Under the pieces are notes generated by a model. That model was not told the DNA's origin, did no database searches, and saw only the letters and a program-made list of their open reading frames with translations. DNA of 64,000 bases from Tubulanus polymorphus. Taxonomy: Eukaryota > Animalia > Nemertea. Of this stretch, positions 1-64,000 are shown piece by piece. Location: contig NC_134031.1 of NCBI RefSeq assembly GCF_964204645.1, forward strand, positions 3,968,001-4,032,000, written 5' to 3'. Made by a program: the position numbers and the translations under genes. Numbering within the stretch: position 1 is the first letter of the stretch; every line of letters starts with the position of its first letter.

Positions 1-66
1 ATAACCTCCATCCCTTAACAGACAAGGCTTTAAAGCAACTTAATATAACGTAGAGTGGAGCAATAC

Positions 67-3000
67 CTTTAGTTTTGTACCAACTCCGTCAGTACCAGAT
101 ACAAGTAAAGGTTCACGGTAACCGGCTGCTTTCAAATCAAACATCCCTCCGAACATACCGAGCTCAACCTGACAGCCTGATCTGGACGTCGAAGCTGCCA
201 TAGGCGCGATTGCCCGCACGAGATTATCCCCCGCCATTATGTCAACGCCTGCATCTTTATAGCTCAATTGGGAAAACCTAAAAATATATCGTATGTTGGC
301 AATGTGTAAAACTAATATCAATTCAATCGTCAAAATTCTTCAACATAATCAGACATTTTTACCGCCATTACCATTCCAATGTGCATGTAGGTACTAGGTC
401 TAATGAATTTCATTTGATACATTTTTCATATTTTGTTTTAATGAAATAGGCCCCGAGGATACAAAAACGGAAAAAGCATGAGACTGGCAATGTGTCATCA
501 ATTTGCGCGAAATAATCAAACTCAGTTGAATAGTCATCATTGTACAAGTCATCACTATTTTCTAGTCCAAATTCCTAAGTCTAAATTATAAGTCAGTGAA
601 TTTAGTCATAACTTCGAAAATGTCAGAATAGATTATGAAATCATTAACCGTGGGTTTTGTTTGCTTATCAGCCCTGAATACTGACATTAATTTCAAATTT
701 CAAAGTGTAAGCCGTCATTTGGCATATCAACGGTCCCAGCTACGATGACTAACCATGAACACTATAAGTTCCGATACTTGCTAAACCAGGCAATATACGG
801 TAAAAAGAAATTCAAGGATTCATTGCACTGAACTTTATTCAATACTAAAAAAATTCAAACATGCTTTATTGTCACATGCTATTGCGTTTATACATTGCTA
901 TACTCAGATATAAAAGTTTATACAAAACAGGGCTGCCAACCTCTGAAAAGGGCTATCAGTAACAAATTGGATTTTTCTCAATAACATTTCTTTAGAATAT
1001 GAAAGAAAATGTTCAAATTGATCAGTGATAAACAGTAAGACTCTCAGTAACGTTTTTCATATTTCTGTAGCATCAAACAAAACAAATCAGTATTTCTCAT
1101 TATAGAATAGTAACAAATACTGAAAATCAGTTGGCATCTATGCAGACATTCAGTCCTCAATCTAACATTTGCCGCCGGAAACCTGTATAAAAATCTTTAT
1201 CCTCATTTTGAGAGGGAAAATGAGCCCGGATACGCGAAACAACGCAAGATGGTAAATTCATTCGATTTTTCCTGCCGCAGTAGTGCCCCAACCAACAAGT
1301 AAATTGTCTATACGCCATATCCCTGAATTTCTCGTCGATAGGTCCTTTAAATGCTTTTTTGCCATATTGCTGTTTGAAGTCAAACCAGACGACCTGCAAC
1401 ACCCACTCATTCATGCAAACAGAAGCAAATGCTTTGGTGTCGGCGATACATTTCGGAATGGCCTCACCATGCTCCTGGAATTGCTCTATTCGGTCGATTT
1501 CTGCCATTTTTTCTACAACAGCTTCATTTTCTTGGCAACAGCGACATTCTGGCTTCGTCGGAAATACCTTACAATTATTACAAGAGCAGCTGTAAAACAG
1601 AAAATAATCATTGTCATTTAGTTTTGAGAGATTAATATGTCATTAAAATCAATTGTTTGCCATAACTGGGACCTCTGCTGCGATTTTGGCCGATAATCGA
1701 TATTTCAATTCTGCTTAAATTACATCATAAAATGATTATTAAACGCATGAGAAATCATTTGTACATTACGGCAATTTAACTAGGAATCGTTCATTTATTG
1801 GTTAAGCACGAAATTTGAATTTTCCATGTCCCTTTTGTACGCAAAATCGGAAATCTTTTACTTAAAGCATTATGATACGCAAAAGCACTTACTTCATCCC
1901 TCTCCCCTAATGCCTATTTAATAAATGAAAGATGCCCTAGAACATCATGCGTGGTACGAATGAAAATAAACAAATATTGAACCCACCACTCATGTAAGCT
2001 ATCCGGCTTCAGCCTATCGAATGTCTCCTCCAGCGGAACCGGTGTCTCATCAGAGTCCGTTGCGAGCGGTTCAAACATATAAGGCTGCGGAACAAACAGT
2101 CCGTTGTTGAAAGTCATCTCCGGTCCATACATGTAAGGCCCGATATCGAGCACTTCATCTGAATCTCCGGATGTCGATGTCCAGAATTCTTCCTCGGAAT
2201 CCGACACATCTGATGAGTCCGAGTCGGTATAACTACTATCCCGTGACTTATCCGATGAACTGCTATAAAAGTTATCGGAAGATTCTGTGTTGCAAGTTTT
2301 TATTGTTATTGACGTTTTGACGAAAAGCACCCGACATACAGTACTAATATCAAGCTTTCGAGGGCGCAACAAAGAGATGGTCTCACGTTTAGTCATAATT
2401 ACCGCTACTGCTTTCAACTAGCATTGAACTGGATTTTTAGATTCCAGAACCCAAAATGGATCATACTTTTCGACTCAAGGGTTTTGTGTGCTTCTTATTG
2501 ATAATAGATTTCTGAGAAAAGTTGATTTAATTCACCTCTAAATATAGAATTTATTGAACGCGGAAAATCAATTAACGAATAGCAAACGCTCAGATTGTAT
2601 GATCAGAAAATTGTCAACAAGAGCGAGAGCTATTATGGGGAAAATATAGATACACTGAACTCATATGAATTCTTTTTCATAGCCCTTTCACACCCTAAAC
2701 TGTTCAATTGGGAGTAAATTCCAATTTCTGAACATTGCACAGCGATGCGGTGTATAATGGAAATATCCCAATACATGTATAGTGCCTGCGGTGTACCATT
2801 AGTTGCTAAGATTTCCCAATCTTGGACGGTGTTACTATTTTCAATATTTTTTAACAATAAATATATGGATACATGGCACAGCAGGGTAGACACAATGGAA
2901 AAGTTATACACCGCATAGCGGGATTGATGCAATAAACAGGTTTAAACTTCCTCGTACTAGAAGTTGTTAAACTTCTAATTTTCATATCTGTCGATTTAAC

Positions 3001-6000
3001 CTGTATAGGATTCAACTAGGAAACCTTTCAAAACAAATAATCATTTCAATGATACTCACTTCAAAGCGTGATGTCCGATGTCTTTCCGAAAGAATGAATT
3101 TTTAAACCGGATTCGGCCAGCCATAGTTTGGGACGTTTTTATTGTAGCAGTTAAATCATTGTCAACAGCAACGACAGTTAAAACCCGGCCACCAGATGTG
3201 ACAAATTTACCTGTACCGTCTACAGTTGTGGCACCATGGTACAACAAAATATTCTGCCCACCTTTAAGTAGTTCATCGAAACCTGTAAAGAAAAGAAGCT
3301 TAACTTGAAAGTTCATCGACACTTGAAAAAAAACTATTGTATTGCTTTATATTGTCGACAATAATCAATATAAAATACGCAATATTAAGGATCAATGAAG
3401 TTATTTTCAATTTGAATATATCAATTATTGAAATGAATTGACCGGCAACCAGTCTAGCCCGATGTATTGATGAAATAGTGCACATCCTCTCAAAAATAAT
3501 TATCAAAATTTATCAAAAATAAGACGGCATATTTATGACATAAAAACGTATGAATGCTCTGGACGGTACATGAACTATGATGAGCATTTTGAGATCTTTC
3601 AAACGACACAACTCCACCTATGAAGGACCACCCAAGGTACTAGAAATCATACAAAATTGATAACCTACCTGAAATTTCGAAACCCTTCTGGAATGAAGTG
3701 GGATAACCTCCGCTGACTAAAACAACTCCGACGGCAAAACGATCTTCATAAAATGTCGGCTTGTTACTTTCAAGCGTCCCGTTAATGCAGTGAGTCATAG
3801 TTTCATAAAGATCTGATGACAACATTGGCATAAGAACCTACAGTCAAAAAATATATGTCACATTAATCTAACTCTTCCATTTCCGGTAGGAGCAGCAGAT
3901 ATTGTATAAGGGGTGGCTGATTTTTAGAGGGGCGCATGTAAAAATGAAAGGGGTGGGCGCACATCTAAAACCTGTTGTGGAGAACACTGAAAGCAATTTT
4001 CACAATTTATCAAAATCATGACTTTAACTCAGTGCATTGAATTGCAAATACAAAATGGAACTAGAAAATAGAGTCATGATTGACAACTTATCCAGTGACC
4101 ACTTAGGCGAATTTGACTTACGCCCCCAGTAATACTATGTAAATCCATTCATACAGACCTGCGTTTCTGGATCTCCAAATCGACAGTTGAATTCGAGTAC
4201 TTTTGGCCCATTCTTCGTTCTCATGATCCCGGCGTACAGCACACCTACGTATTTATTTCCATCTTTATTCATTCCGTCGATAGTTGCCTGAACGACGTTC
4301 TTCTCGATCTCTAACAGTTCCGCTCGAGGCACGTGAGGGCACGGGCAGTAAGCTCCCATTCCACCGGTGTTCGGGCCTTTGTCACCGTCGCAAAGCCGTT
4401 TATGATCTTGCGCTGGTGGAAAGCAGGCATACGTCTTACCATCAGTAAATGCCAATACCTGTTAGAATTATTCAACTATTTATGTCAACAAAGGTTTCAG
4501 AGATAAGCAACTGTAAGGCAACTGCATAAATTATTTTCACATTGTTCCCACAGTTACAGGAAAAAAAAATTCCCCAAGTATTTCATGGGTGATTTTTCAA
4601 TTTTTCCAAATGGACAACAGGGCCTTTATAAAAATGGACAGATACCATCATACTACATTTTAATGGTGACTGAGTGATAAAGGTGATTTTCAAGAGAAAT
4701 TGCTGTTGAAAGTTGCCCTTGGCAAATGAAATGTAAACGAATTTCCCAATATATTCCCCTGACTAGAGGAAAATTTCTCAAATTCCCAAATATTTCCATA
4801 CTGGGAATACTATTTCAAAATTCCCAAGTTTTTCCCAATTACCCGGTACTGTGGGAACCATGCTTCCAGAAAATTAGAACACCTGGCTAATATATGAATA
4901 CGGATAAATGTCATGTGCGACAAATTTTGTTTCCATGATGGAAATTTTTCTACGTATTCATCTTACACGGATATTGTGTATACATATCTTATCGACTCGT
5001 ACTTACAGATATTTCCTCTCCTTCTAATCGTTCTTCTATGACGACAGTATCACCAGCACTACCGAATTTCTTATCCTGAAATGATAAAAATCATACCATT
5101 ATTCGTATCCTCGCCATATCTAACTCAGGGATCCATTCATTTATTACGTACGCATAAAATTTGAAATTTTCAACCCCCCCTCGCCCTCTGTACGCAAAAT
5201 CAGCCATTTTTTCATATACATTAAGCATTACAGTACGCAATTGCACTGACCCCCCCTCCCCTAATGCGTACGTAATAAATGAATGCTTCACGCGTCACGC
5301 GTCGGATGAAGAAATAATACTAAATCCTAGTCCAAAGAAAATAAGCCTTATACTAGGTTTTGTAAAATAAAGATTTTGGAAATGTGTGATTTTTAGAGTT
5401 AGCTTTATCCAGCTTAAAATTAATTCACATTGAAAATCCAAAACTTCAATTGTTTGAACCAATTTTCATCGGCCAACAAAAATATACAGAACGCACATAC
5501 CTGAAGTATAAGTTTGACTGCCTGACATGCTTCTTCTCTAGTTTCGGCAACAATAACCCCCTTACCGGCAGCAAGCCCACTTGCTTTTACGACTAACGCA
5601 GGATAATCAGCGCTGAAATGAAATACGTAACACTAAAATCTTTCATACCATCTTTTATTAGCCTATCCACAGGATGCATCTATAAACAAGGGTAATGTTT
5701 TTAAATGAATTCAAGGGTAATAGAAATACATGGGATAACTGGGACAAAAGCTGGGCTGAAGAACTCACCAATTTATGTGGTTGCAAGCTTCATCGGCATT
5801 AGAAAATGATTTCCAACGTGCAGTCGGAATCTTATATCTATCCATAAAATCTTTAGCAAATGCTTTGCTGGCTTCTAATCTTGCGGCTTGAACACATGGT
5901 CCAAAACAGTTAACACCTAAATAATGTCAGAAAGAAATTCAATTAGATGCAGTAATAAAACTAGAGCCAATGAGTAGATCATTGTCACTTCTAATCACTT

Positions 6001-6671
6001 AATCATAATCTTATTCTATTCAAAATACTCTCAAAATTATGAAAATGAAAAAAGTCAACAGAACGCCTCACCTCAATCTTAGGTTGGCCTTGAAATGATG
6101 GCAGTGAAAAAATCGAACTTACCACTTTTAAGAAGATGATCTGTAATGCCATTAGCCAATGGGTTCTCAGGACCCACGACAACAAGGTTGATGTGATTTT
6201 CCAAGCACCATGTTGATAAATTGTTGAAATCATTTGTATCAATACCTATAAAAGATGATTCTTTTCTCAGATGGATGAAGAAGATTGACCCAAAGGGTTA
6301 GAACATAGGAAATGAACAAAATTTTAACTCCAGATTGAAAGTTAGCCCACAGCCGTAGAGCTAGGCCCTAAGTTTTTAACATCCACTCAGGAATTCATGG
6401 GTACAAAGTTCATCAAACCCACCCAGGTTGGAGTTCAATGCTAGATTCCATTGCATCAATATTGTGGCATATGAAAGTGAAGAAATACTTGAATTCAAAT
6501 TACTTTAATACCCCTACGGTACTTACAGATGTTACTGATGTTATTGGAACAATTCATTGTCCCTCCATTGCCCGGAGCTACATAAACATGTACAACTCTG
6601 TTAGATTTGATAAGGTTTACAGCGAGGGCATGTTCTCGTCCACCACTTCCGATAATGAGAACCTTTGCCAT
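67..6671 (-). CDS. GART: Trifunctional purine biosynthesis protein GART (GARS-AIRS-GART), 5' part; continues past the left edge
   Basis: Exons 6527-6671 ([17 protein letters not shown]...VAPGNGG), 6123-6245 ([13 protein letters not shown]), 5769-5916, 5501-5612 ([13 protein letters not shown]), 5007-5075 ([10 protein letters not shown]), 4159-4458 ([27 protein letters not shown]), 3669-3837, 3060-3282 (TSGGRVL), 67-277 (AIRS start: [18 protein letters not shown]). All have GT-AG boundaries; the junctions checked are in phase. Confidence 0.96.
928..1142. mobile_element. Non-autonomous TIR element (MITE)
   Basis: Imperfect terminal inverted repeats CAGGGCTGCCAAC ... GTTGGCATCTATG; no ORF. Confidence 0.55.
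1157..2396 (-). CDS. P2X7 cytoplasmic ballast (P2RX7_C)/KolX/Nanor-like Cys-rich protein, 2 exons, ~280 aa, nested in a GART intron
   Basis: Exon 1987-2396 (acidic Ser-rich region, PYMFEP) joins exon 1157-1589 in phase ([51 protein letters not shown]). Motif order matches the P2X7 C-terminal zinc/guanosine-binding domain. AATAAA signals on - strand near 835 and 866. Confidence 0.85.
1781..1940. mobile_element. Degenerate MITE in the intron of the nested gene; same family as 5127-5290
   Basis: TIRs TAGGAATCGTTCATTTATT / AATAAATGAAAGATGCCCTA; internal segments (tgtacgcaaaatc, ctcccctaatgc) are shared with 5127-5290. Confidence 0.65.
4540..4862. mobile_element. MITE in GART intron
   Basis: TIRs CATTGTTCCCACAG / CTGTGGGAACCATG with internal TTCCC(A) subrepeats. 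Confidence 0.6.
5127..5290. mobile_element. MITE in GART intron
   Basis: TIRs CATTCATTTATTACGTACGCAT / ATGCGTACGTAATAAATGAATG. Confidence 0.75.
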
Positions 6672-6872
6672 ATCTGCGTATATAGTACTGATTTCAGGTT
6701 AGCTGTAAAAGTAGAAATATAACTATCAAGGCTATAAGCCCTCGATGCGAAAGTAGCCAGGATCCAGTTCCGCATACGCTGTATTTGTCAATTGAGGGAA
6801 TTCTTAGTTAAGATTAGATCATTTTCTATGACTTGACTTCGAGTTAAATCTGAACACAGTGTAGTTAGTTAC

Positions 6873-7074
6873 CCAGGCCCGGTTCCACTGTGAGTTAGAG
6901 TTAACTGTGAGATAAATCAATTCATTTTTGAGGATGTATCTCGAGTCAAATTCAACTGTAGAACTGGGATCCAGTTCCATGTGAATTAGAGTTAACTCTT
7001 GACTTAACATCAGTTCATTTTCAATTACTTAACTCTGAGTCAAATCTTAACACAAAACTGTGGAACTGGGATCC
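6873..7074. mobile_element. Tandem short TIR elements (GGATCCAGTTCCAC..GTGGAACTGGGATCC family; PIF/Harbinger-like MITEs); another copy at 12629-12732
   Basis: Repeated termini (G)GAACTGGGATCC and internal GAGTTAAC repeats; very similar sequence at 12629-12732. Confidence 0.6.
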
Positions 7075-7091
7075 TAATCTTTGGTGGTAAG

Positions 7092-7207
7092 CACAGGGGC
7101 CTGACACAAAAAGTTTTTCACCCCAGTAGGCCTATATATAAAAACGACTTTTTATATATAGTACCTAGGATACCGGGGTCAAAAACTTTTTGTGTCAGGC
7201 CCCTGTG
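7092..7207. repeat. Near-perfect ~116-bp palindrome (foldback element)
   Basis: CACAGGGGCCTGACACAAAAAGTTTTT ... AAAAACTTTTTGTGTCAGGCCCCTGTG, with inner TATATATAAAAA/TTTTTATATATA arms. Confidence 0.85.
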
Positions 7208-8814
7208 TTGGTGAGCTTTTATAATCGGATGGGCTTTTGCGAAAATATTCGATCGTGAAACTAAACCACAGACAGGCTACGTTGACACTGTGCGTGCTGG
7301 GGGAGACACAACAAGATTTTTTGTGGGCAATGTAGTAAAATGGATTGAAATCAATGTTTCCGTACAGCTGCCCAACCTATATCAGGTATGTAGCCTGATA
7401 TGGAAACTGCCTGAGCTAGGCAACCGGACGTCCCTCTCTCCGTCCCCTTCTCTGGAAGCAATCTCAAAAATGTTTTTAGCCTAAAAAATTGGCGGTTTTT
7501 GTTATACGTGGCTGTGGTCGTGGAACTAAACAAAGTCACTGCTGACTAAGACACTTCGTGATCGTGGCCCCCCTTTTTGGTGTCACCATTGGCTGAGCTT
7601 CTATGTTATTTACCAGTTATTCTTTAGAATGCAGGACAGGTAAATTCAAAGCTTAGCGAAAGATTTCAGATTGTCCAGAAGGCCCCGCGAGCCACCATGT
7701 CATCAATACAATTCAACGACCGCTTTATTGGACAAATTTTGCATCACTAATTCTTTAATCAAAATGAAACGAATAGGAAATTTCTATATCATTTCATACC
7801 CGTGGGCTAGGGGAGTTTTACTGCCATATCGAAAATGTGGAATAAACGCCTAACCCTGGGATTCGACACTGCGCTTAATATGGATCCATACTGAACTTTC
7901 ACCATTTTTAGAGGGCACCAGAAAATCGAAAAACCCAAGCATTTCAATATAATTCAATTATATTTTATTGATCCAAATATTGAAAGAGTACAATAAAAGG
8001 GATGAATTATTATTACAGGATCAGTGACCATTGAAAGGCTTGATACTTGATGTATGTTTCTAATATCCAGAGTTAAGTCAGTAAAATGACATTAATTAAT
8101 CAATTTCCTGGATAGAGGTGATGTACATTGATCTCAATCACCAGGGACTTGTCACTGGTGAATGAATAAAACCAATATCAATGACCAAAATATCTCTGTA
8201 TTATAAAAAAAAGATTTTTTTAATTATACAGGGATACTGGGGTTGGTCATTGGTACTGGTTTTATTCATTCACCAGTCAATTGTGACAACACCCTGTGAT
8301 TCTGATCAATTCTGATCGATCAGAATGTACTTCTGAGCGCATACGAAGCAGATCCTTACTTATTCAGTGACCTGTCTGTGGTTTAATTTCATGATTGGAT
8401 ATTCTCACAAAAGCCCATCCCATTATAAAAACCACCATAGATCAGGTAACTAACAAATCCTTTACAGATATAAAACACTCAGCTTCATTGAAGTTACTCA
8501 GTAATTTTCTTTTCAAATTTTAAGTTCACAAAAAATGTGCTAGCTTATGATATTTCATATATGTTTTAATTCTGTCAGAACACTATGGAATGAATAAATC
8601 AGCACCAGTTTCATCGAGTACTGCGCCCTTCATATATGCAACAACACTCGGCCAAGAGAGACAAACTGCTGAAACATGTCACGAGATGTCTCATCCTGCT
8701 TTACATATAATATGCTAGTTTATCCATTCATGCTTGCGAAACTACCTTCAAATCAAGGCGTTTTCCGATCATTAGAACAACATCTGTCGAAACAATATCA
8801 CATAGAAATAATTC

Positions 8815-10815
8815 TCACATTGCTTGATTTTCAATTTTGAGTTTTTTAATGATATCTGCACGGTCACACTTCCGTAGTGCTTGAGCGACCATTGAGACAG
8901 TAGCTTCTCCTCCCTCCCGTGTCTTCCTCCAAAGCAACAGCATTTGATAGGCCTGTTCTTTCGTATCACCGCGATAGTCCTCGCTGATACATTTTATATC
9001 GCTTTCATCAATTTTAAGGTAACGCCCTGAAAATGAAATTTGCTATGATTGTTAATTCAATGATTCTCACTTTCACTGAAGAAGGAGTTTTCAACGAATC
9101 GAGGAATTTTAGGGACCCTGTAATCTCGATTCGAGATTTTATACGTCGTACATAAATAAATAAATGATCCCTTAGTAAGGCCTACCTAAACGCTTCCAAT
9201 CTATTCCGATTAGACCCTGAATCGCAAGAAGATCGTCTTGTTCTACTTCCTTAAAGCAGCCTGTAAACATTAAGCGGTCAAACTTTAGAGCATATTCATC
9301 ACTTTCATATCCCAATTACGGTAGACTCCCCCTACTGTTTATCTTGGTAAACCATTAATTCAGTGGTTTTGTAAGCACATTTTTTCCTACACACTACCTT
9401 AACATGGTTTTTAATTCAGCAATTGCCTATGGTAATTGGATAAAAAAACCCTGGTCCAACTATATCAATAATTTCTCATTGCCTATATCCCAAAATTGAA
9501 GGAGTTTTAAAGTAGTTTCGAGCATTTTGCTCAAATTAAAGGAGTTTATTCAAGCACCTTTAAAAGCAATTTCTATTTAGAAGGAGATTTTAAGTAATCA
9601 AGGAGTTCAGCCGTAGGGACCCTGTTTTAGATCAATCAATACTTACAAAATATAGGGTCATCTTTCGGCAGTTTTTCCTCGGTGGATTTACATGGTCCTT
9701 TCGAATATTTGTTCGTTTTCGATTTACCCATATAGACCGTTGCAAAATTATTGTTTCCGATTTGAACATTCTTACATTTGTTGACATGAATAATTCCAGG
9801 CTTTAACGATGTGGCTGAAATAAAAACAAACAAAATAATCCAAAACCAATCCACGATTATACCCATCCTCTAAATTGCCTCCTGCCATGCTAACACCAAC
9901 ATACCCTTGCTGTAGACCCTTTATTTGTATACTAACACTACTCTTATTTTTCTGGGGGGGATTTGCTTAATACATAGACTGGTGGGCACCGAGCAGTAAC
10001 GTCTCCGCCCAAGAAATCTTCGGTGGTGTATTAGGTCAATGAAGGGTCTGTAACCAGGGTTAAGTTGGTCTTAACTGAGATTTGTGCAAAGACCTGTCTC
10101 TGCAAAAGGCAAAATAGACCAACTTAGTGAAGACCAAAATAAATGGCTAAGACCAACAATTGACTTAAGTTGGTCTTAATTTTAAGCCACGACTATGCAA
10201 CCGGGCCCAGGCTTTAAGTTGACGCAAGTTTCGGCGGACATAATCTTACCCTGGCAAGCAAGGATGGATGATACCGTATTCATAAAATGTATGAAAACAC
10301 TGCTTGAAATGGTATAAAAAGGCACCTACCTATGGCCGTATTAAGAGAAAAGTTCATATTTGTTTCTACCGAACATCCATCCTGAAACGAACATCCATCC
10401 TGAAAATAGACAGGTTTATGAAATCTTAAATTCATGAATGATTACAAAACTTATTCATATCAAGTGAAAATACGGATTTCTTCATCCAGATCCGAATCAA
10501 CTAAATATTTCGACATTAATGATTTGAGAACTAGAAAATTGCGACATTCCGAAAAGGTGTGGAATCATAAATATTACGAATAAAAAGGATCCAGTTTAAC
10601 TGCAGTTGGGCTAAGTTGACAAAAACACAAATCTATAGACATACCGTCATTCATATGGCATAGCTCACCTCAGCTGCCATAGCACAGTTTGACAGTTGAG
10701 TAAGTACCTGCTGGCTTTGATCTTTTATATCATCATCATATTCAGTCTTTGATATTTCCATGGGTCTTTCATTTGTATCATCTGCGGACTCAGAAATTGC
10801 TAATTTATCAGACAT
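8815..10815 (-). CDS. RHIM + death-domain adaptor protein (IMD-like / kinase-less RIPK-like), 5 coding exons, 210 aa
   Basis: Exons 10708-10815, 10330-10399, 9647-9814 (IIHVNKCKNVQIGNNNFATV, RHIM), 9186-9260 and 8815-9026 (LLAIQGLIGIDWKRLGRYLKI..DIKCI..EQAYQMLLLW..ATVSMVAQALRKCDRADII, death domain). Total 633 nt, all in phase. Confidence 0.85.
10054..10210. mobile_element. MITE; same family as 63717-63862
   Basis: Shared AAGACCAACTTAG/AAGTTGGTCTT subrepeats and a 3' end CACGACTATGCAACCGGGCCCAG. Confidence 0.55.
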
Positions 10816-10893
10816 CTGTAAAAAACAGCAAACCTAATTTATTTCTTGCCTTAATAAATAAGTGGTAATGATCGGATCGAAAAAAGGCAGGTG

Positions 10894-11287
10894 ATTTTGC
10901 CAATGCAGCATTATTCCTGTTTAACACTATTTTGCCAATGGCTCGTTCTGATTGGCTAATTGACGCTGTGCATGTGGACTGAGGTGCGCGTATTAGAAAA
11001 TCCAAGGAAAGTGTGGAGTAAATTACTAGCATAATGTCTTTCCACAAGACAACCGGGCTCACTGCAATCCAGTTGTAGGTTGTTACTACATATAGCCTCA
11101 CCTTACCCTAACCCTAACCCTACCCAGACCCTTGAACCTCACCCTAACCCTAAGGTTATCCCTCGGAGACCCTGACCCTATTGAAACCCTAAACCTAAAC
11201 CCAATATAATGATTTTATTGTTATGTCGTAATTTATATAGCCATTGGCAAAATAGCGTTTACTAAAATAATGCCGCATTGGCAAAAT
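10894..11287. mobile_element. TIR element carrying degenerate telomere-type (TAACCC)n repeats at 11101-11202
   Basis: ~50-bp inverted repeats TTTTGCCAATGCAGCATTATT..CTATTTTGCCAATGGCT / AGCCATTGGCAAAATAG..AATAATGCCGCATTGGCAAAA flank the CCCTAA arrays. Confidence 0.75.
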
Positions 11288-12828
11288 TGATAATATACAC
11301 ACTGTGACGACGTCAACTGAACTATCACTACCGTTCCTTTCCTTTCGGTTTTCCTACAAAAAATTAATGAATAATTTTTGAATGGAATTCATACGTTATA
11401 ATAACGTAGTTTCCAAACCAAAACTTAAATTTGAACCTACCTCTGACCTCTAAAGAACCGATGCTTAAGTAACACGATTAATTACGGCCATTAATTACAT
11501 CATTTGAGGAGAAAAGAGTGATAAGCTCTAAATTAAAAAAGAACACGGAAGTAAATAGCGAGGGGTTATTTCGTGTCCACCTGAGCCATTTGTTCAATTA
11601 AATTCAATCTTTATTGTACGTATTCTCAGTGGCCGGATTGAACACTGACAAATTGAAACTTCGGTTTACGATCGGTCTGCGATTAATTCGTCCCGGTTCC
11701 TGACGATCCGACATGATCGGGTTAAGTCGACTGAGCTAGTGGACCATCGAGTCTCCCCGTGTTCCTGTTTTGTACATGTATTTGTTTTAATCTTCTGCTT
11801 GCACAAAAACTTGGTGTAGTTTGGATCGGATTGATCGGATTGACTGATGGGCCGGGGCTTACAACAAATAGAGCGGCGCGGATATGTTGGCGCCAAGCAG
11901 GGCCAGGGGCGGATCCAGATGGGGGCACAGGGGCACGTGCGCCATTTTCCAACGGCAATTCTTTCAGGCTGAGTTTTTCCAGAGAAAGCAGCAGTCCACC
12001 GCCCAAGACGTAGCGCTATACACATCACTTGGCTTTATATCTAATCACGGAAATGGCATTAAAACGCACTGAAACTTCACAATCGGGACCCCTGTTTTGG
12101 CGGCTTTACGAGGACACAGGCACTTGCCCCTTTTTATTAGCAGCCCTTTTCACTGCCTTGTGCTTCGGCCAAAGTCTGAAAATGTAAATCCTCCTGCCAT
12201 ACTCCAGCCGACAAGAGTAAAATCTCGCAAGTGGTTGTCTATCAAACTGTGATACAGCATTGGCACTCTATACGACTCACTGGGCACTTCCGCAGTGTAA
12301 AGAAATAAATCTATTTCAACCTTTCAGCCTTTTTCGCTTGAGCAAATAAGTTACTTTCTCAAGCGTGTTTGAAAATAGACAAAAAGAGGAGATTAGTCTT
12401 ATGTAACGGCAGATTTTTACTACCGGTACGTGTATTTGATACTGGAATTTTATACCATCGACAGATATGATTACTTCCAGAAATTGCAGAAGAAATTGCC
12501 AGTGGCCAGTTTTTAGTGGCAATGGTGAAGTTAATCTCTACGTATACATTTGCTGATGTCATAGTTTAGTAAGTAGGTGTAATTCACGGTTCTTGGGTAG
12601 CTTATATGATTAGCCGGTATTCAGATTCCTGGGTGCAGTGCCACAGTTCTGAGTTAAGATATGACTCTGAGTTAACTCATTAACTAACTCAACTCACAGT
12701 TAACTCTAACTAACAACTGTGGAACTGGGATCTGGTGTTGTGGATAGTCTTCACTCAAATAGAATGTCACAAACTTGGCAAAAAAACATGTTCCACCAAA
12801 TTCTACCGCTGCTTTCCGTAGAATTATC

Positions 12829-15271
<2,443 letters not shown>

Positions 15272-16142
15272 TTTGTCGAATACTTCTGCGACCTCGCCGA
15301 ATAAAACGCCCCAGTGAAATACTGGTTCCGCACAATGAGAATCTCGTCGAAAAAGAACGTAATTCATGTCATGACAAATACCGAGTACGAGGTATTTTTG
15401 GTTCACATGTCAAAGGATGGGAATTAATGGCTGTGTGTACAGTGTTTTATGCTGCTCTATAAATGCTATAATAATCATATCAGTATTTATTTCGCCATGC
15501 ATACAAATTCACGTCGGTGCATCGCGACCTCGGGTTTGAGGCAAAAATTATTTATTAGGCTAACAAAAGCATTTATTTTTTGCTTATCTATGCAAAAACA
15601 TTTTTAAAAAGTTGTGTAAACAAATACTGTTATTCTTCTCAATTTTAGTGGCATGATGCTACATGTACCGCAACATATTAGTTACCTTGAATACGATATC
15701 TTCGCGAAAACAATTTAGTATTTTTTTCATGTACATGCACTACTATGTTTATAGGGTGTGCTTTGTAAGTCAATGACGACGAAGAGCCCGAGACTAATTC
15801 ACAAATTTCTAAATGCTGGATCCCATTGCGACCTTACCCCATTTCATCAATAGTCTGAAAATTTGGAAGATATGTCGACCGATGGTACAAACCGATTCGG
15901 CAGTCATCATAGTACAAATATCTGCTAGATAATGTGGAGTATATGGATTTTGATGGAAGGCGTTGTGTCACCAGAATTTGTGGTTACTAAGGTAACTAAT
16001 TGAAATTTCCATATTGAACTAAATACTTTCGATTCAAAACGTTTTTATTTATCAGTTTTTCGATGGTTAAATCCATGATTTAACGCAAAATAAATTCAAA
16101 CATTCGACGCAGCGATGCCGAAAACGTAACGGTCGGTGAATA

Positions 16143-16701
16143 ACGATTACAATTACGATTACGATTACGATTTTATTTACACTCCAACCATTTCCATGGT
16201 ATATGGAGGAAAACTATTACACATTTATATACAAATATTTACAAAACAACATTGAAGTGGTTAAAATTTAGAGAATGAAAACGTAACGAAATATATATAC
16301 ATCAACTATTTACAATACTATATATACTATTGGAGGGATCTATATACATCTAAGCCGGTCTTAATGAATTTAGCTAAGTTGACCGTTGGGTTTTTCAGAA
16401 TATCAAGGGTATTAAAGGTATTCAAATTCAAAAAGTTTTTGCGTTGTTCGTTAAGTAAGGTACAGTCAAACAGAAAATGGGATTCGTCACCTAAAGTATT
16501 ACAAGTGGGGCATATTCTATCGGCTCTGTCTAAATGAAGGTTTGAAAATTTGTTCACAGGTAAAATACAGGACCCGACCCTAAATTCAAATAAACTAGTT
16601 CCTTAGTCATCACCAAGTTCTATTATATACTTCTCTAACCTTATATCATTTTTATATTGCCTAAAGTTAGTGTATATCGGATTAGTATTTATGGCAGAAC
16701 C
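16143..16701 (-). mobile_element. 5'-truncated non-LTR retrotransposon 3' end with C-terminal CCHC-type motif and (ATCGTA)n tail
   Basis: RICPTCNTLGDESHFLFDC; AATAAA followed by a tandem-repeat tail; internal stop codon; related copy at 19559-20037. Confidence 0.75.
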
Positions 16702-17665
16702 GAGTTGCGTAGCAGCGCCGCGGTGCGGAATAGTACGCCGACTCCCCATTAATACAGGTACCAGATGAGTAACCCCTCGAGAAGGTTAGCATTTGAGGTT
16801 ACTTTATACAATGGCAGGTAACTTTTCTTTTGTCAACAAAGCAGCTGTAACGTCAGGTTCAATGTGCGAGATATTTGGCCTCTGATGGCTGCGGTGATGA
16901 GATGTCGGACAGTAAATAACGATGCCTGATCGCGGCCAATTTGCCCCGGCCCAAATCGTTCCCGTGTAATCGCGGATTAGATTTATAGGAAAGAAAAAGA
17001 TTAAACCCTTAGGTTATTAGATTATTAAGCGTTCTCTCTCCCTCAATCCTGTTGCTCAGTTGATCCAATTATATATAGCGGGCCACTAGAAAAGATCTGC
17101 GTACCTTGGAGTTATAATTTGACAAATAACACTTCAAAGATCAACCAAGCTTTTAACTAATTCCATGAAGGAAGTAGTAGAACACGGTGAAGATTTCTAT
17201 AGAGAGTCACAAAGAGTATCTGTATATGAACGATGGATTTTATTTCTTATAGCATTCGAACTGTGATCGACATAGGAAAGTATTAAGAATTCGGTCAGAA
17301 TATTTTACAGTATAAACGAGTTGGCGGAATTGAATTGGTCTTAAAATCCTTTTAGCACATCATTTTGTTCCATCGAATAAACTAACGTTATATTTCATGA
17401 AATATTCTTTATCTAAAAACATTTATTATAATCTCTTAATTTCGTGAATATAGAACATCGAATACGAAATACACTAAATACAGAGCCAATTATTTCAATG
17501 GATTCTCCAGATTCTAACAACTACAATATATTTTAGGCCCCATACAACAATTCAAGTAGATTTGTGACTGAACTGGCTCGTCATGAGAGATATTAACATA
17601 GCCATTGTATACGATTCTTGAAACAGAGGTCTTTGCACTTCGTAGCCGCCAGAGTTTGGCCTTCC

Positions 17666-18307
17666 TTACAGGATCGTACACATATTTGTCTTTTTGTCCG
17701 TGTCGTCGTCCAGATACAATGATCGATATTTCATAAGTCCCAACGGACGGCGTTTATTTAGGGCCAAGCCTAAGCATTTTACTTTGCGATAAAATTGGTA
17801 ACATCCATCGAGTTCTTCTAGCGCCGTTTGCGGGATGAATTTCACGAAGATGTCGCAGACAGTGATACCTAACTTGGCTGACGAGGCCGTGGACTCAAAC
17901 CCCCATCCGTAAACTGTCCTGCGCATATTGCTGAAGGCATCCCACGTCAAGTACAGGTCGATCTTATTCGCCACCACGTATATTTTCGGCATTTCCCTCA
18001 CGCTCAGAATTCTGTCTTTAATAGTTTGAACTTTGTCCAACGACAACTGATCGCCGATGACACACACTAGTATGAAAACGTCAATGGCTTCGAGATGGGT
18101 TTCATCAAGATGTTCGGCGCTGATTTCGACGATATTGATTGTAAAACGCGAATGATGACCTACCTCGCACGCATGACTGCTTCTACCAATTGTTGGACGG
18201 TACGAATCAGAAAACTCATCACGCATAAAGCGGCAAATAAGGCTGCTTTTTCCGACGCCTGCCGCACCTAAGAACGCAACTTGCAACGGTTTTCCACGGT
18301 TCGACAT
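17666..18307 (-). CDS. Intronless Ras-family small GTPase (Di-Ras/RasD/Rap-like), CaaX-terminated
   Basis: G1 GAAGVGKS, G2 YRPTI, G4 NKID, G5 SSAK, C-terminal CTIL; G3 is atypical (EISA). Confidence 0.88.
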   Translation of the reverse strand: MSNRGKPLQVAFLGAAGVGKSSLICRFMRDEFSDSYRPTIGRSSHACEVGHHSRFTINIVEISAEHLDETHLEAIDVFILVCVIGDQLSLDKVQTIKDRILSVREMPKIYVVANKIDLYLTWDAFSNMRRTVYGWGFESTASSAKLGITVCDIFVKFIPQTALEELDGCYQFYRKVKCLGLALNKRRPLGLMKYRSLYLDDDTDKKTNMCTIL

Positions 18308-18734
18308 CGTTTACTGTTGAGATATTTCTCGGATCGCGCTGGAGATGAGTTGCAGCACAGCTTTATGCGCCGATACTTCCCTTCACTTCGGTTTAAATAA
18401 GCGCCGCAAATGAAAGCTAAGTAGTCGCGAAATACGTAGAGCCAATCACAGCTTGTCTTCGTTATTCGTACGTTATTGGTAGACGCTTTTATTCCCCTTT
18501 TCGAAGAACTACTACGGCATCAATATATTTATGTATATACGTAAGCATATCAAAGTATTTGTTTCACTCTAATCCCTATACGATTCACAAACTAATAACT
18601 AACGCTCTTCGGACAAAACGTTCATAAAACAGCAGATTGAATAACCTTCACCTCAAGACCACCCGATTGATGTATCTTTAACTTGGATTCAGTGTGCCAT
18701 TGTCAAACGCACCGAGTTATCCGGAGGATTCCTG

Positions 18735-21700
18735 TTAGGAGGTTTCGTTTATTGAAAGGTCGTACGGGTAACGCTGAACGAAGCCAGGATATTCTTCTCG
18801 GTGTAGCATTAACCCGTTGCGACTTATTTCACCCATAAGTTGACCGTGATCGAGAACGGCAGCAGGCGACCATCCGGTTTCTGATTCACATATGCTTGTC
18901 GGTCCATCACCCGGAAACCAATGCCCTAATCCATGCGCCATTGTATCTGAAAGACAGATAGAAATCGAAAATTATGATATACTGGTAGATTAGATTAAAA
19001 ACAATATTTTCGTAGATACAACGACTGTGAAATAAAGGAACTCCGATCTAAATGGAACGAAGCACCATTCAGTAAATATGTTACGAAGAAAACATGATCG
19101 ACTGGCTAAGGAATGCTCCGGGAGTGTTATGATTAACGCTTCAGTGCCTTCGGAATGGTTTTCCGTCACCAATGGCTGCATTTGACAAGAGTTAATTACA
19201 CAAATCGGTAATCCGCTAGGTTAAATCCCAGATTCCGTGCCTAATTAGCCTACAACAAAACCACGAATAGAAACTACGCACCGTCATGCTTTTGAAATAT
19301 GGCTTCGTTGACGACCATTACATCATTTGCATGTTTGCCGGTGTGAGTGGCGAAGCTGTAAGAGGTCCAACGACGGCTGGCGTCCCGTTTCAGGCGTTTT
19401 TCTTTCGCACGTCGATTTTGAAACCAAACCTATCAAACATAACATAACATAATCAATTTTCAATGAGATGTGGTTCATTAATCATTTCAATATCTATGAT
19501 TCTTCATTCCCTGATTGACTAAGAACGATTCTCTGTGTTCGCGATGAATGCCCAAATCGGACAACGACAACGACAACACGAATACGAATACGAATATGGA
19601 TACGATAACTCCATGGTATACGGAGGAAAAAACAGTATTTAAAATCAATCACAAGAATGGAAATAAAAGCATTTCAAAACTAAACAGACGGACCACACAC
19701 TTATATATATCTTACAAACTGATCAGTTTGATTACTCTAAGTATGTAATGTACCGTATACAATACACTACTGGAGGGATCTATGTACATCTAGACCTCTT
19801 TTGATGAATTTAGCTAGTTTTGAAATTGGATTCTTTAATACAACAACGTTCCGAAAGGTAGTGTTCATAGAATTCGGTAAGTAAGCTATAATCAAATATG
19901 TAATGTAGTTCATCTCCTAAAACGTTGCATGCGTGGCAGAATCTATCGGTTCTTGATAGAGGAAGGTTTGATAAGCTATTTAGAGGTAAAATGTAAGACC
20001 CAATTCTGAATAAATTGGTCATCAAGCTGATGAACATAGTTTCAACGTGTCAATTGTTTTGAGAATGTCACCGAGTGTGAACTAAAAACGCCTTGATCTA
20101 CCTTCACTCTAAAAATAGGTGTAACATCAAAAATGAAAAAAAAAAACGACAAAGCAAAACTGAGAACTGAAAAACGTGAGGGATGGGTTAGGACAAAACC
20201 TGGATGGATTATTCCAGTTCCACATAGTTACTGGATGGATAAACCTCCACCCCTCTCTAATCTATTACGTCGGTACAACAACATATCTGCATGCCGTACT
20301 TGAACGACCCTCATATCGAGCCCGGTTTCCGAACTGAGTTGTTCTCGAACGTGACGCGCCGGTTTTGGAGTAGATGTGTATGCTGCTTTTAACATGTCCA
20401 ACTGTTTTGCCGTGATAGTCGTCCTCGGGCGTTTATTGGACGATTCGCTATCGGAAGACGAGGCTATATTCGGAAAGTTTAAAAGACGATGATTTTAATT
20501 TATTGGCACAAATTATTGTTGACAAAAATATCCGGCGCTCAATCATTGAAATGATAACTCATTACGCAGTTTTCTGGTTTTTGGTAACAATGAATGGCTC
20601 TGCGGGCCCTTCATTGAAATGACCGCCTCGCAAAACATAATGCTTGATGGCACTAAACTCATATTTTTGTACAACTTGTCGTAGCACTCAGTGACTCTTC
20701 ACATCATCCTAAGAAGATTAACTTATTTATTTTTCTGCGGATGGTTTAGTCTCTGATGTGTTAATTAACAGTCCAAGATGTTGCGTCAGTGTTACCATGG
20801 AGGAACGAACTGGCATGTCCGGGCGTCATCGGGGAGGTTGAAGAAAACATCCCACGTGAAAGCCATGCACGTGTGACACGAGAATTCCATACATGAACAC
20901 TTAAATTACTTAAAGATTGCCTCCGAGGATCGGAAATTACAATCCCGCACTGGAGACAACTCGATTGATGTGGATCACGCTGACCTCATTACTCAGTTAA
21001 ACCTCCCGTCCGAAAGCCAAATAGTTCGGGTTTATTCGACCGCAAATAAGTCGAGCATAAGGGCTATTTTCACTCTTTGTGGAACCCGCTTTATAGAAGC
21101 GCATGAAAATGTAATCTACAATGAAATTTTTGAAATATGCTGCTACGTGATTTAATTTCTTCGGAACTTATAGGACTAGATGAAATTTTTAAATGTCATA
21201 AATTTTCTAATACCAGGCCATTAAATCAGTGAATAATCATGTATGAGGCCGTGTAGCTGCTGAATTTTCATGTTCATACTAAACACAGTTTCTCACGACA
21301 ACGCGTACCACGCTCTTGCGATAAACGGCTGGCCGAAAACCGTTCGTGAAAATCAGGTTTTCTAGTATTCAAGAGAAGTTCCATTCGTGTGAAACTAAGT
21401 TTCGTGAATGAAATTGCTATCCAATGTATCCACTATGTCATGGAAAATTACCTTTATCTTTGGCCTCCTCGTAATCAAACTTACACCACAGCTGTTGATT
21501 ATCTGTTAGGTAAAATTCATCACCCGTTTGTAATTGTCTTTGGCACAATTGACACGAAAAACAGTTAAGATGAAACACTAGATCCTGAACACGGCGCACA
21601 ACTTCCGTCGGGGCGATACCTTTCTCACAACACGGACATTTTGTACCATAAACGCTGGAAATCATTATAAACATCATATTTGTTAATATCATATTCATAC

Positions 21701-22916
21701 AACATAGGAAAATACTATGTGCGTTATATTACCTTACTTTAAAGTAATGAGCTTGTATACTATAAGATTATGATATAATTGGTTGTTTCCGAGACCAATA
21801 ATAGAACCATAAACATATCAATTTGGATTTACAGCAGAATAAACTTTATATACATTAGAAAGAACGATAGCCATAAGAGTCTCCTTGCTTTTTATTATGT
21901 TTTTAAATGTCGATTTTAGTTCCTTTTGTGAATTTTTAGAAATTCTAGGTCTATTGCGCTATCAAATTTCAATACACTGAAAATAAGAATTTTTTCAATA
22001 TATATGCTTAGATAAAATGTAGTAGAAGTAGAATACATTATAAACTAATATATACAAAATGTCATAAATATAACATCGCAAAGACAATGAAATGCCAGCA
22101 TGTGTAAAATAAAGTCGATTATTCATTTGCGGTATATATAATACTTAAATGACTTACTCGAAAAAGTCCATCGGACAATAAACTTTGTTTTCTTTGGTGT
22201 AACATTTCTCGTTTAGCGGGATAGAACAAACGTCGCAGCGAAGACAGGTCGCGTGCCATGGTTTATCGGCAACCCTCAGAATAAACTTATCAGTTATGGC
22301 CCGTTGACAACCGGTACATATAATTATACCTAAAGGAGAACGGTAATACGATATAATTTTTATCAATTCTACTACGAAAAATGAGATTGAAAAATTGAAA
22401 AGGCAAATACTCATACTGCCCTAAAACACCCCATTAACAAATTACATCATATACATGCATCATGATTTTACTTGGTGTACGATATTGCTTCATTTCGGAT
22501 ACCTCTCTAAAGTCTAAATATTCCAGAAACGATTATCTTCATATTCGCGATACAACCTATAATTCTCTTTGATAGTTCTTTCATGATTTTTTAAGTGGCG
22601 TACGGAGATTGCTTGATTTTAGATACCTTTCCAAAGTCCAAATATTCCAAAAATTATTATCTCCATATTCGCGATACAACCTATAATTCTATTTGATAGT
22701 TCTTTCATAATCTCCCTCTTTGAGATCTTAGCACTTACGAGCAAAATTTTGACGAACTGAAAGAAAGCTTTTTTATTCATTTTTCCTACCTGCTTTTAGT
22801 TCTTGTTCGTTTAATTGTGACGGCGGTAAAGAACCAGATTCACCCAACGAAACCATCGTTGATAATCGGGGTATTTTTCGCTCATTTCCCTCCTTCTTTA
22901 GCGCACTTGGTCCCAT
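18735..22916 (-). CDS. Lhx3/4: LIM homeobox protein Lhx3/4
   Basis: Exons 22790-22916, ~22157-22329 (LIM1), ~21451-21655 (LIM2), 20300-20463 ([35 protein letters not shown]), ~19282-19429 ([17 protein letters not shown]), ~18735-18946. The homeodomain is diagnostic of Lhx3/4. Confidence 0.93.
19559..20037 (-). mobile_element. Degenerate non-LTR retrotransposon 3' end in an Lhx3/4 intron; same family as 16143-16701
   Basis: [18 protein letters not shown]; shares TGGAGGGATCTAT..CATCTA, GAATTTAGCTA and CCATGGTATA.GGAGGAAAA with the 16.3-kb copy; short-repeat tail. Confidence 0.7.
22498..22712. repeat. Tandem duplication, two ~90-bp copies ~124 bp apart, in Lhx3/4 intron 1
   Basis: GATACC..AAATATTCCA..CATATTCGCGATACAACCTATAATTCT.TTTGATAGTTCTTTCAT occurs twice. 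Confidence 0.85.
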
Positions 22917-24848
22917 CTGTTTATCGTATGAAATAGATTCAGATACCGAATCAACTTTCTAAATCACTTTTTAAATCACTTAATTTTATCCTTCGCGTTA
23001 AATCCACTTCTTCAAATTTATGATCGGAAAGAAGCTGTAATGTAGAGATATTCGACTCTCGCTTTAAGGGGCTCCTTTCTGTTCAATGTCAGAGTTGAAA
23101 TGAAGCTCTTTTGGAGATTTGACAGAATGTGTTGTGTTGTGAAGTTGTTGGCCCAGACAGTTAAATTACCGCGCTGAACGGAGGCACTTAGACCGTCTGA
23201 GTTATTAGGTATTAACCGAATCCAATCATACCAACACCGAAGTGATTAAGTTATTGTTTGGTTAACCAATAGTGCTTGGATTAAGAGAGCTTTGTTGATC
23301 TGTTAAGCCTCGGGGGCCCGTGTTAATCGTGTCACATTGTCAAAGTCATCTTGTGTATGCCCTATAGTCGCATTACTTCGCAACTTTAATTCGATTGCGG
23401 CAAATTCTTGTGCCGATTGGAATTTCGATCCAGGAGTAACCGTTCAACAAATTCCGCGCTCATCCATGGGTGAATAATGCCCTATTTTCCATAGCTGACG
23501 TAGTAGAATTGATAAATCTTGATAAGGTTGTATAATAAGTATATATTTATACACGTTTGTATTATAAAAACGAGACTACAACAAGAGAACATTGCAAAGA
23601 CAAGATGAAAGGCCGAAGGGCCCGTTTATGAAACGAACTCATTTGTATATGGATCATTCTGAGCACCCGGAACAACCCCTGCGGGTATTCACCATGACGT
23701 CACGAAGTCGACGTTACACAGGACGCATATTTTCTGATCTTGAAATTGACTGTGTTATTTATTTGATTGGGGGATTGCGTTTGATTTGTTTTGATTAGTG
23801 TCCCTTACAAACCCATCACCCCCGCCGGGAACTTAGCAGGGGGGTTTGATTCCGAAATCGGACATCGAAGTACATTTTATAGCTGTGTGATTGGCGGTCG
23901 AAAATACTGAGTTTTATTAAGTACATAATTGGAATTTTAGCTCCACAAAACGTTTATTAGCATTCAATACTAATTGAACCACGTTTATCAATACGCAATG
24001 AGTTATATCTCACGCACACGTAAACAGATTTAACAAAATAGGACGTGAATGTATTATCTGTGCATCAACACGTGACATCTCATGGCATTTAATCGTATAA
24101 TCCCATCGAATAATGCTCCATAATCCAACAAAGATGATAAGGAATTCAGTATAAATACCAACAAATAAACATCGATAGCGTAGTAGTTCTGGTTTTGTGT
24201 TTCGACATGTGGGTTTACAGCGTTTTATTTTCTTTCTTGTGCTTTCCGACACTTGCAGTCTCGTCTCAGGTTTGTATACAATGTTAGCACTTGCGGCCGA
24301 ATAAGGACCATTCAAATTTCAGGCCTATGAATGGTATACACCGAAATACGTTCTCAGTTTCAAATTTCCCGTTTTTTTCGTTACATTTCATCAGCAAGTT
24401 AGCAGTGAGGAAATGGAACGGTACAAAGGTGTGTAAATATTTGAGCTGTAATAACCTTATTTGTTATAAATGCTCATTTTCTTTTCAATTTCTAGCTTAC
24501 TCATTAACTTTCCTTAAATCTACGAAATTCATCAATTCTCATTCCTTTCCCTTTGTTCCTATTCATCTTGGGTGCTCGCAACAACGGCATTTAGGCTTTG
24601 CTTGACCCACACAAAAGCTGCTTTTCTTTTATTCTTTCTTTTTTTAATAGTTGTGCTTGTTGAAAAATTGTAGAATTTATTGTTTGTTTGTCTTTTTCTC
24701 TCAATCTCTGTATAGAGCCTGTCATATGCTTTCCGTGAAATAAATTTGAACTTGAACTAGAACTGTTTGTCGATATATTGTACCGTTTATCTCTTTACAC
24801 TGATCATACGAGAATGCTCCTGCGAATGTTTTTAATTTTTCGTTTAGA

Positions 24849-27340
24849 TGAATGGCCGGAGGAGTTTTCAGGAAAATTCGAAGGTGACATCCTTCTGGAC
24901 GATTCCAACACGGTAAGACATCCATATATTCCAATGACGTATGGATAGATACCCTCAGATGGACTAACCGTCGGTTTTGTCACTTGGATGTCATGGATTC
25001 TAATAAAATTAGTTTTGGGTCCGGCCGGTTTAAGCATGGACTCTAAAACAAACGGTCCATGGTTTTTTAAGTAAAAATTCACTTCAAAAAGTCTTTTTCA
25101 ATGAATGTATGAACTTGAGGGGCTTTTGAGAGGCGATTTGATTCACGTTTTCTATTTATAAAAAAGCATTTATTGATGCAATAATTTTCGTTCTAAATTC
25201 TATTTCACACATATATAATACTTCTTCAGTTTTATTTTTCTTCAAATTAATTTCAGTTTAGAAATCATCTGTTCAACGCCAGAAAATGGACAAACAACAC
25301 CGTCGTCTATGATGCGAGTCGCATGCGTAAGCGTTCATACCAGTACTCATAACAGAGGTCCGGCTAACAGCCTACTCGTCGTTAATCAATGAATCGTTCT
25401 GTCATATCCTTTCCAGCTCCCTGGGCCCAGAAGAAAATTCGTAAAGTTTTGAACAACCTAGAGATGAAAGTAGGTAATGGTTGCGTGCGATTCGTCGAGA
25501 GAACTGGTAATGAGAGAAATTACGTGCGCGTTATCAGCGGAACGGGGTAATTTTCAAGGTTTTGGAATTCTGCCGAATAAAATGTTTCATATGTTGCTCA
25601 CAGACTATACACGCGTCCACCCAACAAATATGATGTAATAACATAATTCATATGATCATTGATGGCGTTCTGACACGTTGAAGATCACTAATTTCCCCCA
25701 AATTGTAATGTATGTATGAAGCTTTGTTAATCGGAAATTTGTGCCAGAGAATCATAAAAAATGTACTGCTTTTCCCTTATACGCATCCTTTTTGCACAGT
25801 GCACCAAGGAACATTGCACATTCTGCACTGGAACATAAAATATCTGATGTTACTTTCCTTTTTAGTTGTTATTCTTATGTTGGAATGACCGGTGCTTACG
25901 GTGGACAAGTGTTGTCATTGAACCTGGCCACTTGCCTTAGAGAGGCTACGATTCAACACGAGTTTCTTCACGTACTCGGTTTTGCTCATGAACATAATCG
26001 CGCCGATCGTGACCAATATATCAAAATTAATTGGAACAACATCAAACCATGCAAGTAAAAATAATCAATCACGCTCATGTAATTTACGTTCTGTCGATTA
26101 CAAAAATGATACTTGGACGTACTAGTACTCAATATAACAATGTATCAGAATTTACATCGATACAAAATAGCGATGATAGCGAATGAACAACACGAAGGAT
26201 TTTAACATCTATCGTATTTCATGAGATCGAGGATCACTTTATTTTCAGCGCAAAGACTGAGTTTCCAAATACAGAACATCCATAACCTCATGTCTAACTA
26301 CACATACGGCTCTCTCATGCAGTACGGTAGATATGCATTTAGGTTCGTAGTCTCGAGAAGCTAAACATCTTGGACAGTTCAAGACTTCATTTCATTTTAT
26401 GAGGTTTTATGAGGTTTCTCGCATTAACATGTTGTTATTCAAATGTGTATTTTGTTCATTCTAGCGCGAACGGCGGAATGACGATGGAGCCGTTAAAGCA
26501 GGGGGCGAAATTGGGAGGTCGCAGGCTACATCAAGTCGACATTCTGCGAATACGTACTCTGTATAAGTGTCCAGGTGGTATAGTAAATCCTGGTACGTAA
26601 TTGCAAGTGGAACTGTAAAATTGCGTTTAATCCAGATTATTAAGGTGGAGCCAAAATTAAGACATTCAACATCGGTATTTAATGAATTTGTTTTCCACGC
26701 GCAGCCAGATATCTATTTCCATATAGCCAGCATTGATATCGACACTTACCTTGAGTTAGAAATACTGTTCATGTAGGCCTATGAGTCAAATTATTCTCAG
26801 GGTTGAATTATTGGTTCGCGGGCTTCCGCGAGAGCCTCCCTTACTGTCAGTGTGTATCTGACGTTCGGCGACTTAGCTTCGTTAATAGTGGGTCGGTCTT
26901 GATGAAACTTGGGTACAATGTTAGCACGGGGTCTAGTTGTGCAGTGCGCCACATAGTGGCAGAACTAAAAACTCTGTTTTCAGTGACACGACCTTGAAGA
27001 TGACCTCGTAACTGAGGAACAGGCTTTAAATTTAAGAAATTGTCTTGACAAAATTCAGCTATTGGCCATAGATACAACATATCCAAAATGCAATGGTGAC
27101 TAACGCATGGTAATCGAGTTTGAGTTCGAGTTCGAGCCTGAGCCTGAGAACCGTTGTCGCCTATGGCTTTTTCTTTCGTTGAAGTGTCTTCGACGGGTCC
27201 TGTCCTATATATTTTTTGTCATCATTTCAGATTGCGTCGATAGAGTCAGCAACTGCGCTGCGTGGACAAATCGCTGCAACGATTGGACGGTGGCATATTA
27301 CATGAAAACTAACTGCAAGAAAACTTGTGATTTCTGTTAA
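24849..27340 (+). CDS. Astacin (M12A) metalloprotease with C-terminal ShKT domain; signal-peptide exon not resolved
   Basis: Prodomain FEGDI; CVRFVER; GCYSYVG; HEFLHVLGFAHEHNRADRD zinc motif; Met-turn SLMQY; ShKT CVDRVSNCAAWTNRC..MKTNCKKTCDFC*. Confidence 0.9.
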
Positions 27341-27418
27341 TCGATCTTCAATGAGAAAGAAACCTTAAATTAAAAAATTGAAAACTAAAATTGTGAAATT
27401 AAAACTTATATAGATAAC

Positions 27419-27547
27419 AGGGTTCGTATTTTAAGTTTGGGGTGAATAGTAGCTCAGAACTCCCAGGTACTAGATATGAAATAGAAAGAAAAGTTATTGG
27501 AATATTGGACGATCTACGCTACCCCCAAACCTCAAATACGAGCCTCT
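27419..27547. mobile_element. Short inverted-repeat element downstream of the astacin stop
   Basis: GGTTCGTATTTTAAGTTTGGGG..GTAGC / GCTACCCCCAAACCTCAAATACGAGCC. Confidence 0.55.
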
Positions 27548-27765
27548 TTCATATAAATATATGGTAAATAAACGGTATTGCAACTTAAAAACGAGTGATG
27601 CAGATTTTCACAAACTTTGTCATTTCAAACTTAAATTTTTTCCGGTTTTTTAGGACTTCATTCATAGCAATGCCTGGTCATGAATATGTTTCGTCGTCGC
27701 AGCGGGATGCGACTATATGTTGGGCATATCTTGTAACACTCGCTGGGAGAGGTAGATCGTTGTGC

Positions 27766-27773
27766 TGACGTCA
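27766..27773. promoter_or_regulatory. Perfect CRE palindrome upstream of the putative Tdc non-coding first exon
   Basis: TGACGTCA; strong donor GGG|GTAAG at ~28025 and an acceptor just before the Tdc ATG. Confidence 0.35.
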
Positions 27774-28449
27774 CATGAGTAGCACTCAATGTCACTGCCA
27801 TGCATCGGTAACTTAACCGAGGAACGCCAACGAATCAAGAAGATGCTTTTGTTCGCGATATGTCATCAAATTTGCCCGTATATTAATAACGAAGATTACC
27901 CATCCCATTTAATGTCCCTAGAAACGGCACGGGTAACTACCGCTTGTCTCTTGCCCTCCACATTCTCGGCAAAGGAACTTTCACATTCGAACAGGGAAAA
28001 TAATTCTGCCTACGCAACATTTGGGGTAAGCTTATTTACACTGCGATGATGCTTTTTGTGTGGTGAAATACCAGATATTTTAGATGCAAATTTCTCGACA
28101 ATCGATTCATTAGAAGATTTTTCGTCCCATAGATTCGCTCAAGAAATTAATTTCATCTGAAAACAATAACGATTTCGATCCAATGTGTAATTCGATTATG
28201 ATTATTAACATTGATATATGCAGTATCAATAAATTGGGAAATTGCATTCATTTTCAAATCGAGAAAATATGTTATATAATTGATATCTAGTTTTCTATGC
28301 ACAAGTCTCATTTTACTATCTAATTATTTTACAAATCAAACGACAATGGTATTTGTGTACGAATTGATTCGTACAACTATTATGGACGTATAAACTAGTT
28401 TAGTTTTTTCCGGGCATTTCTCCGTGTCGTGTGTATTCGATTCGGCCTT

Positions 28450-28780
28450 TGCCAGATTAGACCCTGGCCAATCACTTACACTGTTATCGAATACGGGTGA
28501 ATTTCTGTTTGACACTGGTCAAATTTGGCTCGATAAAAAACATCGAACCACGCCAGTGCCAAATATGGGCACGAGTATCATCACGAATCATTTCGTGTGA
28601 ATACTAAATGGTTCTTGAAGTAACTCACTTCGCTTTCTACATCATAGTCTTGATAGTATTTTAGTACCGGGTAAGTGGTTTGCTTGTGAACGCGCTCTCG
28701 TATTAGCCACTGGTCAAATATGACTTGGGTCTAATCCGGGCAAGTTTGACCCGGGCCAAAATACCTTGTGATCGTGGCTG
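28450..28780. mobile_element. Degenerate MITE; same family as 46819-47102
   Basis: Colinear similarity (CAAATTTGG..AAAACATCG..ACTCACTT.GCTTT..AAGTGGTTT..GCGCTCTC..GTGATCGT.GCT) to 46819-47102. Confidence 0.6.
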
Positions 28781-28812
28781 TGTACTGATATATCTTTTTT
28801 ACGCGAGGTCAG

Positions 28813-31800
28813 ATGAACACCGAGGAATTCAGACAATATGGAAAAGAAATGGTTGATTACATTTGCGACTATATGGAAAATATCCATACGCGACGCGTTA
28901 CACCGGACGTGCAGCCCGGTTACCTACGTCAGATTTTGCCATCACGCGCACCTAAAAAGGGCGAAGATTGGACTGAAATTATGAAAGATGTCGAAAGGGC
29001 CATTATGCCTGGGGTAATAATTTAATTATCAAGCACAACTAATTTTGGTAGCACGAAAAGAACCTTTTAACAGTGACCGTATAAAACATTTGGTGTTCGT
29101 CCTGGGATGTTGATTGGATTGAATTTTTTCTAATAGATAACCCACTGGCAACATCCACGGTTCCACGCTTATTTCCCAGCCGGTAACGCCTACCCGTCAA
29201 TGCTCGGAGATATGCTATCAGACGCTATCGGGTGCGTCGGATTCTCATGGGTAAGTCTGCACGTGGACCAACGTCAACGATACATTTTTTCATCATCAAA
29301 CACTTCAATTGTGGAAATTATTCCCCTTAAGTGATATAGACTTTTATCGTATTCCCATTTTAAAAAAGTTAACCCCGTACTGATAATTGATATATCAATC
29401 ATCGATTGGCCGGTTACCTACTAAATGCGATGGAAAAGTAATGATATATGTATAGCATACTCTTAACAGAAGAGATATTTCCAGTTACCTCTTTGGGGGA
29501 AAGACTAACAGACCAAACGAACTTCCATTCCAGGAATTAGCACTATAAAATGGACGTGGAAATTAGTTAAGATAACTTTGTTCACACCTTTTGAGTTCCA
29601 CGTGGAGTTGAGAGAAGAATATTACATCCTAACAACGTCATCATACGCGTTAATGAGTGTAAGGGAAGGTGGTGCGTGGTTGACGGATTGGTTGATCTCC
29701 GGGCTAAAACCGATCGATCGTCGGCGAATTTGAACCGGCGCAAGTTATTAATTTTGAAGGCTCGGTTTTGTGTTAGTGACAGCGAGGCTACTAGACACGA
29801 TGGCTTATCTTAATTGCATATGGTCGGGTTGAGATAGCAAATCAATTTGAACATCATATGGTGCTATATAATGTCGTGGTTGATACGGGGCGTAAGCCGA
29901 CGCACTTTTGAAAGTCTGATTTCTAGCCTAAGACGCATAACCTCTTCAAAACGAAAATCAATTATGAATACGTAATCATTCATTAAGCATGCAAATTCGC
30001 TAAATGGGATAAGACTCACTGATCATTGGGTAACATTTTTTCAAGGGACAACCATAAGCCATAGTAACAAAAAATGAAAATCATTCCAATCAGTTTATCA
30101 GTTTAGCACCATAATGCAGGTATAATCAGGTATCAGCTCCTAAACGATTTTTGGCATCCACTAATAATCCGAAGATGCGAAGTATGATACATTCAGTTAT
30201 CATATAATCGCAATTATCTTGAGTACAAGTTTTTTTTTCAAATCCTTAAAATATTTTATTATTTATTTATTCAGGTGTGTTGTGATATCTTGCGTGGGTG
30301 GTTTCCTGGCCCCGACGCCTCCCTATAGCATACGAAAAGTCGTGATATCCCCCGTTGGTATAGTGACGTTTGCAAATCTGATTGCATGCACGTCATCCAC
30401 GCGCAAATCTACAGTTATTTATAAGCGTCGTTATAAAACTGTGTAAAAAAGATCGGCGACGGCCCCTGATATTAAATCATTAATAATCGTCTGGAATGTT
30501 CCTCCCAAAATGAGAATGAGTAGAAGAGCAAGATTTAATATCTTTCGCGGAAAGGAATGTCTGTGTGAAACAAAGCTCCGCGAAGAACTGCAATTATCTG
30601 AAGACCAAAGGCTCGACATTCCTATGTAAAACATGTTTATTAATTTTCTTAATCTAGCTCGTGCAAGAATCAGTTGGGGAGCAAATTGAACGACGAAGCT
30701 TGAATACTGTCATCACGACTTTTAACTATTCTATTTGGCACACGCATTCATTTACAGTAGTTTGTATATTTATATATATATATATATCTACGTTCAAATT
30801 GTTTCCTATAATGATTTAATTTCAGGCAGCAAGTCCCGCATGTACGGAACTGGAATGTCTCGTGTTAGACTGGTTGGGTAAATATGTACAAAATCATGAT
30901 GACAATACAAAATTTCCACGGGTTATCAGGATTCGTTTGTGGTGAAAGTGGTACAAATTTGATTAATAAAAGACCATCTCTTGTTGTGGAAATTCTCTAA
31001 AATTTAATATATATAGCGGCCATATATATATATAGGATCATTTTTTGGGTTTTGGCCGAAAGATCATATGAACTTAAACGATTAGATAGCTTAATCAGAT
31101 GCCACGATTATGTTTAGATCCCGTTTAGAGATCCCGTCTTATTTTTTTCACTAATGAATGAAATTTCTATTTGTAGGCAAGATGATTTGCCTCCCGCCGA
31201 TGTTCCTCCACGAAAACGGCGTCGGTGGTGGTGTCATTCAGGTAAAGTGTTCGTGAGTCGTCGATAGTCTTAGCGCAGGAAATCATAAAGGAATATCAAT
31301 GCAAACCAAAACGGATTGGGAATGCTCCACAAATAGTTAGTCGTCCTTTCCCACAATCCAAATCATCTTATCTTTCAAGATGTTAGGACTTATGTCAGGG
31401 TTTAATGTGTTGGTATTACGATTTTTCCTTTGGGTAGCGTCTTTTAACCAGTCCGTGAAATTTTTAAGTTCGCATTTTCTTATTTAGAATTCGCCAAACG
31501 GTCTACGGAATTGTACAGCTATCTCTATTGCTATTTCAGGGATCTGCAAGTGATTGTGTTTTACTTGCTCTACTGGCGGCTAGACACGCAGCTTTGAAGA
31601 ACCTAAACAACCAATACCCGTTCGTCGACGATGGCATACTTCTCTCAAAACTGGTGGCATACTGTTCAGTTTTAGTAGGTTTTATTTCTCAAGATGCAGT
31701 TCGCATGCAATTTTCGTAGTCGCCCTTATCGCATCAGTCAGTTCATTGCGAGGTTAATTTACGTGTTCACATTTGACTGACTAAGGCGTTGGCCATTTAC

Positions 31801-34800
31801 CCTCGAAAAGTATCAGCGGCCCTTCCAACGTGACCCATACCACGTCAAATAATTTTTGTATTTGAAATAGAAGTATTTTGGCTATTGCAGGCACATTCGT
31901 GTGTTGAGAAAGCCGGCATGATAGGTCTGGTGAAAATGAGACAATTGGATACCGATGACAACTATTCATTAAGAGGACATCGACTTGTTAGAGCAATAGA
32001 GGTCGGTGTTTCTAACTTACGAATCAACTATTTTCAGAATTTAGAGAAATTTTCGATATCAAAGTGATTGGTGACATGACGATTTATTTTCTAGGAAGAT
32101 AGAAAATTGGGTTTAATTCCGTTCTTTGTAAGTATACACTAATGACTATAAGAAGTAGCCGAAATGGCCAAACTTTACTGGGAAAATGTTCAATATAAAA
32201 CGTTTCATATTCAGGTGGTCTCAACGATTGGTACAACTGCGTGTTGCTCATTTGACAATCTGGGAGAAATAGGTCCGATATGTATCAAGGAGAATATATG
32301 GTTACACGTTGATGGCGCCTACGCCGGCAGTGCGCTCATTTGTCCAGAATTTCAACCGCTATTGAAAGGAATTGAGGTTCGTGTAATTAAGGCTCATGCG
32401 TCAGAAAATAAGGAATGGAATGGTTTTTCTCGGAGTAATCATTTGTCAAATGATTACTCCGAGGTTTCTGGAAGCATAAAAATAAGACTGTGCTGTACGC
32501 CTTTAGTATCACACTCAAGGAATATTCAAACCCTTCAGCCATGTGTGGCACCACCAGGAAAGGAACACGAACGCAACAGTATTTTGTATATATTCAAAAA
32601 CCGAAAATCTATATCCCCGTAATTCAGTTCTATATTCCAGACTAAATTCTCGCATAGTATGATTTTTACTTCTGGTTATTCATTACATTGACAGAGTTTT
32701 ATCTGCCAAGTTACACGATAAACGTTATTATGGAAGGTAACAATTGAAGGATAGCCTAACTAGATCAGATATGGCCAGTATTTCCCGACAATCCCCAATT
32801 GAGAGTTCTCAATTTCATTCTGCAACTTAATAGACACTGTATTATGTCACCGATTTGGAGAATTTGTATCACTTTAAATCGCTTTATAATCTTACTGATC
32901 ATTTATGTGTTCTTGTGTTCCATCCAGTACGCTAGTTCAATCAATATGAATCCCAACAAATGGCTTTTGACGAACTTCGACTGCTCAGCTTTTTGGTAAG
33001 TTAACCTGACTATGAATAATAATGTAATCAACGTTTGTCAAATGAGATGATTTCAGGAATACTTAGCACTGAAAGTCAAAGTACGCATCATATATTATTA
33101 GCTTATTGTTTTCTATGTATAGGGTAAAGGACCGCGATGCCCTAACCACGGCGTTAACCGTCGATCCACTTTATCTACAACATCATCATGGAGGTAAAAT
33201 ACGTCACAATGCATTTTATCTGAGAACCTTAAACTCGATTATAACATTTGATTTTATTCGCTTCAGAAAGAGCTGTGGATTACAGGGTAGGGATTTTATC
33301 TTTTCTTCCTATCATACGTGATTCAGCCGTTTCAATCGTGTTTTGTCAGTGTGACTGAACCCCACTTTGGATATACAGCTATTATGGCTCTGCTCAGGCT
33401 CATGTCATCTGTATGTGTACCTCATTATAATGTTACTGTAATATTACTGATGGTGACAAATAAACTACTACTATACTAGTGAATCATTATTAACCTCATC
33501 CAGAGCACAGTGTCTTCGGTTTCAATCGAAAGAAATCTTCATGCAAAATTCTAAATTCGTAAATCTTCTCTTTAAGCACTGGGGTATCCCTTTGAGTCGT
33601 CGATTCAGGGCTTTGAAACTATGGTTTGTCATTAGAAACTACGGTGTAGAAGGACTTCAAAATTATATCCGCGAGGTAATTGAAAATATCCGTAATCTTT
33701 CAGCGACAAAAAGAGTATTCACCTGTAAGACAATTGTTGGTATCAATGATTTCAGCACTGTCGATTGGCAAAAAGGTTCGAAGCTTTAGTGCGAACGGAC
33801 AAACGGTTTGAAGTGATCGGTAAAGTTACTATGGGCCTCGTGTGTTTCAGAATTAAGGTATGCTGTTTTCAATATTAAGACATTTATTGTTTTATTATTT
33901 TGATATGACAACCATAACAACCGCTTTGGATAATTTGTCATCAGCCTTATTTGAAATATTCTTAAAAGATGGGGTTTGAGAAATATTTGACGTGTAGGTT
34001 TCACCCTAGTGAAGTATTAAATTTTCATGCACGTTGACTGGCATTCAATGACAACACTAAAACGAATACGATTAGGACGATTGATCCCTCCCTTGCTGTG
34101 GTAGTAGATTAGATATCTACCGCATCGTGGGATGGTCAAGTCGTCCTAGCCTAATACACTAAAGAAAGAGGAATGCCCTCTAAACAATTGATAATCACGC
34201 AGGTTTTGATAGTTTAATGCGATTGAAAGGGTCGATTATGATGTTCTGTTGAAAACTTTATATTTGATCGTTTGGGTACAACAGGACCCGATGAATAGAA
34301 CTGGCATGCATGAAATCCCATTACATATGAATATCTGAAAACAAATAAAGCATTCAGGAATCAAAACGATGCGAAATTTCAGTCGCAAATGGTCTCTAGT
34401 AAGAAACAGAACATTGGACTCCATGGAGTACATGTTTGATGTACAAGTTAATTCTCGTTGGGGAATTTGATAAAGATTCTAATTTTCTAGCTCTATCAGA
34501 AAGTTCATTTTGCCATGATTTCTGTATTGATTACTGGTATAAATGTTCGTTGAAATAAAGAATGCATCTGTTTTCTAGGGGTCAAACAGCATCACTCAAT
34601 GTTTACTGCGGTCTGTAAACGACTCCGGAAAGATTCACGTCGTTCCGGCGCAAGTCAACGATGTTTACTTCATCCGGTTTGCCGTCTGCGCCCAGAAAGC
34701 TACAGACGACGACATCACATTCGCCTGGGACACAATTCGCGAAGAGGCCGACAGCATTATCGACCAAGACTCGTCGGAATTCGAAAAGGGCTCATTGACT

Positions 34801-35088
34801 GAAGCAGACGATAGCGTGTTCAGTCTGTCCGATGATTTCGATCTAAACGGTAAGGATTTCAGTGAGCCGAACAGTCCTGTTATGGAGCCGATACGAGCCT
34901 TACAAGCCACCAGCGAAACAAACATGGCAAAACTCAGACGTCAAGCCTTCCTGAAAATGGTTTCAGACCCTAAATGTTACAACCCAACGGTTCTCAAAAG
35001 GCTGGCTTTCCAAGATAGAAGTCGAAGTTTATCGTATGATTGTATGGGGTATTCTAATCGTGGTCGAGACGCCGGTACTCCTCTATAG
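28813..35088 (+). CDS. Tdc: Tyrosine decarboxylase (PLP-dependent group II decarboxylase, Tdc2-like)
   Basis: [40 protein letters not shown] lysine motif [23 protein letters not shown], and C-terminal [13 protein letters not shown] typical of invertebrate TDC rather than DDC/HDC. Confidence 0.88.
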
Positions 35089-37224
35089 TGTGGGCATTCG
35101 TTTCCACTGACGAGTGCCTTACAACCACAGATATATAAACGAAAATTAAATCATATCGCATATTTTATAGTTGATAGATTCGTAATTGATAGTAATTGAT
35201 GTTAAGATGAGGTTTTGCTTGTTAAATGTTCATTCAGGTTATCATTAACTAATCGTCGTTGTGTGAGGAATTCAAAAATGTCCATTACAGAATGCTGGAA
35301 TCATAGTCACGAAAGAGTAGTTTTTATATCAATCTCACGATACAAACTTTATTTACAAATTATATCCATGTTAGAATGTGTACAGAAAAAAAGTGACGAT
35401 GAAAAAATAAAAGGCGTATCTTCATAACAAACAGATTTTCGTACCTTGTTTTTTCAGGTTCGTCTTTAAAATTCTACCAGTTCTTCTTGCACCCCAAGTA
35501 TGCCTGGTGCGTCAACAACCGCGCAAGAATTCCTATCAAACGAAAGAAGCCCAGTATAAAGGAGGAAAAACTATACAAAGAAAGCTAGGCCGTTATCATA
35601 GTTGTCCACTGTTCGGGGTGCGTTTGGAATTTGTCTAGGCTCACACCTGCCACTCCATAATGTACAGAAATCTTCATCAGTATTATACAGATTATCACGG
35701 TACTGAGAAGCTGAGCATATAATTCTTGTTTTGGTCGAAATATCAAATTCATTGACAAAAACAAAATGGACATTAACACGTATACCAAATACTTAGAAAT
35801 TACGAACAACACTCTCAAAGAAATATCAGTCAACCAAAAGCTTATCGAAGACTCAAAAACTGACTCGTTCTTGTTACTTATTCTTTGTCCAGATGCATCG
35901 TATATTTACAACATGAAAAATTGATTGAAGACGGGGTATACTGTACTTATTGGCAGCAAATAGAAGTGGAAGCTTTAGTTCTCAATTGTTTAATCACCAA
36001 GGCGTGGAAATTTCTGACTTCAAAATAGTTGTTCGTTGTTCGTTTAAGTGATATTTGTCTAACTACGCATCTGGTTATATTCTACTAGTCAAATATTATG
36101 GTCGAATGTCACCACACAAATACAAATGTGCATTATTCTATTGTCGTTATTAAAATGGTGAACGAAAAAAACTCGTTTTAGTAGATGCATTCGGGAGCTG
36201 AAATCAATGTTTTTCTTGCGAGTCGACAATCGTACGACCACGAGAGAAATCGGACTAATCGGACGCCGAAAAGAAAATACATTCTACATTTTCTAGAGTA
36301 GTACCAGACATTGTTATACCATCCATCAATAGAAAGAAAAACATTCCACATTTTCATCGATCCGATGAGAAAATTTTGCCTTAATTAGAAATCTCCCCAA
36401 AAAGCCATAAATAAATCCGCTTGAGTCGTAGTTTGGACGATTAATATGTTGACGACTTATTCAAACTGCAGAAAATGAAAATTGCAACTCGAAAATGACA
36501 AGAACGACTTATTAATGATGCGACTCAAGCACGTTTGACTTTATGATTTCGTCATTTAACCTTCGCATTTTTGCTCTTGCTCCATGGAACATTCCTACGT
36601 ACGTTGTGGATGTTATTCAACAGATGTCTTAAATGGTCACGATGACGCAATGTCCCGAGAAGATATCGCACTCACACCTTTATTTGATTGAGATAATAGC
36701 TAAAATAGCAATAACACGTGAATAGGTGGCAATTTGCGAGACGCGCTAATAAAAAGTATCTCATGTTCATAATGTTTCTGTAGTTCCTATTCCGCATGAA
36801 TTCAATGACGATGAACGCAATTTTAAAGGACATAAATTCAAGCTGATTCCAGATGATTATTGGTTATGATCAGGCAAAAGTGTATTTAAAGCGGCTGATG
36901 TTGAGTTACTACGGAACGGGCAGCCAACTGAAGACAAAGACAGAATATTTTTCTAGGTGGATGGTAAGTGGTATGACTTCGTCGTTATTTTTACAAAAAG
37001 TTGACAACAATTCAGATTTACCTTAAACTTTTCCTTGAAACTTGGCCCCGGACTCAAATCACGCTATTTTAAAATTCTGCCGCGTGAATCAAACCACGTT
37101 CTGATACCATTTTGTCTAAAACAACCAATATAACAACTTTGCATCACTCTAGATACCTCTTTTTAGGCTTTTTATGGTAGAAATTGTTCTATATACGGTG
37201 TTTGTTGCATATTTCCAGTTAACT

Positions 37225-40200
37225 ATGTTCAATATCATTTCGTTGAGTATGCTTCTTGCCTCCGTATCAGGACATGGTAAGTCACATTTTGTGAATGTGA
37301 AAAGTTTGTTGGCTTTGGTAACGAATATCTTAATGACAAACCCTCTTTCAATAACAGCATTCATGCAGCATGGGTGGGGATGGAATCCAATGATGCTACG
37401 GAAGCAACAACCAATGACAAAAGTTGAAAAATGTAGGTTTAGTAATGTGGATGAATTTCTATCTTCATGAAGGAATTGACAGCCATATGAATAATTATTG
37501 ATTAACTTTTTCAGGTTTCATATATGAACGACCTTGTAGACTAAGCACCGGACAGTGGTTCAGCGAAGGTGAAACGTGTTTCTTTGTGGGTCAGGATGCT
37601 AAAACATTTGACGATGCTGCAAGTGCATGTAAAGCTCAGACAGATGACGCCCATCTAGCTATCATAGACAACCCTTTACAAAACAGAGCAATAGCCGGTG
37701 AGTTTTATTTTAAGTCAATGAGTTATCTAAAGTCCATTTGATATGAATAGACAATCAACCTATTTGCACATGTACAATATAAGCCAACTGGCTTTCCCTA
37801 ATTCCTCGCATAATTAATTGGTCTCAGTTTTTCTTGAATTATGTATCGATATGTAAACTTTTATGAAAATGAAAATCATATCATATCGTATCAATCCTTA
37901 GAATGTGTCTATATTCTCTAATCGTTTTCACGATAGCTGCTCTGAGGGCGTTCGGTATTGAATCGGCGATATTCGGATATCATTACCAGGAACAGGATCA
38001 GATATACGCTTATGGTGTAAGCTTACGTTAATTTACAATATTTTTCAATTCCGCTTTTACCTTCCATAACTTAGATAATTTGATCTTAACAATAAAGAAA
38101 GTGCACTGCTTTTACTTGTTTATTCATCAGGAAAATGACTTTACGAACTGGTACGACTCTGAACCTACTGACAGTAAGTACCATACATAACGAAGTAGCA
38201 CCAATTCTTCATATATTCACAGACGTCTTTTCAATGAAGGTGGTGATAAGGGATGCGTGAGAATGTCCGAAGATCGTCCATACAATTGGTACGTTACGAG
38301 CTGCACTAATGTCGGTCCTTATATATGCGAAAGGCCCGGTAAGTCGGATGGGGAATATCACGGATAACGAACACGTTATTCACTGCAAACAAAATAATGT
38401 TCCATGTTCATCCCGTATAAAACCCACATGAATTCAAAAAATATGCGTACATCGGTTTCTTATAATAAATTACGTCTTAACCGCCTAAAACAAAAATCCT
38501 TTGTTTCCCGGTACGAGAATTATCTGTTTTTCCTACACGAGAAAACAGGTTGTTTTAAGTTTAATGTGTAAATTGATGTCGATGAAATAGTTTAATGGAC
38601 TAACAGGACAGAATTTAGAAATTCGTAATAAACAGATTACTGAAGATAGCAACAAAATGTTTGTCTATTTCAGCCACACTCACGGATGCTCAAGGTAAAG
38701 ACATTAAAAATGAATGATATTTTTGTGGAAGGGGAAACATACACGTATTACAAAATCTAGAAGAAAATTGAAAAAGTGAAAAGGGATTATTGTTGTTGGT
38801 TTTACTTTAATATATTTCGAAAGTCTTTAATGGAGGGGGCGGGCGAATCTTCGAATACAATTTAGAAAGTGTAACTTTTGTAAAATAGTGATAGATAGAA
38901 AAATCCATCGTGTCAATCACACAGGAATTAAGACTAATACATGCTATAATGAAAAAATACATGTAACACGAATCGTGAATTCAATGCATTTTGTGTACAC
39001 GATTAGTGACATGCGATGGATGGGAAAGATATGGTAATAAGATGTTGAAGCAATTCAAAGAGGAAGATACACGACAGGATGCATCGGATAAATGTAAAGA
39101 AAACAACGGAAAATTAGCAGAAATACGTAGTTGGGATGAGCAAAAGTTTGTCGCAAGTAAGTTCCGGCAGTCGAAATACGAAAGTCGTAGTCGAAATACG
39201 AAACTGTTTGAATTTGGCAATCAAAATAGACGCTATATTGCGCTTTTGATCTAAAATTCTATTTCGATTTAAGAAGTGTAGTTACTATGCAGCGAATGAG
39301 ATTACTGTTTTCTTTAGAAAATGCATTTAAATAAAGTATTTATGCTAGTAAATCATAATTTTGACACCAGGATGATAGATATAAATGGACCCAAATTTTG
39401 AATGTTAAGCAGAGTCTAGAACAAGCTCTCTGGTGCAGAATGAGAAATATTTTATAAGCTGCAGTGGACAAAACATAAAAGATTGCTGAAATATTGAACG
39501 CTCTATAATAAATTCTTTTAAAATAATAAAGACTTTTACTTGAATCCTACTGGTTGATCTGATACGGAAAGTACATCAAAATGAGTGTTGTTACAGATAT
39601 TAAAAAATCTTATCTCATTTTATTCCATAGAGCTTTTAAGGACAGATAATGATCCCTACATCGGTTATCGTCGAACTGACTACGATTCATCACCGACTCT
39701 GATCTGGAACGTAAGTTTTCAATGGATTATTCTTCTGATACAAAAAGTCGGACCGCAATTTTTGGTATTTTCTTCATACACTTTCCATATCGATTTAGAA
39801 AAACGAATAGAATTTTCCCTTGAAAGATGATAAATTCATAGGCTATGCCCAATTCTTAACTTAGTCATGCTGATTAACACGCTATTATCTTACGTTACGC
39901 TTTTAGTCATTGTTCAAAAACCTTTTATCATATTGATAGATAGCCCAGCTGGCTGCTTTAGGAAAGTTTTCATTCAATTAACTGTTCAAAATGACGTCTT
40001 TTTTATCTTCTGAGTTATACATGTACATGCTTAAGTATACATTATGAAGGCTTATACTTATGAAGGCTAAGTTGGTCGCATATTTTGTACTATGTTTATC
40101 CTAGGAACTGCGGGTCATGCTTGTATCGGTACTCTTTTCTACTAAGCCGTAAAAGACAAAATGTCTATCTTCAGCATTGTGAGAGCTACAGCGGCGTTGT

Positions 40201-40581
40201 CTTGCAGTCGTCTCTTGCGAAAGTGCACAGATTTTGAATGATTTCTCGCAAACTAAGCTTACGATTCAATTCCCACAATTCAACGACCAACTCCCCATAG
40301 CTCATAATCTTCGTTCATTCTTCCATAACGCCAACTGTCAAATTATCACCTACACTGCTTTTATATCATAGATTGTAAATATTTCACAATGTCATTTATT
40401 GATCGTTCTGTTTCATTTGAAGGATAATGATGTCTTTACGAACTGGGGTCCGGGAGGTGAGGTTACCCCTACAGTGGCAGCTGGGGAGAAATACTGCACC
40501 GCTATCAACAACGATGGCAGCTGGAAAGTGGTAGAATGCGCTCAGACCGCTCTTCCATTTATCTGTTCAACGAAAATCTAA
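37225..40581 (+). CDS. Secreted C-type lectin with two CTLDs, copy 1
   Basis: Signal peptide MFNIISLSMLLASVSG; CTLD1 (CFFV..AASAC..AHLAII..NWYDSEPTD..C..W...C....YICERP); 21-nt linker microexon; CTLD2 (CDGWERYG..KLAEIRS..FTNWGPG..C..W..VEC..PFICS). Confidence 0.85.
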
Positions 40582-41036
40582 ACAATTCGTTGGAAACGTG
40601 GATGAATTCTGTGAAATTTTATACGTAATCAGAAATAAAATTCCTTTATTTGAATACAGAAATCTTCTCCAATCGTCGAGGTACACGAATTGTGGATCTG
40701 ACATTTTTGTAAAGGTGTGGTTAATCGGGCATGCAGACATATTCAGCCGTATACTGAAACAAGGATAATGAAGAAAAGAAATATTGCCAAGAGAGTTTAA
40801 TGTGTTCCTTAAAAATGCCATAGCGAATATTTTTGCATAGAAAAAAGAATAGCAATAACAATTTAAAACTTGCGCGCACGTGTTGCCAACTATTTCTATT
40901 GTCGGAATCCGTATCTCCTTGTTAGAATATGTGAATAAACATCAATTTCACGTGTACGAAATGTCGATGATAACAATTTCAGATTGAGAAATATAAATTA
41001 AAGCTGATTTCGCATTCAGTCATCATCTGAAAAAGG

Positions 41037-41047
41037 TATATATAAAG
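41037..41047 (+). promoter_or_regulatory. TATA box of lectin copy 2 (equivalents at ~36883 and 47768-47778)
   Basis: TATATATAAAGCAGCTG is conserved between duplicates and followed by a short non-coding exon ending in a GT donor. Confidence 0.6.
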
Positions 41048-41698
41048 CAGCTGTTCAATTGCTGTAAGAAAAGGCAACTGAAGACAAACATACAATTATT
41101 TTTCTAGGTAAATGATGAGTGGTAGGATTACCTCGTTATATATATGCGAATTTTATTATTTCTTCAACAAGTCATGGAACTCAAAGGTTAGTTTAAGTTG
41201 ACCAGTGGATCACTGACATGGTGACTATCAAAGCTGCATTTATATCATGGTATCTGTGCTAGGTTATTGGAACTTTTGAGGAACTGACCACAGACAACCG
41301 TCCGATAAATGCCGTGGCAACAAGTTTGAATGTCAGTATCAACTGGTTATCTCAAACCAACTTTTGCGCAAGGTACCTGGCGGTCATGAATTAAAGTAAA
41401 TTTACTGGTTCAATTTCAATTGATGATATATAACTGGAAGTACCAAAGTCTGGACGGGCATCACTGTTTTATCACCCTACATGAGTTTATTCCACGCGAA
41501 TTGAAAGTAATGGACTTTTTTATATAAAACATTAGATTTCTGATAGGAATCAGTGTACTGCCATTTTTCCCAAAAATCGCCAATCTACGAACTCAATATA
41601 ATTGCACGATGTCCCGTTTCATAGGTCAACATACACTTCCAAAATTAGCAATTATGCTGTATAGTGTCCCTATCTTGCATATTTACAGCTACGTTACT

Positions 41699-44600
41699 AT
41701 GATTATTACCGTATTGTTGAGCATTCTTCTTACCTCCGTATCAGGACATGGTAAGTCACATTTGTACAATTTACGAACATATGTTGACCTTTGTATGATT
41801 ATCTTTATCTATGAAAAATGTCCTCAATCGTAGGATACATGCCATTTGGATGGGGATGGAATCCGATGATGCGACAGCAACCGATGACAAAAGTCGAAAA
41901 ATGTAGGTTTAGAAAGAACGAGAATAAAGTGACCAGTTAATTTCTATATTTATGAAGGAATGGACAGCATTATGACTTATGATTTGTTTGACTATTTTCA
42001 GGTTTCATATATGAACGACCTTGTATACTCAGCACTGGACAGTGGTTCAGCGAAGGCGATACCTGTTTCTTTGTGGGTGAAGATGCTAAAAAATTTGACG
42101 AAGCCGCAAGTGCGTGTAAAGCTCAGACTATTGATGCCCATTTAGCTAAACAACCCTTTACAAAATAGGGCAATAGCCGGTGAGTCTTTAAGTTAATGAG
42201 ATAAGTCCATTTGATATGAGTAGACTAACCAATCTGCACGTCATAGAAGAAAAACATCTTAGAATGTGTCTATCTCCTCCAATCGTTTTCAAAATAGCTG
42301 CTCTGAAGGCGTTCGGTATTGAATCGGCGATATTCGGATATCATTACCAGGAACAGGATCAGATATACGCTTATGGTGTAAGCTTACGTTGATTTACAAT
42401 ATTTTTCAATTCCGCTTTTACCTATATGTAATCCATAGCTTAGATAATGTTATAATGTTGTCATCAAAGAGAAAGCAAATTTTACCGTCATTATACTTAT
42501 TCATTCATCAGGAAAATGACTTTACGAACTGGTACTGGAATGGCGAACCTTCTAACAGTGAGTACCACACATAACGAAGTAGAACCAATTCTTCATGTAT
42601 CGTCAAAACCGTGACACATTCCTATTAATTTTAGATAATGATGAGGGATGTGTGATTATGTCGGTCGATCGTCCATTTTACTGGTGGGATCGGCCCTGTA
42701 CTGATTCCTTTCCTTATTTATGCGAAAGACCCGGTAAGTGAGATAAGCAACATTCAGTGTCACCACGCAATGGTGAACGGATGTTTCATATACTTTCTGT
42801 ATAGGAATCACATGAAATGAGTGGATAGCGGTTACTTATAATGGATTCTTTCACGGAAAAAAAGAATATTCTAAGACAGTTTGATTTTGGAATTGATGTT
42901 GTACAGGACAGGGTTTAGAAATTCGTAAAAAAAACGGATTACCGAAGATAATAATAATAATAATAATATTTATTTACAGTCCGTTACATAAAATATCTCA
43001 ACAGACTTTACAAATTGACAATAACATAAGACAATTGACAGATATATAAAATATTACCCAATAAAATAGATATTTAATTTCAAACGGTTGCTTCAAGTAA
43101 AATCATTTGTAGTGCTGATTAAATAGGTGCGTTTTCAATTGCGAGGTAAAACTATTAAGGGAAGATAAATCGCGCATCGACTGTGGCAAAGCATTCCAAA
43201 GGCGGGGGGCTACCACCGCAAAAGCTCGAGAGCCATAAAATTCTTGGCGGTATCTCGGTTCAAATAATTTAGTTGCCACGGTCGAGCGCGTGTGTCTGGA
43301 AGGTGTAAGAGTGGTTAAAACAGACGAAAGATAGGCTGGTACTTGGTCATGCAAAATTTTAAAAGTTAACAGGAGAATTTTGTATTCAATGCGCGATTGA
43401 ACAGGGAGCCAATGTAGTTCATACAGTATAGGAGTGATATGCTCGTGCTTCTTAGTTAGAGTGACTAGGCGTGCGGCAGAATTTTGAAGCATTTGTAGGC
43501 GAGAAATATAACAATTCGGAAGACCGTAGAGAAGACTATTACAGTAATCTAATTTGGAAGATATAAAAGCGTGAATCAATCTTTCGGTGCTAGTGCGATC
43601 TAAAAACTTGCGTATTTTACCAATGCGATGCAGGGAGTAAGAAATCGATCTACAGACGTAAGATATATGACAAGACATGGTAAAATTATGATCGAAATAA
43701 AAGCCAAGATCTCTGACTGACTGACAAGTAGCTATACTGTCATCTCCTATTCTAATACTTGATAGCTTGTCTCCCTTACGAAATTTTGACGTAAAATGTA
43801 TAACCTCTGTCTTACTATCATTAAAAACAAGTCTATTGCACTTCAACCATTCCTTTATTTCGTCAACACACTTCTCAACTCTTGATTTAGAAGCTGCACA
43901 ACTCTTGCAGACGAAATAAATCTGGGTATCATCGGCATATAACATTAAGTCGAGTTTATGTTTAATAATAATTTCTTCGATTGGTGCAAGATATAAACTG
44001 AAAAGTGTAGGGCCTAGTACACTCCCTTGAGGTACACCACACATGAGTTTAACATTTTGAGATGACGATCTGTCAATCACAACACGCTGATACCTATTTT
44101 CTAAATATGACCTAAACCATTCTAAAGGAACATCTTTCACTCAATACCGATTCTGTAATCTATTCAATAGAATACCGTGATCTATGGTGTCAAAAGCCGC
44201 AGTTAGATCTAATAAGACGAGCACTACTTCATCGTGATTATCAAGAGCTAACAAAATATCATTGTGTACTTTTTAAACTGCCGTTTCGGTGCTATGGAAC
44301 TTCCTATAGGCAGACTGAAATGTTGAGAAGAGGTTATTATCAGATAAATACTGACTCAAATCATTCAATACATGCCGCTCTATAGCTTTACTGATAAAAG
44401 GTAGATTAGAGACAGGTCGATAGTTACATAAAACATTTGAATTAAGACCTGGCTTTTTCAACAATGGCCTGACTGTTGCTATTTTGAAAGAGTCAGGAAC
44501 TGTGCCCTCAGTGAGGGACAAGTTAAAAATATCGACTAACTTTGGTAAAACTTCAGGTAAACATTGTTTTAGAAAAGTAGTGGGAATCGGATCAATTGAA

Positions 44601-46306
44601 CATGACTTATTGGTCATTGAAGTGATAATGTCGTTGAGAGACTTTTCAGTAACCGTACTAAAACTATTGAAGGAATGACCAAGATCTATAAAAGGAAACC
44701 GAGGGAGTGGTACATCAATAAAAGAATCACATAGTTTGCCAATTTTCACAACAAAAAAATCAGAAAATCGATTAGCCAGTTCTTTGGGATTGCTGTACTC
44801 TGGCAGCGCGGAAATTACAGACTTCTTATCACTTGTCCATTCATCGACAAGGGTGAATAACTTTCTCTGATCGTTTCAGTCTGCTATCCGACTGCGATGA
44901 TAGGATCTTGAGGCTTCATGCAACAAACTATGGTACTCAATCCGATTGGCATGATAAATCTGTTTATCGACCTCTAATTTAGATGAGATCCACTTCCGTT
45001 CGTGGCTACGTAAAACACGCCTAGCAGCCTGGAGATAACGGAATGTTGGTCTATTTCAGCCACACTCACGGATCCTAAAGGTAAAAACATAAAAATGAAT
45101 GATATTTTTGTGGAGGGGTATACAAACGAATATATTACGAATTTTAAAGAAAATTGAAAACGCGCAAAAGGATTATTTTTGTTGGTTTAATTAAACAAGA
45201 TTTCTTTAGTGCAAGGGGGGGTATTCTTCAATACACGTAACGAAAGTCGTTAATGCAATGCATTTTGTGTACTTGATTAGAGACATGCGATGGATGGGAG
45301 AGATATGGTAATAAGATGTTCAAGCATTTCACAGACGAAGTTACAAGACAAGTTGCATCTGATAAATGTAAAGAAAACAACGGAAAAATAGCAGAAATAC
45401 GTAGTTGGCATGAGCAAAAATTTGTCGCGAGTAAGTTCTGTCGGTGAGGTAATTTGTGTACTTCAATTACGAATTGAAATGATTGGGTCATTCGGACTCG
45501 TAGTTCAAATACCGGCCTGCTTAAATTTGTCAATCAAAATAGGCGCTACATTGCGTATTATCGGTTAATCAATACTCGATACTGGTACTCGAATGATCGG
45601 CTAAATCTTACTGCTTACGAAACCTAATCTAAAATGCAATTTTGATTTATGATTTGTAATTTCTATGGAGTGAATAATATTACTGTTTTCTCAAATAGGA
45701 AGTGTTTTCGTTGCCATCATCTATCCTCGTAACATTTAGGATATTAAAGTTTTATTTCTTTTTTTCCATAGCTGTTTTAAGGTCATCATTAAAATCTTTC
45801 ATCGGTTATCATCGAGTTGACTTCGATACTTCACCGACTCTGATCTGGAACGTAAGTTTTGCAATGGATTATTCTTCTGATACAAAAGTCAGATCACTTG
45901 GGACCGTATTACCGTAAGGTTTTGGTATTTTCTTTGTATGATTTACATACCGATTTAAAAATGATGAATGATATTTCTCCTCGATAAATTAGAATTCCAT
46001 GCGATAGTAAGTTTAAAACCCACTACCCCACAAAATCTAAAAGATAAAAATCGAATTTCATTTATCAAGAATTAACATTAGAATGCACGACTGTGAGATT
46101 GTTGACATTCGCAATGTCATTTATTGATTGCTGTATTTCATTTGAAGGATGGTGATGTCTTTACGAACTGGGGTCCGGGAGGTGAGGTTGCCCCAGCAGT
46201 GGCAGCTGCGGAGAAATACTGCACCGCTATTAACAATGATGGCAGCTGGAAAGTGGTAGAATGCGCTCAGACCGCTCATCCATTTATCTGTTCGAAGAAA
46301 AACTGA
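41699..46306 (+). pseudogene. C-type lectin copy 2, probable pseudogene
   Basis: Exon 42002-42179 is 178 nt versus 183 nt in copies 1 and 3 (5-nt deletion near 42148), causing a frameshift. A LINE is also inserted in an intron. Confidence 0.75.
42948..45031 (-). mobile_element. 5'-truncated CR1/L2-group LINE (ORF2 reverse transcriptase), frameshifted
   Basis: NYRPVSNLPFISK, FQSAYRKFHSTETA, GVPQGSVLGP, YADDTQ, SKLDYCNSLL, ELHWLPV; (TTA)n tail at ~42950-42967; probable TSD AGATAA; insertion absent from the paralogous intron in copy 3. Confidence 0.93.
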
Positions 46307-46818
46307 GCAATTCGTTAGAAATATACATGCATTTTGTGAAATTTCATATGTATTATCAGTAATAAAATACCTTTACTTGAATGCAGAAATCTTCTCCAAT
46401 TGTTTTTGTATTTTGTGGCTCAGACATTTTTGTAAAATATTCGTCCAGATAATTGGTAGCTTAGTCGGACACTATGCACAATTCAGACATATCCAATCAT
46501 ATACTGCAGCACGGACATTCAAGAAAAGAAGCGTTGAAAATTCCAAAATAATTTACGCAAGGTGTTAGAAAACTATAACCTATGTTACAGTTTTGCAGAG
46601 CGATTCACGACACGTTCACAAATCCCTCCTCTCCCACGGGTGACAAGTGCCCTATTTTGACATTCTTAGTCTCCCAGGTGACGAAAGTATTTGGATACTC
46701 AGAGACTGTAGATTTGCCCCCATTTGGATATTCTAGTGGGTTCTGACGATTTACCCGGTCCTGAGTGTTTGGTTCGGCGGCGCTTGGCTCTGGTAGTATA
46801 GCCTACGCGTGCACTGAT

Positions 46819-47102
46819 AGCTCACGATCACACGGGGACGGTTTGGCCCTGGCCGAATTGGCACGGATCAGGCCAAATTTGGTCCGACTGAAAACATCGG
46901 ACCAGGCCCGAGTTGATTTTTAGCGCGAGACAAATGATTGCGTTTGAATTGTAACTGGTTCCGGAAATGACTCACTTTGCTTTGTATGAGCTTTGTTTAG
47001 TATGGAGCAAGTGGTTTACGTATGAGTGCGCTCTCAAATAGGGCACGGGCCAAATTTGGCTCAGGCCTGACTCATGCCAGTTTGGTCCGTGTGATCGTAG
47101 CT
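46819..47102. mobile_element. MITE (PIF/Harbinger-like termini)
   Basis: TIRs AGCTCACGATCACACGG / CCGTGTGATCGTAGCT. Confidence 0.75.
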
Positions 47103-48467
47103 TATATCACTAGCTTAACTTTACTTTATTTGATAAACTCTTGGTCTTAATACAGAGACAATCACTTGCTACGATCACCTTTATGTGGTTTGTTATGATA
47201 AGTTGATTCAAAAGTTTCGTTGAAATCACTAGATAAATTCTGTTTTTATTGCTGTTTTAATTATGAATATGAATATACGGATATAGTACATTATTCCTCG
47301 GGCATGTACACCCCTGCCATTTTACCTCTGGCATTAAACCGTATACCCAAGCTGCATCGTTGATGACGAAAATTTTGTTGAGACTGAAATTGTTGTGGCA
47401 TATGTCCCACATTTGTTCTCTTTTTATGGATAATTTCTGGGCTGAACTCGTCATTTCTCAGTTCATTGTGGATATTCAGAAATAAACAGATGCTTCAAAT
47501 GCTCAATTTAACGGCCGGTCAATTATAATAAAGTGAAGCGCGAAGATATTTCACCCACATTTTTTTCTTGAATAGAATAGAGAATGGCAATAACAATTTA
47601 AAAAGCTGCACGTGTTGATAACATTTTTATTGTCTGATTTCCGTATCTCCTTGTTAGAATACGTGAATAAACATCAATTTCACGTGAACGAAATGACGAT
47701 AAAAACAATTTTAGATTGAGAATATGAATTTCAGCTGATTCCGCATTTAGTCATCATCTGAAAAAGGTATATATAAAGCAGCTGTTCAGTTGCTGTAAGA
47801 AGAGGCAGCCAACCGCAGACAAACACAAATATTTGTGCCAAGTAAATGATAAGTGGTCGTTATATATATGCGAATTTCATCGTATCTTCAACGAGTGTCG
47901 GAAATCAAAGGTTAGTTTAAGTTGACCAGTGGATTTCGGACATGGTGGTGACTATTAAAAAAACATTTATCATCATGGTATTTGTGCCAGGTTATTGGAA
48001 CTTTTGAGCAACTGACCACAGATAACCAACCGATGAATGCCGTGGTAACAGTTTTTATTGTCAGCATCAACCTCAAACCAACTTTTGAGCGAGGTCCCTG
48101 CTGTTTATAGCGTTTAAATCAAAGCCAATCTCCTTGTTCATTTTCATTACTTACTAATTACTTACTTAATCTTTCATTAGTTATCATAACACGATTAATT
48201 CTAAATGGACCTTTTAGCATGGAACTACAACCGCGCCATTTTGAAACTACATGTATGCTAAATGTTTGTCAAATAAACTGTGAACTGTATACCCGAGGCT
48301 GCCACAGTAAAACATTAAATAATTTCTGATAGGAATCAAATCAGTCTACTGCCATCTAGTAAATTAGTATAAATGCACATGTCACGTTTCATAGCCCTTC
48401 ATACACTTCCAAAATTTGCAATTATACTATGTAGTGTCCCTATCTTGCATATTACAGCTACGTTACT

Positions 48468-51159
48468 ATGATTATTACCATATTGTTGAGCATTCTTCTT
48501 CCCTCCGTATCAGGACATGGTATGTCACAATTTTACATATTATTACGATTTTACGAACATTGGCTTTTGTGTGATTATAGATTGGATATCAAAAATACCC
48601 TCTTTCAATGATAGGATACATGCCGTATGGATGGGGATGGAATCCGATGATGCGACAGCAGCCGATGACAAAAGTTGAACAATGTATGATAAGAAAAAAA
48701 GCGAGGATAAGTGACAAGCTAATTTCTAGATTTTCATTAAGAAATGCATGGATATGGATAATTACTGATTAACTTTTCAGGTTTAGTGTACGAACGGCCT
48801 TGTAGACTCAGCACCGGACAGTGGTTCAGCGAAGGCGATACCTGTTTCTTTGTGGGTGAAGATGCTAAAAAATCCGACGAAGCCGCGAGTGCATGTAAAG
48901 CTCAGACTATTGATGCCCATTTAGCTATCATAAACAACCCTTTACAAAATAGGGCAATAGCCGGTGAGTTTAGAATTAATGATATTGCAATATAAGTAAA
49001 CAATATTATATACCGGTAACCTATCTGCACATAGAAAAATCCTTAGAATGTGTCTATATTCTCTAATCGTTTTCTTAATAGCTGCTCTGAGGGCGTTCGG
49101 TATTGAATCGGCGATATTCGGATATCATTACCAGGAAAAGGATCAGATATACGCTTATGGTGTAAGCTTACGTTGATTTATGATATTTCCCAATTCCGCT
49201 TTCATCTATATGTAATCCATACCTTAGATAATGTGATTTGCTATAATGTTGTCAATAACCATAAAGAAAGTTTATCGTTATACTTATTTATTCATCAGGA
49301 AAATGACTTTACGAACTGGTACGACCAGGGAGAACCTTCTAACGGTAAGTACCATACATAACGAAGTAGAACCAATTCTTCATATGTTGTCAAAATCGTG
49401 ATGCATTCTTATTAATTCTAGGGAATGATGAGGGATGTGTGATTATGTCTTACCCTCTCCCATTCTTCTGGTGGGATCGAAGCTGCACTGATACCCATCC
49501 TTTTATATGCGAAAGACCCGGTAAGTCGGATGACGAACATCGCGGATAACGTGCACGTTATTCAGTGTGTGCGGACAACCCCGCTCTTACATTGTTAAAT
49601 GCGAAAATGGCGCGGTAAGGCGCAATATGTGGCGTCTTGGCCGCGGATGAAATTAGTGACCACACTCATCCCATCGAGGTAGATAATGATTCTGGGGGGT
49701 ACGTAGTGTGATCACGCAATGGTAAAGGGATGTTTCATTTACTGTTCGTATAAGAATGTTATGTATTCAAGAAATGTGCGGATAGCGGTTACTTATAAAT
49801 GATTCAGTCTCGAGGCCTAAGACGAAAACACTATGTTTTCTTGTGTGTGAATATTCTGTTTTTCTTTCACGAGAAAACAGAATATTCTATGTTTGATTTT
49901 GTAATTGATGTTGATGAAATAGAATAACAGGACAGGGTTTAGAAATTAGTAATAATCAGATTACTGAATATAACGGAATGTTTGTCTATTTCAGCCACAC
50001 TCACGGATCCTAAAGGTAATCATGTATTTGAAAATCATTGATATTTTTGTTGAATGAAGGGTACACACACGTATTGCAAAAATGAAATGAAAATGGGCAA
50101 AAGGATTACGGTTGTATGTTTATGATTTCATTAGTCGTTACATATATCGTAGAGAGGGCTTGGATATCTTCGATACGATTTAGAAAGTATCTCTTCCGTA
50201 AGATGATGGTTGATAGATAAGTCTATCGCGTCGGTCATATGTGATTACATCAAAACTAAATCGTTTATTCCATTTAACTATTAGTGACATGCGATGGGTG
50301 GCGAAGATATGGTAATAAGATGTTCAAGCAATTCACCGAAAAAGTTGTACGACAAGTTGCAGCGGATAAATGTAAAGCAATCAACGGAAAATTAGCAGAA
50401 ATACGTAGTTGGGACGAGCAAAGATTTGTCGGAGGTAAGTTCCGTCGGTGAGGTAATTTGAGATAAAATGATAATACAATAGCATACTGAAGTTATGACA
50501 ATGTCATAATGAGTCCAAATACAAAAATGTTTATATTTGAAAATCAAAATAGGCACCAGGTTTTTTGTTTTAATCAATACTCGATACTGGTACACCGAGT
50601 TATCGGCTATCTTACTACATGCGAAACCTAATCTAAAATCCATTTACTTCCTATGAGGAAGTAAATTCGGAACATTTCGAATCATCGAACATATTGAAAT
50701 TGTATCTAATTTTTCCATAGAACTTTCGAGGTCATCATCGAAATCTTACATCGGTTTTCATCGAATTGACTTCGATACTTCACCAACCTTTATCTGGAAC
50801 GTAAGTATTCAATAGATTATTCTTCTGATATATACAAAAAGTCGGATCACGGGACCGTTATATTAGTCCGAGTTGTCGTATCTCCGGAACGTATTTCTGG
50901 AACGGTATAGTTTTCAATGGATTTTTTCTTCTGATACAAAAATGGAAAATTATGAATACGTTCACAATGTCATTTATTGATTGATGTGTTTCATTTGAAG
51001 GATGGTGATGTCTTTACGAACTGGGGTCCGGGAGGTGAGGTTGCCCCAGCAGTGGCAGCTGCGGAGAAATACTGCACCGCTATTAACAATGATGGCAGCT
51101 GGAAAGTGGTAGAATGCGCTCAGACCGCTCATCCATTTATCTGCTCGAAGAAAAACTAA
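48468..51159 (+). CDS. Secreted C-type lectin with two CTLDs, copy 3
   Basis: Same exon structure as copy 1; open frame in the exons checked; CTLD1 motifs EPS and WWD. Confidence 0.85.
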
Positions 51160-52215
51160 GCAATTCATTCGAAAAATATAGAAGCATTTTGTGAAATTTA
51201 CTATGTAATGAGAATAGAATTCTTTTATTTGAATGCAGAAATCTTCAGATCGTATACATCTTTGTAGTCTACGAGCCCTCATTTAAACACGATACCCATA
51301 GGCCTACACATTGTTTGATGTTTAAACTAACGTCTTTGTGGTTCGAAATTTAGGGGAGTAAAAAATCAAATATTAAAGAAGAAGTCAAGAAAAAATAGCG
51401 ATTTTTCTTTTAATAGCGAATTTTTCTATCTGACAAAAATGAGAGGTTAAACCAAATACCTAATAAAAATTAGCGAGCCGTTCGGTCAAAAGGACGGCCT
51501 ACATCGACTGGCCGCAGTACCTGGGGGAGGCCTAACTAATAGTACCTATTCAAAAACTCCTGATTATGGCCCCTGTGAGCTCAAGGAAACATTTTCGGAT
51601 TTAACGTTATTTTCTCGTTATCTGTGGGATTTTCTACATGGCACCAGTCTTATCACACTTTTAGTATGTTTCATTCTGTTTGAAGAAACCAACTGACGCG
51701 GGCGATCGTGGAGTCCCATTTTCATATTGTAAGACATTTTCCGCGCCCGCACTCCGCAGATAGAAAAGAAGACTAAGAAGAACAATTTTCCTGGACGTTC
51801 TGACGAAAAGAGAACTTGAACCAAACATGTTTTCGTATTTTGGAGTCGTGGAGAAAAATAAAGGTAGCAAAAAATAGCTTTAGTAGCGCTACTTATCCGT
51901 CCGCAGCGAATAACATAAGTCGATTCCGTGTCTCCCTCGATATGGATGCCCTGGTTGGCGTAATGTCGGAACTTGGAATAGTCGGAGCTACCCCTTTCTT
52001 TAGCCGCCTGTAGGTGGTGGTAAAGTCGAGAACTGTCAAAACTGCGAAGTTTCGTTTCATCATCCCATCGCACGATTATTTTATTTTCCAAGTCAGAACT
52101 GCTCTCACAAACGTTGTCGCGATTAACAGAATTGTTAAGGCCCCACTGGGGTGGTGTCAGAAAGGGCCTTCTTGGAAGTGGTGGCAACAGGTCTTCCACT
52201 ACTGCTGCTGCGGGC

Positions 52216-55200
52216 ATGGCGAGATTAGTAAACTACGCGAGGCGAGTCGTCCAGAATTTTGTCGATCGAGCGCCGCCACTAATTAATAAAGTCGGCAGAG
52301 GAGGCCAGCAAAATTTTCGTCATGAATTTCAACACTCACGACCCGTTGCCCAGCCGACGAAATTTTCGCACGTGTATCAGAAATTTGCACGAAAATCGAT
52401 GGCATCCGAGCTACGCCGCAAGTATGTTCCCGCCGGGCTCGCCGGTTCAATTTTCAGAGCCGGATTACGCCCAATAACGGCTTTCGGATTCGTTGGAGTT
52501 GCATTGGCTGGAACTGATACTGGTTGGCACAGACGCACAACCGAACAGGAAGATATCTGTAATATCATACAGGTACGTATTACAAAACTTGATAGAAAAT
52601 TTTCAAAGAATAAAATGATCCAAGTTTAACATTTCCATGGCATCTATCATGTATCGCGGTGTTTAATCCACCCATCCTATTGCCCCAACCCCACAATGGG
52701 TTTCATCCATGTAAAGTTAATTATAGATTCAGTTAAAATCCCTGCTTAAGATGACAGGACCTGTTTAGATATCGATCTAACGATACACTGTACTGTGAGG
52801 TAGATGCAATATGGTAGTGCATCCATCATACATTGCACTGTGGTGTAATTTTCAAATTTTTATGGCAATATCAGGTCGGACTGAAAGGGTTACGCTAAAA
52901 ATGCTGAGGTACTGGAAAGCACTCTTATGCTGTGATTTTTAAAATTCTACATTTCCAGGACATTTTCAAGCGTCACGATTCTTCTTTGGAAACTGAATCG
53001 CAATTATCTGACGGAGCACGGCCCGCGAAAGTTGAGGACTTCGATTTCGGCAACATCATCGGTAAAGGTTGTAACGCAGTCGTTCACGAGGCAAAGCTCA
53101 ACAGGACACTCGATGAGTCGGATGAAGATGGCGTTCTCGATCTACCGCCAGTTGAGTTCAGCGTAGAAGAAGATATCGCAGAAAACGAAGATAGCTTCGT
53201 TGTCTTAGATGATGGTTTTCTGGTTGACGGGCGTGATAGCGAGGACAGCTTTATCGTACTGGATGATAGCGACGATCTACCAGAGAAAGATGATGTAAAA
53301 CCTAAAACTTCTGATGATGAAAATGGATTTTTGGATGACGATTGCGATGACAGCTTTATAATACTGAATGATACTAGTAATGATAGTATTGTTCCAACGG
53401 AGTTGTCTTCGAATGAATCGACGAATCATTCATTCTACGGCGATGAAGGGCAATTATCAGGTAGGACACTGACCTGATTCAAAAAGCTTGCTGAAAAATG
53501 GTTCCTCATTTAGATGATAAGTAGCTTTTGGCAAAACGGTCTGTTTTCCAGATAAAAAAGAAGCACCAGATTTTCGTCCTTCGGGAAATTTCGATCTAGC
53601 TGTGAAGATTATTTTCAACTACGAGGCCGAATCATGTTGGAATGATATCGTGGCCAGTTTCGAGAAAGAGGCCCTTCCGGTTCGCGCTATTGATTCGAGA
53701 CTGGAAGAAATGTGGCACAACAGGTGAGGATAAGTCATTATTCGAAACATGATCATGATCATCTGAAGATATACTTCAGGCCAGGGGTGGATTTAAGAGG
53801 AAGGTGCACACCCCAACTTGTCAAGTTATTTTATGGGAAAATGAAAAATATTTCACTGATAACTACAGGTTAAATCCATTTTCTCGTTCTCTGTATTTCC
53901 AAAAATGTTTTCCGATGAGCTTTCTTTGAATTAGACCCTGGATCCGCCCCTGCACTTCACATGAATGTTTCTAACTAATCAGTGCGTATTTGATATACAT
54001 TTTTACAGGCATCGGTGTAAAATGAAACGTTTACCGCCACATCCGAATATCGTTGCCATGCCGATGATGTTCGTCGACGACGTGCCTCTTTTGAACGGAG
54101 CCGAATCGGAATATCCGCTTGCGTTGCCTGTAAAACTTAATCCGGACGGATACGGCAGAAATCAGACTATGTTTCTCGTCATGAAAAAGTATGTACAGAT
54201 TGTTAGTCAAGACATAATAGACATGGTATGGGTTGCCTCGAGAATATTCTAATCACATTATTTAGAGCCTTTATTATCCCTACTGTTTGGCGTTGATTAT
54301 ATAAACTTTGTTTACATAATCAACCGATTCAAAATGCCTGTTGTGTTAACTTTGTTTCTGGTTATTATGTGTAATGGATTTGTCTAGGAAATATGCCGGG
54401 AAACGACGAAGTATGATTTTGAATTGTAGGTACGATTACACATTGCGGGAGTATCTAGCCAATCATGATTTGGATTATGAACAATCAACATTTCTATTCG
54501 CTCAGCTGCTTGAAGGGCTACTTCACCTGCACAAACACCGGGTGGCGCATCGAGACCTCAAAAGTAATAATGTTCTGATTCACCGTCAGAAAGGTTTGTT
54601 TTTCGAAATTTCATTGAAAGAAATATGGAACTAAGATAGTTGCTAAGGTTAATACTTTACGGTTTTCATGGACTTGTTTTGTAGACGAAGCTGAGTTAGT
54701 TATCTGTGATTTTGGTAGTTGTTTATCGGAAGGTCGGTTGAAGATACCATACAATTCTTCGGAAGTTAGTAAAGGTGGAAATGCAGCACTTATGGCTCCC
54801 GAGGTAGGTTAACATGGTGACTACTCTCTTTCGACTTGGATCTTTACCAGAGAAATTTGATAGCAGCTTATATGAAAGAGAATATCGGGTACCAAACTTT
54901 TTAGATTTAATACCCCAAAACTGTTTTGTTAATCAATTAGTAGAGCTGAAGGGAGGGCTTCCTGGTATTTGTTTCATTAGAATAGTGACATCGCATGTAC
55001 TCACATGGTTGACTTTTTCATTTTTGGATCCATGTACCGGTATCTCCTTGGATGAAATCAATGTATTTCTATGCAGTCCCTCTGTAGTTATGTCTATGGA
55101 TTATGCTGTAGATTGCCAAAGCAGAGCCTGGACCGAAGTCTTTTCTCGACTATGACAAAGCTGATGTTTGGGCGGCTGGAACATTGGCGTACGAGATTTA

Positions 55201-56158
55201 CGGCTTACCAAACCCGATCTACCGTAAACTGTCTAATAAAACATGCAAGACAACCGACCTGCCAGATTTACCAGGTAGACCAACATTGCCATGAATGATG
55301 AATTCTCTTATGAGGTCTATACTCGTTACTGAAAATATGTTTTCATGGATTTAAGATACAGTTCCGGAAATTGTGAAAAAAGTGATAAACCTTATGCTAC
55401 AGCCAGAACCAGAACAGGTTCGTAGAATGGAACAACTTGAGATATTTTCTAAAACTCAGTTTACAGCATAAGACTACCCGATGTACCAACAGTAGTCTCT
55501 CAACTTCCCATGAAAAATCCCTGCTAAATAGGCTACATTAAACTCTCATTGAATGAAGCCAGTTACGATTTACATCAATAGGCTACAATATTTTGTATTC
55601 CATACTATAAATGGACTTCAAAATGTCAAGGTTATGACATAGTTCACCATTGGTATTAATTCAGTATCAATCTACAGCTCTGCCTGGACCCAGACCTCTC
55701 AGACATGCAATACATCGTTCCAATTATATTTTGGCAAGGCTTCAGCACTTCACATTACCTCAGATATTTTTGATTGAAAATGAACGTACTACTACGTAAT
55801 TTTATCACCACACTTACAAACAGTGATTGCCAGGCTGCAGATTTGATACCTCTGTTACAGGTTTTAAATAGCTTGCATTTGATTTCAGCGTGTTTCACCC
55901 CTGCAAGCTGTGAACATGTTACAAATCATTTTATGGGGACCGGACTCATGGCGAAAACCCGGAGCCGAACCACCGACCCGTACTGAAATTTTAAGCTGGT
56001 TAATGATCCTCGCGGCGGACGCTATCATGTCGAGGTTACGTTCATCTGGTTGTATCGTGAAGAACTCAGTCGGTTATCAACTCAAACAGCTCTTCCTGAT
56101 GAGAGCAGATATCGTAGATATCACAGAGGCTGTTTACCTTTTACAAGACGAGGATTGA
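52216..56158 (+). CDS. PINK1: Mitochondrial Ser/Thr kinase PINK1
   Basis: Arg-rich presequence; TM segment [10 protein letters not shown]; IGKGCNAVV; LAVKIIFNY; [35 protein letters not shown]; HRDLKSNN; DFG; [10 protein letters not shown]; KADVWAAG; C-terminal extension. Confidence 0.96.
53782..53952. mobile_element. MITE in PINK1 intron
   Basis: TIRs CAGGGGTGGATTTA / TGGATCCGCCCCTG; a related terminus CAGGGGCGGATCCAG occurs at ~11904. Confidence 0.65.
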
Positions 56159-57651
56159 AGAAATGTCTCCGAGAAACTATCACTATAAATCTGTCACAAT
56201 GTTAAACATTGTTTGGATGTGCTTTACTAGGATTCTCTACTTGTTTCGGGTCTGTGTTAGTTCATGTAAAAACTTTTAAGTTTCTTCTGCTTTTAAAAAT
56301 TGAAAATACAGTCAATTTTTTATTGGCTGTTTTTCTGGAGGTTGACTATTTAATTTCAATTGAGTAAAGTTAGAATTGGTCTATGAAACTGACCCCCAGA
56401 ATGTAGATCAATATAAATTGGTTGAAAATGAATTATTATTATACCTGGGGAATATTTGGAAATAAAATTTAAATATATGCTTGCGATTGATATAAGTTTT
56501 CTTTCTTTGTACTTTTGATTACAACTGGATTCTATTATGATATAGTCAACCCTCAATAATACTGCCCCAAACCAGTTAACGGAACATCATTATTCAGTCC
56601 TGGAACCAGTCAAAATTAAATCCTTCGTCATAGATCCGTCATTCAGGAGAAATTACCAAGCACTTGTGGGCACGATTTGAAGAGATAATGGGAGAAAAAA
56701 ATAATCAATACATAGAAATAATGTAAATAACATTTTATTAATCACTATTAAATGGCAAGAATAAAATGACAAAATACCACTAGCACCATAAGTATTGATA
56801 TTTATTTTCAGCAGTCTAATTCTAATCAAATTGTTATTTTATGATAATTCATAAGTACGTACCTTTCATACCAGTAATAAACACCATTCAATACGTGATT
56901 TAAGATACATTTAAAAAACATAGATTCAATATAAGTGCATTAACGCACGATATTATTAGCAACTTTCAGTATTTTATCTAGATCTTTCAAAATAATATGT
57001 ACAGTAAATCTTTAATAGAAAAACAAGATACAATTTTAGCAGATGAAAAGAAATGAACCAGATATTACGAGAATACCAAAAATGTCAGCAGTTTCAACCA
57101 GAAAGGCAACAAATATGGCATAAATGCAGATATACGTTAAGTATAATTATATTTAAAGGAAGAGCAAGTTATAACCTGCACCAATGATATGAGCAAGTCA
57201 GGTTAAAATAGTTCTTAACCAGTGCGCTGTAAAAGAAAGATCTAGGGGACATGATCATCATGATCATTAGCTCAGTGCTCAACTTCGAGACGGCTAACGC
57301 TTGTTCTTGGCTCCAAGGTCCATTTTTGTCCGATCTACTAACTTTAGTAAGTCTTATAAACAAATTTGGACTGGACCATGGGCTATGCTTCTGGATTCAG
57401 TTTAGCTTAATAGCTTCTTTGGTGAGAATGAGTTTTTTCATCTAAACACCTGAGAAAGGCCAAGTCGAATGTGCTCGGTTGAGTAGAACTGGGTTTATCA
57501 TTTTGATTCGCTTTTCTGAGAACAACCAAATTCAACAAACACCACTTCAAAACACTTGCCTTCTCTAAGAAACTAGATCTCACATACACAAGTACCAGAC
57601 TTGACTATAAATATGTTCTTTTAGATTAAACCGTTCCTTTTCTTACAATGG

Positions 57652-60305
57652 CTACTGATCAACCTTTGAGTTAGCTGCATTAGGAGAATTATTTTCAGTG
57701 GTTATTTCCTTTTCTATAAAATCTTCTTTTTCAGTCACTATCTGTTGTTCGCTGCGGTCTCCATTTACATCGGCCATTGTCGGCAATTTCAATTCTTTCA
57801 AATTTTCAATAACAGTTTTGTCGGGCGGGGAACACTGGTCCGTAGATAATCTACAGCTATCTGTTTCATTAACGCTAGAATTTGTAGCATCTGCTTTGCA
57901 TTCCACAGTGGTTTGGTTGTCATCTGTAGCAGGATTTTTATGACTGATCACTTGGCACGGATTTACAACTGACAAAGATGGTAAAGCAGGAACATTGCAT
58001 ATCAATTCATCTGAAAAGGAAATTGCCGGATCAAGATAATAAGATAATCTTTGAGATGGTGATAGCGCATAGTTTCTTAAGTGGACCATATAGAGTTAAT
58101 TTAACTTCAGTAATGGATTTGGGGGGTCAAGAAACGGGAGATCAGAAATCTGTTTATAGATAATTCATTATATCAGGTATTATCAAATTTCAGGGGAAAA
58201 AATGGTCGTCATAAGCAATGAATATGATGTAGCCCAGGTCCAAAACTTAAGCCCGTAAAAATTTTAGATTTCGTTGATTTGATAAACACTAACCGGTCGT
58301 TGTTTCCAGTTCGAGTTCATGCATCAGTTGAGAAAGTTTCTGAGCTTTACGCACTTCATTTTGATGAATAATCGTGTACAAATGTTCGGTTAATTCCTCT
58401 TTCAATTCGGACGCTTTATGAAGTTCCAACTTGGCGGTAATGAATTCACATTCCGCCTTTTCATAATGTTTCCTACGTGGATGATAGAAATTAACATAAA
58501 ACAATAGATTTTGTATGAACATAAGGCGAGTATACCGTGATTGAATCGAAAGAGAAACTTAACTGTGCATGTAAAAATTCTCGACAGGCTCCTTCAATTT
58601 TATCTCTCAGTATTTTGACATCGACGCTCAGCAGTGAGTCTAAATGAGTGAGCTCTTTCTGAATGTGACACAGTTTCGTACTTTCTTTTTTAGCTTTCGC
58701 TCGCCTTGAAAAATAGAAATAACAAATACCGGGGTATTGATGTGATAAAAGACAATCGTGAGATCAGCAACATTGAGATGGTAACACAGGCAAAAATCCC
58801 CAAAGTTAATATCCACCAAGGTGAAAATCCCACAAAATTCAGTTCTTCGTATCAAATAGTATTTAGTGGTGATGCCAAACATCAAACTTGAATGGACTGA
58901 AATTTATGATCTCTGCTAAGGAGGTTACTGGTATGTTTCACTGTCCATTTGTATGTAAACGAAATTCTGTGAAGATTATAGGCTAAGTTAAGCTGGATCA
59001 AGGGTATGATGAATCCCATACCTTTCCGCCAAAGCAATCATCAACTTTTCCTTATTCTTTTTGTTCAATTCTTCCATCACTTTTTGTTGTTGTTGGAACT
59101 TTTCAAGTTTCGATAGCTCTTTTCTGCAATAGCACATGGGGAAACAATTCAATAGGTTGACGAGAGTAGATTTCCCGCAATAAAAACGAATAATTCTTAC
59201 TCTCGGACATCGTCGTCTGCACATACTAATGATTCCGATTCTTCATCTTCTGTCTTTATGTTCTCTTGTTTTTTCGTTGAATCGTCGTTGCTTTCTTCTG
59301 TTATTTTGCTGCATTCTTCGATCCAATAAATAGAAAGAGAAGGGGCTGCTAACCCAACGATTTCTGTGGGCCCTAGGACCAGTTATATCTATTAAGTTAG
59401 GTGAGTGTGATTTGAACTAGCGTTATAGTTGAGTTAGTACATGGAAGATATAATCAAATGGTCCATTGCAATAGTTCTGGTACTCAGGTGTTCTAGTGAT
59501 AGTGGTAATTGGGCTTTAATTGTAATTGGCCTTTTGGATCCACAGGGGTTCTTATTTGAAGTTTGCTGGTGAACTGTAGCTTAGTTAACTTAGGGGGTGA
59601 ACTTAGATCAGCCAATATCCCATCATCTGTACATCATCCAGTAACACAGCCAGGGACCCTGGCAGTGTTACTGGATGATGTACTAGTGGGCTACAGTTCA
59701 ACCCAAAACTTCAAGTACCTGTGTTTGGATCAAATGCGGTAGGCCCTAGTTATGTTTTAACTCTGAACTGTGAGAAATTTGTTCCTGAAAATAAGCATAC
59801 CATTAGCAGGACTATTCTTGTAGCTTTCTATTACACTTTCACAAGTAATGCTGGTAGCAATGTTTTGATTGCAAGCTGTTGTTGATGATGGCCACTGTTT
59901 ACTTTTCATATCTGTTGTGGATTTTCGCTTTATTTGAGACACGTTCAAGTCTTTTTGTCTTTGCAGCTTAACTGAAATTTAAAAATTTTTCTCATCATTT
60001 ATATTGGATTATTATCTACATTTTCATGTTGGATTAAATATTATTGGCATAATATCAAAATTATCCCTATTCTTGTGTTCGGTTTAGCCGATAGATGGCG
60101 GAATGGTAAACAAGACAAGAAGAACATGTTTTCGTATTCTTATAGCTTTAACGCACAAATACAACCTTGCTGATTACACTTTTACTTTAGAAAATTTAAT
60201 TATCCGCAATATAAGTGCGGTTGAAAGTATCTTACCTGGTCGGGAGGACTTAAATTTTCTCAATTCTTCGTCGGAAAAACCTCGCCAAGAACTCCACGAA
60301 GCCAT
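57652..60305 (-). CDS. GORAB: RAB6-interacting golgin GORAB (SCYL1-BP1)
   Basis: N-terminus [19 protein letters not shown]; coiled coil [28 protein letters not shown] and [44 protein letters not shown] match the GORAB signature. Confidence 0.9.
59556..59714. repeat. Foldback element in GORAB intron; core hairpin 59629-59683
   Basis: GTACATCATCCAGTAACAC.GCCAGGG-A-CCCTGGC.GTGTTACTGGATGATGTAC, with outer arms TTGAAGTTT..GAACTGTAGC / GCTACAGTTC..AAACTTCAA. Confidence 0.8.
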
Positions 60306-61942
60306 TTTCGAGTCTCCGGTTTACAATACCGGTGTGTGGTGTGCACCTTGAATAATTTCTTTCTGTTTGTTTACGTTTATTGATGCTTCTATTATTCTTT
60401 CTATATACTTCATGTAAATCGTTACGATTCTGTTTTGCTAATTAACCGCGATCGTGCTAGTTTACTTGCTGTGTTAACTCGAATATTAGTAAAAGTAAAA
60501 TTGAGTTCCAAAACGTGGGTATGGTATTCGATTTTGAAATCGATCCCTCGCGAATGACATTTAATCGGAATCAACCCTCGATTCATTCATCCATGACAGC
60601 TTAGCTGTCACTGAGTGTAACTATTGTTAGTTGCGACGCGTACTTATGGGACTGGCGCCTGGTGGAATCGCTTCGACTTACCTGACGTGAAATTATCTCT
60701 TGAAATGTTGTGGTAGGTATCGACGATTCCATAGAATTTCATTCGATTTTTCTAGGCTACGACTGCTACGTATATCGAGGCGATCGCCGATCGATTTTTC
60801 GTACCGTCGCCGTCGGCATAACTCATTTTTTTGTCAATCGAGGAGCTCAGCAGGGGGTTGCAGGCTCTGGGTCTCTGATCTGCATGATGATCAGCAGACT
60901 TCCAGTGATCAGCTAAGGCGTTTTTATCTAGAGGTCGATTTATCATCAAATCGATTTACCAGTTCAGTTGATTCTACGCATTTCTTGATTTTTCAAATTG
61001 GGATTTAGCAAAATCAGTCTGTGCGTCTTTTTTCAAATGATTACTCAAATTGATTTGATAAATCAGGTAAATCACTCGTGATTTGGTTGATTTTTGGAGA
61101 GTCAAGATGCCGGAAAAGAATCAGTATTGAGTCGCCCAGCACTCCATAGAGGTTACAAATCCGCGTGAATTGATTCAACTGCAAATCAGCCACCATCAGG
61201 CGATGTGGATTTGTTAATCAAAAGCGATTTTCTTAGTTTAAAAAAGCTGTTTGTTCAGCATGTTTAGTTACCTATCATTGGTGGAAAGATTTTGTAATCG
61301 GATGTAGCTTATGAAAATATCCGATCTAAAACTAAACCGTAGACAGGTTACTTGCTTAACTAAAGTCTGTTTCGACTTGACTTGAGAGCACATCACGTGG
61401 CCTAGCTCGGTCAGTTTTGGTGGTGGTACATACCTGATAAAAGTCTTATTAGGACCAGAGAGGACTGGCGTTTCAAAAGTTATCAAATCGAATCGAACAC
61501 TGTATTCCACATGAGTATTCGGTATGTAGTGGGACAATTTTTTCTTCTAAGTCCAGCACTTGCAGTGCTCGATTGATAAAGTCGATCACAACGAGTTAAC
61601 TGGGATAATGCCGGGTTGGCAAGATATTCGCCGCCCCCTGGCTTTATTAATAGAACAATGCTAAATTGGTAAGATATCCATAATTTCCTACAAGTTATTT
61701 CGAATGAATTTTTTTTCAGCTGAAGTTCTGTTCTACTATGCAAAGAAATCGCTCAGGAATTCGGATTCATCTTCAACGACGAATGATAGGATCTTGACAG
61801 AAGAGAACGGGAAACATTAGAAAGACTGCTGACAGACGGACGGCCGCTCGAGAGCTGACAAGAGCGTTTTTATCGTTCGTATTATTTTATTGTGATCTGA
61901 CCGTCGTAGATATTACCGAAACTCGAAACGAAATTCGTTAAA

Positions 61943-63599
61943 ATGATGCAACAAACGATACCGGTTTTATTTCGCGTTCGAATCGACACGCAACCGAACG
62001 AGGTCGTCTGCGTCGTCGGAGATTGCGACGAGTTGGGCAACTGGGATCCTCATTGCGCGGTCGAACTCGGTCGCGACCATCGCTCGCATCAAAGGTAGGC
62101 CGAATATTCTTTGTTTCGATAGATTGAATAAGATTTGTTATGACTATTTGAACGGACTCGAAAATCCAGCAACAAGTCACAGGACGAACGATATTGCATT
62201 TCATAGAAGACCGATTTATTCTGTTGTACTGGTAACAATGAACTTTTAATTGTCGCGACGTCAACTATCCACTGGTTGACTCTAACCAACTTATAAGCAA
62301 ATGACCCCTAGTTGTTATTCATAGCCTTTTAATGATCTCCTAGGCCCGGTTTATATAGACTGGTATTACACATTTAACTCGGGGGCTAACTCAATTGAAA
62401 ATGAATTTAGTTAGCCCGAGGTTAAAGGCAACGCGTAGTCTATAAAACCGGTCCCTGGTTTTATAGTCAATTCCTATTTTCGCCTCTTTATAGCCTAAAA
62501 GCACCCAGTAGGACTACCATTATTTAACACGGACGTCGAATATTATGCTGGCGTGTTGCCAAAGATGGAATAATGCTATTAACCTCTATGATCACCAGTA
62601 ATCATTGATGAGATATCTGTCCTAGTTTAGCCATACATATATCTCCTAATACATTTTAGCTATTGCAATTAACTGAACCGTCCTTGTTTGTATTATGGGG
62701 GGAATAAATTCTAAAATGTAACCAGGGCCCAGTTTCACGAAAGAGTTAATCTCAAATTTTTGGTGTAATTGCCATTGGTTACTTCATGTTTTCAATGAGG
62801 ACAACAATTCAAACTTAACCGTTTTAGGCTTAAACTTTTTCGTGAAACTGGGCCCAGGGCCCAGTTTCACAAAAGAGTTTAACTCAAATTTTTGGTGTAA
62901 TTGCCATTGGTTACTTCATGTTTTCAATGAGGACAATAATTAAAAACTAAACCGTTTTAGGCTTAAACTTTTTCGTAAGACTGGGCCCTGGCATTTCTCT
63001 TGCACTTCTCAAAACTAACAAGCCAATAAATACTGTAGAACCAAAATTCATGTAAAGCATAAATCATGACCTTAATTAAAGACTTGTTTTTAGATACTCA
63101 ATCAGGTTCGTCACTGGTTGGTTAGAGTGCACAGGTGAACAAACACCTTTGTAATAATGCAATTTCATTTGTCACTATAGCATTTATCCACCAGTTAACT
63201 TTAAGTGTAGCTTAATATGAGCAACTGGCCTCTGGGCCCAGTTTCACGAAAGAGTTAAACTCAAATTTTTGGTGTAATTGCCATTGGTTACTTCGTGTTT
63301 TCAATGCGGACAACAATTCAAACTTAACCGTTTTAGGCTTAAAATTTTTCCTGAAACTGGGCCCTGATCCGGATTTTAATGAGTGTGAATTAAAGACGAC
63401 CATTTGTTTATGTCGTTGTTTTTTTCAATCTCATTCAGCGAGATCTGGTCGCGAGAAATCCGCGTGAAATCGGCCGACATCAAGTATCGATACTTCACGT
63501 GTTTCCTCAAGCAACCGGATAACGAAGACGATAAACAGGTCGATGTTATGATTACGCGATGGGAGACGAATATTCGTCCTCGACGATTCCACGCATTTG
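61943..63599 (+). CDS. GPCPD1: Glycerophosphocholine phosphodiesterase GPCPD1/GDE5, first two coding exons (CBM20 domain); continues past the right edge
   Basis: Exon 61943-62094 (VCVVGDCDELGNWDP) and exon 63439-63599 (IKYRYF..VMITRWETNIRPR); the WET..PR motif is typical of the GPCPD1 CBM20. Confidence 0.82.
62342..62458. mobile_element. Short MITE
   Basis: GGCCCGGTTTATATAGACT / AGTCTATAAAACCGGTCC. Confidence 0.6.
62724..62990. mobile_element. Two head-to-tail ~130-bp MITE copies (third copy at 63232-63366), Harbinger-like with CWG flanks
   Basis: GGCCCAGTTTCACGAAAGAG ... TTTTCGTGAAACTGGGCC repeated; copies nearly identical; separated by CAG. Confidence 0.85.
63232..63366. mobile_element. 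Third copy of the GGCCCAGTTTCAC MITE
   Basis: Near-identical to 62724-62856. Confidence 0.85.
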
Positions 63600-63611
63600 G
63601 TGAGTGAATGA

Positions 63612-63697
63612 AATAATACAGCGTGCCCACGCTTACCCATCCCCTCCCTCGGCAGGGATTCGAACCTGATCGCATCGCTAGACTCAGCCACGGCACG
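63612..63697 (-). mobile_element. Possible tRNA-derived SINE fragment
   Basis: Minus strand shows an A-box-like GTGGCTGAGT and a B-box GGTTCGAATCCC; spacing is too short for a full tRNA cloverleaf. Confidence 0.35.
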
Positions 63698-63716
63698 AAA
63701 CCCTGTCGCACTAGAC

Positions 63717-63862
63717 CAGGGGCCGGTCGCATAGTCATGGTTTAGACTAACACCAGTCTAAGACCAACTTAGTTCTATAGCCTATTTAACAACTTAAGAC
63801 AAGTCTTAAGATTTAAGATCGCTTTTGGACATAAGTCACGACAACTGTGCAACTGGCCCCAG
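63717..63862. mobile_element. MITE
   Basis: TIRs GGGGCCGGTCGCATAGT / ACTGTGCAACTGGCCCC with CAG flanks. Confidence 0.7.
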
Positions 63863-64000
63863 GTGTGCAGGTTTGCTTGCAGCACCAATCAGATTGCGCG
63901 TTGTATAATTGCCGAGACGCTAAATAATTACTGGAAAAACCCAGGCTAGAATTAAACGGGATATCTAATTCTTTGCGGGTCAATGAAAACAATATGCACG

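What the first reader, a model, noticed from the sequence alone, without database searches (positions are those of the whole stretch)
53098..53590. PINK1 with a giant acidic kinase insertion carrying three tandem optineurin-like LIR motifs: a possible self-contained mitophagy receptor
Seen: between the Gly-rich loop ([13 protein letters not shown]) and the LAVK lysine there are ~134 mostly acidic residues. They include three repeats, EDSFVVLDD (53187), EDSFIVLDD (53241) and DDSFIILND (53346). Known: this position is PINK1 'insertion 1', only a few tens of residues in human. The LIR consensus is acidic-[WFY]xx[LIV]. The optineurin LIR is EDSFVEI, with the Ser before Phe phosphorylated by TBK1 to boost LC3 and FIP200-claw binding. 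In the canonical pathway PINK1 needs ubiquitin/Parkin and receptors such as OPTN/NDP52 to reach ATG8. Inference: this PINK1 may display multivalent, phospho-tunable ATG8/FIP200-binding motifs on the cytosolic face of damaged mitochondria, fusing sensor and receptor. The motif cores are retained while codons and spacers differ, which hints at selection on the motif.
Basis: partly seen in the sequence, partly recalled or inferred. Interest (0 to 1): 0.85.

Follow-up and report, generated by a model that had tools for sequence, protein, structure and literature searches.

The report
PINK1 loop carries autophagy docking motifs
In this ribbon worm, and in most molluscs and segmented worms sampled, the mitochondrial damage sensor PINK1 has a long floppy loop with repeated short motifs like those that recruit the cell's self-eating machinery, so it may call that machinery directly; insect PINK1 lacks them, and binding is untested.

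Summary
The window holds PINK1 of the nemertean Tubulanus polymorphus (RefSeq XP_074654817.1, 662 aa). Insertion 1 is 136 aa, 32% D/E, predicted disordered, and kept whole in a spliced contig from another study. The three [DE]DSF[VI][VI]L motifs are at the stated places.

The feature is not unique to this worm. 56 of 61 lophotrochozoan PINK1s carry 1-5 copies of [DES][DES][IF]x[VI][LIVM] in an otherwise drifting acidic loop. A hemichordate and two probable millipedes also have it; insects, amphioxus and Elysia do not.

Across orthologues the first hydrophobic position is Ile 62%, Phe 28%, and almost never Trp or Tyr. That fits the FIP200-claw motif (FIR; CCPG1, ATG16L1, optineurin types) better than a plain LIR; such motifs often bind ATG8 too. 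Best reading (0.58): damage-stabilised PINK1 displays multivalent FIR/LIR motifs that recruit FIP200 and ATG8. A SUMO-binding role is the main rival.

'Self-contained' is not supported: Parkin, NDP52/TAX1BP1-type genes and a TBK1-type gene remain in the genome. No binding was tested. I found no paper describing these motifs, and no earlier scan note on PINK1 in this genome.

The parts
52216..52572 (+). PINK1 exon 1, coding part: mitochondrial presequence, transmembrane segment, start of N-terminal extension
   Evidence: start ATG matches P0001
52959..53460 (+). PINK1 exon 2: end of N-terminal extension, Gly-rich loop and most of insertion 1
53058..53084 (+). Gly-rich loop IGKGCNAVV (P0001 153-161)
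53097..53595 (+). Insertion 1, 136 aa, acidic, predicted disordered; interrupted by intron 53461-53551
   Evidence: pLDDT under 50 over residues 178-289
53142..53165 (+). Second conserved motif LPPVEFSV ([AP]PxxF-x-V), partner unknown
   Evidence: 23 hits in 20 of 57 orthologues against 1.3 expected
53187..53213 (+). FIR/LIR-type motif 1, EDSFVVLDD (P0001 from residue 196)
53241..53267 (+). FIR/LIR-type motif 2, EDSFIVLDD (P0001 from residue 214)
53346..53372 (+). FIR/LIR-type motif 3, DDSFIILND (P0001 from residue 249)
53552..53723 (+). PINK1 exon 3: end of insertion 1, catalytic lysine (LAVK, 53596-53607), conserved Ser314 at the autophosphorylation position
   Evidence: equivalence of Ser314 to human Ser228 from own knowledge
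54009..54188 (+). PINK1 exon 4, including insertion 3 (the ubiquitin-binding loop in studied orthologues)
   Evidence: single copy in the genome
54430..54593 (+). PINK1 exon 5 (HRDLK catalytic loop)
54685..54803 (+). PINK1 exon 6 (DFG, activation segment)
55112..55274 (+). PINK1 exon 7
55356..55417 (+). PINK1 exon 8
55889..56158 (+). PINK1 exon 9, coding part, C-terminal extension and stop

Best explanation
Insertion 1 of lophotrochozoan PINK1 is a disordered acidic tether carrying one to five FIP200-claw-binding (FIR) motifs, many of which should also bind ATG8 proteins. Tubulanus has three of the Ser-Phe, phosphorylation-dependent (optineurin, mode II) type. SHOWN: the loop is coding and spliced in, predicted disordered, and its motifs are kept by selection and multiplied by internal duplication. 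KNOWN: PINK1 is imported and destroyed in healthy mitochondria and builds up on the TOM complex of damaged ones with its kinase facing the cytosol. INFERRED: the motifs are therefore displayed only on damaged mitochondria. There, once the Ser before Phe is phosphorylated (TBK1 or another kinase), the motifs of clustered PINK1 bind the dimeric FIP200 claw with avidity, start an autophagosome locally, and may then hand over to ATG8 on the growing membrane. This would work beside, not instead of, the phospho-ubiquitin/Parkin/receptor route.
For: Published FIR consensus [DEST][DEST][FWYILV]xx[ILV] (PMC7615515): 191 hits in 57 lophotrochozoan loops against 78.7+-8.0 in shuffles (maximum 104). The bare aromatic LIR core is not enriched (ratio 1.0-1.6). 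Anchoring on the hydrophobic core alone (144 cores): position -1 is D/E/S in 94% (background 42%), -2 in 85%; first residue Ile 62%, Phe 28%, Val 4%, Leu 3%, Trp and Tyr under 1% each. Ile pairs with Asp/Glu at -1 (76/88) and Phe more often with Ser/Thr (22/40), the two FIR modes of PMC7946963. The commonest triplet SDI (53 cases) is that of CCPG1 SDIVTL, and a Gigantopelta motif DDIEVI equals the ATG16L1 FIR core, which binds both FIP200 and ATG8s (PMC12513996). The strict Val/Ile at +2 is what LC3-subfamily binding needs. Motif identity 0.55-0.88 against 0.22-0.65 for spacers in seven groups. 0 of 17 control acidic stretches of this genome carry the derived motif. The genome's FIP200 claw keeps the pocket strand (one Lys to Arg) and several ATG8 loci exist.
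Against: No binding data; complex prediction could not be run. Ile-type motifs also fit the antiparallel SIM pattern, and the Tubulanus cores fit a parallel SIM. Insects, amphioxus, Lingula and Elysia lack the motif, so it is dispensable in some lineages. [quoted passage not shown] The orthologues are related and not independent, so the P values are inflated. The 57-sequence set left out four short or motif-free lophotrochozoan loops (counted in the 56/61 figure).
Confidence: 0.58

Rival explanations
1. The motifs are tandem SUMO-interacting motifs that read poly-SUMO on mitochondrial outer-membrane proteins (for instance made by the MUL1/MAPL ligase), helping to position PINK1 or deliver substrates.
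For: The SIM pattern [VIL]x[VIL][VIL] is enriched 2.1-3.4-fold in annelid-like, gastropod and bivalve loops. Acidic and Ser flanks and tandem copies are typical of SIMs (PMC12751080). A MUL1-type GIDE domain is in the genome.
Against: SUMO's first pocket takes Leu, Ile or Val, yet the orthologues toggle Ile with Phe and rarely use Val or Leu. 20 of 31 Phe motifs have a polar second residue and fit neither SIM orientation well, and 11 sequences have only Phe-type motifs. The antiparallel SIM pattern is not enriched in nemerteans.
Confidence: 0.17
2. The motifs are under selection for another partner or purpose: another strand-addition partner (another ubiquitin-like protein or a kinase adaptor), an intramolecular brake on the kinase, or ATG8-dependent disposal of stray cytosolic PINK1 rather than of mitochondria.
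For: Short acidic-hydrophobic motifs are degenerate and shared by several folds. A second conserved motif, [AP]PxxF, and a dipteran RVxF-like motif show that the loop is a general docking platform.
Against: The positional pattern matches the FIR consensus in detail. The AlphaFold2 model shows no confident fold for the motifs on the kinase.
Confidence: 0.21
3. The loop is neutral low-complexity sequence and the repeats are leftovers of slippage or duplication.
For: Spacers change quickly: 8 of 8 listed differences outside the motifs between two conspecific sequences are non-synonymous. Length varies about tenfold across lophotrochozoans.
Against: Motifs are kept across nemerteans, annelids, molluscs, rotifers and a hemichordate while spacers cannot be aligned. 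No DNA tandem repeat remains in the insertion. The two listed differences inside motifs are synonymous (Fisher P=0.02, small numbers).
Confidence: 0.04

Closest known systems
PINK1 (human, Tribolium, Pediculus)
   Same: Orthologue with presequence, transmembrane segment, intact kinase motifs, insertion 3 and C-terminal extension.
   Different: Insertion 1 is 136 aa and acidic with three motifs. It is about 12 aa in Tribolium, and about 30 residues were deleted from the human protein as insert 1 without a known role.
Optineurin dual LIR/FIR (DSFVEI), FIR mode II
   Same: Asp-Ser-Phe-Val/Ile-x-hydrophobic with acidic residues upstream; Ser at -1 could be phosphorylated.
   Different: Three copies on a kinase loop rather than one on a ubiquitin-binding receptor; +2 is Val/Ile, not Glu; untested.
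CCPG1 FIR (SDIVTL) and ATG16L1 FIR (DDIEVIV), FIR mode I
   Same: The commonest form in mollusc and annelid PINK1 loops (SDI 53 times, DDI 14 times).
   Different: Not the form found in Tubulanus itself, whose three copies all have Phe.
Outer-membrane mitophagy receptors (FUNDC1 DDDSYEVL, BNIP3/NIX)
   Same: Would work like them: a membrane-anchored protein showing a phospho-regulated motif to the cytosol.
   Different: No sequence homology claimed; exposure would be gated by PINK1 stabilisation rather than by expression or dephosphorylation.
SUMO-interacting motifs (for example RNF111 DSEVEIVTV)
   Same: Acidic flank plus hydrophobic-x-hydrophobic-hydrophobic core, in tandem.
   Different: Phe at the first position and rarity of Val or Leu there.

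Membership tests
PINK1 | [quoted passage not shown] | tested here: met
PINK1 | Catalytic motifs intact (Gly loop, Lys305, HRD, DFG, conserved Ser314) | tested here: met
PINK1 | Ubiquitin Ser65 kinase activity on depolarised mitochondria | not testable with these tools
   needs an assay
Canonical LIR/AIM | [WFY]xx[LIV] core with acidic residues upstream, in a disordered region | tested here: met
   three copies in Tubulanus
Canonical LIR/AIM | Aromatic first residue conserved in orthologues | tested here: not met
   Ile 62%, Phe 28%; 31 of 57 sequences have only aliphatic-type motifs
Canonical LIR/AIM | Binding to the ATG8 LIR docking site | not testable with these tools
   no complex prediction or assay available
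FIR (FIP200 claw-binding motif) | [DEST][DEST][FWYILV]xx[ILV] consensus, strong need for acid or phospho-Ser at -1 | tested here: met
FIR (FIP200 claw-binding motif) | A FIP200 claw with the motif pocket in the same organism | tested here: met
FIR (FIP200 claw-binding motif) | Direct, phosphorylation-enhanced binding to the claw | not testable with these tools
   needs ITC, fluorescence polarisation or pull-down
SIM | Aliphatic core (antiparallel psi-x-psi-psi or parallel psi-psi-x-psi) with acidic flank | tested here: inconclusive
   Ile-type copies fit; Phe plus polar copies do not; Tubulanus cores fit only the parallel form
Selective autophagy receptor | Needed and sufficient to link cargo to the phagophore | not testable with these tools
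   needs cell assays; canonical pathway genes are retained

The most novel reading that the evidence does not exclude
The PINK1 of early bilaterians was both damage sensor and mitophagy receptor: insertion 1 recruits FIP200/ULK1 and ATG8 directly and can start mitophagy without Parkin or ubiquitin-binding receptors. Insects and humans, the models on which the pathway was worked out, lost this shortcut.
Probability: 0.2. Interest if true: 0.88.

Novelty: new variant of a known kind. Interest (0 to 1): 0.68.

Why it matters
PINK1 is a Parkinson's disease gene whose mechanism comes almost entirely from human and insect proteins, where insertion 1 is treated as dispensable. A conserved, copy-number-variable autophagy docking motif in this loop across many animal groups would give the loop a function and a direct link from PINK1 to autophagosome initiation. 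It is testable with short peptides and with a loop swap into PINK1 in receptor-null or Parkin-free cultured cells.

Tried and rejected
Intron retention or mis-annotation: rejected by the spliced contig and by long loops in orthologous transcripts.

Species-specific oddity: rejected.

Recent DNA tandem repeat: none in the insertion.

A folded domain in the loop: none by AlphaFold2, Pfam or the Atlas. A homologue search on residues 120-330 found one weak relative only.

Loss of canonical receptors as the reason for the motifs: not supported. The NEMO-domain search was blank and uninformative, and the UBAN + zinc-finger gene (L010) was not assigned to NEMO or optineurin.

The clade P0020/P0080/P0277-P0280, which has Phe-type motifs, could not be named. 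No cnidarian or echinoderm PINK1 was identified, so the age of the motif is open.

Literature searches found no description of these motifs; the 48-orthologue preprint has no mention of 'acidic', 'LIR' or molluscs. The library is incomplete.

Earlier scan notes were irrelevant.

Exons were searched by reference, and the full-length protein used was the database record P0001. For the length count the two exon pieces were added with X at the split codon.

Full report
Gene and organism. A search with exon 4 found a protein identical over that exon, P0001, named PINK1 of Tubulanus polymorphus, XP_074654817.1, 662 aa. The gene has nine coding exons from 52216 to 56158; their lengths add up to 662 codons plus stop, and all introns are GT..AG. 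It is single copy and keeps the catalytic motifs.

Observation. Between VHEAK and LAVK lie 136 residues, 32% D/E, split by the intron 53461-53551. The three motifs are at 53187, 53241 and 53346. A 2534-nt contig of run X5, from another study, joins the nine exons and keeps exon 2 whole. The kind of that run is not on record, but a spliced contig implies mRNA; contigs cannot exclude rarer isoforms. AlphaFold2 folds the kinase confidently and leaves residues 178-289 below pLDDT 50. For this sequence alone, three bare LIR cores are expected by chance (P=0.28), but three extended xLIR matches are not (P=0.006).

Selection within the species. X5 differs at 15 places in exon 2 against one synonymous change in about 800 bases of the later kinase exons listed. 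Of the 11 listed exon-2 changes, one lies before the loop, eight are non-synonymous and lie in spacers, and two are synonymous and lie in motifs (Fisher P=0.02). This is weak on its own, and four changes were not listed. Copies 1 and 2 differ by five synonymous codons and one non-synonymous.

Orthologues. About 200 full-length PINK1s were collected and their loops cut out. In a quick tree of 144 kinase cores, a 61-row clade (support 94) holds the named nemerteans, annelid, molluscs, brachiopod and rotifer. 56 of its rows carry one to five copies of [DES][DES][IF]x[VI][LIVM]. The exceptions are Elysia and its sister row (21-23 aa loops), Lingula and two unnamed rows. Saccoglossus has a 262-aa loop with four or five copies; the millipede Chamberlinius and its unnamed sister row have one; sharks have a possible remnant, SFVIL. 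Amphioxus, horseshoe crab, centipede and insects have none, apart from one beetle hit that may be chance. Copy number grows by block duplication, as in Sinanodonta and Lineus. The Tubulanus loop is therefore of ordinary size for its group. Unnamed rows are placed by the tree only.

Statistics. With the published FIR consensus, 57 lophotrochozoan loops hold 191 matches against 78.7+-8.0 after shuffling. The aromatic LIR core is not enriched, and long dipteran loops show no FIR enrichment. Motif positions are more conserved than spacers in all seven groups aligned, for example 0.83 against 0.34 in oysters and 0.79 against 0.27 in an annelid-like subclade. None of 17 acidic coding stretches drawn from this genome has the derived motif (a small control). 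The derived pattern is circular and the sequences are related, so effect sizes matter more than P values.

What the motif resembles. Anchored on the hydrophobic core alone, position -1 is D/E/S in 94% of 144 cases, and the first residue is Ile 62%, Phe 28%, with Trp and Tyr under 1% each. Ile and Phe replace each other at the same aligned site in snails and scallops. A canonical LIR wants an aromatic there; the FIP200 claw accepts both and needs the acid or phospho-Ser at -1 (PMC7946963; PMC7615515). Ile goes with Asp at -1 and Phe more often with Ser, the two FIR modes defined for CCPG1 and optineurin. The ATG16L1 FIR core DDIEVI occurs letter for letter in Gigantopelta, and that motif binds both FIP200 and ATG8s (PMC12513996). 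SIMs are the serious rival: Ile-type copies fit the antiparallel SIM, but SUMO's main pocket prefers Leu, Ile or Val (PMC12751080), and 20 of 31 Phe-type copies fit neither orientation well.

Partners in the genome. There is a FIP200 claw whose motif-binding strand matches the human one, several ATG8 loci, Parkin RING0, SKICH-domain genes, a UBAN + zinc-finger gene, a TBK1-type domain and a MUL1-type domain. Oyster is reported to keep OPTN and p62 (PMC9163569). The motifs thus do not replace a lost pathway.

Mechanism. From established knowledge, PINK1 accumulates only on damaged mitochondria, with its kinase facing the cytosol. I infer that the loop then presents several FIR/LIR motifs, switched on by phosphorylation of the Ser before Phe, which bind the dimeric FIP200 claw and later ATG8, adding a direct route to the ubiquitin route. 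Coding status, predicted disorder and selection are shown; partner, phosphorylation and cellular effect are inferred. Confidence 0.58; SUMO 0.17; another partner or purpose 0.21; neutral 0.04.

Novelty. PINK1 and the motif classes are known; I found no report of their combination. A 2026 analysis of 48 orthologues calls insert 1 poorly conserved and without a significant role in cells (10.64898/2026.09.05.749644). Verdict: new variant of a known kind, interest 0.68. The stronger claim, receptor- and Parkin-independent mitophagy by an ancestral PINK1, has probability about 0.2.

Noticed in passing
window 53142-53165; 20 of 57 lophotrochozoan PINK1 loops: A second conserved motif, [AP]PxxF(x[VI]), 23 hits against 1.3 expected. 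It resembles the Homer EVH1 ligand PPxxF (from memory); partner unknown.
   Followed up: partly
Dipteran PINK1 insertion 1 and two unnamed arthropod rows (for example P0214, P0292, P0111, P0123): These long, less acidic loops carry an RVxF-like PP1 docking motif instead: 48 hits in 34 of 46 sequences against 5.5 expected. It may mean phosphatase docking on mosquito and midge PINK1.
   Followed up: partly
P0227, P0228, P0249, P0060 and relatives (caenogastropods): Further conserved blocks in the loop: GWV[LF]Y[RK] between the two motifs and EPAPN near the end.
   Followed up: no
P0043 (catshark PINK1): 255-aa insertion 1 made largely of a 10-residue tandem repeat.
   Followed up: no
P0073: Partial PINK1 with about six near-identical SDIEVIE copies in a row, an extreme of motif multiplication.
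   Followed up: no
L002 (G000:C7:20092216-20096250): Tubulanus FIP200 (RB1CC1) appears to lie in one open frame of 1397 aa, unusually intron-poor.
   Followed up: no
L006-L008 (G000:C8:10590264-10596833): Three tandem SKICH-domain matches in open frames of 418-455 aa, a possible local expansion of NDP52/TAX1BP1-like genes.
   Followed up: no
window 50977-51159: A weak C-type lectin domain match just upstream of PINK1 on the same strand.
   Followed up: no
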